Positions 1 through 63,992 are shown, counted from the whole stretch's first letter. The stretch is 63,992 nt of DNA, filler included, from Licmophora abbreviata (GCA_900291995.1; 7 parts of 7 records of this genome joined end to end with filler, not necessarily neighbours in it); one strand, 5' to 3'. Translations and numbers: made by a program. Notes: generated by a model not told the origin, from the letters alone.

Positions 1-1142
1 TATTTGTCTTTCGTCGAACTGACTCCATCTCCTCCTGTTGACTTATCTTTCTCTTGTTTCAACTTGGCCGCCGCCTCTTTGCCAATCACCTTGAGGCCCG
101 TTTCGTCTGTTACCTTATCCAGTACGCCTCGGTCCTCGAGCTCCTTGTTGAGCAGCAACGCCTGAGACGCAGCCATGCTGTCTGCCTTGTCATACCACCC
201 TTTGAGCTTGTCCATGATACCTTCTCCTTCTTCTTCATTGGTCTTTTCTCTCAAAGGAGGTTCAACTTTGCTACTAGTCTCGGAGGTAGTCTCTGCATTT
301 TCTTCAGTCAGGCCAGCTGTTCGTTCCTCCAATACAACTTCCGACAATGCCCCCATGCGCTTCTTCTGTTTCCCCGAAGATTTCCTTTTCTTTTTAGAGG
401 TCGTCTTTTGCTTTGTCTGTTTCTTTCTTGGGGAAGATCCCTCGCTTCGTCGTCTTTCCAACTCCTCGAATATGCGTTCGGCATTCTTGCGTCTCGAGTC
501 AAGCTGTAGATTCAAGCAACAGATTTTTGTTGTATTGAGAAATGTGAGGCGGCAGGTACCAAAAAACGCAAAGGAACACCATAGAGCATCGTTACTGGTT
601 ACCTCTGCTTCGGCAAGCATGCCCGATGCGGCTCCAGATATCAAAGCCAGTCCTCCGCCAATCTTGTTGGTGAACAGAAAACTGAAAAGAAAGCTGGCCG
701 TGACCCACCCAAAGCCCAAGTCTTCCAAGGTCAAATTTGGATTTTCTTCCATGAGTGGTCCATTCCGTAATTCCGTCAAGAATCCATTGAAAAAAGCACA
801 CCCTACGAACGTCAGTGCGACAACGGCGTACACAGCGACACGCTGAGTTCGCTCCTTAGCCGCAGGTGTATTGCCCTCGGCACGGTAGATTTCAGCTTCG
901 AGGTCCTTTGGAATATTGGAATCGTATGGATTGAACATGAACTCGAAGAACCCCGGATTCTTCTCATCGTCGTCTCTGCTATCTTTCGTATCAGATAAGG
1001 AAATCAGAGACTGCCGCGCTTGGTGATGTCGCTGACGGCAATAACCAATAGTGCGAGGCGAAAGGACAGTGAAAGAGGAGCTTCGGCGCGCCGAAATCAG
1101 TATGCAGAGCCCTGCGGTCGGCAGTGCGCGATAACTTCTCAT
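1..1142 (-). CDS. Uncharacterised, probably plastid-targeted membrane protein; 2 exons (1142-603, 503-<1); stop probably falls at the window edge
   Basis: Absent from the ORF track because no complete stop lies in the window. ATG at 1142 gives MRSYRALPTAGLCILISARRSSSFTVLSP..., then hydrophobic segments (VAVYAVVALTFVGCAFFNG; FLFSFLFTNKIGGGLALISGAASGML). GT-AG intron 602-504, followed by a charged C-terminal region (WYDKADSMAASQALLLNKELEDRG). Confidence 0.7.
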   Translation of the reverse strand, partial: MRSYRALPTAGLCILISARRSSSFTVLSPRTIGYCRQRHHQARQSLISLSDTKDSRDDDEKNPGFFEFMFNPYDSNIPKDLEAEIYRAEGNTPAAKERTQRVAVYAVVALTFVGCAFFNGFLTELRNGPLMEENPNLTLEDLGFGWVTASFLFSFLFTNKIGGGLALISGAASGMLAEAEVTSNDALWCSFAFFGTCRLTFLNTTKICCLNLQLDSRRKNAERIFEELERRRSEGSSPRKKQTKQKTTSKKKRKSSGKQKKRMGALSEVVLEERTAGLTEENAETTSETSSKVEPPLREKTNEEEGEGIMDKLKGWYDKADSMAASQALLLNKELEDRGVLDKVTDETGLKVIGKEAAAKLKQEKDKSTGGDGVSSTKDK

Positions 1143-1316
1143 TAGGACAAACGACTTGGGTCTTGTCTTATCACTTTCAAGGTAATCAACGACAAAACCA
1201 GAGGTGATGCATCGACAATCCGGCCGCCGTTGTTGCCAAGTTGAAAGATGATGTCAAGAAAAAGATTTCAGATTTCATGGCTCTCATCTCATCACGCGCG
1301 TGACGGCAAGTATCGC

Positions 1317-1324
1317 TGACGTCA
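1317..1324. promoter_or_regulatory. Possible bZIP/aureochrome-type TGACGTCA site next to a CACGCGCGTG palindrome
   Basis: Perfect TGACGTCA about 175 bp upstream of the ATG at 1142 (minus-strand gene). TCACGCGCGTGA palindrome at about 1292-1303. Motif match only. Confidence 0.25.
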
Positions 1325-1570
1325 TAACCAAGTTTTGAAGTTTTGGAACATCTGCTTGTGAGCAAGTTTGTCTGCTTGAGATATCGTACGGCACCTCTGT
1401 GGCTGTGGCAACCCTTTTGCTACGAACGCGTAGTTTACACCTGACCACAATCACGTAGACCTGGCTATCACCTTGCTATCCTAAGGACAGTATCGAAAAA
1501 CATATTTGTTGCATCGCTATCTGCATTCTATGGGGATCCACTAGCCTTTTGTGCTCTCTACACAGTTCTT

Positions 1571-2974
1571 CTATTTGTATTCTGCTTGAAGTAGTTTCGC
1601 AATCGTTTGAAGTTGAATGTTGCTCGTGCCTTCGTAGATGCTCCCGACTTTGCAATCGCGGTAGAACTTTTCTGCTAGCAAGTCTTGCGTAAACCCGATG
1701 CCTCCCAACCACTCAATGCATTTGCTTGCCGCTCGTTCGGCCACCTGACTCGAATACAACTTGCACATGCTCGCTTCTTTCACAAAGGGGAGACCCGACT
1801 CCTTGAGGCGACAAGCATTGTACGTCATCACTTCGGCGGCGTGAATCTCAGTTGCCAGCATGGCATATTGATGTTGCATGCCCTGCCGAAGACAAAAGTA
1901 GACAGTTGTGTCAGACATGATGCGTGTGTCGTATTGGCGAGAGCACGGGCGCCTGCACGTCTACGAAAGTCCGTGTACTTCTCTTACCTGAAAGTCACCG
2001 ATCGCCGTTCCAAACTGCTTTCGTTCTTGCATGTACGGCATGGCAATATCAAAACATCCTTTAGCGATTCCAATCTGCTGTGCCGCAATTCCAATGCGTC
2101 CCTCATTGAGAATTTCAATCGCGTACTTGTAACCCATACCGACTTGGCCCAAAACATTCGACGCTTCCACACGGACGTTGTCAAAAGTCAGCGGACACGT
2201 AGACGAAGCCTTTAAGCCTAATTTCTTTTCTGGAGAACCAACTTCTATGCCCTGTGTATTCGAGTCTACAAGAAAAGCTGTAATGCCCCGGTATCCTTTC
2301 AAAGGATCGACGTTGGCAAATACCAAGAAGGCGCCAGCTTCGCGTGCGTTCGATATCCAAAGTTTACTTCCATTCAGTATAAACGTTCCATCCTCCGAGG
2401 ACTGTGCAGCTGTCGTCTTCATACTGAACGCATCACTGCCGCTCCCAGCTTCACTCAAACAGAACGATGATACAGTGGAAGAAGCCAGTCGCGGAAGCCA
2501 CTCAGCCTGGAGCTCAGAACTGCCCCAGAATCGCACGGCATTGTTGGTGAGCGTATTGTGAATATCCACCAGTATAGCGACTGAGGGATCAACTCGACTG
2601 ATTTCTTCTACTGCCAAGACTGCAGAGGTGAAACTTAGTTCACTGCCACCGTACTCTTCAGGAATTTCCATGCCCATGAATCCCAATTCGAAAAGAGTGG
2701 GAATGATGGTTGGGTCCAGTCGGCCAGCGTTGTCCATGTCTCGTACAAGAGGCTTCAAGTCATTTTGAGCCCATTGGTGTGCTGTATCGCGAATCATTTG
2801 CTCGTCTTCAGTGAATGTCGTAATGGGAGGGTGCAAAGCCGCAAGAGACTCTGATGGCGAATCGTGGGCCGCGGTAGACAGAAAGAGTCTGGCTAGACCA
2901 CGCAAAGCTGGCGAGATACGGCATTTCTCAGGAGCCAGTGACTCAGATCGAATAGCGAGACGACAAAGGGACAT
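1571..2974 (-). CDS. ACADSB: Short/branched-chain acyl-CoA dehydrogenase, mitochondrial; exons 2974-1988, 1882-1571
   Basis: Motifs [72 protein letters not shown] intron 1987-1883. Arg/Ser-rich N-terminal presequence. Confidence 0.92.
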
Positions 2975-3432
2975 GAAAGGAGCAGCAACAGTGGTAAATC
3001 AATCAAAACAGAAACAGAACAAGAATGCCATCATATGCATCGACACCGAAATTCTGAAATTCTAAATCGGACGAGAAACGATGTGAGAGCGCGGCAGATG
3101 GATGAGACGCGCGTGTGACACCAAAATGTCCACAGATCTTTCTCTGCGAACCCCGTCAACCGCATCTGTCTAGGTTGTGTGCATCCTCAACCCTTGCTTT
3201 CTTCTATTAGGGTAGTGGCAGGCCGAAGATGTTTCTTTAGAGTTTGACAATTTTCCCATTGTCAATTCTTGCGGTGTGCTTCAGTGCGGGCCGTAGTATG
3301 AATTCGGAACGGAGAACTAAATTGCGCCCGTGCGCAGTACGTTGCGTAACAAGTCGTGGTCGTTCTCTGATGGTTGTGGCGGTATCAGGCACCCATTAAG
3401 TGGATCTGTTAAACATTCTCTAGTGTACGAGC

Positions 3433-5323
3433 TTACTTGGTACGAGCTCGCTTTCGACCGCTTGACGACGACCCGTCAGTGTTCTGGTTGTCATTTCCCG
3501 CCTTGGCAGCATCATAGGCTTGCTTCATGCGTCCCATGTTGCTTTTGCTAATGGTCTTGTGGTCGACAATGGGCTCGGGGTAGTCCTTTCCAATCACGAC
3601 GCCACAACTCTTCTGAATGCTGAGTGGAGCAGTCCAGGGTTCGTAAATATACTTTTTGGGGAAGTCCTTGAACTGTGGGAGCCACTTCCGAATATAGTTG
3701 CCGTTAGGATCAGTCTTCTTCCCGAACGCAACGGGACTAGAGAAAGTGAAACGATGTGAGGAGCTGTGAGATGTGTCTGCCTAGTCGCTGAGGATGGGGA
3801 ATAACATGATACAACAACAAGAGTCAAGTCTCACCTGTAACATCGAAAGTATTGATAAAAGTGTGCAGTGCACGATAGCCACTGTAACAAGCCGGAACAA
3901 AAGTTGGGTGAGCGCTTATGTCACCTCAAGAATCTTCACTTGAATCAAGCAATCGTATATCTTACCTGCCAGTTGAAATTGTTAATACTCCAGTCAGCAT
4001 CAATCAGTCGCTCCTCAAAGACGGCCGCTCCGGCCTCCCAGCTCTGCCACAGATCGCCTCGAGTCAGAAAGCACGCAACGGAATGACGAGCCAAGTGGTG
4101 GATCCAGCCCGTTTCTTTTAGCTGCGTCATGATTGCATCAATGAACGGGTACCCTGTCCGACCGTCTCGCCAGGCGACGAGGAGCTGAGGGTCGTCGTCC
4201 CACGGAATTTGACGTGCGACCGGGTTGCCTACCATTTTGCCAAAGTTCGGAGTCGAATAGCCCATGAGATAGTTGTATTCACGCCACATTAGTTGACCAT
4301 GAAGTGAAACCGGTGGCTGGGACAACTTGTTCGGTGGAAACGTAGCATATACTAATGACAGCTCGTGATAGAATCGTCGTGGCGAGACGCATCCATGCTT
4401 AACATCTGCGACGGAGATCAAGTCGAGCATAACAACATTTTAGAAGCCGTCAAGTGAAGATACATTCGAAAGCAAAGTGACGTACATGGACTCAACCCAG
4501 TCGTGTCAGCACTGAGAGCATTCGGACTTGTCTTTGGTTTCTCGAAGGTGCAAACCCATTGTTTTCGAGCCATCATGGTCTTGAGAAGATCGAGACCTGC
4601 ATCCTCTCCTCCCATGAAGTCAATACCCGCTTTCTTTCTCCCATCGAGATCTGTTTCGTTGTATCCAAGAGCCTGTAGGTCTGGGACACCAATGCCTCTC
4701 AATCCAAAGGCCTCCTTCAGTGCCTCTAACGACGGCAATGGCGGAAAACTCTTCACTTCGGCGACCTCAGCAGACACCTCGCCAAGTCTTTGGAAAATCT
4801 TAGTGAAGCCACCGTACGTAGCGGGTGCCACGTGTCCTTTGCACAACGTGAGATAGTGTTCCAAAGGGTGAAGGGTGTGAGTGTCGTATCCCTGAATATC
4901 GATCTTGGCGCTTCCACCCTGTCGCAAGCGGTCTTGAATGGCATCAAGAGTCTCCCCATCGGCCTCTCGCACCGGTGCGGCTGGATCGCGCTCATAATAT
5001 AGCGTTTTGGCTTGCAGGCAGGCGACGACCTCGGGCAATACCTCTGTCGGCTTGCCCACCAACACCACGAGCTGACTGTTGTGCAACGACCGCAATTTCG
5101 AATCGAGTTCCCGTAGAGACTCAAGCACAAAATTGGCACGAATACAACCGGCTCGTTGACCTGAAGACTGAGAAAAAGGCGCATCAGGGTCAATCACATA
5201 GAGGGGAAGTAACTGTTGAGAGTTTTCGCAGGCATCCAGGAGGCTCGGGTTGTCATGCAGGCGGAGGCCATTGCGAAACCAGTGAATCGCGACGCCATCA
5301 GCGGACGACGAGGAGCGAGCCAT
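3433..5323 (-). CDS. CPF1: Cryptochrome/(6-4) photolyase family protein (diatom CPF1 type); exons 5323-4486, 4405-3966, 3882-3835, 3736-3433
   Basis: [87 protein letters not shown]. Three GT-AG introns restore the frame. C-terminal basic NLS-like GRKRARTK. Confidence 0.9.
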
Positions 5324-6018
5324 GCTGAGTTGAGACAGATGCCCCACGGAAATGGCTCTGCGAGATGCAGCAGCCCGAAGAATTTTGATTTGCGGCGTCG
5401 AAAGCCACAAAGTAAATGGGTAGGAGAAGGCGGGCCAGATCAAGAAAATAAGCGCAATCAGGTGAAGCCGGCGCCTTCCAGAACGCGTAGTTCGTTTCAC
5501 TACTGTTTGACCCAGAATTCTCACTCCGATCTTCGTGAGCGTAGAGTTACAGTATACTGTGAAGCCTTGGGAGTTGCACTCGGTTATACGGTGGCGTTTC
5601 TCGGCTACGACTAGGCATGTATCATTGTCGAGTGACGACGTTTGAAGTCTTCACAAACTTTTTCTTTCCGTCACTTTTTCGCCGATGAGTCATCAAGTTG
5701 AGTCGAGTGAGTCATGTACGTCTTATCGGACGCCGCACAGCATTGACCCATTCTCCGCTTCATGCGGGCGACGAACAGACCTAAGATCTTCGACGACTTT
5801 CCTTTTCACGGGCCGCGAGGACAGCAGCCATGGCACCACAATGCTATCAATGATCGTCGTTGTGACGCTCTTTTCTCCGTCCAACGTCGCTCTACAGCCC
5901 ATCTGATGGTAATCAGTTTCCTTTCTGACTGACTATCTTCCTTTTGTATTGAACATCCAGAGAAAATTGCTCCTGAATTGAAAAAGTTGAGTCTTTGAAC
6001 TTTTCATTCTGCCCAAGA

Positions 6019-9000
6019 ATGAGCGGCTTTCTTCCGGATCTGGCCAGCTGGGCGCTTCGTGGGGGCGCCGGGGATGTCAACGAGGACGAAAATAACACTG
6101 AGAACAACAATGAGTCTGCCGCAGTGGGACCGCAGCTTACCGAGGACGAAATTCGAGAGCGCCGTCTGGCTCGCATGGCCATGTTTCAGGCGCCCGCAGA
6201 GCAGGATCAGGCTCAGCCCATGGACGTGGACAGTCCACAAATAGAACCGAAAGCTGATGGTGATGTGAAAATGCTTGCGGAGGATGATTCGAAACCAGTT
6301 CCGCAAAAGATTGTTGCGAGCTCGACGCCCAAGAAGGAGTCGGTCACTCGTGTATCCACAGCTGCGGCGCAAGTGACGACGAAGCCATCCCCGGACCGCA
6401 AAAAGACAAAACTTGCGTCACCGGCAGATTCGGCCCGCAAACTACAGCGCAAGAAGGAGCTACTGGTCAAAAAGGTTTTGCAGATTGCTGTGTCTTCTAA
6501 CAACGCAGACGCTTCGAGTGTCTTGATTGAAATGGAAACGATTGAAACGCAGACGATTGCGGAGCTGCTTGCCGCGCGTCTTGCCATGGACCCTGGCGAT
6601 CGCGCGTTTGCTTCCTTGCCACCTCGGAAGAAGGCTGCTATTCCCTATCTAGCGCAATGTCACAAGAGTGCCGGTCAGGAACTTAAAACGATGAGAGAGG
6701 CATCCAAGTCCAAGACACATGGGAAAGACCTTGAAGAGCTGCTGCAGGAAATTCAATCGCAGGTTGTCAGCTATGCCGCTTCCTCTCTGATGGAACCCGA
6801 TTTGTTTGAGCTAGGTAGCAACGGTGTCGGAGACTTGGTTCAATGTCTCCTGAGCACCTCCACAGACTTTGCCTCAAGCATTACCGCTGGAGTAGACGGA
6901 AAGTCCGCGTCCAGCTTTTACTTCCTTCTATGTGAGGAGCTTACAACGCAAGACCAGAATGCATTAACGCGTATCGTTGGAGAAGTGGCGGGGCATCTGA
7001 CCAAACAGCTCGCCAAGTTGGACTCGGTATTAGATGGGGACGAGAGTGGGGGTGGTGTGGTTATCTTGTCGGCCTTGGTGGCACTGTGCTCACACAAAGG
7101 TGCAGCATTTGCAATGACGCAAGCAACAAACTTTCTCTTGCCAGCTGCCGATACATCTGTGGCCCAGGAACGCGTTGTTCCGCCCCCTCCTCAGATGCCA
7201 CCAGGTGCATCTTCCCAACAGCAGAACTTCTTTCGTTTGATGCAAGCCATGAATCGAGGCGCCAGTGCGGGATACTTGAAGCGATCGGGTCCCGCGCTGG
7301 AAAAGGAGACACTCTTGGGAAGTGCCTTTCGTCTTGGATGTCCACGGGATAGCCCCAGTGTGACATCGGGGTTCTCCAACATGATGTCGGCTTCACTAGA
7401 CTCGATCGAAAAGGCGACGGGGCATCAGCGACAGCAGCTTAGGGTCTATCAGAATGCGCTCAATCAGTTGATTAAGAACCTTGTTACAGCTGGCGCCGAT
7501 GCGCGTAATCAGGTAAAAGCATTGGAAAGGTCTAGTGCTTGTGACGCTCTCAGATGGTATATCTCTCACTCTTGCGGGCTTTTGATTGCCCATCACAGGT
7601 TATGAAGTGGTTCATCGATGCATTCCTCGTGAACGTCGGAGCCGACGCGATGCGCCCGGACCAGAACAAGGTCAGCACAGTCCCAACGCTGATCAACCTC
7701 TCCGTTGTTCTTCTCAAGCTTTGTGATCCGTTCATGTCCAACGAGAAGAAGGCTGCGCTGATCGACCCGGGGTTTGTTTCGTCTGAAAAGGACCACGGGG
7801 GAGTCTATGTAATGAGTGGCGACGACGCCGTTACAAGACTTGGCGAGAATCCCAGCCCTCCAGAGGAGGCATATGCTCCAAAGAACAGCTTTGTTCCAAT
7901 GTGTTTCTTCTTCACGGCAAGATCCCTTCATTTTGGCATCGTCCCGCTTTCCTCGTTTCATCACAACGTGCTACGACAGATCAGTCACATGCACTGGGAC
8001 CTACGTTCGCGCGGTGCCGATCTGAGAGCAGAGCCGAGATTCAATCACATGCTAAGCATACAGCGCGCGAACGAGGTCACCTTGTTTGCAGAGGAAATGG
8101 TAGCAGACACGTTCCGCTTTTGCAATCTCATGGCAAGAATCTTGCTGACAATGGACGATGAGCAGCTGTGCCTGATGCCCGAACACTTTGTCTATGACAT
8201 TTGCAGCATCCTTCAATTCATGGCGAAGTTCAAGGCGAAGCTTATGAGCGGGACAGACTTCAAGCATGTCTTTCAGATGGTTGTCAAGCTACTGTCTCCG
8301 AAGTATGCCCATGTAAGTTTGCCTGAAAATGTGCTTTACTGACTATCTTTGTGAATTCGAGCGCTCACCGTCGTCCTCTTCCTCAACTCTGCAGATGGTG
8401 CGAAACTATAATCTTCGAGCCAAACTCGGTGACGTACTGTACGAAGTCTTTCTTCCCACCGATGCCGACGACAATGATCGCCGCGAGGTACCTGCCTCGG
8501 TGACGACAGATCCTAATGCTGGTGGCCAGACGTATCTGCTTTCAGACCCGTCGTCTCAGGAGACGCTTGCTCCCTCGCTTTTACTACTATACGGCGAGGT
8601 GGAGCATACCGGACACTACGAAAAGATGGGCCATCGCGCTAGAATCGCGTCTCTCATCAAGTATCTTTGGGAAAGCTCCGAGCATCGTCCAGCGTTTCGC
8701 CGCATCACCCAGAACAAGGACAGTTTCATCAAGTTTGCAAACGGCATTATGAACGAAACAAACCAATTGATTGCTACAGTTATGGAGAAGCTTCCATCGA
8801 TTCGCCAGGTGCAGGTGCAACGAGCTAATGCCCAAGAGTGGGCAGCACTGCCCGAAGAGCAGCGTGAGACGATTTCTAGTCGTCTCGACGAAGACGAAGA
8901 AGAGGTCAAGCGCGCGCTTCCGCTCTGCAATAGGACCTTGCAAATGCTGGGATACCTGAATACTGATGAAGACATTCGGAAGCTCTTTCTCCTGGATGAA

Positions 9001-9672
9001 ATGTGTTCACGTCTTGTCAACATGCTAATGCATGTTCTGACCAAGTTGGTCGGGTCCAAGGGACTTGAACTGAAGGTACGATCGTCGCCTGTCGATTTTT
9101 GCTTGTACTTGGAGGGGGATCTTTGTCTTTCGGAAGCTCATTGACACCATTTTCTCTGCCTGTCTTTTCAGGTCGACAATCCTGAAGACTACAACTTTCG
9201 TCCCAAAGAAATGCTCCGCGACTTGTGCGCTGTCTTTGCCCTTTTCGCATCTTCCAATGAGTTTATCGTCGAGTGCGCCAAGAGCGGCTACTACAAGGCA
9301 GAGCTTGTTCTCAAGGCCGCCAAGACGTGCCAAAAGCTGAATCTGTTGAAGGGCAAGTCCATGGAAGAGTTTGCGTCTCTCCCCGAGTCCGTCGAAATCG
9401 CCGCCAAGGATGTAGAAATGGAAGAAGCGCTCGTGACGAATGCACCTGAAGAATTCCTCGACAGTGTACTGTACACGATGATGCGGGATCCCGTGTTTCT
9501 TCCGACCAGTGGCAAGCATGTGGATCGGTCGACCATTACACAACACCTGTTGAACGATCCGACGGATCCGTTTACGCGAGCGCCTCTAACGATCGACAAG
9601 GTGGAATCTGCGACGGAACTCAAAGAAAAGATTGAAAATTGGATTGAAGAGAAACGAGCGTCGAGGAAGTAA
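6019..9672 (+). CDS. UFD2: U-box ubiquitin conjugation factor E4 (UFD2/UBE4); exons 6019-7512, 7599-8312, 8395-9075, 9172-9672
   Basis: EIRERRLARM N-terminal motif, MPEHFV, VRNYNLRAKL, LVGSKGLELKVDNPEDYNFRPKEML, C-terminal U-box (PEEFLDSVLYTMMRDPV...LLNDPTDPFTR). Three GT-AG introns. Confidence 0.93.
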
Positions 9673-9961
9673 AACGAATCACATCGCATTGCACCGATAC
9701 ATGCCGATTGTGGGAGAGCCTTGGGTGGCTTGAGGTTGACTGCGAACGGTGGGGAAGACTGTATGTATCGAGCGGTGGACTGGATGGAGCCTACGGCCCC
9801 TCCGAACGAACGCAACACACTCCACAGATTGAGATAGCTCTCAACAGTAGTACATTTCACTAAGATGTGGCATGTGTATTTTGTTTCGCTTGTCCGTCAC
9901 CACTACATACGATACTGTCGTTGCACATCGGAATTACCCCTTCGACGAAGGCTCGTTCTTT

Positions 9962-10300
9962 TCAGTGGACCATGCTCGGCGGCGGAGGAACATCGCGGTT
10001 TCGGAGATGAATCACGTGTGCGGGCACATTCTTCTGCTTCGACACCTTCTTCTTGATGTTCGTCTTAGCAGCAAGCTCCTCTTCGTCGCGATCGAGTTCT
10101 ACCCCGTGCGATCGTTTCAGGTGAATATCCCAGAGCTCTTCGCCAAGCGATCTGCTGCGCTTGCGTGGAGATGCCTGAGGAGCCGACGGGTCGTGATCGC
10201 GGTCTGTCACGACATCCTCTGGCCGCTGGCGATGTAGATGAACGAGAAAGAGCTCTTCTCCCACAGTGCTTGGCTTTGCGGTCGTTTTGGTAACCATCAT
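9962..10300 (-). CDS. Small hypothetical protein (about 112 aa) with a duplicated GEEL[FW]xxHLxR motif
   Basis: First ATG at 10300. Two copies of the motif (STVGEELFLVHLHR...DRD; SLGEELWDIHLKR...DRD) are conserved at the protein level, which argues for real coding. Confidence 0.6.
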   Translation of the reverse strand: MMVTKTTAKPSTVGEELFLVHLHRQRPEDVVTDRDHDPSAPQASPRKRSRSLGEELWDIHLKRSHGVELDRDEEELAAKTNIKKKVSKQKNVPAHVIHLRNRDVPPPPSMVH

Positions 10301-10676
10301 GGTTGAGTTCGCGTTTTTGTAAAGAATATGGGTTGACGCGTCGAAAAGGAGCTGATCTGACACCGCCATCAACCACACGTAGAAGCTGTACTGGTTTCAA
10401 CGCCTTCCGATTTGAGATGAAGGATACCTTTCGGACAAGTTCCATGCGCCCCGTAGGATTCTGTATTGAAAATAGGGAGGAAAGGAATCCGATTTCCCAA
10501 CCCAAAAGGATGCTTCGTAGCCCTATGTTCAACGTGATGCGTCGCCGACATGTCACAAAGCTCCTTTCGATGGGCCGGAAGTATAGTTGTCTTAAGTTTG
10601 AAAGTATTACACTGACCGTAGAGCGATCTTCCCCACCGACTGCGTACTGATTCTTGAAAAACCAGAGGGTCTTCCT

Positions 10677-12082
10677 ATGAGTAGTGCTGGACCCGCCCCA
10701 GGAGACGGCGACGGGCTTCCGCCGCGTTCTTCGCGCAGTCGGTCGCCGCCGTCCTCTCGCGGCGGCAGATCGCGTCGCGGTCGCCGGAGCCGTCGCTCGT
10801 CACGCAGCCATTCGCCCCGCAGTCGCAGCGCGTCGCGATCCCCTCCCCGGTCCTCTCGCCGCAGGGGACGATCGCGCAGTCGCAGCTGGAGTCGATCTCG
10901 CAGTCGATCGCCAAGAGTAAGTGCCAATAGCTGCGTCGTAAGAGAGTGTGGCCATTGTGTTTGTGCGTTGTGCAGGAGGATATCTGGGTATAGTCGAACG
11001 CGTTTCCTTGCCAGCTCCATGCGCCGTCTCTCACTTCTCTGTGTTACTTGTATCGTTAGGGCCGCCGGGACTACCGCGACAGAGACTATCGGAGCCGACG
11101 AGACCGCATGGGTCCTCCACCACCCGGATACGGTCACCCGGACGACTACCACCGAGGAGGCTATGGAGGTGAGTATTGACTTGTGTGTCAATTCTAATAA
11201 GAGCTGCTCAATTGCCTTCGAACTAACCAAGAAATTTGTTGCGTTTCGTCGTTTCTCTCTCCTCCCAGACCCAGGATACCATCGCCACGACCCTTATGGA
11301 CCACCCCACCAACCTTATGGCGGCCCCCCTAGCGGCCCCCCATACGACGACTTTGGCGGCCCCAACGGCGGTCCATTTGGCCCTTACGGTGGTGGCCCAC
11401 CCCCTCCTCCCCGCGAACCCCGTCGCGACCGTCGTGGCCGCGTTCGCGACGAAGGTCCTCCGGGCGTCTCCCTCTTGGTGCGCAACGTCGCGAATGACAC
11501 TACCTCGCAAGAGCTCCACCAGGCCTTTGGACGTATTGGAGAAATCAAGGACGTCTATATCCCTCGCGATTTTCATTCACAACAGCAAAAGGGATTTGCC
11601 TTCATCGAATTTGCCACTCCAGAAATGGCGCGTGAGGCGCGAGATGAAATGGATCGCTTTGTTATCAAGGGACGCGAACTGGAGGTCCTCTTTGCTCAAG
11701 AACGACGCAAGACTCCGAATGAAATGCGAGGACGAGGCGTGGACGGAGAAGGAGAGCGCGAAAGAGGAGGAAGCGGAGGAGGAAGACGTGATCGCGGCGA
11801 CCGCGGTGGTGACCGGGGAGACCGTGGCGGTGATCGCGGAGGCGACCGCGGCGGACGTCAGTTTGAACGGTAAGTACTACAAAGTGTGGAGTAATCGAAA
11901 GTCTTCTTGTTTTGTTGTCAAGTATGCCTTTTACTGAATTCTCATTTCTACTTCTTAACAGCTCCTCGTCCTTCGAACGCCACAAACAACGAGAACGCGA
12001 GCAACGTCGAGGCGATGATTCAAGGCCGGATAGCGGTCCTGTTGGCGAAGATTCAAGAGCGGAGCCTGGTCCGTCTGACTAA
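10677..12082 (+). CDS. SR-family splicing factor (N-terminal RS region, single SC35/SCL-like RRM, RGD/RGG tail); exons 10677-10916, 11060-11168, 11269-11869, 11962-12082
   Basis: RS dipeptide tract. RNP2 SLLVRNV, DVYIPRDF, RNP1 KGFAFIEF, FAQERRKTPNEMR. Three GT-AG introns. Confidence 0.88.
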
Positions 12083-12781
12083 GCACCTGTGATCATCCTG
12101 TGGCAAGGAGGTTAAGTATGGTTTTATTGAGCAATGTGGTCAAAATGGCGTGATGAGTGATTGTCTAAAAAAGGCGAGCCGTCGCTTGTGGCAAGGAGAA
12201 GGCAAGGGGTGCATACCATTACTTCCGTATATATGTTATTTTTGTGTATGAGGAAGCTGTAGAAGAACAAGAACAGTTTTCCATGGTATGGATGAAATGA
12301 AGAGAGCAAGTCAAGTATCAACCGTCCGCGAAGGAACCCTCTGCATATCGTAGATTGTAATAGTCAAGTGATATTTACAAGATCAAGCAAAACAAGGTCC
12401 CAAGAAGCGAAGGAACCAAGCAATGTCTTACGTACGTTCATCTCAAGACCGAAGGAGGCCGAGCGTTTTTCGTAGCTGTATTTTGTTGTGTCTTAGACCT
12501 GATGCGGTCCTCAAGGACGCAATGAGGTATGGCATATGTCTGCTCCAATATCGTCACGCAAGGCCACAAGAAAAGGAAATCGACGAGTCATGTCCAGTCA
12601 GTCTACAAGTCTGTTGGTAGCGGTACTCTCGAATTTCTTCAAGATAGCATAGACCTAGATAAACTAGAAAAAATTTCCTGAATGAACTAACTTTAGGACG
12701 CATGAGTGCGGCAGATTGCTGAGAGATGAACGAGTAGCCTTTCAAGTAGGTGTAGTCAGCTGGTCACTTCATTTCGTCCGA

Positions 12782-14661
12782 CTACTGTTGTTGAGGTGGA
12801 AAGTACTGCGGCTGTCCGTACGGTGTCATGGGAGGAGGAACCCCAGGCATAATCATGTATTGTTGCTGTTGACCAGGTACCATCACCATGCCACCGGGAT
12901 AGGCCACTCCAGGTTGCGTCATGTAGGCCTGTTGGGACTGCATCATGGGCGGCGGATATTGCGAATACATTGGGGCCGATTGATACGCCACGGGCGGCGG
13001 TGGAGGAAGAGCCGCGGCAACTTGTTGTTGAGGAGCCGGGCTACTGGAGAGGCCCTGTGCAGGAGTGGATGCTGCAGAAAGCTCTATATCCTTTCGGAGT
13101 CGTTCTGACTGAGACTTCAGTGTGGTTGCATGAGGCGTTTCACCTATCCTCTGGCGAAGATAGAAAGCGGAATGGAGATACGAGCAGATTCGTTTGTGCA
13201 GATCCAAGGCGCTGGAGTCGACCGAGGGTCCGGCGAACCCAGGAACTTTCAAAGTAGTGAGTGCCTGCTGCTGAAAACAAACCATCTGTCACGGGGAAGG
13301 ACGAGCGAGGCAAATGGTACACTCTTCGTGTGAGTGAGGGTGAGCAGATGTGTCAACGCACGTCATTTCAAAATATGGACTTACACTACGAAAGTCCCAA
13401 GCTAGCGAAGAGAGGAGCTGCTGTCGGCGCTGGAAACAAGCCTGCTGGAACGAAGTTCGTTCGTTCTCATTCATCTGTTGGATCGCAGATGATGCCGCGC
13501 CAGCCACAGACAGTCGGGCCTCTAAATTGGTCTCCATAGTCTCCATCTCGGTAGTCTATCGATCGACGGAGAATCGGAAAAGCAGTGAGACAATGGGACA
13601 ACAATCTCATCAAAAGAAATAAGAATACTGCAAATTACCATGTTTGAATCTAAAGTCTCGATAGACTTCGCGGCTTCTTTCTCTTGAAGCGCAGTGAGCA
13701 TCCACAGTCCTCGGCAAACTTCCAGCAATACCGACCCCGATATATCTTGGTCATCTTTCTTGTTGAGTCGATCCAGCAATTCCATAGCTAGCTGGTCGCC
13801 CAGTAGACCACGCCCCGTCGGATCCGGCAGCTTAGGTGGTGATGGCGAAAAGAGCTGCTCAGGAAAAGATGGCGGAGCGTCGCCATCACGCATGTACCAC
13901 GCAGCCGAGATTTCCGGTGGCATCACCATTTCACCCTGCAGGAGACCAGTCGCCTCCATCTCTATCGCTTCGGCTGTCACAACGTGTGTCCGAGACGGCG
14001 TCGGTTCATCGATACGCTGTCGTTTCTCCGGTCGTTCAGCGGCATCTTCGGCGGTCTTTTCAAACAAAGTACCATTAGACAAGACAGATTCAGGCGCCGT
14101 CATCGCTGTGCTCTCAATCTCATTCTGGCTCTCTTGCTCAGCAGCTTGCTTGAGTTCCTTCATGGTCAAATTCGGATTCGACTGTACCCGTCGCATCATT
14201 TCGAGAAACTCTTGCCACAACAGGCGTCGATCCTGCTCATCCGTCACTGCCGCTGGCGCCTCCGTGGATCCCACCAGCGCCCGAAGATAGACCTTTTGGG
14301 CCGTCCGCAGCTTCCCCCGATCTTCCGCAAAGCGCGCATACTCCAACCACACCCTCCCCACAGACCCCGCAATCGGACACGTCACAGCTCCCTCGTAGAC
14401 CTCGGTCGCTGACTTGTACTGCTTGGCGACAATGTTCAGACCCGCATACATCAACCAAAGTGTCGCAATGGCCTCCCTCAATTGCTCCGCATCCATCCCC
14501 ACCACTCCCTCGCGCGCGTCATCCACCCAGTCCAACAATGCCGACGCATATACCATCTGAGCTCCTTCGACATCGTTGTTGCTTGCGTACTTGTCATCGG
14601 CGGCTTGTCGAATCACTTCGGGGTCGTACTTGGAAGAGAGTGATGGTGGTGGATCTTGCAT
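12782..14661 (-). CDS. Uncharacterised protein with N-terminal HAT/TPR-like repeats and a Pro/Gln/Met-rich C-terminus; exons 14661-13639, 13555-13385, 13285-12782
   Basis: LWLMYAGL...ATEVYEGAV, VWLEYARFAEDRG..TAQKVYLRAL and LLWQEFLEM resemble half-a-TPR repeats. Two phase-0 GT-AG introns join three ORFs. Confidence 0.75.
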
Positions 14662-15001
14662 TGTTTCTTTTTTGGCGTTTTAATGCTATAGTGGCTCAAA
14701 CCTGCTGTCTCTCCTCACCCCGCAGATAGGCTTGGAGCATTCGAAGCGTCGAGACAACAGAGGAAACGGTGGGGTGGCCGCAACTCGTCGCCGTTGTTGT
14801 GTGTCATAGATGGATGATGGTCGTGCTGTGTGTGTGGTCGCGCGGCGCGAGATATTGAGACAATCTGCGATACTATCAGACGGGAACCTCTTCAAACGAT
14901 TTCACAGACAAGCGGACTTATTGCTTCGTTTCCGTCATTGGTGGCAAAGTCCACACACAGTTTCTGTTTGGGAGGAGAGGTCCGCGACGACAGATAGCAC
15001 C

Positions 15002-16576
15002 ATGGCGTCGCAGCAGAAACCGCAGTTTGGCACTGTCCTTGTGGCAAGAAGCCCTTTGGATGCGCCTTCTGGTACGTCATATTCAAGGATGAAGCCGAGG
15101 AGGATCCGAACGAACGATGATTCCGACTCGCCGTGAGTGTTTTTGCGATCGCATATCTCTAATGACCTCACCCGACCGCTCGTCTCCTCTTTACTATGTC
15201 TATGCAAAGCACTCGAACTACAGATGCGTCACTACAGTACACGCCTTCGCGTAGTCGGACGTCTCTCGGGAGGAGCTCACCTCTTGCTTCCTGGCTCGGA
15301 ACGAACTATTGCCGTGCGTGCCTACTATGACACCACGACACTTTCACGGAACAGCAACAGGGAGACGACTACGGAATCCACCGAGGATCAGAGCCGTCGA
15401 CTTGCCTCGTGGCACGATCCGTCCATCCGCGACAACTGGGATGACCTTGTGGCCTTTCGCAAGGCCTTCAAGTATCCGATTGTCTTTTTTGTCGCCTCCG
15501 GTCCTCAGCAAGCACAGCAGCTGACCGATCCCGACTCCTGTTTGCGTCGCGCTCAGCGCATCATGAACCATCATCATCGGGATGAAACGACAACCAAATC
15601 TTCACCACGTGTCTTTGTCGTTCCTGACGTGGCATCCGCCATTCAGATCGTGTCGTCTTTCCTCGACGCCCTCCAGCCGCGGAGACAAGACATGAAACGC
15701 AAGTATTACGCTCAAATCGCTTCGAGACTCTTTCTCCCCTCGAGCAATCACGCTGACACAGCATCGTCGCATGTGGGGGATGTCTTGCGGGAGTGGGCGA
15801 CGCGTATGAACTTGCCCGAGGGAGAAGCCGATGTGTTGATGAGTCTGTTGAAGACATTGTCGAATATTGCGTCGGTGGATGCGAATGTCTTGGACAGTGT
15901 TCCTGTGGAAGATGCAACCAAGGAGCTGCTACAGTCATTCTTTGGGTCAGTGATGCCCACTACTGCTACTACTAGTGCTGTGGGCGTCACTGAAAGGAAT
16001 CATGAAGGTACTCTTTCGACTTCAGATACTACAATGGTGGAGCATGGTGCTTCTTTCAACGCGACTTCATCCCTCCAGGAAATGATGAGTTCACCGACAC
16101 CTCCGCCCATGACTCAGTACCAGCCTTATCCATCCATGACGATGCGCCATCCCACGACTCATCCTTCTAGCTTCTTGCATCTACCACCGAATCACCCATA
16201 CGATGCTGCACCGTTGATGTCTCAGTCGGACTACTTCCCGTCGATCCCGAATGCCGACTACCACCCATGGGCGGGGGGTGTCATGGCGACGCCTCAACTC
16301 TTGGCTCAAGCGCAGTACATGCCTCGCGATCATCCATCCATCGGTGGACACCCATCAGACTCCGATATGTCTGGTGGACTGCATCACTACTCGCTGCAGC
16401 AGCAACAACAACGATACGCTCCTCATGATGCATCCATGATGATGCCTCCGCCGTCCTCGCGTGCCGGAGACGTGCAGCAGCGGCGCGCTCCAATGGGGAA
16501 TCCCATCCGACCTGCATCTCCATCATCATTCACCCCGCAAGCAGCCGGTAATTCCATGTACGATCATTTCAACTAA
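15002..16576 (+). CDS. ERCC4-like (inactive) plus helix-hairpin-helix protein resembling PTD/SPO16/FAAP24, with a low-complexity tail; exons 15002-15071, 15210-16576
   Basis: Phase-1 intron G|GTACGT...AAG joins MASQQKPQFGTVLVARSPL to ALELQMRH. Core WDDLVAFRKAFKYPIVFFV...RVFVVPDVASAIQIV, then EADVLMSLLKTLSNIASVDANVL...TKELLQSFF. The gene itself is well supported; the family call is by eye. Confidence 0.6.
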
Positions 16577-16745
16577 TAGTAGGGGACGTCGTAGCTAGAG
16601 CGTTGCACATTTGCGCGCAAGCGAGACTGCATGCGATCCGGAACAATAACGTGTGAAAATTCGCACTTTTATATATAGTCGTCGTCATGTACACACCATG
16701 CCTCTTCTTTGTCTGCCTTTTATGTAACCTCTCGTATGCATCATC

Positions 16746-17511
16746 TTACAGCTCCTCTTCGTCTTCACTCTTCCCCATAATCATTGGCAGCTTTCGCATG
16801 ATAACCTTAATGATGTATATCACTCCAATAATATACCACGGTTTGGACATAAAAATGTGCAACAGCTGCATAAGAAAACTCGGGCGCTCCTGCAGCGACG
16901 CCGCTTGATCCAACGGCACAGGCTTCGTCTCCTTCCACGCCCTAATCATTTCCCCTGCCTTTTCTTTGTTTGCGCCACTCTGTGTCACTTCAGCACGCGC
17001 GTTGTCTGTGACAAAGTGGCCCGTCTTGGCGTCCAATACAATGAGCGACGGGATTCCTGAAATGTTCAAGGCTATGGCCAGGTTGTTTTTCAATTGAGCT
17101 GAGCCTTCGGCGGGGATGGCGAGGAAGGGCATCTTTCCATAGTAGGCTGTGAACGACTCCAAATCTTTGTCGGATGAGACGTAGATAATCTCGAGCTTGT
17201 TTTGCTTCGCGTGCGCCTTGTAAAAGTCAATCAACATTGGAGAAAAGGTGCGGCAGGGCTGAAGATCAAAACAACAGAAGGATAGACAGATCGTGATACC
17301 ATGTGAGAACATACACTACGACAAGAAGGGACGATCAGCATTGTCGTTCGTCCATCAGCAATGCACTTACAGGACACCAGCTCGCCGAGAAGTACAGCAT
17401 CACCTGGTCGACACCCTTCAAGAGCTCCTTTGTGGACTTTTTGGTGCCAATTTTGGTCAGCAGAGAACTGCCCACCAATTCTTCCATCGGGGTCATTTTC
17501 TTCTCACTCAT
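16746..17511 (-). CDS. Nucleoredoxin/tryparedoxin-like thioredoxin with C-terminal membrane anchor; exons 17511-17371, 17258-16746
   Basis: LYFSASWCP|PCRTFSP gives a WCPPC active site split by the intron. LEIIYVSSD, GIPSLIVLD. Hydrophobic C-terminus ending EDEEEL. Confidence 0.88.
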
Positions 17512-17951
17512 GATGCGTTTCAAACAAAGACCAACGCAGGAAAACGAAAGCAAAGAGCGAAAGGTGCAATCGCAACGACGACGCTGTGGTTGGTAGCTGC
17601 TGCTTGGTCGTGTATCGTGTGGTAGGGTTGTGGTTCTAGGGTTATGGGCTAGGAAATGTGGTGATGCGTTCGCGGTGGCCGCTGTTATGCGCGATGTTGC
17701 TGTGACGTCGGCCGCGAGCTCTGCTCTGATGCCTGCTAACTTCCCAGTCCAAAATCTCGGAACACAGCCGTCTTCATACTTTAAGGTACCGGACAAACCA
17801 TGAATGATAAGCGTCCTGCAATCAATATACTTGGGGTAGACATAGGCTGAAACTTCGAAAAAAGTACTTGGCCTTTAGCGAGTAGGAGTCATGAACCTCG
17901 GCTACGATGAGGTCGTTTCGCATATCCGATTTCTCAAGTTTGTCTCCGCAC

Positions 17952-19953
17952 TCAGCAAATCTCACAAGTAGCTTGGCAGACTTGGGCAACTTCCGGATCA
18001 CCACAGAGTCGACCGATCCAGTAGTTCCGAGATGCCAACCAAGCACACGTCTGGTACCCATTGTTGTTGTTGATAAAGACTTCGACGTCCGGCGAGTCCT
18101 CGCACCCGCCACCAGTCTTGCTGACAGCGTTAATGAGGTTGTAATTGCGGCCCTCCCAGTAGTCGCAGCTGTCACACGTTGCTTGGCACAGGTAACTCAC
18201 GTCCTTCTCCTTACCACACTGATTATTCTTGAAGTTGATGCTCTTTGCTGCCACCCAGGCACAGTCCTTGTAGCCGTTGCCGTTGTTAATCCAAACCTCG
18301 TAACTGTTGTCATTCTCGCAAGTGCCTCCACCACCACCACCACCACCATCCTTGCTGACTGCGTTAATGAGGTTATGGTTCCGGCCTTCCCAGAAGTCGC
18401 AGCTGTCGCACGTTGCTTGGCACAGATAGCTGACGTCCTTCTCCTTGCCACACTGATTATTCTTGAAGTTGACGCTCTTCGTTGCCAACCAGGCGCAGTC
18501 CTTATAGCCGTTGCCATTGTTAATCCAAACGTCGTAACTGTTGTCATTCTCGCAAGTGCCTCCAGCGCCACCATCCTTGCTGACAGCGTTAATGAGGTTG
18601 TAATTTCGGCCCTCCCAGTAGTCGCAGCTGTCGCACGTTTCTTGGCACAGGTAGCTCACGTCCTTCTCCTTACCACACTGATTATTCTTGAAGTTGATGC
18701 TCTTCGTTGCCACCCAGGCACAGTCCTTGTAGCCGTTGCTATTGTTAATCCAAATGTTGTAACTACTGTCATCCTGGCAGGTACCACCTCCGCTGTCACA
18801 GCTGGTGGGACGCTGAGAAGTAAGCTTACAAATTTGCGTGTCGATCCAGTCAGCGAAGGCACTGACGCGAGTAAAGCCCTGTGGATTCTCGACTGCAAAT
18901 GAAAACGTTGGCAAACGTGCGGGTCAATCGGAAGCGCGATCTATCTGTCGTCTGACAACCATTGTGGCGTCGCCTGTAAACACTCGCCGAATGCGCATTC
19001 ATTCCCCCAGGCGGTGATACCAACTTGAACGTGATTGCCATTGACAATCTTAATGAGAGGACCCCCTGAATCACCGTCGCAAATTCCCTTTCTAATGCGC
19101 GCAGCGCACAATTCAATCTGAGGGTCGAAACATCCTTCGCCAGAGTAGTAGTTACCGCATTCGAAATTCGACACGTAATCTAGAGTGACCTTTTGGAGCG
19201 TCGAAGGATACGCAGTAAAGTCGTCACTGAGTCCCCCAAAGCCAATGGCGACGAGGTCTTCTCCTGGGGCTGGAATATTGGCGACGCGATTCAATTCTAT
19301 GGGAGCAATAGAGGTGACAAACGTATCGATCTTCATGACCATGATATCGTACTGGAAATCGTCCACCCATAGTTCATGGATAGCGTAGTCAATTATTCTG
19401 GCATTTATGCTTTTGGGGCCACCAAACGTCGCAATATCGTAAGGGTCTGTCCCCTCATACGATCCAATTACAACCCTCTTGTTGAAGAAGGTATCGCCAC
19501 AATGGGCTGCGGAAAGCAGAATGTCTCCATAGATGAGAGAGGCGCCACAGTTGTTGTTGTCCCAGCTGTGTCATCACATGGAAGTGCAAAATGCAATTTT
19601 GAGAGGGCGAAGTCAAGGTTATATTGAATTGCAAGAGTGGCTGTGAACGGATCTTACGTGGTAAAGTAAGGAAACTCATTGGGTCCTGCGTCGCTGCCAC
19701 CCGCAATGCGATTCTCCTTCTCGGGCAAAAGCTTCACTGCAGCAGTCGAATTGTCGACGGTTTCGTCAAAGAGACCGTATCCGCCGAGTTCTCCGTCAAG
19801 TAATTCATTGGCACGTCGACGCTGCGCGGACGCATCCACGTGGCGAACACTCTGTCTGCTAATGTCTGTTCTGCCCTCAAGTCGGGCCAGGACGGATGCC
19901 GTACCAAGGATGAAAGCCAGCGCTGCTGTGGTTCGTTTCGAAAAGAGGGCCAT
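17952..19953 (-). CDS. Secreted S1 (trypsin-fold) serine protease with four C-terminal six-Cys (ShK-like) modules; exons 19953-19658, 19565-18988, 18892-17952
   Basis: Signal peptide MALFSKRTTAALAFILGTASVLA, activation site ENR|IAGG, CGASLI..LLSAAHC, YDIMVMKI, GICDGDSGGP, QVGITAWG, GFTRVS. Confidence 0.9.
17955..18779 (-). repeat. Coding tandem repeat: three near-identical units (225, 234, 216 bp) plus one diverged 150-bp unit
   Basis: Units begin at 18779, 18554, 18320 and 18104. Consensus CxxDxSYxxWINNxNGYKDCAWxAxKSxNFKNNQCGKEKDVSYLCQxTCDSCDxWEGRNxNLINAVSK, with poly-Gly linkers of variable length. Confidence 0.92.
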
Positions 19954-20133
19954 GATGATATTGGGTTTGTCGAAATGCAATAATCAGGTCAGACCAACTA
20001 AAACAAAAACAGTGAACTTACAGGGCAGCGTATGATGCTTTCTTCAGCGGCGGGAGAACAAAGTCATCTTCAATCTGGTGCGGCCTCCATCTGCCATCAT
20101 CGTTTGAAAAACTACGACTAGTTTTTTCACGCG

Positions 20134-20233
20134 NNNNNNNNNNNNNNNNNNNNNNNNNNNNNNNNNNNNNNNNNNNNTTAATTAATTAANNNNNNNNNNN
20201 NNNNNNNNNNNNNNNNNNNNNNNNNNNNNNNNN
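20134..20233. other. Artificial contig spacer
   Basis: 44 N + TTAATTAATTAA (stops in all six frames) + 44 N. Confidence 0.97.
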
Positions 20234-20379
20234 CGGCTGGTCTGATACATTGGTGCGAACAGCCTTGTACCTCTACATCGTACATATTTCTACCATCTCA
20301 TCTTACCTAGTAGTAACATAAAGTTGGAATTTAGTTTCAAAATCTTTTTGCGGATACTATTTTATTTCTAGAGGCACTC

Positions 20380-21707
20380 TTAGTAAGATCGCACAGGGAC
20401 GAACGAGCAATGGTGACAAGGCGGAGTTCCTTCCGCGCCATTGCAAGAACAAGTACCTTCCGCAATTCCGTTGTTGTGTCGAACCAAATCGCAAAAGAGC
20501 TGTTCCTCAGGTGCCTGGCCCAGTGGCATGCTTCGTCCCCCATACTCGGGAGGAATGTTCTCAATGTCAATTTTCTCCGAAAGCGCCCGAAAGATTTCCT
20601 TCTCACCACGAAGGATGAAGATCTTTTTCAGCGTTACTTCATCCACCATGGGCTTGACAACATTCCAAATGACTGTTGCAGATATATGAGGCGGGCAGCG
20701 GTGTCAGATAAAAGATTGAAACGTTGACGCATCTCATACCCTTCAGGCTGATACTCACGCTTAAACCACGACGGGACGTTAACAACAAATATGTACCCAC
20801 AGCGTTCAGGATAGTGCTGTCCGGTAAAGCTGGACGTCTTGCGAACGAAGTCCACGCACTCGCCCACAAAGTCAGTGATTCGGATCCCCGCCAAGTCAAT
20901 GACATAAATGCTCTTTCCAAAGTCGTCGGGGTCGACATACTGCCACATAAACTCTGTCACATAGGCATAGTGGCGAAGAAGGCCCTCCAAGCCGACTCCA
21001 CCATTCCGGAGAGCCTTTAAATTCGTCTTGGGCGGTTGCTCGTAGTAACAGTACTCGCCATTTTTACCACTCAAATGAAAGAAATGGGGGTAGTGGCGCT
21101 TAATAAGCTCAAAGTTCGGTGACGGCTCCTTCAATATCGTGTCCATGTTGTTCTCCTTGCGCCACTGCAGCGTCTGCTCGTATCGCTGACGACCCAGCAC
21201 GGGATCACCCTTGCCGGCACGAATGAAGCGCACCGGGGTTTCCTTTGGAGGCGGCGGTGGCAACAGTGGTACAGGAGAAGAGCTCTGTTGCTTGTTCTCG
21301 ACGGATCTCCGCACAATGGAGTGCGTGAGAGACTGCACCACGAGACTCTCCGCTCCACCACGAATAAGTTCAATCGAGGATGACGAGCGCGAGAAGGCAA
21401 TGTGCAGACCTTCATCGCAGTCACTGGAATGGTCCGACAAGTCATCATGAAACTCAACAGCATCGAAAAACTCGTCCTCGCCGTGATGAACGGACTGAAT
21501 CTCTTCGACGTCAGCGATTCGTATGCTTGGCAGAGAAAGCCGCCGTTCGCCCTTGACCGGAGTCTGAGCAACATTGCCACTAGTAGTTTCCTCGTCGTCT
21601 TTGTAGAGCGGCTCAAATGCCAAGGCGGCACACAGCGCTCGCGCTAGGTGATGTGGCATCCCAGAGGCCGCAGCATTGCCCCCGTTGGAGGGCGACATGG
21701 TCATCAT
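20380..21707 (-). CDS. CRAL-TRIO/Sec14-like lipid-binding protein; exons 21707-20759, 20672-20380
   Basis: RFIRA...LQWRKEN, IYVIDLAGI, QHYPERCGYIFVVNVPSWFK|LIWNVVKPMVDEVTLKKI, ENIPPEYGG. FFAT-like EDEFFDAVE near the N-terminus. Confidence 0.9.
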
Positions 21708-22261
21708 CGCGGGATGGTATCGCTGGACGGTCAGGTTTTTTGGACTGATCGATGCCAATGACGGGCAAGTCCAAGACTCTTCTCACACCTCTTTGACACA
21801 CCAAGGAAGAGATAGAGATCACACGCGAAGGATAGAACTGTGGTGAGGGACAGGAGCAGTCGCCGTCACTTCGCCATACATTTGCCGCACGGCGAAAAAG
21901 TGCGACGATGAGAATTGAATTGTCGAAATGGCGGTCCGCGCCAGCAAGGTCGTGCGTGCGTGGCCAGCACGCTCGCTCAACGCATGGCGTCCGAAAAAAT
22001 AGGGCACCCGGATTCATGACTCGACTCAATTCGAGGGCAAGGCGTGCAAAAATGAACAGAAGCGAGACGCGATACAAGGTAAGGTATAATAGACAATAGC
22101 TTAGCTAACTATTGGGAAACTACACTGGGGAATAATGGTGATGAATGTTGCCTCGCACGAACAGATAGTTCTAGTTTTCCCTTGCCGATTGATTCGATGT
22201 GTTTAGCTTGGTGGTTCTCTCGGCGTGATGGTAGTTCCTCCTAGGGCTTTTTCTTTGTCCT

Positions 22262-23047
22262 CTAGATGTCTTTCGGACGAGCAGGCGTAGTACTTCTCAA
22301 CCGATGTTTGAGGGGCGGGGTCGTCATTTCCTCCTTCATCACTTCCAGTTTGTCATCCGACGACGACTTGGAAATGCGTTCAGTAATCTCATCCAGTCGA
22401 CGAAAGATTTCTCGGAACGGATCCTTCGACAACTTATCCAGGATCTTGTAGAGCGCCATAAGACCTATCGCCTGCCCAAAACGCTTTGAGCCTGCCCAAT
22501 GGAGCAAGTCAAGCATATCCACGTCCCCGTCCTTGTCGCTGTCCAGGCCAAGGTACGTTCCGAGTGCCTGGGCAACCTGAGAAGTGAGGAAGAACCAGAC
22601 CCAAAGAGCGGCTACCGAGTAGAGTGGGTACATTGCAAAGCCAACAATCGCTCCACCAAGGAATCCCAAGAAAATGAGAATCATCGCTGGACCGACATAA
22701 AACGTCAACAGTGTAAAGAGTAGCATGCGGTCGCGTGGCAACAACAAGAATCCGATCCAGACAAATGTTCCATAGAGCACGTTGCACAGCGTCGATAGCA
22801 AGGCGATCGTATTCTTTTCATTAGGAAGCGTGCCGATACTCATGTAAATATAAAACTTGTACTTGGGCGTGTTGACGGCATCGTACATTTGCTTCCCGAT
22901 CATCTCGACGAGTGGGTGCACGTCTGGAATTCCGAGGACCTCCTGCACTACATCTTCCTCCTCCCTTTTCTTTCGCGCCCAAGCAAGCCCCAAACTACTC
23001 AGTAGCAAGAGAACTACAAACAAATACCGCTGGCTTGGATAAGGCAT
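22262..23047 (-). CDS. Uncharacterised multi-pass membrane protein with signal peptide and one EF-hand-like loop
   Basis: Single-exon 261-aa ORF. Signal peptide, 3-4 hydrophobic helices, DSDKDGDVDMLD loop. Confidence 0.78.
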   Translation of the reverse strand: MPYPSQRYLFVVLLLLSSLGLAWARKKREEEDVVQEVLGIPDVHPLVEMIGKQMYDAVNTPKYKFYIYMSIGTLPNEKNTIALLSTLCNVLYGTFVWIGFLLLPRDRMLLFTLLTFYVGPAMILIFLGFLGGAIVGFAMYPLYSVAALWVWFFLTSQVAQALGTYLGLDSDKDGDVDMLDLLHWAGSKRFGQAIGLMALYKILDKLSKDPFREIFRRLDEITERISKSSSDDKLEVMKEEMTTPPLKHRLRSTTPARPKDI

Positions 23048-23355
23048 GATCGGCGAACAAAATTAGCGCTGCTCTTGACCTTGATGAACTTGCTGTTCTG
23101 GTTGCGGCCGGCTTGACACCATCATCACCATCATGGAGGCCATCAGGCGACATCATCATCATGCACGAGAAAGATCATCTCTTCAAAGCCGGCGCGCGCG
23201 GCGAGCTGACGACACATCAGTTTCGAGTCTAGAGTCGCGTCCCGGCTCACACAACATTCGAAAGTGCCAGACGAGAGTGTTTCAGCAATAGGCATCCGGC
23301 CACTCGAGTTCAATCGCAATAAACAAAGCAGAAAGGAAGAAATAAATAGACTAAG

Positions 23356-24434
23356 TTATTTGTCCCACTGTCTTGGGTTCACTTTGATCGTCATTTCTCC
23401 TTCTTGCATGCCATGCCCAACGATTGCCCGGCATGCCAACCTCCACCGAGGATTTCTCTCTACCAACATTTGCTTTTCTTGAGTACGCGCCTCGCTTAGC
23501 AACTCAGCTCCTCGCGTAACACTCACGGCACATGTACAGCAAGAGCCCTCGGCACCACAATCACTGAAAAAGCAAAAAAGGAAAACAGTTTAGACCGGTA
23601 GAGATAGTAGTAGCAGATCTTCCTTCGAGTTTCACGAGTCAGCACGTACCCAGTGCCCCCAGAATCGAATCGTCTACTGAGAGGATCATTAAGTTTGACT
23701 CCGCGAGTTAACATTGCTCTCCTCAGGTTTTCTCCGCTAAAAAGTTCAATCGTGGTATCTGGTTCGTTCTGCGATGGAGGATACTGAAGTTTTACAGTCA
23801 CTTTGGGTTTTCGTCGCAAGCGCTTCACAGCGAGGAAAACAACCTCACCTTCTTCTTGAAGGGGAGGCAAACTTCCAATGGCCTCGACAGTAGCGTCGTA
23901 TCCTAAACATTCAAGGCCTACTGCCGTCAGTTCTTCGAAATCAGTCAGTCCCTCTTCGTCTGGGTCAGTCTTGACTCCTTTCCGCCGAATGGCAATTTTC
24001 GAGATGCTATCGCCTACTTGCAATCCACTGCCATCCGCACACCCCCCTTCTACGATACCTGATACAACGGTGATTCCAAATCCATCTTCTCGTCCTCCCG
24101 CAATCTCCAAGAGCTCAATGCCTAGACCTTCGTTGGGCCGCCTCCGAAAGGCAATCGGAACATTGTCGACGAAAATTTCCCTGTGGGACTTGGCTGCCAG
24201 GAAAATGCCTTCTTCGGAAAAGTCATTTTGAGGGGTGAGTTTCGCAGTCCACTCTTCCGCAATCTCGTCTAGAGGTAGGTTGTAAATGTCCAGATCGACC
24301 AAGACAGGGCCTGCAATCGAAAGGGACGAGCTGCTTGTCGCAGTCTTCCTAATAGACTTTACCCCTGGGACCACAAACGGAGCGCCATTTTCCAACAATG
24401 CCAATCCAAGCGAGAGCTGCAACAGATATCTCAT
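23356..24434 (-). CDS. Plastid-targeted PDZ-like plus 2Fe-2S ferredoxin-domain protein; exons 24434-23650, 23563-23356
   Basis: Signal peptide followed by APF. PDZ-like GLGIEL...ITVVSGIVEGGCADGSGLQVGDSI. After the intron, CGAEGSCCTC...WRLAC supplies the 2Fe-2S ligands. Stop TAA at 23358-23356. Confidence 0.85.
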
Positions 24435-24609
24435 GGTGTCCTCTGATGGTGATGATGCAGTGGTCGAATAGTATGAGTTGCCACATCGACTGCGTTCGCC
24501 ATTGTCACATAGTCACATCACACATCATCCCCCGGCGGAACACCACGTCACACCTTGTGGCATCATTCATTCTGAGAATGCCGGATTCCCTTGTGACCTG
24601 AAATTCAAA

Positions 24610-24709
24610 NNNNNNNNNNNNNNNNNNNNNNNNNNNNNNNNNNNNNNNNNNNNTTAATTAATTAANNNNNNNNNNNNNNNNNNNNNNNNNNNNNNNNNNN
24701 NNNNNNNNN
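24610..24709. other. Artificial contig spacer
   Basis: 44 N + TTAATTAATTAA + 44 N. Confidence 0.97.
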
Positions 24710-25461
24710 CAAGTGCTATTCCAGGCTTGGATCATGCCGTCAACAATCTGTGCGGTCCCGCCAATATCCCAAAGCGACCAGTCTACGACCCTGAAGTCAC
24801 TGCTGATTTTTTGAAGGTGCGTGTCTTCGATGATAACATTGCTACACAGTTGAATGTATTCGACTTTTCTTGTTTATTCTCATGATCATATGTTGCGCTC
24901 GGTGTATCACAGGAATCAATCAAACGTGGACTTCCATTGCTTTACCATCAACCGCCACCAGGCTCCGAGGTAGAAGAGTTGGAGGAAGAATGGACCGGCA
25001 GAAGCGTCCATATGACTATCAAGCTCGGTAGCTATCTCGGCACACATCTTCTCCAACCGAGACTGGAATGGTCAACGTTAGGAGGGGGCTGGTCCAGGAC
25101 CGGCAGCCCCGATATCACGACCACGTCTGTAGAGCTTCTCAATATTCACTCGATACTCGGAGAAATCGAAGAGGAGCGAGAAGATTTTGGGGCCTCGGCC
25201 GACGACTTGTGTTTCTTCACAATTACAACCAACGAGGGCAACGTCTACTTATTTGAAGCCGCCACTCCGGCGGATCGTGATCGCATCGTGCACGGCCTCA
25301 AGAGCGTTATTGCTCGATTGGTGTATCATCTTATTTCCGGGGATCCCACCGTCAGTTCTGAATTGTACGGGGAAGAGCGCCCTCACGCGTCTGGAGAGCT
25401 GCCATCGCTGCGGACACCTACTCAGAGATTGAATGAGATCTCTCACGCCTTCCTCGATTGA
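24710..25461 (+). CDS. 5'-partial PH-domain-like protein; exons <24710-24816, 24913-25461
   Basis: GT-AG intron 24817-24912. CFFTITTNEGNVYLFEAATPADRDRIVHGLKSVI resembles the terminal strands and helix of a PH fold. Confidence 0.7.
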
Positions 25462-26061
25462 GTTGTCACTCATTCTTTATGTCGCATGTATTTGTTATTC
25501 GTAATGCAATTACCGGTGGTACGCCCCAAGTTTATGTAGAGTTAATTCCTAGTTTTGAATCCGTGAAACGATGATGATGCGGTGCTCTTCCCTGATGAAG
25601 TACAGTACCGCCACAGGTGCTTTCACTAATATGTGCAGGTACCATCAGTAATTAATACTTAGTAAATTTGCGTTTAACTTCTAAAAAATGAAAGCCTGGA
25701 AATCTGGTGCGTGCGTGGCCTTAGATATTGGCCGCCTATCGAGCCTCGCGCTCATGTCTTGACCTCCGCCACAAGTGATGCGCCGGTGTACCGGTATGCG
25801 CGATGAACCTTCTGAAAGCAAGCTAGGCATGGCGGCTCCTATTTCCGTCCCGTGCTCAAAAGCGTGACAAGCAGGGCGGCTTCTACGCAGCCAGGACGAC
25901 TGAAGTATATGCCACAGAGTATCTTCGTAAATGTTGAGAACTATCGTCGCTTCAGATATCATCCTCAGGGATTGAACGAGATCTCTTTCACGCCTTCTCA
26001 ATCGAGTTTCGTCGATTCAAATTTCTCCCGACTGGGGCAACGTCAATCGTTCCAGTAGTTC

Positions 26062-27258
26062 CTATTCCGCATAGCCGTGCTTCGTTCGTTTCTTCGATGT
26101 CTGACCGAATTCACCCAGTGCCGGTGACTCGTCGCTCTTGCGGCCTCGTGACGTGTGGTGCTGCTCCCACTGTTTCAGGTACATTTTCCCGGCCTGGATA
26201 CTTAGCCATCGCCCATGCAATTCGGTTCCACTAAGGTCTACTGCCTTTGCGACCGCCTTAGGGGACTGAAACAGCACACCACAGTATCCCTTGCTCCGAC
26301 CACTATCCTCAAACGATGGAAACGTGACCTCTACGATTGGTCCACAGTCCTGAAAGAAGGTTCGCACGTCAGCCTCGGTAGTATCGTAGTTAAGACCAAA
26401 GACGCGCACGGAGAGTGGCTCCCGCACCTTGTCCATGTTTCGCTTCTTTTGTTCTTTCTTTCGCAAAGCTTCCTTCTGAACTTCTTCATCATGCCGATAC
26501 GGGCACCGATCCTTTTTGTTGCACTTGCCCTTGGTCTTCCAGCCAATACAGTCCTTCTCGCTGTCAGGACGTTGATCAGGCTGTTGTAACTTTTTGGTCG
26601 GTACCTCAAAGTCGTGAGAGTACAGACAATCGTCACCACGCGTGCAGTTTCCTTTCTTAAAGGCAAAGCACTTTCCCCTTTTCTTCTTCTCGTCAGTCGA
26701 TGACTTGTTGTTTTGTTCCAGACATCCGCCTTCCCCTTGATGATCAAATTTGCAATTTTCGCCGTAGGGACACCGAAACTTTGCCCAAAGGAAACACATT
26801 CGTTTGTCCGAGCTTGTGGCTGCTATGCAATTTTTTTCTGTGTCATCATCCCGCACTACTGGACGCAAGTAGATGGTGTGCTTTTTCTTTGATGTCGACT
26901 TGGCACCACCTCGCAGTGTGCCCCGTCGCAGAGCCTCTTGCTGGCGTTCCACCGAATCGAGCGTTACAAAGCCAAAGCCTCGATGGGGGGTCTCTCCTTC
27001 CTTCTGTGACGTTGGTTCACGAGGCGTGACTTTTTTCTCTCCCTCTTGATGCTCGTCGCTTGTCCTTGGGTACACGAGAGACACGTCGACAACACTGGCA
27101 GTACCCAGCGTTTCCTCCACGAGTCGTTGGAGCGTATCTTGATCGAAAACGGCTGGAATTCGAGAGACGAAAACCTTGCAGTCATCTGAGACGTCTGAAG
27201 AGGAAGGATCACCCATCTGCTCCTCCTTTGCATTTACGAATGATGCGGAGGCGTTCAT
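26062..27258 (-). CDS. RNA-binding protein with two RRMs flanking three CCCH zinc fingers
   Basis: KVFVSRIP/RGFGFVTL. CFLWAKFRCPYGENCKFDH, CFAFKKGNCTRGDDCLYSH, CIGWKTKGKCNKKDRCPYRH. VRVFGLNY/KGYCGVLF. First ATG at 27258. Confidence 0.88.
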   Translation of the reverse strand: MNASASFVNAKEEQMGDPSSSDVSDDCKVFVSRIPAVFDQDTLQRLVEETLGTASVVDVSLVYPRTSDEHQEGEKKVTPREPTSQKEGETPHRGFGFVTLDSVERQQEALRRGTLRGGAKSTSKKKHTIYLRPVVRDDDTEKNCIAATSSDKRMCFLWAKFRCPYGENCKFDHQGEGGCLEQNNKSSTDEKKKRGKCFAFKKGNCTRGDDCLYSHDFEVPTKKLQQPDQRPDSEKDCIGWKTKGKCNKKDRCPYRHDEEVQKEALRKKEQKKRNMDKVREPLSVRVFGLNYDTTEADVRTFFQDCGPIVEVTFPSFEDSGRSKGYCGVLFQSPKAVAKAVDLSGTELHGRWLSIQAGKMYLKQWEQHHTSRGRKSDESPALGEFGQTSKKRTKHGYAE

Positions 27259-27435
27259 CGTCGTCGTCGTCGTCGTCGTCTTGGTGATGCCGCACCGCAC
27301 AGAACAAGAATTGAATGGTGCCGCGCCGCAGTTTTGAGATGTGCTGTGATGTTTGCAGGATACGTCATAGATTCGTTTTCACGATGATTCCTGATTCCAT
27401 TAGAAGCAATCGATTTTGCGTGCGTGATCGAATTC

Positions 27436-28650
27436 ATGAACTATCATTTCGCGCCGGCTCTTCCAGATACGACCATGGCGGATGCATCCGAAGAGGACGA
27501 AGATGTCTCGTCGCTGCGGATCCGACGGAACGATAGTATGACGACCAATGAGCGCTATGACCACGTGCAGCGATTCTTGGAGAACCAGGCGATTCTGGCG
27601 TCTCAGTCGATCCCCACCGCCACCACGCCTTACGTGATCAAGACGGCGACTCTGCCGGACAGCCAGCGCATGAAGGTTCTCGTCACGGGAGGAGCAGGAT
27701 TCGTGGGCAGCCATCTGGTCGATCGTCTGATGCAGCAGGGTCATGAGGTTATCGTGCTGGATAACTACTTCACGGGGATGAAACGGAACGTCGAGCATTG
27801 GCAGCACCATAAGAACTTCTCTCTCATTCGCCACGACATTACGCAGTCCATCCTGCTCGAATGCGACCAGATCTATCACCTTGCGTGTCCTGCCTCTCCA
27901 CCGCACTACCAGTACAATCCTGTCAAAACCATCAAAACTTCCACCATGGGAACGATCAATATGCTGGGACTGGCCAAACGCGTCAAGGCGAGGATCTTGT
28001 TGGCTTCCACATCGGAAATCTACGGCGACCCCGAAGTTCACCCCCAGCCGGAAACCTACTGGGGCAATGTCAATACGCTTGGTCCTCGTTCTTGCTACGA
28101 TGAAGGAAAGCGAGTCGCAGAGACCATGATGTATGCCTACAAGAACCAGAATGACGTCGACATTCGCATTGCTCGCATCTTCAACACGTTCGGACCTCGC
28201 ATGCATCCGAATGATGGACGGGTCGTGTCCAATTTCATCATTCAGACGCTTCAGAACAAGCCACTTACAATCTACGGCGATGGTAGTCAAACTAGATCCT
28301 TCCAGTACATTGACGACTTGGTGGATGGCCTCGTCGCGCTGATGAACGGAAACTACGACTCGCCTGTCAATCTTGGCAATGACGAAGAATACTCCATCAA
28401 GGATTTTGCCGTTATCATTAAGGAACTCACCAAGTCCGAATCGACCATCACGCATCTCCCTGCTGTGAAAGACGACCCCTACAAGCGACAGCCAGACACT
28501 ACAGTGGCCATGCGGGAGCTAGGGTGGCAACCCAAGGTACCGGCCAAGGAGGGATTGCGCAAGACGATTGAGTACTTTCGAACCGAGGTGAAACTGGCGG
28601 GAGAGATAGAACCGACGGGACCAGATGCAGCCAAGCCCAAGGGGAAGTGA
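27436..28650 (+). CDS. UXS1: UDP-glucuronate decarboxylase (UDP-xylose synthase)
   Basis: [53 protein letters not shown]. Start codon uncertain. Confidence 0.94.
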
Positions 28651-29488
28651 AGTCAAATGTTGCGTAGTGACAGTCAACCGAATGTGTGTGTGACCCGAAA
28701 CTAAACTACGCAGTATGCAACAGGTGAAAACAAGGAGCTACGAGTTATTGGTAGCTTCAATTTCACATAGTACTAGATCTCCTTTAGTATATACTTACGT
28801 TCCAGCGCTTTCGGTGACGCCGTCCATATATTATGTCATATTGTCTCATATATGCCATCAGGTGCACGTGATCTTCCAGAGTGAGCGTTACAGATGGCAC
28901 CCGAAGCTTTTCAGGTGATGTCCATATGCCATCGGATGCTCGTGATCCATGCCACTTAAGAACGTCGCGGTCGGGCTACACTGATGGCATATTTGCTAAC
29001 TCTTCCATCATAAAGATGAAAGCAAGAGTTGCAAATTAACAACCCATTCTTTCGCTTCCACCGTCCAGTTACCGAGCACACCAGCATGGTCCTCAGGCGC
29101 GTCCCCAAGCATCGCCCATCACAAGGTACTAGTGGACGAGTGGCGTGCGATGAGTTGCCTGCTCTTCATGCAACAACGGCAAAGCAAGGAGCAGCGCAGA
29201 GCCGAAGCACAGATGACGAAGGCGTACATTGTCTTTCACCCACAGTGTTGAGTAGGAGGTTCATGATGCGATCCCTTGCAGATGCTGCCCTGCGAAAGCC
29301 GGGAGTGTCGAGTAAAAACGAGTAACCTAAGTAATAGTAGATGATACCCATTCCGAGTTTCAATCTATCTTTTCACGTCGTACTGCTGCATTTTCCTGTA
29401 TGGTTCTTTGGTGGATAAGGAAGTCGAGAGACCCCTTTCTTTCGTATCGGTCGATGGCAACACTGCAGACGATGGCATGCCGTCGAAT

Positions 29489-30692
29489 TCACTCGGATCC
29501 AGTATTCGTCTCTTTGCGAGGCGAGTCGTCCTTCTTGTATTGGTCCATCACGGGATTGTGGGCAACCGTAACGATACACATCGGGTCCTGTTCAATTTGA
29601 AGTGTCGCAGGCCGATAAGTCAGATAAGAATGGGTGCAAGCGTTTATTAGATCATAGTCAATTCTTCTTCTCTTACCTTGTTGCATTCCCCAGTTAGGAC
29701 ATTCGGCATACCGAATCGTTCGACAAAGTCCGACGGCAAAGACTCGATACAGTTGTGGCTCAGAGTAACGCGTTCCAAGAGGTCAAGATTCTTTCCGAGT
29801 CCACACGGCGGAAGACCTACGAGACGATTGCTATTGGCATACACAGTTTGCAAGCTCGCACACTCGCTCAGCGAATCGGGGAGCATCTCCAGTTGGTTGG
29901 ACGACACGTGCAAGAGAGTCAGACTTGTCATGGTCCTGCCGGGGACGCCATCGGGGAGCTTTGTGAGCTTGTTGCCTCTAATGTGGAAAGTGATCCATGG
30001 TATGAGAAGCAAGTGAGAGAGAGTGAGTCTGGTGAAATCAAGATGCATGATGGCATGTGTCGATGTACTAGACGCTGGTCTAATGCGACGACTCACCGCA
30101 ACATGAGCGACTCGAGATTGGACAGGTCCGACAGCTCGGAAGGGACGAATTCAATGGAATTCCCGTCGAGACAGAGAACTCTGAGCATTTCCAGCTTTCG
30201 GATCTCCGATGAGATCCAGGTGAGCTTGTTGTTGCTCACGCGCAGGACTTCAAGATTTTCGAGCTTAAGAACGCAATCGGGCAATGCTCCTGAAATCTGA
30301 CAGTCGTCGCACCACAGTTCTTCGAGGGTCGGAGAGAGGTCAGTCAGGTCGTCTGGAAGCGACGTCAAAGGATTTCTTCCAACGTTCAGATCACGAAGGT
30401 TCTTGCAGCACACGATGCCATCCAACGACTGAATCTGACACTCGTAGAGGGAGAGGCTGACCAAGTTTCGTAACGACGGCGCGTACTGGGGCTGACACAG
30501 GATCTTGACTGAACCGTTGAACTCGGCCTTTCGGCGCTGCAAACGCAGTTCTGTCAGGACTTCTCGTTTGGCACGTTTGCTAGCTCGTTCGTCGTCGCCG
30601 GTCGCAGACATCAATGCGTCATCGTCGGTGATGGGAGCAGCTGCATCCGCCAAGATTCTCGGAATCTTTCGGAGGTCTTTCTTAATAAACAT
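29489..30692 (-). CDS. Leucine-rich repeat protein; exons 30692-30097, 29977-29677, 29587-29489
   Basis: Repeated LxxLxLxxNxL units (LRDLNVGRNPL, LEVLRVSNNKL, LRVLCLDGNSI, LTLLHVSSNQL). Two GT-AG introns. Confidence 0.87.
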
Positions 30693-31067
30693 GGTGCTTC
30701 GAGTAGGGCAAGGGATGCTATAGAGAGATCACTGCGTCTAGTTCCTTATCCAAAGCTTCAACGCAGAGGGCCGATGTGGTCAAGTCCTTGGGCTCGGCAT
30801 TGTCATCATGATGAGATGCGCCGCTTTTCTCTCGTCGGTGTGTCCAAACAAATATGGCGCGCGCCACTACAAAATTTCGAGAGGTCTTCGAGGTCCATCG
30901 TCGCGCTTGCAATGCCCCGGCGACGTTGCGGCCTCAAGATGCCGGTATACCGTTAGCTAATGATAGACAAACACTAATAACAGTCTATAGCCTATACGTC
31001 GTATACCCATGGGACACGCCGCAGTTAACACATGCTCTGCTGGTGGCTATGTCAGGGTATGTAGTTG

Positions 31068-34000
31068 TCAAGGAGAAACAAGGTTGGCTCCCGAACCCAA
31101 TTGGGAGAACTGGTGCATGGCCGTGTTGACAGCCTCTTGAGCTTCCGGCTCGAGCATGGCGAAAGCAGACTGCATACGGTCGCCAGGAACTTCGCGCTGC
31201 ATGTCCATCAACAGCTTCGCAAGTCGGCCCTGCGTTTCCGGTGACGCAAGATCTTCTCCATCTGCAATGAAGGCAAAGATGTTACCGATGATCCGCAACA
31301 ACCTCTGAGTCTCGGAGGCCATCGGGATCTTTCCATGCTCCACGAGATCACACAGGCCGGCATGACAGATCTAAGTCGATGTCAACGGAGGAGACAAGAT
31401 AAATGAGCAAAGAACATCAAAAGTCGAAAGTCTGCGTGAATCGTATTGTTGCTTACCTTGGCCTCGCTCTCATCTTCTCGAAGAGGAAGCTGATCCAGAA
31501 ACGTCGACACAATGGCATCCTTGTTCCGCGCAGCTACGTTCGCAAGTGGGGCCTTGTCAAACAAAGTCAACGAGGCCAACGCGGAAACTGCATTCTCAAT
31601 CAGAATGGGACGCTCCGAGTCTTCTTTGGGGGTGCGGCTCATATTGATCAAGGAATTCAAGATAGTTTGAGCATGCGCTCCAAGGACTCTGGCTGGAGCG
31701 TATCGAGCCAGCTGAGCGATTCCGTACACCGACACCTGCTTCAAATCCATGTCTTCGCAGTTTGTAGCGTCGTCGATGCCAAGCATCACGCCCTCCGTGA
31801 GCGCCGAAGCGTATTTTGTCGCCGCTTGAGGGCCGCAGTGTTCGACACAGTCGTCGAACAAGCAAACGGCCGCATAGCGGGCGCGAACGTCCGGAGTGCC
31901 ACCAGCCCGAAGGAATTTACCAAGAATCGGCGCAACTTCCGATTCAAATATTGGGAGAAAGCCTTCGCGCAAGAACTTGAGGGTGTAGCCCACGCAGTCG
32001 ACCAGCGGTGTGAGCACGTCCTCCTCGCTAGCAAGAGCAGCCATATATTCTTCTTCCTCGTCACTTCCCGAGAGAGGACCGTCGGCGCCTTCCAGACTGC
32101 GATAGAGCTTAGCTCGGCGTACAAGACAGGATACCATAGATTTCATCATTAGCGGAACAGTGCTTTTTGCGTCGTTCGCAGAAAAGCTGGCAATGACACT
32201 CCTGTTGGAAATATCCAGTCGTCGGTAAGCCATGTAGTACACGTCGCTGAGGGAATCGGCAACGCTGAACAAAGTCTCAGGATCCGACGGGTCTTCCTCA
32301 ACAATTTGTTTCGAAAGCGTCTGTGCGAGGAGAGGCATGTACTTCTGTGCCAGGCTCATTCCAATCTGCTCGCCATACGCGCACGCGGCATCAAAGGTTG
32401 CAGCTACTGCTTTGCAGACGGAACCGCGGACGTCGGCTGAGTACTGGAAACTGACGAGAGGAAGCAATGCCTCCATCGTAGTCTATTAAATCGTAACGTG
32501 ATTTGAGAAGGGCGGCGCAAGCTGTGAGCGAGAATGAATTCGAGGCGATTTCATTTTAGCAGCCAGTGTCAACGTACCTCGACATAGGGACCAAAAGCCG
32601 CCTGCAATCCAGATGCATGTTCGTAAATGGCCTTCGCCGCTAACGCTTTCTCGTACATTCGGGTGGAATTAATCGTGACTTTCGTGAGACCCTTTCCGGG
32701 CAACGCGACCGTCATGCTTTCCGTGCCTTCTTCTTCGTCCATTTGACGATCTCCACGACGTGTAGCCTCCAGCCCATTCTCGTCGCCCTCCTACATGGCG
32801 AGCGTGAGCAGTACAACCGAATGAAAAACATGAGTATAGCGCAGCATGAAAGACCGACAAGCTCCACAAATGAAAACCTTACCATGAATTGAATGTCGGG
32901 TGGGGCGGAGACCTTGGTCAGCAAGTGCGGGAGGACCACGTTTACGTACGGAGCATACTCCTCTCCCATTACGCTAGCGATCCTAGCACACGCCGAGAGC
33001 AGTTGGTCCATCGGGATTGAGTTCGACACAGACGTGCCATCAGATTGAAGCAAAGGGATTGCGATCTGCATGATCACGCCCGCGTCGACAACGTACAAGT
33101 CGCGACTGGGTGATTCCGCGACAGCTTCTCCAATAATCGTAACTGCCTCAATGGCCGATCCGCGCAGCCTGGCAATGTCGTACTGGTTTGAGGAAATCTG
33201 GGCACTGCCGAGCAGCCCCGGCACAACATCACCGTAAAATGGTGCAAATGCCTCCCCGGTGGCCTCGGCAAGACACGCCATTGCTCCGACGGCGCGTACC
33301 TTCACCGCGATAGCACCCGTGTCGACAGAAGATCCACGCATGATCTCAAGAGAGAGAGGACCCGTCACAAGCGCAAGAAGGACGTCCTTGAGGAAGGGTT
33401 CCACAAGCGTCTCTGCTTCGACTTGCGGCTCTCGGGCCCGGCCCATACCACCACGGCAGTAGGAGACAACTGCAAGACAGGCAATGGCTGCCACTTTGGT
33501 GCACGACGACGAAACGAGACGAGCCATGGCTTCCAGCAGACGCCCTCCATTCTGCATACGAATCTGTCCACCAAGCGACTCGTCGGCTTCACATAGCGCG
33601 CCGAGCATCACCATGGACTGAAACTGAACTCGCGGATTCTCGCTCTTGGCAAGATGCAAAGCCGCCTCGACGGCAACTGGGGCGTATGGAGCAAACGAGA
33701 CTGGCGCGGCGTACAAGCATTGTTCCAATATGGAAAGCGCGGCTCTCTGGTGCTGCCACTGAGGATTGGCAAGGAGAGACTCGACCATGGGGAGCACGAC
33801 GGGTAGCGACTTCAAACCGCCTCCCAGGTTCTGCAAAAAACTACAGAGCAACGATTCTGCGTACAAGGCCGTGTCATCGCCTTCCCATGCCGGTACGTCA
33901 TCCTATACAATGCAATAGGGGCCAACAAGATTGAAGCGTGGTGAGTGTTGCATTCCAATCTCTTTCAGTGACATCCTCCTTGTGGTTCGAATCCAACAAA

Positions 34001-35387
34001 CGCACCATGATACTGGCAGGCTCCGCCACCCATTCTTCCAACTCCTCCGCATCAACTCCATCAACACAAAACTGTGCACATGCACGAATCACCGACTGTT
34101 CTCCCTCTAGCAACGCCCCGCGCAAGGCTGTCCCCTGAGTCGTTTCGACCAATACACGCCTCTTGACATCCGCAACCGCACACAAGGACGCCACAACCTG
34201 CAAGGACGCCAATCGGACAGCATCCTCCAGGGTATTGGACCATGACAGGGTCGAGCATGTCGCCAGGACCACATTCAGTGTCTCATAGTCACCCGCCAAG
34301 AGGGAGGGACATGCACTGGCGGCATGCGACAAGTCTTGCAACATGCGACGCAAGGAATCCTCGTCCAAGATCCCAAAGCAGCTTTGGACGGATTGCAAGA
34401 GTGGGACGATACAAGTACTTCCAATACGACTGGCTGGACTTGAGCTGTCCACCTTGATAGTGTCGTCCTGCTGCGGATGAGGCACCATCCGTGCCATCCA
34501 CGATGGACTACTGTTACTCGTGTTTTTAGTGGTGGCGACCTGAGTGGCAATGGCGACATTGCAAATGGCTTGCGTGAGAGCTTCCAGTGTCGTACTATTA
34601 CTACCACTGGCTGTCGTTGCGGACGGATCAATAGACAACGTCGATGACAGAGCCGACTGCAACAAGGCTGGCAAGTCATTTCCAAAGACCCACAGAGTCT
34701 TGGGTGCACGGTCGGCCAAGTGTCCCAGCAAGGACAGAGCTGTCGGGTCCGCCTGTGAACACTGCAGGATCAAAACAATGGCTTTTTGTGAGAGTTCGGT
34801 CGGTACCAGTTTAAAAGAAGTCGCTGCTTCGCATGTAGCAACATGATACTCACCATTGGACCAATGCTTGTCAACACATGACGCATCGTTGGTTCACTAC
34901 TACTACTGTTGCTGCTGCTGCTCGACTCCATCCATTCGAGACTACAGCATAATTCTGCCAAGCAATGTCCCACTTGCTTGCGGCAGTTGGACGGAAGAGA
35001 CTTGGCGACAAAGATTTGCGTCAGTGGCTCGGCAAGCTGCTGCAGCAATAGCGTTGCTACTGGTTGTTGTTGTTGTTGTTGTTGTTGTTGTGCAAGTGCC
35101 ATTGCAGCAATGTCACGACGCAGCAAGACACAGGCCAACAAGATACGGCCTTGATCGTTTTGTGGATTGGTACTAGAATTGCAAAGCTGCAGTAGGAGTG
35201 TAAAGAGTCCAGTGATACGATCGTGAATGTTCAATTGTTGGAGATAGGCTTCGGCTTGTTGACGAGGTGTCGTAGCCGCAGCAGCTGAGGCCGGTGATGG
35301 AGGAGACAATAACAACAAGGCATCGAGGAGTTCAATAGTGATGCTTGCACTACTACTTCTCGTAGGTCCGGTAGGAGAAGCGTTCAT
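31068..35387 (-). CDS. IPO5: Importin-5/karyopherin beta-3 family HEAT-repeat protein; exons 35387-34854, 34761-34006, 33902-32883, 32790-32578, 32482-31457, 31370-31068
   Basis: RQQAEAYL, CVLLRR, WQHQRAAL, NPRVQF, ARLRGSAIEAVTIIG, CLFDDCVEH, ENAVSAL, LPLREDESEAK. Five phase-0 GT-AG introns. Confidence 0.87.
35062..35091 (-). repeat. (CAA)n microsatellite encoding poly-Gln in IPO5 exon 1
   Basis: GTT/TGT trinucleotide run on the + strand; nine Gln in the translation. Confidence 0.85.
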
Positions 35388-35723
35388 GCTTCCATCCACA
35401 AAACAACACAAGGTCGCACACACAAGAGAGCAATACAATAGAATGCAGCAGCAATGCGATGAGAAGTGGACTAAGTCTCAGTTTTGAGGTCCATTCAGAT
35501 TTGGAATGTTGAATTTTGTACTGAGTTCTACGCAGTTCTACACAGATTTCATGTTTGGCGCACCTGTTTTTGTAAAAGTCGAAGGGTTCGACGAAAAAGA
35601 CGAACATCACTATCATACGAGTACGAGTATACATCAGGACGCGACGAGGACTCCGCGGCATCACATTATCCTCTCGTTCGTCTCTCTCTTGCCATCAATC
35701 TCTTTCAACGACGACAGCAAACG

Positions 35724-38322
35724 ATGGACTCTGACGACTACGGTGAAGAGTGGGGAGAAGACGTGAGTCAAATATCGCCGTTTAAAAAGAGATGGCTGTG
35801 ATGTGCTCTTGGTTTTTCTTTCTCATTCCATTTCATCTCTACGACACTACTGTTTTAGCCTCTTTGGTTGCAAGAACAGCGTGCTGCCGATGCTGCTGCT
35901 GCTCAGAAGAACAACGACGAGGACTGGACAGCATCCTCCTCTTTCGACGCTGCCACCGACGTTCATGCCACGGGCGCACAACACCTTCTCCTTTTACTCG
36001 ACTGCAGTCGACCCAGCATGTGGACGCCCTCGATCTCAATTCTCAACAACAACCACAATACTACTACTACTAGTAGTAGTGAGGAGGAGGAGGCGGAGGA
36101 TGAATCAGACCGTGCCATGGAAGAATCATCAGTTCTTATCTCTCCCTTGGATGCTGCCTTGACAGTTGCGGAACGCTTCATGAGACACAAGGTATTGCAG
36201 GTTGCCACAATGCATACGGGCAAGCGTGATGGAGTCGGTGTACTCTTGTATGGAACGAGCAAGCAGAAGCGACGAATGATACAAACAGAGCATTCTGCGA
36301 ATCATGATAGTGACGAAGACAGTGAGGAGGAAGACGACAGTGACACTCCCAACACCACCACCACCACGACGACAACAACACACACCTTGCTTCCCTTGGA
36401 TCCTCCTGGGATTCCACACATCAAGTCACTTCGTGCATGTTTGCCATCGTCCAATGTCCGGAGGAACAACGCGCGGCGGCGGGACTTGCAGGAAGAGTTT
36501 GGCCTCGTCCAGCAGCAAGACAACGAAACTGCTGTGATTCATCCGCTGCGCTCAGCCTTGCGGGAGGCCGTGGTCGAGTACTGGAATGCAAAGTGAGTCA
36601 AAGTGATGGATTACATATATATATAGTTCCAAATCGAAGAGAGAACGAAATGTATGATTGCAGTCATTGCCAATCGAGCATGCACTCACTACTACAACAC
36701 GTTGCCCCCCTCTTTCTCTCCCTACAGATGCGTCAACCATCGTCCCACCAAGGATCGACCCGCTGACACCAAGTCCATTTGGTTCGTGACGGACAATGAC
36801 GATCCATGCAAGGGGAACGAACAAGAGGTCAAGCTTCTGGAACGTGCTGCCAAGGATGTCATGGAGAATGGGATTGCGATTCACGTCTTGCCCATTTTGG
36901 GTCAGGGCAGGATGAAGTTTCGCAGGAATGTCTTTTGGGATCGTATCGTATCCACCAACTCTACGATTCATAGCGCAGCACAGCCACCCGCACTCGACGC
37001 GATGAATGCCAATCATAGTGCCGTGGACTTGGATGACCTGGTACAAAATATTCAAGCGCAGTGGGCTCAGGTTCGGAAGCAGTTCAGTCTACCCTTGATG
37101 CTTCCCGACTGGAAAGACCGACCGGACGGTCCGCACATCATGTTGGATTTCTTTCGACCTGTCAGCGTTCGACAGAAACCGGTTCGGAAGTATGAAGTTC
37201 ATCAAGAAACGAAAAAGTGAGAGCGTGTGTATCTTGCGTCTGTTGCCGCTGTTTCTGTGCTCACCCCCTTGGTTGCAATCGTGTGTCGACAGAGAGACTA
37301 TTAAAACCACGCAGACTATTTCTAGAGACATGGGTGATATCATCCCGAAGCGGGAGAAAGGAGCCACGAACCAGCCTGGCGACCTCATTGTTGTGAAGTA
37401 TGCCGAGTTTGGCGGGGAGCGAGTCTATCTGAAACCAGCCGAAGTGCTCCAGATCAAGAATGAGTCCAACGCGACGGACAAGGTCTCGTTGATTCTGCTT
37501 GGGTTCCGGGACGCCAACTCGATTCCACTGCACTTTGTACTGGATCGATCGTTTTTCTTATTTCCCAACGATGAGCTGGTCAAGGGTTCGACTGCCGCTT
37601 TTGCAAATCTTCACGCCGCCATGTTACGAAAGAAGGTGCTCGCGATTGCGGAATTCCGTCCGCGTATCACGTCCACTTCTCGGCTCGTTGCGCTCTACCC
37701 ACAGCAAGAAGAATCTAAAGTGCAAGAGGACGGTAGCACTTCGCAGTCGAGCCCTCCTGGCTTGATTCTTATTGAGCTTCCTTTTGAGACAGAAATCCGT
37801 GACTTTTCGGCGGACGATGGGGCTATCGATGCACCGTCGGAGGAATCCGTCACGGCTGCAATCGATCTGATGCGAAAGCTGCGACTCAAAGACTATGCCC
37901 CCGGAGAACGATTCGAGAACCATGCGCTTACTCAGTTCTGGAACTACATCGAGGCTGTGGCTCTGGACACGAGAGTGATGCCCTTCGAAGAATATGAACC
38001 TCTGATGGATGACGAGCAGATACTCGAAGTGGCGGGCCCAAGGATTGCAGCCTTCGCGCGATCGTTGCCCGACGACCTGGTTCCGGAACAGACTCGAAAG
38101 CGCAAGACATTGAAAGTAGAAGATGACACTGGCTTTGAATGGGAGGAGCTTTACCGCACTGGTGCTATAGGAGACTGTACGATTGCAGAACTGAAACAGT
38201 TTCTCAGATCACGAGGCCAGCGAGTTTCCGGAAAGAAGGAAGAACTCTTGCTTCGAATCGAACAATGCATCAGGAACCGCATTAGGGAGAAACAGACTGA
38301 GGATGATCTGTCAGAGTCTTGA
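35724..38322 (+). CDS. KU70: Ku70 DNA end-binding protein (vWA, Ku core, C-terminal SAP); exons 35724-35762, 35859-36592, 36728-37216, 37293-38322
   Basis: LLLLDCSRPSM, DGVGVLLYGT, IWFVTDNDDP, LILLGFR, FLFPNDELVKGSTAAF, RLVALYPQ, PPGLILIELPF, FENHAL. The SAP domain CTIAELKQFLRSRGQRVSGKKEELLLRI distinguishes it from Ku80. Confidence 0.92.
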
Positions 38323-38435
38323 CACGTGGCGCATTCCTCCAAACTGTATTTTTAGACTTAGTAGGAACTAGCTGGGCTGCTGTGTGCATCGACTTTCCAG
38401 CGACTACCAGCATGTCAATATGTGTAGAAAAAGGA

Positions 38436-41400
38436 TTACATCCGCTGGGGCATTGGCGGGGGCGGATGAGAAGGGGGAGGCGGAGGTGGCTCGTCATCAT
38501 CCTCGTCTGTCAAGAGCTGCTCGTCTTCCTCAAAAGACGATCTCGTGGGCGCATATGAAGTCTTGTCCGTTGCGGCAGACCACACCCTGGCTTCAGCACG
38601 GTGGTATTCACTGGGTTCTGGTTTGGAAGGAAGATCGACCGGCGGTGTCGGCGACGCAGATTCTCCCCTTGACCCCAAAAGAGATTCTTCACCGTCTTCA
38701 ATGTAGAGCGAGGAACCATCAATGGAAACTAGATCGGCTAGGTCGAACGAAAACGAACTGGCAACGTCGCTCGCTGCCGTCGGGGAGGCCCTTGTCAATA
38801 CCCTCGCCTCGGAGTTAACGTTCCCCGGAGCACAATCACTATTGTCAGAGAGAATCGATGCACTGGGCGACACTGAAGGAAACCCTGCAGCGCTCGAACG
38901 AGAGCTATGAGAAACCACAGACGAGCCTCCTCTTGCAGTGGCCTTACCGAGACCGAGATGAGTAGGATATAATGCAGGACCAGCGGATCCATGTTCATCA
39001 AATGGAACAGAAAAGACTGTATCATTGGCTCTTGGTCCTTCACTAGCCGATGCTTTGGATGAAACTGGCCTGTTTACCAGTGAACCACCCGGGATGAAAG
39101 CAGTTCTGCGTGACTTCGGGGTTTCGTTAGATAGAGGAGAAGCCGTCACAGCAGTCACAGGGGTCTCATCGGAATCAGATAGTGAGATATCGTCCACCAA
39201 ACGACGAGAGATCGAGTCTAGATCGCCAACATCAATTCTTTTCGATGTACGTGTCTCACCGTTTTCGACTGAGGAGACAGAAATGGAAGTAGATCTTCCC
39301 ATAGCGGATACATCAATCTCGACTCCTTCCTCTTGTTCAGGGACATCCACGCCCCCAAAAGCAGAAGATTCTTCAGTCGATGCTAACGTCGACGGAGTCC
39401 TGGGCGGAGATGACGACTTTTTGCCTGGTTCGCGCCTGACACACCCAGTTGCACCATTGAATTTAGACGAGTCCGTCATAGTAGCTTCCTCGGCCAGCGC
39501 CGAAGAGGATTCTCCACCAAAAACGAGCGACTTCTGTGATACCTGTTGAACCTCCTTCTCGCGAACGCCATCCTCTCCAAAACCTGCCTCGCCGCCCTTC
39601 GCACGCTGACACCTACGGGTGACGAAGCATAGCATCAACCCAGCCAGGATAACTCCAGCGACGACTGGAATGACAATAATGACGACACTGACGTCTTGGT
39701 CGCCATTTGAGATATCGCCTTTAGATCCTGCTGAATCAGGAGGGCGGCCACTTGTGTTCTCAGAGGTCGGCAGCACAGCTGGCATCGTGGAGGGAGCTTG
39801 CGTCGTAGACAAAATTGGCATCGTGGACGGAGTCGAAGAGCTGGAAGTAACTGGCGAGCTCGAAGGAGCTACTGGGGGGAGGGGAGTTGGAGCAGGGGTT
39901 GCAAACGTGCCAACTTGTAGGGCAACAACTCGCCCATAAATATCTCCGTAGTAGAGGTGTTCCCCACTCGCCGAAATGCTACTCCAACAACAATGGAAAA
40001 AAATCACATGAGATCGATCAGGCTGTCAACCATGGAGACAAAGAGATCATCAATCGCCTTACCTGAAGTCGGACTCCACGCTGTCCTGGCAAAAGCTATC
40101 ACCCGTGATGGTGCCGCAGCTGAACTCCCAGATGCGTTCTCCATTTCCGAAAGCGTCGTGTTGACGAACATTACCAGAGAGGGTCTGCGAAAGTGAAGCA
40201 GGGTCATGTTAGCACTCATTCCCCGTCTCTAATAACGTTTTATAACCCTGTTCCTGCGTACCTCAATCGCGTACAGGACACCCCGTTCGCCTTCCGGTTC
40301 ACTAAGCTTAGGTGCCGCCAGAAAGACGCTGCGTCCGTCGTTGTCTTCCCATTGAAGCGCCCCAGTTTCCGTGTTGACCGAAAAGAGATCGTACGACGTC
40401 CCCGCAAGGAAAAGAAATCTGTCATCTGCGGACAGCGCTCCGACACTAAGAAATGCTAGAATTTGGGATAGAGCGGTTCAGTTGTAGCTTACACGCAGGG
40501 AGCCGAAAATCAATTGCGCATCATGCCACATCGAAATGAGCAACTTACGCTGGGTTTCATTCCTTTCGCTCGGCTGGAGTTGAACGTTCCACGAGGGAGC
40601 CAAGGGTGATCCATCCTCGGCAAGGACTTGCTCGACTGAAGACTCGCCAACCCAACCACCCAGCACGGAGCCAGCGGCGCCAACCCAAAGGCTCCTTGCG
40701 TCGCTACTTACAATGGGTTGTATGACGGAAGGTCTCCCCCACTCGCTAAACGTGTTAATCACGTAGTTGCCATTCTCATTGGTCTCCATCCAAAACACAT
40801 GACCTTCATCAAGGTATCCGTCGGCCCAGCTCTCAGACCAAAACAGAACATCCTGCACCGCTCCTGCTACTGTCCGAGCCTGAATTGCCAATGGACCGAA
40901 CGGACCCCTTCGATCAGGCGGAGAAGACAGCTGAGCCTCTACGTCAAAGCCATCTCCGTCGATCCCAATGATAGTAAGCAGTCCTCTGTACGGTACAAAG
41001 CCTGAAGTGTCCGAGTCGTTGGGTACATTGTGCGACACATAGATCTTGTCGCCATTGGATCCAACAACTGGAGTACCGACGATGTGGCCCTGCAATGAAA
41101 GCGACCAACGAAGCGTGCCATCAAAATCAAGAGCAACCAGGCGGCTTGGTCGAGCGCAACAATGTTCGAACGTTCCATGAGTAAAAACACCTTGATTGCG
41201 AAGGTATTGACGCAACCACTTCATTGATTGTCCTACACAACTGCGTCACTCACCTTCGGACTTGGGCTTCCCCCGAAATGGGAATCTCAACAACGGCATA
41301 CACTATACAACCCACAGCCTCCAAAATGGCCACACCGCTACGACACTCCGTGTATGAGGTCCCATCAGCTGTTTCCGTAGGCTCGTAGCTAAAGATAAGT

Positions 41401-41636
41401 TCGCCGTCCGACGCTCGCAACCCATGAAGACTTCCATCGTCAGCCGTGCAGTAGACGGAGGAGCCGTCTTGTGACACTGTGACAGCGTTGTCTTTGCGGA
41501 AGCCCCGACCGCCAATATCACCGCCCCCCGGCAAGGTAATTGTCCACGATACGACTGGTTCATCAAAAAATTCGGCGCGACAAGAAGATAGATGTGACAG
41601 GATAGTAGCAAGAAGCAAAATGGATAGACCTGTCAT
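38436..41636 (-). CDS. Type-I membrane protein with PQQ/BamB-like beta-propeller ectodomain, Ser/Thr/Pro stalk, one TM helix and long Ser-rich cytoplasmic tail; exons 41636-41254, 41144-40549, 40455-40262, 40184-40063, 39978-38436
   Basis: Signal peptide. Trp-docking-like repeats (LVALDFDGTLRW, VNTETGALQW). PAPTPLPPVAPS stalk. TM VVIIVIPVVAGVILAGLMLCFV followed by RR. Four introns restore one frame. Confidence 0.8.
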
Positions 41637-41719
41637 TTTTGTACGAAGAGCTCCTTAGATGATTGCCACTAGCGTCAACGAGATTATCTTCTCTTGAGCG
41701 ACTTCTCTTTCACATGCAA

Positions 41720-41819
41720 NNNNNNNNNNNNNNNNNNNNNNNNNNNNNNNNNNNNNNNNNNNNTTAATTAATTAANNNNNNNNNNNNNNNNNNNNNNNNN
41801 NNNNNNNNNNNNNNNNNNN
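41720..41819. other. Artificial contig spacer
   Basis: 44 N + TTAATTAATTAA + 44 N. Confidence 0.97.
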
Positions 41820-42169
41820 CGCCTTTGTGTGTAGAGTGAGAGGCCTCATATGAGTACTTCCGCGTCGGCTCCATTGACGGTGCAAGCTGTTGTCGAAAAC
41901 ACCGTCCCGCGGCGGCGGGTCGTGTAGAGCGACAATTTTGTGACGATGATTTCAGCTCGTTGCAAGACTGGTCGCCCGCCCGTCTCGCAGAGTTCGTGGA
42001 CATATTCATATATAAAGTATAAGCTAGTCTTGTCGCATCATACAAAGTCATACATAATCATAGTGTTTAGCTGGGACGCGCGCAACGCGCGGTTTGAAGG
42101 TCTTGAATCTTTTCTTTTGATCACATCGACACGACGACGACACATGACATTCATCAGCCGGATTTGACC

Positions 42170-43393
42170 ATGACGATGACGAAGAGCTACCGGCGCAGAA
42201 TCGGGATATCCCTTTCGCTTCATGTCATTTGCACTATTCTACATAAAAGTAGTGCACTGCTGCAGCATGGTGTTTCGAAAAGGCTACCTCGTGTGCTTTC
42301 AAAAAAGAAGAAGCGGCCGTCTCATTCGAGTACCAGGATGCTGATGTCTGGAGCTACCAATACGTACGGTCGCGGCGCGGAGATTTGGCCCGAATGCAAC
42401 GAAGGGGTCATTCTTCTCAAGGATTCCTTTCCCGATGGAATTATTCCCGATGTAGCTGCAGAGAGAATGCGACTGGCCCGTGGAGAAGAGCCACCGGCTC
42501 TAGCCGTTGCAGAGGGCGACGACACATCACTGACGAGCAAACGTCGGCGGATCTTACCACGAGCCATTCGACGCATCTTGAGACGAGCTGCAATGGGAGC
42601 ACAACAAGAGGAATCCCAGCTTGAAACAGAGTCAGCGGTGACGGTCGATGCAGTGCCTGGGGTCATTGCGTTTCTTCTTCTAGCGAGAGGTCTTGTGCGT
42701 CCAATCGATCTCTTGTTGGTGACCTTTCTGACCGGCTACTCTCTGATCCTTGGGCAGTGGGGGAAAAGCATGAGAGCCGACAATCTCACTCCTGCTGTAC
42801 CCTCACTCCCACCACAAGGACACGTCCCGGCTCTCGTTTCTAATCCACTTGGACACAGATTTACCAATTCGAACGCGTACGAACTCTGGCTTAAAGCCGG
42901 AGCCATCATTAGCTTGTTTGGTCCGCTTGCGCTAGTTGGAAGGTACCTTCTACGCGGGGATGCGCAGGTCGAAGCTGCCAGATCATGCGCTCGTCCTTTA
43001 TTCCTACTTTGTTGCCAAGCCATGAGTGAGGGTGTTTCTCGAGTTTTCATGGTGAGTCAGTTGCTGCTGCTGGTGTTGCAATTCGGCGTATGGTTCCTAA
43101 CACTTTTCGTCACTAAACAATAGGCCCCGCTCCCGATCCGAATACTAATTCCTGTCGCCTATAATGTGATTCGATTGGGTCCACTGTGGCAGTGGGCCCT
43201 CTCTGGGGCGCCCCTGGGGTCAGTCGGTCGTGGCTTGGCTGTTCTGAACCTCGGATACTGGGCGTTGAATCTCTTTGCATTTCTGCTACCAATTGCGACG
43301 ATGCGGTACCTCCGGGCACATTTCTACTGTGTCGACGCTTCAGAGATAATCGTCAGACCGGGGATGGAGTCGTCTATAGGGCTTGTGGATTGA
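42170..43393 (+). CDS. Uncharacterised, probably plastid-targeted multi-pass membrane protein; exons 42170-43051, 43124-43393
   Basis: Signal peptide ending SSA|L, then a basic/Ser transit-like segment. Several TM helices. Intron GTGAGT...TAG joins to APLPIRILIPVAYNVIRL. Confidence 0.8.
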
Positions 43394-43544
43394 CGGATAC
43401 AAGCGAGCAGTACCTAGTTATTTAATAATGGAGATAGACCAGAGCTTTCTTCGGTCGCGCTCTTGAACTCGATGCGGCAAGTGTACTTCAAATTTCCCAC
43501 AATCAAAAGGCAATCTCAGGAGCGAAGTTTGACACTCTGCCTTA

Positions 43545-43843
43545 TCAAGCACATGCATCATCTTCAGCATCGTCCCATTCGTCAAGCTCGTCTCCGACGT
43601 GAACGGCAGCCAGATCCTTGCGAATCTCTTCGACAGTAGGTTCAGCCTTCGGCACCGATGCTTCTTGACTGGCCACGTCTTCGCTTGAGGATTTTCCATA
43701 GGTATCCTCAAATGCCTTCAACGCAATCTTCTCCATATCGAAGCTAACGTAAGGAATGTTGAGCCAACGTTTGCGTGTCGCGGTCTTCACTTTCACCGTG
43801 CTTTTGATAGGGAGAAAGTCGCCGTTCAGGTGGCCATTGAACC
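43545..43843 (-). CDS. 3' fragment of a hypothetical protein (5' end lost in gap)
   Basis: Open frame from the gap edge (FNGHLNGDFLPIK...WLNIPYVSFDMEKIALKAF...) to an acidic tail and TGA. May continue the ORF on the other side of the spacer. Confidence 0.5.
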
Positions 43844-43943
43844 NNNNNNNNNNNNNNNNNNNNNNNNNNNNNNNNNNNNNNNNNNNNTTAATTAATTAAN
43901 NNNNNNNNNNNNNNNNNNNNNNNNNNNNNNNNNNNNNNNNNNN
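43844..43943. other. Artificial contig spacer
   Basis: 44 N + TTAATTAATTAA + 44 N. Confidence 0.97.
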
Positions 43944-44495
43944 AATACATGCGGCATGCACCGTCGCATGACTAGCAACGATTCCTTCATATGCGATTCC
44001 ACTGAGGCATCCCGAGTCGGACAAGAGTTGGCGGTGGTACGCCTCTCGGCTCGAGTACTTTTCGAACGAAAACCTGCGCAGGGGGTCTAGCTTCGACGAT
44101 TGGAACTTTCGAAACTCGGGCCTGATTTCAAGGTTCGGATAGTTGTTTGAACGAGTGTGGCGGTATCGCGCTTTATAATACCACGGAGCATACGGGCCTA
44201 CGCTGGAACCCAAGTTGTCAATAACTTGAATGAGCATAGCTTCGTTTAGCTCGGATGCGAATTCTACTTTAAAGACGAATTCGATCGCCCCCAGCACATC
44301 CAAGGGTAGATCTTCGAACTTGTCAAGGTCAAGCTGGTCTTCCTCCGACTTCGCGGAAGTGGGACGGCGAAGGACTTTGTCTAGACACTTATCTCCAAAC
44401 TGTTTGTGCTCTCGCTTCCGATTGTCGAGACCCCACTTACGAAAGGAATTGATCATCGCCTCTCTCACAACGGCATGGTCGTGGAGCGACGCCAT
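43944..44495 (-). CDS. 5' part of a hypothetical protein running into the gap
   Basis: 184 stop-free codons from ATG 44495 with globular composition. No recognised motif. True start uncertain. Confidence 0.5.
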
Positions 44496-44925
44496 GATAC
44501 GTGCCGTTCCAGTATCGAGGGCTCTTCGTTAGTGGGCACGTGATGGTGAACTCCCATCGTCGTGTCGGCCGCGGGTATCGGGGCACTTGAAAATTTCGAA
44601 CTGGTACAAATTGCGCGTAGCTCCTTGCAAAGAGATTTGGCGAGCGGAGAGCTCGTACTCCCATCCGGGTTTCTTCGAGATAGAGTTGACAATCTATTGA
44701 AAGTCATCGCCGGCCCCATCATTGTACACAATGGCATAGCCTCGCGGGTAGTTTTCACCTGGCGGCTATGTCTGTTCACCGTCTCCTACCCTTTGAATCT
44801 ACTCGTATTGTCGGCATTGTGCTAATTTGAGTGCTGAATATTTGATCGAATGTCGCTGATCTGAAAAGAGTCGGTTTGGATACTTGACTCGTGGAAAGTG
44901 AAGCCTGAGTCGAATACAACAGAAC

Positions 44926-47900
44926 ATGGAACAGGAACAGGATGTCCGAGACCCCGAGGGCTCCGAAACGGCAAGACTTGCTGAAGATCTTGCGCTTCGT
45001 CTGCATTTAGGCTCGAATTTATTGATGGACGGACTCTTTGAATACCTGTCTTCCTTGAAAGAGAGCGTCGACAGTGAACACCGAAATGGAGAAGCTGCTC
45101 CTCGTCGGGGCCTTACCCTTCCAGCATCGGCCATGGGATGGCTATCTTCTCAGCTGTATCCGCGAGAAGAGAATGACCCAAGTGTTCTTTGGATGGGGGC
45201 ATCTATACGAGATCGACTGGCGTTGCTCAAATTCCTTTTGCCCCGTGCTACTCATTTGCGAGTCACATCAGACGAGTGGCCTCCGCCAATCCGCGATCCT
45301 TCTCCGAAACTAGAATCACCGGCGTCGTCGCCTGCTGACTTGGTGGGACAGCATGTTTCAATGAGTAGCTCCCTGACGGTGCAATCGGCAGTCACCATGG
45401 AGACGCAGGTGCCGGTCGGAAGACCCAATCTCCGATCCTTCCTTGTCTATTACTACCAATTGCAGAATCGACCGCCTGTCGACATGCGAGTCCTTCCACA
45501 CTTGCAGGTGTTGGTGCTGGATCGAATACCACCAGATTGGGTTCAGAATATCAATGACATAATGCCGTCGCTGCAACTGTTGCGAACAGATCGCGGGTGC
45601 GTCTTCAATCTGTCCGGGTATCTGTTTCCGCACCAGTTGAACGATGCGACCGAGTTTACGAAACTGACCCATCTGAAGTTGACGAACTGCGCGATCGGCG
45701 AAAGGTCGGGGCTTCGAGGAAAAAGGAATCGCTCGATATACGTGGAAGAAACGGATGCAGAAGCCACGTCGCCGCAACGATCGGTGGACGCGGGGGACTA
45801 CTCTGTGTTACCCCCGTTGTCGCGTCTGCCGAATCTGGTCTCTCTAAGCTTGGCACACAATGAAATAAAGAATGCGAGAACGGCGTTGTCTGGACTTTCT
45901 TCGCTGACCAAGCTTAAAGTGCTGGATCTATCGTTCAATCGACTCACCAGGTTTTGCAATGCACACGCACTATTGGGGAACGTGCAGGTTCTGATTCTGA
46001 CAGGCAATCAGATTCGATCGGCACGGGGGCTTGGCCGATTATACCCACTGGAAGAATTAGCCTTAGATGACAACAATATTCAGGAAATATCGGGTGTGGC
46101 TGGGCTTGCGAGCCTACCGCAGCTTACATCGCTACGTCTTAGTGGCAATCCCGTTGCGGACAATAGAAGGCACTATCGAGTCGAGATTCTGAACTTGTTT
46201 CGTGAGAGTCGATTCAAACTTCTTCCACCGAATGCCACTTACCGACAGTTGCTTGACATTCTTCCTATTCTGGATGGAGAAGCTACAACAAACCGAGAGT
46301 TGGTCGGAATGCGAGGTTACGCTTTTGGCGCATCTGTTGACGTGATGGGAGAAGAGGCTACTGCTGCAACACCTACGATGTCAAATGGAACAACGTCTGC
46401 ATCCGAAGGGACGTTCGAGAAACAGCGCTCTCAACGAGTGTGCAAAAAGAAGAAAACGCGCCGCGCTACTGTAGATGAGGTTTCCACTGACCGTTTTGAG
46501 CTACAGCGGAACTGTGATGCTTCTTCAGTCAACATCGGTACTCCGAACTATCACTTTTCTACAGGCGATGTGATAGCCGCGCTGTACTCTGACGAACCAA
46601 TCGAAGAAAACAAGCAAGACGACGAAATCAGTGGGGCTTTGCCCGCCGAGATTGTTCATGCATTCGATGAAGTCCAACTGGAGAAGCCAGCCGTCGAGGA
46701 ATTGATTCCTGATGTGTCCGTTTCACAAGAAGTAAACGTCGAAGAGTTACTCACTGACGATTCGGGGACGGATCTGGTCCCACTCCCGACACCGCCACAG
46801 CCCCCACAAGGGCTTAGTTTCATATCTCTGTCCACCGTAAAGGCTGATCGGGAGGGGGTGGGCATGATAGAAACATTGCATCAGATGGGCGACGACTCAT
46901 CGGAGTCGATCCCGCTTCCAAATCCTCAGTCACCTAGTCGATCACATTTGAACGCTTGGGACGAGAAGAAAACCGAAATCGAGGCTGTTGGCGTTTCAGC
47001 GAATGGGATCGAAAGTGCTGAAGACGAACGGATAAGGCGCTCCTCCGAGTCTGAGATCGGCGAGCAGGGGGCGGCCGTAAAGACAAAGGACACGATTGAA
47101 GATCTTCCCAAACCGGAAGTAGAAGTCCCACAGAGCATATGGGACGATGATAAATCAGCGCTGAGCAGCCTCGGCACCAATAGAGACGACTTTCCAGCCG
47201 AAAACAAGTACCAGATTGTGGAGGAGAGTTCGATCTATGATGGGCCCAACAACTACCGAAATCTCCCCATCCTATTGAATTTGGAGCTTTACTTTCGCTG
47301 TTTCGTCTTTCCGAGCTCGGTGTCGGAAAAGTACCGTTTGTTCGAGGGTAAGATGACTCCGGACATGAAGGCGAGCATGATGCTAGAGCTTGCTCCTCGG
47401 ATTCAACTTCGAAAGGCCGATCGAACGGCGATGGAATCGTCCGTGCAGGACGCCACGCACCCGCTGGAGCTCATGTCGTCGTGCGAACGATTCAATCGAG
47501 TATGGAAAGAGGATATTTTAGCCTGTGGAAAATCTGCTGCCAAACGCTTGACTCCTCAGCGCATTCAGAAGCGCGGATTTCATGGGGACGTTGTCTTTTC
47601 TACGGGAAGACTGGAAAAGTCTTGCAATGGTCGAAAAGTCATTTTGTGCACATCAAGACTGGGGCTGGGGGGCGTTGCCTTTTATTTAATATCGGATTAC
47701 GATGCGGTCACGCATCAAGCGTTGTTGAAGAGCCACAAGAAGCGCCGCTTTCCATCTCCGATTCCGGAAGAAGCTCACTTTGAGAGTGCAGCTTGGCCAC
47801 ATGCAGTCGCTCGCCACCTCATTGTGACGCTAAACCGCATCACAATAGGGTTCGGATTTCAGCGACTGACGTTGCACTTTGCCAACGACAACCCAAATGC

Positions 47901-48462
47901 TGATGAGTTTACCTACGTCGTATTAACATGCAACAAGCTACGAACTGTGTCGCTGTTACAGCATATCCAGGATCACGTCAAGGAGGTTGCCTTTCCGTCA
48001 CTATTTGGTGGTTCAGAACTGACGATCGACAATGACGACAAGCAAGTGCTGGAGGCCTTGTCCGCAGTTGTCGCTCCCGATGTGCTGGGCGTCGTATTGC
48101 ACTATCAAATCGTGCAGCAAAAGTGGAAGCACGGCGATCGAGGAAGCGTGAGGCGTGCATGCGTCGTGACCGACACAAATCTCTACTTGCTGGACGAGGA
48201 CTACGTCGGGGATGGTTCCGAATCGTTCGAAGCAGGAGCACGGCAGCTGGGAGACGTCACCTACAAGATGGTCGACTCGTCTACGATCGATCAAATCACC
48301 GAAGTGCAAGCTGCCAATGCAGATCCGACATCCATCACGATTGTGATTCGCCCGCTTAGTCGGTTGCAGCGCACGCATCGATGGAGGCTTGCGTGTCGCG
48401 ACCGCGACGGTGCCGAACGACTCGTCGAGGACGTTCGAAAGTCCATGTCCTTGATGGACTAG
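44926..48462 (+). CDS. STK11IP/nischarin-like LRR protein with C-terminal PH-like domains
   Basis: Intronless 1178-aa ORF. LRRs (LVSLSLAHNEI, LKVLDLSFNRL, LEELALDDNNI, LRLSGNPV...HYRVEIL), acidic middle region, C-terminal LNRITIGFGFQRL and RACVVTDTNLYLLDED. Confidence 0.78.
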   Translation: MEQEQDVRDPEGSETARLAEDLALRLHLGSNLLMDGLFEYLSSLKESVDSEHRNGEAAPRRGLTLPASAMGWLSSQLYPREENDPSVLWMGASIRDRLALLKFLLPRATHLRVTSDEWPPPIRDPSPKLESPASSPADLVGQHVSMSSSLTVQSAVTMETQVPVGRPNLRSFLVYYYQLQNRPPVDMRVLPHLQVLVLDRIPPDWVQNINDIMPSLQLLRTDRGCVFNLSGYLFPHQLNDATEFTKLTHLKLTNCAIGERSGLRGKRNRSIYVEETDAEATSPQRSVDAGDYSVLPPLSRLPNLVSLSLAHNEIKNARTALSGLSSLTKLKVLDLSFNRLTRFCNAHALLGNVQVLILTGNQIRSARGLGRLYPLEELALDDNNIQEISGVAGLASLPQLTSLRLSGNPVADNRRHYRVEILNLFRESRFKLLPPNATYRQLLDILPILDGEATTNRELVGMRGYAFGASVDVMGEEATAATPTMSNGTTSASEGTFEKQRSQRVCKKKKTRRATVDEVSTDRFELQRNCDASSVNIGTPNYHFSTGDVIAALYSDEPIEENKQDDEISGALPAEIVHAFDEVQLEKPAVEELIPDVSVSQEVNVEELLTDDSGTDLVPLPTPPQPPQGLSFISLSTVKADREGVGMIETLHQMGDDSSESIPLPNPQSPSRSHLNAWDEKKTEIEAVGVSANGIESAEDERIRRSSESEIGEQGAAVKTKDTIEDLPKPEVEVPQSIWDDDKSALSSLGTNRDDFPAENKYQIVEESSIYDGPNNYRNLPILLNLELYFRCFVFPSSVSEKYRLFEGKMTPDMKASMMLELAPRIQLRKADRTAMESSVQDATHPLELMSSCERFNRVWKEDILACGKSAAKRLTPQRIQKRGFHGDVVFSTGRLEKSCNGRKVILCTSRLGLGGVAFYLISDYDAVTHQALLKSHKKRRFPSPIPEEAHFESAAWPHAVARHLIVTLNRITIGFGFQRLTLHFANDNPNADEFTYVVLTCNKLRTVSLLQHIQDHVKEVAFPSLFGGSELTIDNDDKQVLEALSAVVAPDVLGVVLHYQIVQQKWKHGDRGSVRRACVVTDTNLYLLDEDYVGDGSESFEAGARQLGDVTYKMVDSSTIDQITEVQAANADPTSITIVIRPLSRLQRTHRWRLACRDRDGAERLVEDVRKSMSLMD

Positions 48463-48557
48463 AGACAACTAGGCTAAACGGGAAGGAAGAAAAAGCGTGC
48501 ATACTAGCATAATCGGGAAAACATACTGCATTATCATTGTAGCTATCGTCATGGAAG

Positions 48558-50292
48558 CTAGGTTTCGTGTCGTTCCCGTTCGACATGAGCTGCAACAACG
48601 TGCGCTCGAGTACAGTGCTTTGGTACGACAAGTATACAACTTGATGATGCTTTGCCACCATCATCCTCATCACTCGATGATTTTACTTCAACAAGGTCCA
48701 CCACATCCCCTGCATGCTGTCGAATGAACGTCGCAAGCGGTGTTCGTCGCCGTCGTCGTCGCTGTGTCTCACCATCCTTGATGCTTGTGCCGGATGGAAA
48801 CGGTGTATTGGGCCAAACCTGTTTCCATTTCTTTTTAACATTGCTCAAACTCAACCCCTTGTCGCCATATTCCAACAACACCGCGATCAGTCGCGCCTTG
48901 AAGCAGTCCATATCGCCGCCATCCTGATTCTTAACAGTGCTGTCCTCCTTAACACCACTGACTTGTAGCATGAGATTCAACGAATGCGCTGGATTCGACT
49001 GTGAGAAGCCTCGGCCGTCGTCCTCATCCTGCAGCAAGTGCTCATAGGCTCGTTGCAATTCAACAAACTTATCGCTCACACCAGTATCACCCTCTGCTCC
49101 TGTGTTTGTGATGGTCTTCGTACTTCGATCCGGATGCAACAGCTTTGCCTTTGCCAAGTAGGCCTTGCGAATCTCCTTTGGATCATCATCAACAACAACA
49201 ACAACATTGCCATTCGAGGACATGGATCGCCCCAACACGATCCGATACGCCTCTTGCCGCGTCGCATTGCAAGATTGCCTCAAATATCGTGCACACTCCG
49301 CATGTCGATCACTCTGTGCCATATCGGCCAGATCCGCCGCGTAATTCCCAGCACCATCCGGTGTATCATCCCACATGCCATGGTGTTCATGGAGGTATTG
49401 GAGGAGTATCAAATGTCCACCCCACGCGGCCTTGTGCAAGGCCGAATGACCTTGCGTTTGCCGTTTTGCAAACATATCCTCGCCACGAGTTTTAGTAGAA
49501 GTAGTAGTTTCAAGACTTGCCAACCATTGTGCCATTGGAAGCAGCGCGTCACCACTCGTCGTCATGGTGGTATTTCGTATACCGTCGTCGTCCACTCCAT
49601 GATGATGCATGTTCCTTGGAATTTGTTTCGTCGTTGCTCGTTCGAAAGGACATATTCCCAACCAGTGAACAGCCGCACAGTCAAAGTCATTCGTCTGATG
49701 CGGATCCACGCCATGTTCGTCTACAAGCCACTGGCAGACTTGCAATTGATTCTGCCATACCGCCAATTGAAAGGGAGTCACGCCGTGCTTGGCTACTGCA
49801 TTCACTAGAATACTAGTAGTAGTAGTATCTCCGTTCACAGCTACTTCTGCTACTACGAGTTCTACTAGTAGTTTCGCAGCTTCCAAATGACCATTGCGAC
49901 ACGCATAGTGGAGGGGAGTGCGACCCCGAGCCTTTCGGGTGGCGGGAGTGTCAACGGGCATGGAGCGTTCTCGAATGAGATAACGAATCGCATCGAGCTG
50001 GTTGGTCCCTGCAGCCCAATGGAGAGCCGTGCAGCCTAGTAGTAAAACAGTATATTGGATGACACAAGGGAGTGAGAGAGAATAGTATACACAGTACTAT
50101 GGCTCATCACATCATGGTACAATCAACTGCACATATAAAATAGAGTACGAGTAACGTACCGGAAGTACACCTTATTTCGTCTCTCAATTGCTCATCTGTC
50201 ACAGGATTGTTCTCAAGATACGATACGAGGTCACCGTCGACACTAGACTGCAGAATGCGTCTTGCTTCTTCGGTCGAGGCACGAATCGCCAT
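48558..50292 (-). CDS. Ankyrin-repeat, DnaJ (J-domain) and LOTUS/OST-HTH-like protein; exons 50292-50160, 50035-48558
   Basis: GCTALHWAA, GRTPLHYACRNGH, GVTPFQLAV, GHSALHKAAWGGH. J-domain EIRKAYLAKAKLLHPD...FVELQRAYEHL. C-terminal RLIAVLLEYGDKGLSLSNVKKKWKQVW...LATFIRQHAGDVV. Confidence 0.85.
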
Positions 50293-50485
50293 GGTCACAC
50301 TCACACATCTCTTTGTGCTGTTTAGTCGAGCGATTCGATTCAAGGTTGAGTCGGACGAGTCGAATTGTCGCCTCATTCAAAAAACACCGAGACCTCACAT
50401 TGACCATGGCGAATGCGACGGCGAATCATCTACTCTCTCCTCACATCTCGCTGCGTCTCGTAATAAAACTTCTCATCATGTCACC

Positions 50486-53146
50486 ATGAAGAAGCGCTTG
50501 AAGATCTTCCAGTTTCATCCTCCTCCTTGTCCTCCTCACGAATCTTGTCTTGCAATACTTGTTCTACTCTTGCTGTCTGTTGTAATATCTTGTTCCAAAT
50601 TAGAAAAAGAAGTATGCCAACGATGTCATCATCATCCATCCGCCATCACGACATCCGAGGGCGATGAAGAAGATACCGCCATCCTACCTAGGACTCATCG
50701 CCCTTACTTGTCTCGCTTGTCGCAAGAACCCTGTCTTGTCCGTGAATGCAACACGAATAGCAAAGATTCATCATTGCGCTCCTCGTTTTGGAATCCTCAT
50801 GACGACGATGGCGACGAGGAGGACAGGATGCTGCATATTTCAATTCTGATACCACCTCCTTGGAGAAGAAGCAGAACCCACTTTAATTCAATCAATGATG
50901 GGACTGTTGATATTTTACCAGAGGAATACATCATCCTCGCATCGAAACTTCTACTCTTGCGAGACGACATCATCGTGACGATCCACTACTACAAATTCGA
51001 GACTCAAGATGATTTCATCCCCAGCGATTCTAAGGATAATGACCCTTCCTCTCACAATAGGAATGATGAGGATGATCTTTGGAAGGAACGAATCTTCAAA
51101 AGTATGCCATGTGAGGACGACTGGAGGTTCATCATGCGCAGGAATAAGAGTCGCTTGCGGGCTCGTGCAGTATTCGTGCTACCGCCGGTCTCTCCAAAGG
51201 ATGAGTCTGCCATTCTCACGACGGAACTACATGCTGCGACACATCACTTCTTCGGTTCATCACCTACTTCTACTATGCCGCACGTTGTACTGACGGACGC
51301 CAATCATCTGGGGGCACTGTGGGTGGCAGAAGCCTACGGGATTCCGACGGTCACATGGATATCGAGTACCTATAAGACGAGTACTGCACCTTTGGATTCG
51401 TTGTATTACTTCTGGACAACACTGCGACGACGGCAGTGGCATGGCATACTTCAATGGCTACGAGATTGCTATACGGACATGGTCATGATTCGACTTTGGA
51501 GTCCCATTCGGTTTCTCAATCGACAAAGACGACGACTGCAAGTCACAAGTCATCGGCATCACTTATCGTTGATTCGAATGCCCTCGGAGTTGGTGACGCG
51601 GGCGCATTTGGTTCTTGTCAATTCCTTCCCTGCCATGATGGTAGATGAGACGACCACTTCTACACGATTGTTATCGTTGCCCAAGAATGCCATTTGGATG
51701 GGACCACTCTTGCCAGAATGTGTGGAATGTGAATGTGAAGAAGAAAGCGGCAGTCAAAAAGATAGAGTGTTGCCAGCTCTCATGGACGCTGGGGTAAGTA
51801 TCGATGATGCTACATCCAATGCTGGAGAGTCTGCAGCAATTGACAAAGAAGATAACGACGACGACGACGCCGACAAACGTGATCCGATAGTGATGGTAGT
51901 ATTGCCCACGGACTTGATGGATGTCACAAGGGTTCGGTCGCTTGTGCGAGGACTGTCCATGGCCAAGCGTGGAGCCCAAAATCACCAGGACTTGTGTATG
52001 GACGACAACTACCCTAATGACTACGGCGACGATGATGTTTACGCTCCGTCCTCACGGAGCCGCCTGGATTGTGCAAACGCAGATGACATGGCGGAGTGGA
52101 AGGTAGTATGGCTCACCGAAGAAGAGGAGGACAGCGGAACTATCCATCCATTCGATGTATTGCCAAATGAATTTGAGTTTGAGCCCTATTCCTCCCAATG
52201 GAAGCAAGTGACCGAAAAGAAACCTATTATGTTGATGTCATACTGTGGACCCGAGTCATACGGCTTGTTGTCCACCGGTGCTCCCATGCTCTGTCTCCGT
52301 CGAGACGATGCGACGTTTTCTTCGTCGCGGGAGCGACTGGATTTTATGGCTGCACAGAAACGGATGGCGTACCTATCGGGAGGTGAGGTACTCTTGCGTC
52401 ACAATGATGACAGCAAAGGCATTGCCAATGCGGCGATTCGAATATTGCAGGATCGCATGCCCAAGGAAGTTCATGACAAACGATTGGAAGGGATCGATTG
52501 GTATCGAGCAGACAGAGCAGCAGAGTATATTGGGAGAATTGCCGAGGCTTCCAAATACTCTAGGGACAAGATAGGGACAGAGCTCCAGCCGTCAGAGACG
52601 GTCGATTTGCTCCACGGAGGATACTATGACAGTACGGCACAAACGGACCCGTACTTTTACCTGACTGGAGACGAATCGGGTTACTGGGAGCCTTTTCTTG
52701 TCGGCGTGGCTGAAATCGTCGCATGGACAATTCTGTTTCTGTTTGCGCTTTCGTGCTGTATGTTGCCGCAGATGCCGTCTTGGAGACGAGCATTCCGACA
52801 TCATTTTCGGTACAGCGATGTTATTTTGGAGACACTGGATACAACCTATCATCATTTCCTTCTCTGGGTGGACGACCAGGATTCGTTTCATTCCAGCGTG
52901 GAACGACGACTTCGTCCATTGTTTGCGCAGACCGAAGGGGGGACCGCAGTCACTTGGTACCGGCCAAGAGCAGAACCCACCAAAGAAAGGAGCAAATCAT
53001 CATCAATCCAATCAGACACGACGGCGACGTCAAGTAAAACGAAGAAAAGTAGCTTGATGATGTTTCCATCGTATCTACTCTCTACTGGCATGAACTTTCT
53101 ACCTCTGAAGTACAATAGGCAAGCTGAAAGAGGGGTCGCGTTTTAG
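50486..53146 (+). CDS. Divergent GT1/UGT-fold membrane-anchored glycosyltransferase-like protein
   Basis: First plausible ATG 50486. N-terminal hydrophobic segment. PHVVLTDANHLGALWVAEAYGIPTV, LNRQRRRL, LVLVNSFP..LPKNAIWMGPLLP, KVVWL, LMSYCGPES..LSTGAPMLCL. C-terminal TM helix. Confidence 0.65.
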   Translation: MKKRLKIFQFHPPPCPPHESCLAILVLLLLSVVISCSKLEKEVCQRCHHHPSAITTSEGDEEDTAILPRTHRPYLSRLSQEPCLVRECNTNSKDSSLRSSFWNPHDDDGDEEDRMLHISILIPPPWRRSRTHFNSINDGTVDILPEEYIILASKLLLLRDDIIVTIHYYKFETQDDFIPSDSKDNDPSSHNRNDEDDLWKERIFKSMPCEDDWRFIMRRNKSRLRARAVFVLPPVSPKDESAILTTELHAATHHFFGSSPTSTMPHVVLTDANHLGALWVAEAYGIPTVTWISSTYKTSTAPLDSLYYFWTTLRRRQWHGILQWLRDCYTDMVMIRLWSPIRFLNRQRRRLQVTSHRHHLSLIRMPSELVTRAHLVLVNSFPAMMVDETTTSTRLLSLPKNAIWMGPLLPECVECECEEESGSQKDRVLPALMDAGVSIDDATSNAGESAAIDKEDNDDDDADKRDPIVMVVLPTDLMDVTRVRSLVRGLSMAKRGAQNHQDLCMDDNYPNDYGDDDVYAPSSRSRLDCANADDMAEWKVVWLTEEEEDSGTIHPFDVLPNEFEFEPYSSQWKQVTEKKPIMLMSYCGPESYGLLSTGAPMLCLRRDDATFSSSRERLDFMAAQKRMAYLSGGEVLLRHNDDSKGIANAAIRILQDRMPKEVHDKRLEGIDWYRADRAAEYIGRIAEASKYSRDKIGTELQPSETVDLLHGGYYDSTAQTDPYFYLTGDESGYWEPFLVGVAEIVAWTILFLFALSCCMLPQMPSWRRAFRHHFRYSDVILETLDTTYHHFLLWVDDQDSFHSSVERRLRPLFAQTEGGTAVTWYRPRAEPTKERSKSSSIQSDTTATSSKTKKSSLMMFPSYLLSTGMNFLPLKYNRQAERGVAF

Positions 53147-53366
53147 TCGTACCAGCCTGGAACTCGAACCGGAGAGCTCGCGAGCAGTCGAATTGACGCC
53201 GTGCGACGTTCCAACGTGTGCTCAGATCATGCCACATGAGCATGGCAGACATGGTTACCTATAATATCGTCGACGGGACGACCACACACAGCGTTGTGTC
53301 TAGAACCGGCCATGAAAGCATTTCCTACGGTCAGCGATACAGTAACGACGTTTGACGAGAAACGCA

Positions 53367-55142
53367 ATGATCTCCATTCAAGAGCAACAGGCCGACGAGC
53401 GTCTACACAGGTTTCGGCAGAGACGGGATTCACTAAGACTGCACGCGTCAAGGGTCGCTGCCTTGTCCGGCTTCAATCCATTTGCCAACCTCCCCGAGCT
53501 ATTAATACAGCTGGTGTATCAGGGACCTGTTGGGCAAGAGCTCTTGCGACAGGATGCCAGAGCTCTGGGAATCGTCTTTCAGAGTGAGGAAGCTATGCTA
53601 AGGGAATTGGCAGCCAAGGCCGGCGCCGACACTGCCAAGGCCCTACAGACTGCGTTGGACGTCAAGAAAGGAAAGAAAGTCATGGATACAGTGCGCACGG
53701 CGAGCAAAGTAAAGAAGATGGTGATCGACCAGGCAATGAGGTCAAAGAAACTGAGTGCACAAGAACTCAATGTGCTGCAAGAGGGAGTGAGGAGCTCTGT
53801 CGACACGGGGTACGGGACACACCATGAAGACGAGGCGCTGAACTTATACGAGAAGCAATGCGGGTGGGAGGTTCGGGATCGTAACTCGCAGGTGCTCTCA
53901 TGGCCCTTTGCAAAGGCGGAGGACGTGGACCCCAAGATGGCGGAAGACCAGCCAACAGCGGTCCCACTATCCCGACCAATAGCAGTTTGGACGGATCGGC
54001 ACAACGAAACCTCAACCATTCCGCAGAATTCGTCATCGAAGAAGAACTTGAAGCCTTCTATAGAATCAGACAAAGAAGCTGGTGCGACCATCGACGCGGC
54101 AGAGTCCGAATCGGACAAAGCAAAAATGCTACTACCTTTCTTTTCCATCAGTGGAGCTGTGGATGGCATCCGCGACGAGCTCTGGTGTCCACCATTGTCG
54201 TCCAAGGAAAGCGAGAAAGAGGATGAAGACGATTGGGTGCTTCGATCAATTATTGTGGAATGCAAACATCGCATGAAGAGATCCTTCCGTTCTCCTCCAT
54301 TGTACGACCAAATACAGACGACAGTGTACTGTCTTATGCACGACGTGGATGCCGCCGATCTGATACAAGTCGTTCGCAACGAGAAATGCCGCGAGAAGCG
54401 CAAGCCAAGGAATGACTCCAACGGTGAATCGAGGGGAGAGGAAAATAGGGTACCTTCCAAGAAGAATAAGGCCGCAACCATCGCTACCTCGATTCAAGAT
54501 ACCCTGCCGAACGTTAGACTTGCGGATGAAGGTCGAGATGTCGGCGATGCCTCATGCGCTTCCTCTGCAAAGGACAAGGAAAGCAACACTCGATCCCGCA
54601 ATACCGACCTGGAGTTGCGATCGAACGTCGCTATGACATCACTAGAAGTACAGAACAACGAGATCGACATCACCAAGGCCGTGAACACCGTGGAGAATGC
54701 AGCAGCAGCAGCACCAGCGACACACAGTCGTAACAAAAACCCCTCATCATTACCATCACCAGACTTGGCGAATCAGGATGACAGCGACGATATTACTAAT
54801 TCCGGCGTCATTCATCATCAGCAGCAGCCTACTGTAAACGTTGAGATTGATGTATATCGCGTTGCCATGGACGATCCAGTCATGCAGCATCGACAGAATT
54901 GGCGCACCGTCATTCTTCCTCGACTTCGATCGTTTGTAGACGCAGTGTACAATATCCGACAAGACGATGCAAAGCGCTATTCACTGCTACAAAATAGTAC
55001 ATCGCCGTCCATGGGTGAAGGCACGGATGATTATGACAATGACATGTCGGCCGCTTGGGATTTGTTGCACTCGGAATGTCCGTGGCTCCAAGACTGCGAC
55101 ACTGCGTTTCGACGGCCATCCAATGTACAAGTAATAAAATAG
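53367..55142 (+). CDS. YqaJ/lambda-exonuclease-like PD-(D/E)xK nuclease domain protein
   Basis: LHASRVAALSGFNPF, GYGTHHEDEAL..Y, ISGAVDGI, IIVECKHR, YDQIQTTVYCLM occur in the canonical order. Intronless. First ATG 53367. Confidence 0.78.
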   Translation: MISIQEQQADERLHRFRQRRDSLRLHASRVAALSGFNPFANLPELLIQLVYQGPVGQELLRQDARALGIVFQSEEAMLRELAAKAGADTAKALQTALDVKKGKKVMDTVRTASKVKKMVIDQAMRSKKLSAQELNVLQEGVRSSVDTGYGTHHEDEALNLYEKQCGWEVRDRNSQVLSWPFAKAEDVDPKMAEDQPTAVPLSRPIAVWTDRHNETSTIPQNSSSKKNLKPSIESDKEAGATIDAAESESDKAKMLLPFFSISGAVDGIRDELWCPPLSSKESEKEDEDDWVLRSIIVECKHRMKRSFRSPPLYDQIQTTVYCLMHDVDAADLIQVVRNEKCREKRKPRNDSNGESRGEENRVPSKKNKAATIATSIQDTLPNVRLADEGRDVGDASCASSAKDKESNTRSRNTDLELRSNVAMTSLEVQNNEIDITKAVNTVENAAAAAPATHSRNKNPSSLPSPDLANQDDSDDITNSGVIHHQQQPTVNVEIDVYRVAMDDPVMQHRQNWRTVILPRLRSFVDAVYNIRQDDAKRYSLLQNSTSPSMGEGTDDYDNDMSAAWDLLHSECPWLQDCDTAFRRPSNVQVIK

Positions 55143-55180
55143 GGAGACTGCAATCCAAACTATAACGTTTCTACATACTT

Positions 55181-56012
55181 CTACACCCCTTTTACTAGTT
55201 TCGTAAGGTCCTTCATGGCTGCTCGATGTCCCGTTTTGGTAAGGACAATGACACTGACGCACTGCTGCGTTGGTTCGTCCGACGCAACAGCATCTGTCAT
55301 TACCGAGTAAACGAACTCTGCATGCGACGCCAAGATTTCATCGTCAAAGTACTTGTAGGTTGATGATGTACTTGATTTTCCACCCGGATAGGCGGGTGCC
55401 AGTCGTACAAAGGCACCAAAGTCGAGAGACTTGCGTTCTTCGATCCCACCCTCGGCATTCTCCACCGCCCAATCGATATCGACAATGAGCTGCTGATGCA
55501 AGACTTCGACAAGTTCCAATGGAAGGTTGGCCATGCGGGCGTGAAAGAAGAATCCTGCGGGTCGTGCTGTCTTGCCAGACAAGACCGTTTCCATTTCATT
55601 CACATGTTGCGGTGGGCATTTGGAGAGACATAGGTCCTTTAACGACTGAATGCAAACCTGATTGTCTTGGTTCGTCATATTGAGTACACTTGCAAATCCA
55701 TACACATTGTGGTCTTCATCACCTTCTGTAGAAATGACAGTCCCCACTGAGACGTTGGCAATCATGAGATCCGACAATGCCGACGAATGCGGTGCATATA
55801 CAGAGCTGGTGCTGTGAAGTAGCGTCTTGATGCCATGAAAGAACTTTTCGTTCATGTCGCAAAAGGTAAATTCCACATTGAGAATGTCAGGTTCCTTTGT
55901 AGTGTTGGATGACTTGCGTTTCTTCTTTGTGGTTGATTGCTGTGCGCCTGCACCATTCGTATCGCCGACGTTCTGTCTCTTTTTCTGGTGCTTGTTGTTG
56001 GTGGTGAAATTA
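55181..56012 (-). CDS. BCP1: BCP1/BCCIP family protein (5'-partial)
   Basis: ILNVEFTFCDMNEKFFHGIKTLL, LSDLMI...VGTVISTE, VYGFASVLN, FHARMANLP, YKYFDDEI. Confidence 0.88.
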
Positions 56013-56112
56013 NNNNNNNNNNNNNNNNNNNNNNNNNNNNNNNNNNNNNNNNNNNNTTAATTAATTAANNNNNNNNNNNNNNNNNNNNNNNNNNNNNNNN
56101 NNNNNNNNNNNN
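56013..56112. other. Artificial contig spacer
   Basis: 44 N + TTAATTAATTAA + 44 N. Confidence 0.97.
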
Positions 56113-56438
56113 GCCAAAAACAGACGCTTTGCTCAAAACGCTACATACATCCATCATGAAAGTTCCAGATTCCTTCCACATCAATTCCATCATCTTTCTT
56201 CACTGTGTGCTTTCGACACATTCCGGATTCCTTCAATGAAGCACGTGTTTGGCGCGCAGCGAAAAAGACTGCGAAAGCCGCACCACGCATTTTTCTGTTT
56301 TGGAACGTGCGTCGCCATCATCCTATCGAATCCATCGTTACGCTCTTTACAATTTAGGAACCCCTGTGCCATACAAAGAGTCAAGTCAGCGAGCGGAGGA
56401 TCCATCGCTCTGCTCTAGGCGCATTCTTCCTTTTGCGA

Positions 56439-57923
56439 ATGAACACTACAATTTTCGTCCATCAGAAGCTACTGTCGTCGTGGTCTGCCTCGCTATCATC
56501 GTCATCACTACTCTTCCGTCCTTGCAGTACTATAAGGACTACGCCAGCGGCTCTTTGGACAGTACCACCACGACAACGCTTCTTATCGTCGTCGCTTCCG
56601 TTCACGGTTTCAAGAACGAGAAACGAAACGAATAGGGCATCGACTTATTCCCAACCCGCCGCACTTTTCTCTGCTCCCCTAGTAATGCAACCAAACATTC
56701 TGGAAACCTGGAACAAACCGACGACAACAACAACAACGAACGACACCGAGCATTCTACTAGTAGCAACAACATGACAGATCATCACACTGACATTGAAGA
56801 GTTGCATCAGATTGCACTCCGACAAGGCTCCACCACCTACGTAGACCCCCAGACGGGCTTTACCGTCTTTACCGAACTTTCTCACTTGAAACGTGGAAAG
56901 TGCTGTGGCAATCGATGCCGTCACTGTCCCTACGGATGGTCAAATGTTCGGAGTAGTAGCAGTGTAGCATCACGACCCCCCATTGTGCAGAGTGGTAACC
57001 TTGTTGCAGTCCAACAGCGTCTGGAGCGATTGTTGCAAATGACGACGACAAACCATCGCCCTTCGAACAGTGATGCTTTTGCAATATCGTCGGGAGTGCA
57101 TCAGTCGCGACCCAATGACGAGTATCCGGAACAACTTGCTACCAACATTGAGTCATCCAAAAGGAGGAACAACTCCACAACAACATCCTCATTCACGACA
57201 CCGCCAATGGGCAAGGGCGGGAGGCATGGTGGTACGCACACGAGTAAGAATGTGCCATATACAAGGGGTGGAGACAAGGGTACAGCACAGCTGTTGACGG
57301 GAGAACGCCGTTCCAAGGATGATTTGGCTTTTGAGGCAATGGGAACGGTCGATGAACTGTGTTCTTTTGTCGGTGTTGTACATGCCGAACTACAATGTGC
57401 TGGTGAGGATAGTACAACGCGGGATTTGCAAGAGTGGTTGTTGGAAATTATGAGTCGATTGTTTGATCTCGGAAGTCATGTGGCCAAGCCGAGGAAGACA
57501 AAGAAGAAGACGGATCAACACGACGACGATGACGACAATGGATTCACTGCAGATGGCGTCGGCGGAGGCTTTCATCAGAATCACATTGACCAATTGGAAG
57601 AGTGGATTGACGACTTGACAGAACAACTGCCCGAACTTACGTCGTTTATACTTCCAACGGGAAGCAAGGCCTCCGCGCAGCTGCACGTTGCACGCACTGT
57701 ATGTCGCCGTGCGGAACGACGCGTCGTGGGGTTGGTCGAAATTCAAGTTTGCGACCCCACCGCCCTACGCTATCTCAATCGACTCTCGGATTTCTTCTTT
57801 GTGGCAGCCCGATGGGCCAACTATTGTCAGGGACGGGATGAAATTCAATATCGACGCGAAACGCGGAGTACCAAACAACGCAATCGGCACACCGTATCTC
57901 TCACGATGGATGACGACGAATAA
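56439..57923 (+). CDS. MMAB: PduO/MMAB-type ATP:cob(I)alamin adenosyltransferase with N-terminal DUF5522 (C1orf53-like) Cys-rich domain
   Basis: [67 protein letters not shown]. Upstream [33 protein letters not shown]. Ser/Arg-rich presequence. One continuous ORF. Confidence 0.92.
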
Positions 57924-57978
57924 TGCGGCCGTAGGAGTACTCGCGACGCTTTTGTAGATATCACAACATGATCGTTCT

Positions 57979-59766
57979 CTAGGTTGTTAATTGTGTCAGA
58001 CTCTCGAGCATTCGAGTACCTGTGCTATTGTGAATCACCAGCTCTGCATCGGTCGATAGATCCTCCAGTTCGTGAAACCAAAATCCCGCCGCCATCATGG
58101 TGTAGATGCCAATCATAAACATGCCCACCAACCAATTGGTCGTTCCGCCTTGAAGTACTGCAGCAACTGTAATAACACCAAAGAGCAGACATGCCGTCTC
58201 ATATCCCCGAAAGAAGAGTGTCATGGATCGGTCGACGAACATGCCAATTAGCACACACCCCGGCAGAACAAACAATGCAATCTGAATGGCACTGCCCACG
58301 GTGACTCCAACACACAAATCCATTTCATTGCGATATGCAAACAAGATGGCGCTGACTTGTTCTGCAACATTGGAAAAGAATGGTAAAATCACCATGGATG
58401 TAAAGACTTCCGAAATATGCATGCGGTATGCAAAGCCGTCAATTGTGTCGACAAGAATGTCGCTCATGGCCGATATACACAGCGTAATGATGAATAGCCA
58501 GACAATGCCTATGCGAAACGACATTTGCGCTTCTCCTTCGGGCTCGCCATCGAGACTGGTCAAGTCAAAAGTCTCAAGAGCGAGTGCAGCGTCTGACATG
58601 CGTGCCTTGTCGGGACGTCGCAACGGACTGGAGGCGACAGCTGTCGTTGATGCCTCAATGATGTGCTGATGGTCTGCTCCGCCATTGAGTGAGGACGTAG
58701 AACGATGGCCCAAGGAGCCTCTGCGACGATGCGCCACCGCGGTGTGACCATTCGATCCAATCGATGCGTGCGATGACGGCACTCCCCATTCTTCATCCTT
58801 CTTCGCTCGTTCCGTGCTACTCAGACTGCTTTCGTCTTCATCGGCAGAAGGCGGGCGCGCAAAGTTTGACAGTTCAATACTATTGCGTGGAGCCGGCTCG
58901 TAATCCAGTGCTCCCGCTTCTTTACGAAAGAGTCTGATGCAAAATAGATTACGCTTCGTTGTTTGCTTGCTTCGTGAAGCATTCTGTCGCTGCATAGCAT
59001 GAGGTGCCAAGAGCAGCGTGTGTTGTTCCGTCTCGTCGACATCGTCAAACTCTTCCTTGTGTGTTCCAAGTTGAAAGGTGAGATATGCCAAATACAAGAA
59101 CATCATGATGGCAGCATTGACACGACAAAATGCCAGTACATCGGACGATGGCACATTGGGATCGTCCGATTCGTTTCTCAGTTCACCGCTCATGACCAAC
59201 GCCACAGGAAAGAGACATCCCGCCGTCGAAGCGAGCAACATACCCACGGACACGTTGCCACTCGTAATGCGCAATTCTTGCACTTGCCACCTCAATCCAC
59301 CCACTAAACAAGAGACACCAAAGACAAAGAGCAAATTGGTCAACATGCTGCCCAGCATGGCAAGCTGCACGACGCGGTAGAAGCCAGCGCGCAATGCAGC
59401 AGTCGATATGAGTAATTCGGGAGCGTTGCCAAAGGTGGCATTGAGGAGTGCTCCAATCGTGCCATTGGTGTGGGCTGCGACTTGTTCTGTCACGTAGCTT
59501 AAGCGTTCCGCACAGGGAATCAGCGCCAAGCCGCTGCAAGCAAAGCATATGGGCTCTCCGAGCAGGCCTGTGGCATCTCCAATCAACGCCACCGGACCCA
59601 GTACTAGTAGCCACGTCAATTTTGTTTGAAACAAGAGTCCCGTCGACTGGCACAATTCTCGAAGGATCGAGGAGCGAGTACTGGCATCATAAGTAAAGGA
59701 AAGAGGCACCGCAGCAGGCGCGGGAGTCGCGAGAGTGGCGGCGGTCTCCTCTCGCAGCGGCGTCAT
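57979..59766 (-). CDS. CAX: Ca2+(cation)/H+ exchanger, CAX family
   Basis: GALLNATFGNAPEL, MLGSMLTNLL, YLTFQLGTH, ILPFFSNVAEQ, GSAIQIALFVLP, GGTTNWLVG. First ATG 59766. Confidence 0.92.
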   Translation of the reverse strand: MTPLREETAATLATPAPAAVPLSFTYDASTRSSILRELCQSTGLLFQTKLTWLLVLGPVALIGDATGLLGEPICFACSGLALIPCAERLSYVTEQVAAHTNGTIGALLNATFGNAPELLISTAALRAGFYRVVQLAMLGSMLTNLLFVFGVSCLVGGLRWQVQELRITSGNVSVGMLLASTAGCLFPVALVMSGELRNESDDPNVPSSDVLAFCRVNAAIMMFLYLAYLTFQLGTHKEEFDDVDETEQHTLLLAPHAMQRQNASRSKQTTKRNLFCIRLFRKEAGALDYEPAPRNSIELSNFARPPSADEDESSLSSTERAKKDEEWGVPSSHASIGSNGHTAVAHRRRGSLGHRSTSSLNGGADHQHIIEASTTAVASSPLRRPDKARMSDAALALETFDLTSLDGEPEGEAQMSFRIGIVWLFIITLCISAMSDILVDTIDGFAYRMHISEVFTSMVILPFFSNVAEQVSAILFAYRNEMDLCVGVTVGSAIQIALFVLPGCVLIGMFVDRSMTLFFRGYETACLLFGVITVAAVLQGGTTNWLVGMFMIGIYTMMAAGFWFHELEDLSTDAELVIHNSTGTRMLESLTQLTT

Positions 59767-60437
59767 GGCAATTTTATCTGTCGTCGTACTAGCCGCAGCC
59801 AAAAAGAAGTTTCTGCGGCGAATCTTGAGAATCTATTGGACTCACTAGCGAACCAGGGTCTGAACGAGATGAGAGAGGGATCAAATATACCGATGGAAAG
59901 GTAGAAACGAGCAAAGGAGAGACATCGACACACCGCCGTCCATCATGGTCGCGAACGTAGTGTGTCGAGAGTCATCCCGAGTCCCGGCGCGCGGAGCGCG
60001 ATATCGAATGTGTCTTTCTTTTGGTGCGTTGGGCCAAATTTGGTGTTCGTCAAGCTTGTTTGATAAATATCCACAAAATGTCATTTGCGAGAAAGGTATG
60101 ATATTACATTGAGGAGTACACTCATGTGACTTTTTTGTGACGGTTGAAGATTCGATTGATTCATTCGATCATTCCGGTGATGTGTCGGCGATGTTTCGAA
60201 TGTTGTTGTTGTTCCTGTCAAACCTCGACCGTTTGTCCTTTCTCACAACATCACTGTCTCGGCATTACGTATCTTGCAAAGTAAGGTCCAGTATTCCCAG
60301 GTAAGGGAAGAATAGCGAGGTGAACAAAGAGAGATCATTCAGCGCCAAGCTCACGCATCCATGCTCTGTGCTTCCTCGCTTCTGGCTTGACTTTTTTCGA
60401 CAGAAGTCATCTCGTCTAGTCGAACAACATCGTCATC

Positions 60438-61043
60438 ATGCCTCCCAAGATTGCCATCATCCAGTACTCTCTGTACGGACACGTCACGGCTCTGTCACGT
60501 GCCGTGGCAAAGGGCGTGGAAGCCACTGGCGCCTCGGTCGACATCTACCAAGTGCCCGAAACTCTACCCGAAGAAGTCCTCACCAAGATGCATGCCCCCG
60601 AGAAGCCTGACTTTCCCATCATGGAACCCTCCAAAATGGAAGACTACGATGGATTCATCTTTGGTTTGAGTGGGCGCTTCGGAACCTTCCCTGCCCAGAT
60701 GAAGGCCTTCATGGACTCGACGGGCGGACTTTGGCAAAGCGGGGCCCTCGTGGGCAAGGCGGCTGGCACCTTCACGTCGGTCGGCACCATGGGAGGTGGA
60801 CAGGAAACGGTCAACCTGAGTGCCATTCCCTACTTTACGCACATGGGCATGGTCTTTGTGCCGCTTGGATACGTGGAACCCAAGGTCTTTGCCCTCGACC
60901 AGGTGCACGGCGCTTCGCCGTACGGAGCGGGCACGTTCGCTGGTCCGGATGGAAGTCGAACGCCCACGGAATTGGAACTTGAAATTGCCGAGTCGCATGG
61001 CAAACACTTTGCCGGTATCACGGCCAAGCTTGCCGCCGAGTAG
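60438..61043 (+). CDS. wrbA: WrbA/Pst2-type flavodoxin-like NAD(P)H:quinone oxidoreductase
   Basis: IIQYSLYGHV, YQVPETL, RFGTFPAQMKAFMDSTGGLW..GALVGK, GGGQET, HGASPYGAGTFAG.DGSR. Confidence 0.93.
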   Translation: MPPKIAIIQYSLYGHVTALSRAVAKGVEATGASVDIYQVPETLPEEVLTKMHAPEKPDFPIMEPSKMEDYDGFIFGLSGRFGTFPAQMKAFMDSTGGLWQSGALVGKAAGTFTSVGTMGGGQETVNLSAIPYFTHMGMVFVPLGYVEPKVFALDQVHGASPYGAGTFAGPDGSRTPTELELEIAESHGKHFAGITAKLAAE

Positions 61044-61301
61044 AATGAATGCGCAAGTAGTAATGTTAAGATATGGAGAACCCATTTTTTGAAGCGCTAG
61101 AGGTTTAGAAAACGACCGAGTATCCTCTGCTACGATGGAGGTGCGGCGATCGGGACACGTCATTCCTAGATCTTGCTTGTACCTACGTGGTGATGGGCCA
61201 TCGGAACCCATCACAATCGCGTGGACACTCCCCACCTCACTTCAAGTTCTCCACCCATATTTCCGTCCCTTGTGCACATTATTTCCCACTCAACCGCAGC
61301 C

Positions 61302-62820
61302 ATGATGTGTTCCACTTTGTCCGTCTCGTCGTCGTTAGCGGCGGTCATGTTCGTTCTTTCTTTGCTATTGAACCATTCCGTTGCCCGAACATCGTCGTTT
61401 CAACCCGAGCTTTTGTGGTCAAGAACACTTCAGGGAAGTAGCGGCAAGATTGCAGAAGCAGGGCTTCGCAAAGGCAACGGAATTGTCCTGGCAGAGGACG
61501 AAAAGAGTCTGTGGGCCACGACGGAATCCGGCCGCATGCATAGGGTGTCGTTGGACAGTATACTGATAATGCTGACGACGATGAGGCTGTATTTGTTCCA
61601 CACCCAATTGACACGAGCCATGACACGGATTGCCGATCGTCAGTGGCGTTGCATCATCGTCAAGACGGATCTGTTGAATATGCCGTGTATGCTGTTCTGG
61701 ATGTTCCGACGTCGAGGTAAGAGCAGTGGTGGCACGACACAATAAAAGTTGCAAGTAGAAGCGCTGCCTGTTGTCTCGCGTAAACTCATCCATGCCTTGT
61801 TCGCTCTGTTTTTTCTCAGTGCCAAGGAAGATGTGAATTCACGTCTTATCGCTCTCGATGATGGTACCAACCAGCTATGGACTCGACATATCGCAGGCGT
61901 CGTTGAAGGAACACCGGTTGTCGCTTCCAATGGTGACCGTATATACGTTACTCACAATACCGCCGAGGGCGCTGTGGTCAGTGTGCTTGATGCCGCAGAC
62001 GGCAGTGCCATTGTCAAGCTGGAAGACGATCGCACTTGGGACCATTTCGAATACGGCCCCCCGACGCTTGTCGTAGATCAGAAAGGAGACGATCGAATCT
62101 ATTGGGGCGATTCGAACGAGCGAGGCTACGCGGTCGAGGGGCGCGTGCACGAACTGCTCTCAACAAACCTGACAACAGTCGATAGTCTTCGTTACTTTTC
62201 CAGTAGCACCAAGATGGCACCGACCTTTGGTTCCGACGGCTCCATGTGGATCGGTGGTAGAGATGCAACACTACATGGATGGTCGCCAACATCGGCAAAA
62301 CCCGTTTGGACGACGCAACTGAAGCGTAGTCTGCGGAATGAATCCTTTCGTAAGTGTCGCCTTGTCTATACTGATCATGGTTTTCAACTTGACGAGCCCT
62401 CACACAAATCTTCTTGCTTCTTTAGCCATCCTGAATCGAATCCTGGTCGCAGATAATTCGAATCAGCTTCTTGTCTCGTCAGCATCCAACAGCTTCCATT
62501 GTCTAGATGGAAATACTGGAGATGAACTGTGGAGCACTACAGTGGGCACAAGTGTGTACCTTGTAGGGGCCAAATATTCCCCGGCGGACAATTCCGTGTA
62601 CTCAATCCAGCACAATTCCGGAACTGTCATTCGGCAAGACGCTAGCTCGGGCGACGTTCAATGGGAATTCGATTGTCGCGACTATACGTCAAACCCGACA
62701 TGCTACAACAGCGTTGAAGCGGACTTTGTACTGAATCGACGAGGGACCGTCTTGTACTACGGCGACGTCTACGGCAACGTCATTGCGTTGGCGGCAGCAG
62801 AGAGCTCGCCTACCGCTTTC
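61302..62820 (+). pseudogene. Secreted PQQ-like beta-propeller protein, paralog of 38436-41636. Apparent frameshift near 61560 (pseudogene or assembly error). 3' end lost in gap. Introns 61717-61819, 62350-62425
   Basis: Shares GLRKGNGI, CRSSVA, YAVLDVP, RLIALD, GTPVVASNGDRIYVTHN, SLRNE, SVEADF and LYYGDVYG with the paralog. The conserved frame changes within 61544-61575 and no intron fits there. Confidence 0.65.
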
Positions 62821-62920
62821 NNNNNNNNNNNNNNNNNNNNNNNNNNNNNNNNNNNNNNNNNNNNTTAATTAATTAANNNNNNNNNNNNNNNNNNNNNNNN
62901 NNNNNNNNNNNNNNNNNNNN
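62821..62920. other. Artificial contig spacer
   Basis: 44 N + TTAATTAATTAA + 44 N. Confidence 0.97.
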
Positions 62921-63986
62921 AAAAGTCGCCTTGCATGGAACACGGCGGTGTCGTTCCCAAGAATTTCGCCGTTCGCGTACACGCCGTCAATCCATAGGCA
63001 TTGTCATTGCACAATCCCCATCCTCTAATCTTGCCTTCTTCAATCAATGTTTGCATACTGATACACAAGTCTTCAAAGGAAGTCGGAGATCCATTCATGC
63101 CCCCACGCCAATAAGGACTCTTGTCATTGTCAATATTGTAGGCAAGAGACTGACCCCAATTGGACTGTGGCGAGTACCGTTGCGGCCAGTGCAGTTGATA
63201 GACATCAATGTAGTCTGTTTGGAGTCGTTCGAGACTTCCGAGACAGTCGTTCTTGATATTGCGCGGCGTGACATTGCGTCCTCCTGTAATTTTGGTGGCA
63301 ATCACAAGGTCCTTTCGTGATATACCCCCACTCGTTCGACTCTGTTCCTGCATCCACCGACCAATGGTTCGTTCCGTATCTCCCTCGTACACTCGCTCGT
63401 TCGAGTCACTTGGAATAGGATACTGTTCTGCTACGTCTAGTAGATTGACACCATTCTTCACAATGGCCTCGTCCATGAGTTCGAAACACGTCTGTTCGTC
63501 GGGAGCGTTGAAATCCGAAGACACCCACCTTTGTGTACCAAGTCCGAGTTCACTCACAAGGATGTCCGTATTGCCCAATCTTCGATACTTCATGCCCTTG
63601 TTGTGTTTGACAATCTCATTGGTAGGCCCGTATGCCTTATTATTGTTACTTTTACTGGTAGTAGCGGCCACCGCGGCAGGAGGAGGAACGGGTGCCATGC
63701 CATCACCACCGCCTCCAAACAAACCACCAAACCAGCCACCGCCACTGGCACTTCCAGCCAAGAGGATGTTGCGACGACGGGGTGATGATGATAACAATGA
63801 GGAGGAGCGACGACGATGACCATCTTGTCGCCGTCGTCGTCGCACTACCGCATCATTCGAAGGTGGTACAAAGAGTGATGGGGTCATGACAAAGGCAGAA
63901 GAGAGCATTCCGCTACTCGTACTGCTCCAACAACAGCACAGAGCCACAAGAAGAGAGAGCGCTGGGTTGACAGTGATGACTTTCAT
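62921..63986 (-). CDS. Plastid-targeted aldo-keto reductase (Tas-like), 3'-partial
   Basis: Signal peptide followed by SSAF. MKYRRLGNTDILVSELGLGT, LLDVAEQYP, IATK, SLERLQTDYIDVYQLHWP, EGKIRGWGLCN. Confidence 0.9.
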
Positions 63987-63992
63987 GGCCTT

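What the first reader, a model, noticed from the sequence alone, without database searches (positions are those of the whole stretch)
56439..57923. Cobalamin adenosyltransferase fused to a DUF5522/C1orf53-type Cys domain: a Rosetta-stone link to vitamin B12 handling
Seen: one uninterrupted ORF encodes a Ser/Arg-rich presequence, a compact domain IEELHQIA...[33 protein letters not shown] (56790-56949), a low-complexity linker of about 100 aa, and a complete PduO/MMAB catalytic domain (from about 57246). Established: YxDPxTGxxVFT...RGxCCGxxCRHCPY is the signature of the uncharacterised DUF5522 family (human C1orf53 and small bacterial proteins). MMAB makes adenosylcobalamin and delivers it to methylmalonyl-CoA mutase, and characterised MMABs lack this domain. 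B12 availability is ecologically important for diatoms. Inference: the four-Cys/His module binds a metal or Fe-S cluster and could act as a built-in reductant for cob(II)alamin, a cobalamin chaperone, or a sensor. The fusion suggests a B12-related role for the DUF5522 family generally.
Basis: partly seen in the sequence, partly recalled or inferred. Interest (0 to 1): 0.8.

Follow-up and report, generated by a model that had tools for sequence, protein, structure and literature searches.

The report
Vitamin B12 enzyme with metal helper
Diatoms fuse the enzyme that makes coenzyme B12 to a small cysteine-rich domain of unknown function, and because that domain also travels with B12 uptake genes in bacteria and with the B12-dependent, not the B12-independent, DNA-precursor enzyme in phages, it is probably an unstudied B12-handling helper.

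Summary
The fusion is real: one 494-aa ORF with DUF5522 (aa 123-169) and a PduO/MMAB domain with its catalytic motifs. All 120 listed close relatives have both domains; the named ones are diatoms, and four are complete transcripts. It is the only eukaryotic-type MMAB found in this assembly, which also encodes methylmalonyl-CoA mutase and a second DUF5522 gene (BtuF-like + DUF5522 + DUF71-B12). Evidence independent of the fusion ties DUF5522 to B12. Cobalamin riboswitches head its operon in 6 of 61 bacterial loci (about 0.16 expected). A CWC-DUF5522 form sits inside btuDCF-cobU-cobT clusters. In phages picked by their helicase, it follows the B12-dependent class II ribonucleotide reductase (11 of 16) and never class I (0 of 24). 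Against this, most stand-alone bacterial copies have no B12 neighbours, and no metal or activity is shown. Best reading: a tethered four-cysteine metal module that helps make or repair adenosylcobalamin, by electron transfer (slightly favoured) or by cofactor hand-off. This scan noted a DUF5522-B12 link before on other DNA, but my look-ups found neither the MMAB fusion nor the phage swap. No library paper names DUF5522.

The parts
56439..57923 (+). ORF, 494 aa: presequence - DUF5522 - helix - disordered linker - PduO/MMAB (CblB) domain
   Evidence: lies on contig G000:C3067
56439..56624 (+). Probable mitochondrial presequence (aa 1-62: Ser/Thr/Arg-rich, no acidic residue); inferred from composition, no targeting predictor run
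   Evidence: 48 of 60 relatives with a 50-aa or longer extension meet the same composition rule, against 5 of 110 linker control windows
56772..56774 (+). Second in-frame ATG (Met112) just before the DUF; possible alternative start for a presequence-less isoform
   Evidence: Met within 30 aa before the DUF in 49 of 60 relatives, against 15 of 60 in the preceding 30 aa and 28 of 110 in linker windows
56790..56945 (+). DUF5522 domain (aa 118-169; helix - beta hairpin - helix - Cys loop)
   Evidence: Pfam; AlphaFold2 of the domain alone, pLDDT 92.6; no fold match in PDB
56901..56927 (+). C155-C156-x3-C160-x-H162-C163 motif, presumed metal or Fe-S ligands
   Evidence: all four Cys and His162 invariant in 82 eukaryotic and bacterial sequences
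56976..57050 (+). Conserved S-G-D plus helix element after the DUF (aa ~180-204)
   Evidence: alignment; helix 188-204 at pLDDT above 90; loose motif in 107 of 121
57063..57245 (+). Variable, predicted disordered linker (aa 209-269)
   Evidence: pLDDT below 50; DUF-to-MMAB spacing 40-221 aa, median 100, n=119
57258..57851 (+). PduO-type ATP:cob(I)alamin adenosyltransferase domain (aa 274-471), with [25 protein letters not shown] (R423 and E426 align with human R190 and E193) and NRLSD
   Evidence: motif counts 116-120 of 121

Best explanation
The gene is the diatom's mitochondrial MMAB/CblB, which adenosylates cobalamin and loads it on methylmalonyl-CoA mutase, carrying a tethered DUF5522 module. 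DUF5522 is a ~50-residue, independently folding domain that binds a metal centre through C-C-x3-C-x-H-C and serves cobamide-handling proteins in the cytoplasm or matrix. It is fused to MMAB in diatoms and fused to BtuF-like and DUF71-B12 domains elsewhere. It is supplied in trans in B12 uptake and salvage operons and beside the adenosylcobalamin-dependent ribonucleotide reductase of phages. The role I think most likely is redox: an Fe-S (or redox-active metal-thiolate) one-electron carrier that helps reduce cob(III/II)alamin so that adenosylcobalamin can be made or repaired, with the flexible linker letting it reach the active sites of the trimer. Shown: the fusion, its conservation, intact catalytic motifs and the repeated B12 association. 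Inferred: targeting, metal binding, metal identity and redox role. My odds: B12-related role of the family about 0.9; electron transfer specifically about 0.4-0.45.
For: (1) Fusion conserved: 120 of 120 listed hits; an Atlas cluster of 93 members, 100% with both families, commonest phylum Bacillariophyta; centric and pennate diatoms group with the window protein. (2) Client present: an intron-containing, ~52% GC MMUT gene. The only other PF01923 match is on a 64% GC bacterial contig. (3) Second DUF5522 gene of the same genome is Peripla_BP_2 + DUF5522 + PF01902 with the ENGEFH signature of the DUF71-B12 subgroup (PMC3541065); canonical DPH6 is a separate gene. (4) Among the top 150 family representatives, 56 carry one of these three partners (MMAB 29, BtuF+DUF71 16, DUF71 10, BtuF 1); 81 short and 13 long ones carry none. 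(5) Cobalamin riboswitch upstream on the same strand in 6 of 61 bacterial loci, in Planctomycetota and Betaproteobacteria-type loci; background 60 hits in about 220 Mb gives about 0.16 expected. (6) CWC-DUF5522 lies between btuDCF-like genes and cobU/bluB-cobT in 7 of 7 second copies examined. (7) Viral loci: class II RTPR lies upstream on the same strand in 72 of 80. In helicase-anchored phage loci DUF5522 is present with class II in 11 of 16 and with class I in 0 of 24, p 1.9e-6, with at least 6 class changes on the helicase tree. (8) Bacteroidota sample: 59 of 59 DUF-positive genomes have PduO, against 138 of 192 DUF-negative. (9) Redox leaning: four invariant Cys whose last three have the CxxxCxxC spacing of radical-SAM [4Fe-4S] sites (only PDB sequence hit is such a motif, E 0.065, not significant). 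Adenosylation requires Co(I) (established, recalled), and thioredoxin genes recur in 21 of the 80 phage loci.
Against: Most stand-alone bacterial copies have unrelated neighbours: trmB-like methyltransferase, urocanase, IMPDH, malic enzyme, peptidases. 55 of 61 scanned loci have no riboswitch. No PduO was detected in 80 of 80 bacterial DUF5522 loci with the diatom domain as query; only one tail-to-tail adjacency was seen elsewhere (L142). DUF5522 was found in only 59 of 251 Bacteroidota and 18 of 201 Actinomycetota genomes and in 0 of 14 control genomes, 9 of which have PduO, so it is dispensable for adenosylation. 5 of 16 phage class II loci lack it. The Bacteroidota co-occurrence is confounded by kinship and genome size. 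The phage loci are one related group, and a small gene can hitch-hike on an RTPR cassette. The btuB-like and RTPR assignments are best hits below the curated cut-offs. The Cys motif fits zinc as well as Fe-S.
Confidence: 0.5

Rival explanations
1. Cobamide carrier or chaperone: the four Cys hold a structural Zn, and the surface (His123, His149, His162, Tyr134, Phe144) binds cobalamin transiently and hands it from uptake proteins to MMAB, DUF71 or RNR. No electrons are transferred.
For: Partners span uptake (btuB-like, BtuF-like, DUF5074, DUF6580), remodelling (DUF71-B12, CobU, CobT), activation (MMAB) and use (RTPR), which a hand-off role explains simply. Conserved non-Cys His and aromatic residues: H123 89%, H149 82%, Y134 100%.
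Against: At about 50 aa the domain is small for a corrin-binding pocket (inference). It shows no fold similarity to any solved B12 binder (inconclusive at this size). MMAB is itself the escort to the mutase (PMC11672702 passages).
Confidence: 0.3
2. Redox or metal sensor or regulator: the Cys cluster gates the activity or stability of the fused enzyme according to oxygen, thiol or metal status, and is not a catalytic partner.
For: Adjacent Cys-Cys and flexible tethering suit a switch (inference). It is optional across lineages.
Against: A sensor explains poorly why a free 60-aa gene is kept beside phage class II RNR and dropped with class I.
Confidence: 0.1
3. General small metal-binding protein with no B12 specificity. 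The B12 contexts are a few clade-level recruitments plus hitch-hiking, and in the diatom protein it is a passenger.
For: Most bacterial stand-alone copies are orphans. Other contexts exist (speD/porin in Persicobacter; purF/yitJ). MMAB works without it in most organisms.
Against: At least six unrelated B12 contexts. No recurrent non-B12 fusion partner among 64 longer proteins scanned with Pfam. Cys and His are invariant in the fused copies despite a freely varying linker.
Confidence: 0.09
4. Annotation artefact: two neighbouring genes read through in this assembly.
For: No RNA from this organism bridges the two domains in what I could examine.
Against: Single intron-less ORF; 120 of 120 relatives, including four MMETSP transcripts labelled complete.
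Confidence: 0.01

Closest known systems
Human MMAB / CblB (PduO-type ATP:cob(I)alamin adenosyltransferase; PDB 2idx, 6d5k, 6d5x, 7rut, 7ruv)
   Same: Best sequence and fold match (E 2e-37; 40-42% identity); catalytic motifs kept; presequence; mutase present in the genome.
   Different: Extra N-terminal DUF5522 plus helix and a ~60-aa disordered linker; an acidic loop insertion; none of the 37 PDB sequence matches covers the DUF region.
DUF5522 / PF17653 (human C1orf53 by recall; small bacterial and phage proteins)
   Same: Full-length Pfam match above cut-off.
   Different: Usually stand-alone; no function or structure on record; 0 library papers for DUF5522, and none of the 6 papers holds PF17653.
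DUF71-B12 subgroup of DUF71/COG2102 (de Crecy-Lagard et al. 2012, PMC3541065)
   Same: Predicted B12-salvage PP-loop ATPases clustered with btuCDF; DUF5522 is fused to such a domain in 19 of 80 bacterial loci and in the second gene of this genome.
   Different: The parts of the paper I read (1-3 of 6) do not mention a Cys-rich partner domain; the window protein has no DUF71 domain.
Adenosyltransferase accessory redox or metal parts (recalled, not tested): Salmonella PduS corrin reductase, the C-terminal haem-binding domain of Salmonella PduO, the Cys-Cys metal site of EutT
   Same: Precedent for pairing an adenosyltransferase with a redox or metal module.
   Different: No sequence similarity detected (searches list none of them); DUF5522 is far smaller and has no flavin domain.

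Membership tests
PduO-type adenosyltransferase (MMAB) | PF01923 / TIGR00636 above curated cut-off, full length | tested here: met
   189.9 bits against 24, profile 2-171 of 171; 163.2 against 108.45
PduO-type adenosyltransferase (MMAB) | N-terminal ATP-binding T(K/R)xGDxG and RRAERR / NRLSD motifs | tested here: met
   [22 protein letters not shown]423 and E426 align with the R190C and E193K positions of 7rut and 7ruv
PduO-type adenosyltransferase (MMAB) | Five-helix bundle fold | tested here: met
   AlphaFold2 helices 296-463; Foldseek top hits are human ATR, target-normalised TM 0.84-0.88 for ranks 1-10
PduO-type adenosyltransferase (MMAB) | Adenosylation activity and delivery to MMUT | not testable with these tools
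   needs an assay; a eukaryotic-type MMUT gene is present
PduO-type adenosyltransferase (MMAB) | Mitochondrial location (eukaryotic MMAB) | tested here: inconclusive
   presequence-like composition only; second ATG at Met112 could give another isoform
DUF5522 (PF17653) | Pfam match above cut-off over the whole profile | tested here: met
   84.5 bits against 25, profile 2-48 of 48
DUF5522 (PF17653) | Orthology to human C1orf53 | not tested
   recalled; no human sequence retrieved; a diatom ABC-class protein is labelled 'Uncharacterized protein C1orf53' in a table of PMC3237598
Radical SAM enzymes | CxxxCxxC motif | tested here: met
   C156-x3-C160-x2-C163; profile hit to 4wcx at E 0.065, not significant
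Radical SAM enzymes | Partial TIM barrel after the motif | tested here: not met
   the domain is about 50 aa and often the whole protein; not a member, only a motif resemblance
Known small Fe-S or zinc carriers (ferredoxin, rubredoxin, zinc ribbon) | Shared fold | tested here: inconclusive
   Foldseek best E 1.8; VIA-align best Z 2.3, rmsd 4.3, 43 aligned
Known small Fe-S or zinc carriers (ferredoxin, rubredoxin, zinc ribbon) | Bound metal and redox activity | not testable with these tools
   needs ICP-MS, UV-visible and EPR

The most novel reading that the evidence does not exclude
DUF5522/C1orf53 is an unrecognised, widespread family of miniature Fe-S cobalamin reductases or repair factors. 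It is built into diatom MMAB, carried by phages to keep their adenosylcobalamin-dependent ribonucleotide reductase supplied, and present as a stand-alone presequence-bearing protein in animals. That would make human C1orf53 a candidate missing component of the mitochondrial B12 pathway and a candidate gene for unexplained methylmalonic aciduria.
Probability: 0.3. Interest if true: 0.92.

Novelty: new variant of a known kind. Interest (0 to 1): 0.74.

Why it matters
It gives a function-level, testable hypothesis for a family with no literature (3,785 clusters at 50% identity) that is recalled to include an uncharacterised human protein. Adenosyltransferases need cobalt reduced to Co(I), and the physiological electron donor for mitochondrial MMAB is, to my recollection, not settled. 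The diatom fusion is a ready-made construct for asking whether DUF5522 does that job. It also bears on how diatoms and aquatic phages economise B12, a limiting micronutrient.

Tried and rejected
RNA for this organism: no RNA holder was listed. Three runs guessed to be RNA gave four short contig pieces in one run, none over either domain; uninformative. Complex prediction of the DUF+helix against an MMAB trimer returned no verdict (score 0.02, alignments not used); not used either way. Fold searches of the DUF alone found nothing clear. Word-index searches with the short domain returned only 5 and 1 proteins, so the eukaryotic presence/absence profile (plants, Dikarya, insects) could not be built. 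The apparent second MMAB, two mutase-family matches and an RNR match in the assembly were rejected as bacterial contamination: GC 62-65% with bacterial gene content for C4737, C4960 and C3812; C1894 from its sequence, by recall. The idea that phage DUF5522 is a split-off RNR cysteine tail was rejected: the RTPRs keep their own C-terminal Cys pair with or without it (8 of 8 printed). A viral scan with divergent fusion P0233 found nothing. The idea that DUF5522 is specifically a PduO operon partner in bacteria is not supported (0 of 80). Window neighbours (BCCIP, Ca/cation exchanger, flavodoxin-like) are unrelated. Dropped rows: 19 of 80 GTDB loci were not scanned for riboswitches (mostly Erythrobacter, Longimicrobiales and Burkholderiales near-duplicates of scanned clades); 40 of 80 helicase loci were dropped as truncated or unclassifiable (10 class II, 6 class I, 24 other), including one DUF-positive class II locus with under 300 nt downstream. 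Paper searches for MMAB+diatom+cobalamin, diatom+CblB, class II RNR+phage+RTPR (0 papers) and PF17653/DUF6580 surfaced no description of the fusion.

Full report
Observation. The + strand from 56439 to 57923 is one open frame of 494 codons. It lies 326 bases after an assembly gap, between a divergent BCCIP gene and a convergent Ca/cation exchanger gene. Pfam finds exactly two families, DUF5522 at aa 123-169 and Cob_adeno_trans at aa 274-460, both far above cut-off; NCBIfam calls the second PduO_Nterm above cut-off. The best solved relative is human MMAB (E 2e-37), and R423 and E426 align with the positions mutated in the R190C and E193K structures. AlphaFold2 on a 24-sequence alignment gives two confident regions, aa ~118-204 and ~281-488, joined by a disordered stretch; its fold search returns only PduO-type structures.

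How widespread the fusion is. A search with aa 112-172 among proteins of 271-865 aa gave 125 hits, and all 120 listed carry both Pfam families. Named ones are Thalassiosira, Skeletonema, Cyclotella (2), Stephanodiscus, Cylindrotheca, Epithemia and a truncated 'Fragi...' label; four are MMETSP transcripts marked complete. This search is word-seeded and favours close relatives, so it is not a census. The four-Cys motif is in 120 of 121 sequences and the MMAB motifs in 116-120 of 121. The ESM Atlas holds a 93-member cluster with both families in 100% of members, commonest phylum Bacillariophyta (known for 31), and a second 68-member fused cluster of about 293 aa with only 4 taxa known. In a quick tree of 35 fused MMAB domains and 2 bacterial PduOs, the window protein falls among centric and pennate diatoms (SH-aLRT 92), and five divergent fused forms (P0002, P0196, P0242, P0233, P0266) fall outside that group. 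No unfused eukaryotic MMAB was in the tree, so one origin or several is not decided. That the window is from a diatom is inferred from these relatives.

The same genome. PF01923 has two matches. The other lies on a 64% GC contig with bacterial operon structure, so the fusion is the only eukaryotic-type MMAB found; the assembly is fragmented (7,734 contigs). An intron-split, ~52% GC mutase gene with a presequence-like start is present, as are split MeaB/MMAA-family matches on adjacent contigs that I did not inspect. PF17653 also has two matches. The second gene encodes Peripla_BP_2 + DUF5522 + PF01902 and has the ENGEFH motif that de Crecy-Lagard et al. define for the DUF71-B12 subgroup, 75 of 102 of whose genes are adjacent to B12 transporter genes (PMC3541065; parts 1-3 of 6 read). 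Canonical DPH6 is separate. Both DUF5522 copies of this genome are therefore fused to B12-type domains.

The family at large. A profile search found 3,785 clusters. Of the best 150, 29 have MMAB, 16 BtuF-like + DUF71, 10 DUF71 and 1 BtuF-like; 81 short and 13 long ones have none of the three. Pfam on 64 of the longer ones showed no other recurrent partner. This top list is biased towards sequences like the query, and some short entries are fragments of fusions.

Bacteria. A DUF71-like domain occurs in 22 of 80 (same ORF in 19), a BtuF-like one in 5 of 80, and PduO in 0 of 80. Rfam found a cobalamin riboswitch in 6 of 61 loci scanned (3 of 13, 0 of 16, 3 of 19, 0 of 13), each upstream on the same strand. 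In three Planctomycetota loci the order is riboswitch - DUF71 - DUF6580 - BtuF-like/DUF5522. In L045 and L018 it is riboswitch - TonB receptor - DUF5522/DUF71, and in L063 riboswitch - TonB receptor - DUF5522. The receptors' best NCBIfam match is the B12 receptor, below cut-off. Fifty of these genomes hold 60 riboswitches in about 220 Mb (a lower bound), so about 0.16 would be expected in the 571 kb scanned (my arithmetic). A seven-locus Kapabacteria-like clade has TonB receptor - DUF5522 fusion - DUF5074 without a detected switch, and an annotated Chondrinema record has TonB - DUF5074 - DUF5522. In an even sample of 251 Bacteroidota genomes, 59 have DUF5522 over cut-off and 197 have PduO; all 59 have PduO, against 138 of 192 others (Fisher 9e-8; confounded by kinship and genome size). 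Seven genomes have a second copy with a CWC-like N-terminus (PF14375 below cut-off), and all seven lie between btuDCF-like genes and cobU/bluB-cobT, two with DUF71 inserted. These are probably one clade. One genome has DUF5522 tail-to-tail with pduO (L142). Against all this, the usual single copy in Bacteroidota and Actinomycetota (18 of 201) sits beside unrelated genes, as do most of the 80 GTDB loci.

Phages give the cleanest test. The viral scan hit its limit (590 of 600). In 72 of the best 80 loci a monomeric class II ribonucleotide reductase lies upstream on the same strand, in 55 within 400 nt; these RNRs form 29 clusters at 90% and 7 at 75% identity. Their best family is adenosylcobalamin-dependent RTPR (282 bits, cut-off 340), with the B12-dependent insertion domain and no small subunit. 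To avoid circularity I fetched 80 loci by the neighbouring helicase alone. In the 40 that could be classified with at least 300 nt downstream, the slot holds either class II RNR (DUF5522 in 11 of 16) or class I nrdB+nrdA (0 of 24); Fisher p 1.9e-6; at 90% helicase clusters 9 of 13 against 0 of 18. On a quick helicase tree the class label needs 6 changes, all forced by well-supported branches, with sister pairs that differ in both RNR class and DUF5522. Limits: one phage group, linked genes can hitch-hike, and only the local neighbourhood was seen. The RTPRs keep their own C-terminal cysteine pair, so DUF5522 is not a split tail.

Mechanism. The domain folds alone (pLDDT 92.6) with no match among solved folds. 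C155, C156, C160, H162, C163, Y134 and G140 are invariant in 82 diverse sequences. Four thiols in nine residues indicate a metal site (established principle); the metal is unknown. The partners have in common a cobamide inside the cell that must be taken up, remodelled, adenosylated or kept active. I favour electron transfer slightly, because adenosylation requires Co(I) (recalled), the last three Cys have radical-SAM [4Fe-4S] spacing (not significant as homology) and a tethered carrier on a flexible linker suits a trimer with inter-subunit sites (inference). A zinc-stabilised cobamide carrier is nearly as plausible. MMAB's known double role, making AdoCbl and delivering it to the mutase with removal of damaged cofactor, is described in PMC11672702 (passages). 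The N-terminus looks like a mitochondrial presequence (48 of 60 relatives against 5 of 110 controls), and a Met is kept just before the DUF in 49 of 60, which may allow a second isoform.

Prior knowledge. DUF5522: 0 papers. C1orf53: 41 papers, 30 listed, none with a functional title. Passages in PMC10298883 list it as transcript-level only, and a table in PMC3237598 labels a diatom ABC-class protein with its name. PMC8085122 (abstract and outline) reports B12 use in early-branching fungi, which fits a Clydaea hit but is a single point. The architecture is visible in automatic databases, and the library lacks most subscription journals. Earlier notes of this scan linked DUF5522 to B12 on other DNA and led me to PMC3541065; look-ups for the MMAB fusion and the phage RNR link returned nothing relevant.

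Verdict. A real, lineage-wide new variant of a known enzyme, and a strong lead for a domain family with no assigned function. The B12 link is well supported; the chemistry is not shown. Interest 0.74.

Noticed in passing
G000:C4242:302-2215 (-), locus L002: Second DUF5522 gene of this genome: BtuF-like + DUF5522 + DUF71-B12 (ENGEFH motif) triple fusion with no obvious signal peptide; 16 of the top 150 family representatives share it.
   Followed up: partly
L152, L157-L230 and L236-L315 (IMG/VR contigs): AT-rich aquatic phages swap class I and class II ribonucleotide reductase in the slot after the helicase at least six times; DUF5522 goes only with class II. Thioredoxin and queuosine-pathway genes (folE, queC, queD-like) often follow.
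   Followed up: yes
L143-L149 (Bacteroidota genomes): CWC-like + DUF5522 fusion inside btuDCF - cobU - (DUF71) - bluB/cobT - cobS clusters, next to a cobalamin riboswitch in three loci.
   Followed up: partly
L066, L084, L091, L068, L077: DUF6580 membrane protein recurs next to DUF5522: riboswitch-led with DUF71 and a BtuF-like domain in Planctomycetota, and divergent from a DUF5074-like gene in two others; a candidate B12 transporter component with no library paper under that name.
   Followed up: partly
L036:5622-6683 and L016, L032, L038, L039, L050, L064: DUF5522 is in frame with a signal-peptide-like segment and a secreted-type domain, between a btuB-like receptor and a DUF5074 gene; may be a true fusion or a conserved internal start.
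   Followed up: no
ESM Atlas cluster rank 2; L151, L153-L155: A ~293-aa DUF5522+adenosyltransferase cluster lists Nucleocytoviricota among 4 known taxa, and giant-virus-type contigs carry stand-alone DUF5522; a viral fusion was not confirmed.
   Followed up: partly
P0002, P0128, P0129, P0130, P0133: Proteins with two DUF5522 copies: two fused to MMAB, three with no other family above cut-off and ending in a conserved W-D-W tail.
   Followed up: no
G000:C4737, C4960, C3812, C1894: The assembly contains bacterial contigs (62-65% GC where measured) carrying pduO, mutase-family and RNR genes; B12 gene inventories from this assembly need filtering.
   Followed up: yes
window 56772-56774: In-frame Met just before the DUF is kept in 49 of 60 relatives with long N-termini; possible dual targeting.
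   Followed up: partly
window 55181-55855 (-), 57979-59766 (-), 60438-61043 (+), 53367-55142 (+): Neighbours: BCCIP (start side in an N gap), a Ca/cation exchanger ending 55 bases from the fusion's stop, a WrbA-like flavodoxin, and a 591-aa ORF with no Pfam match.
   Followed up: no
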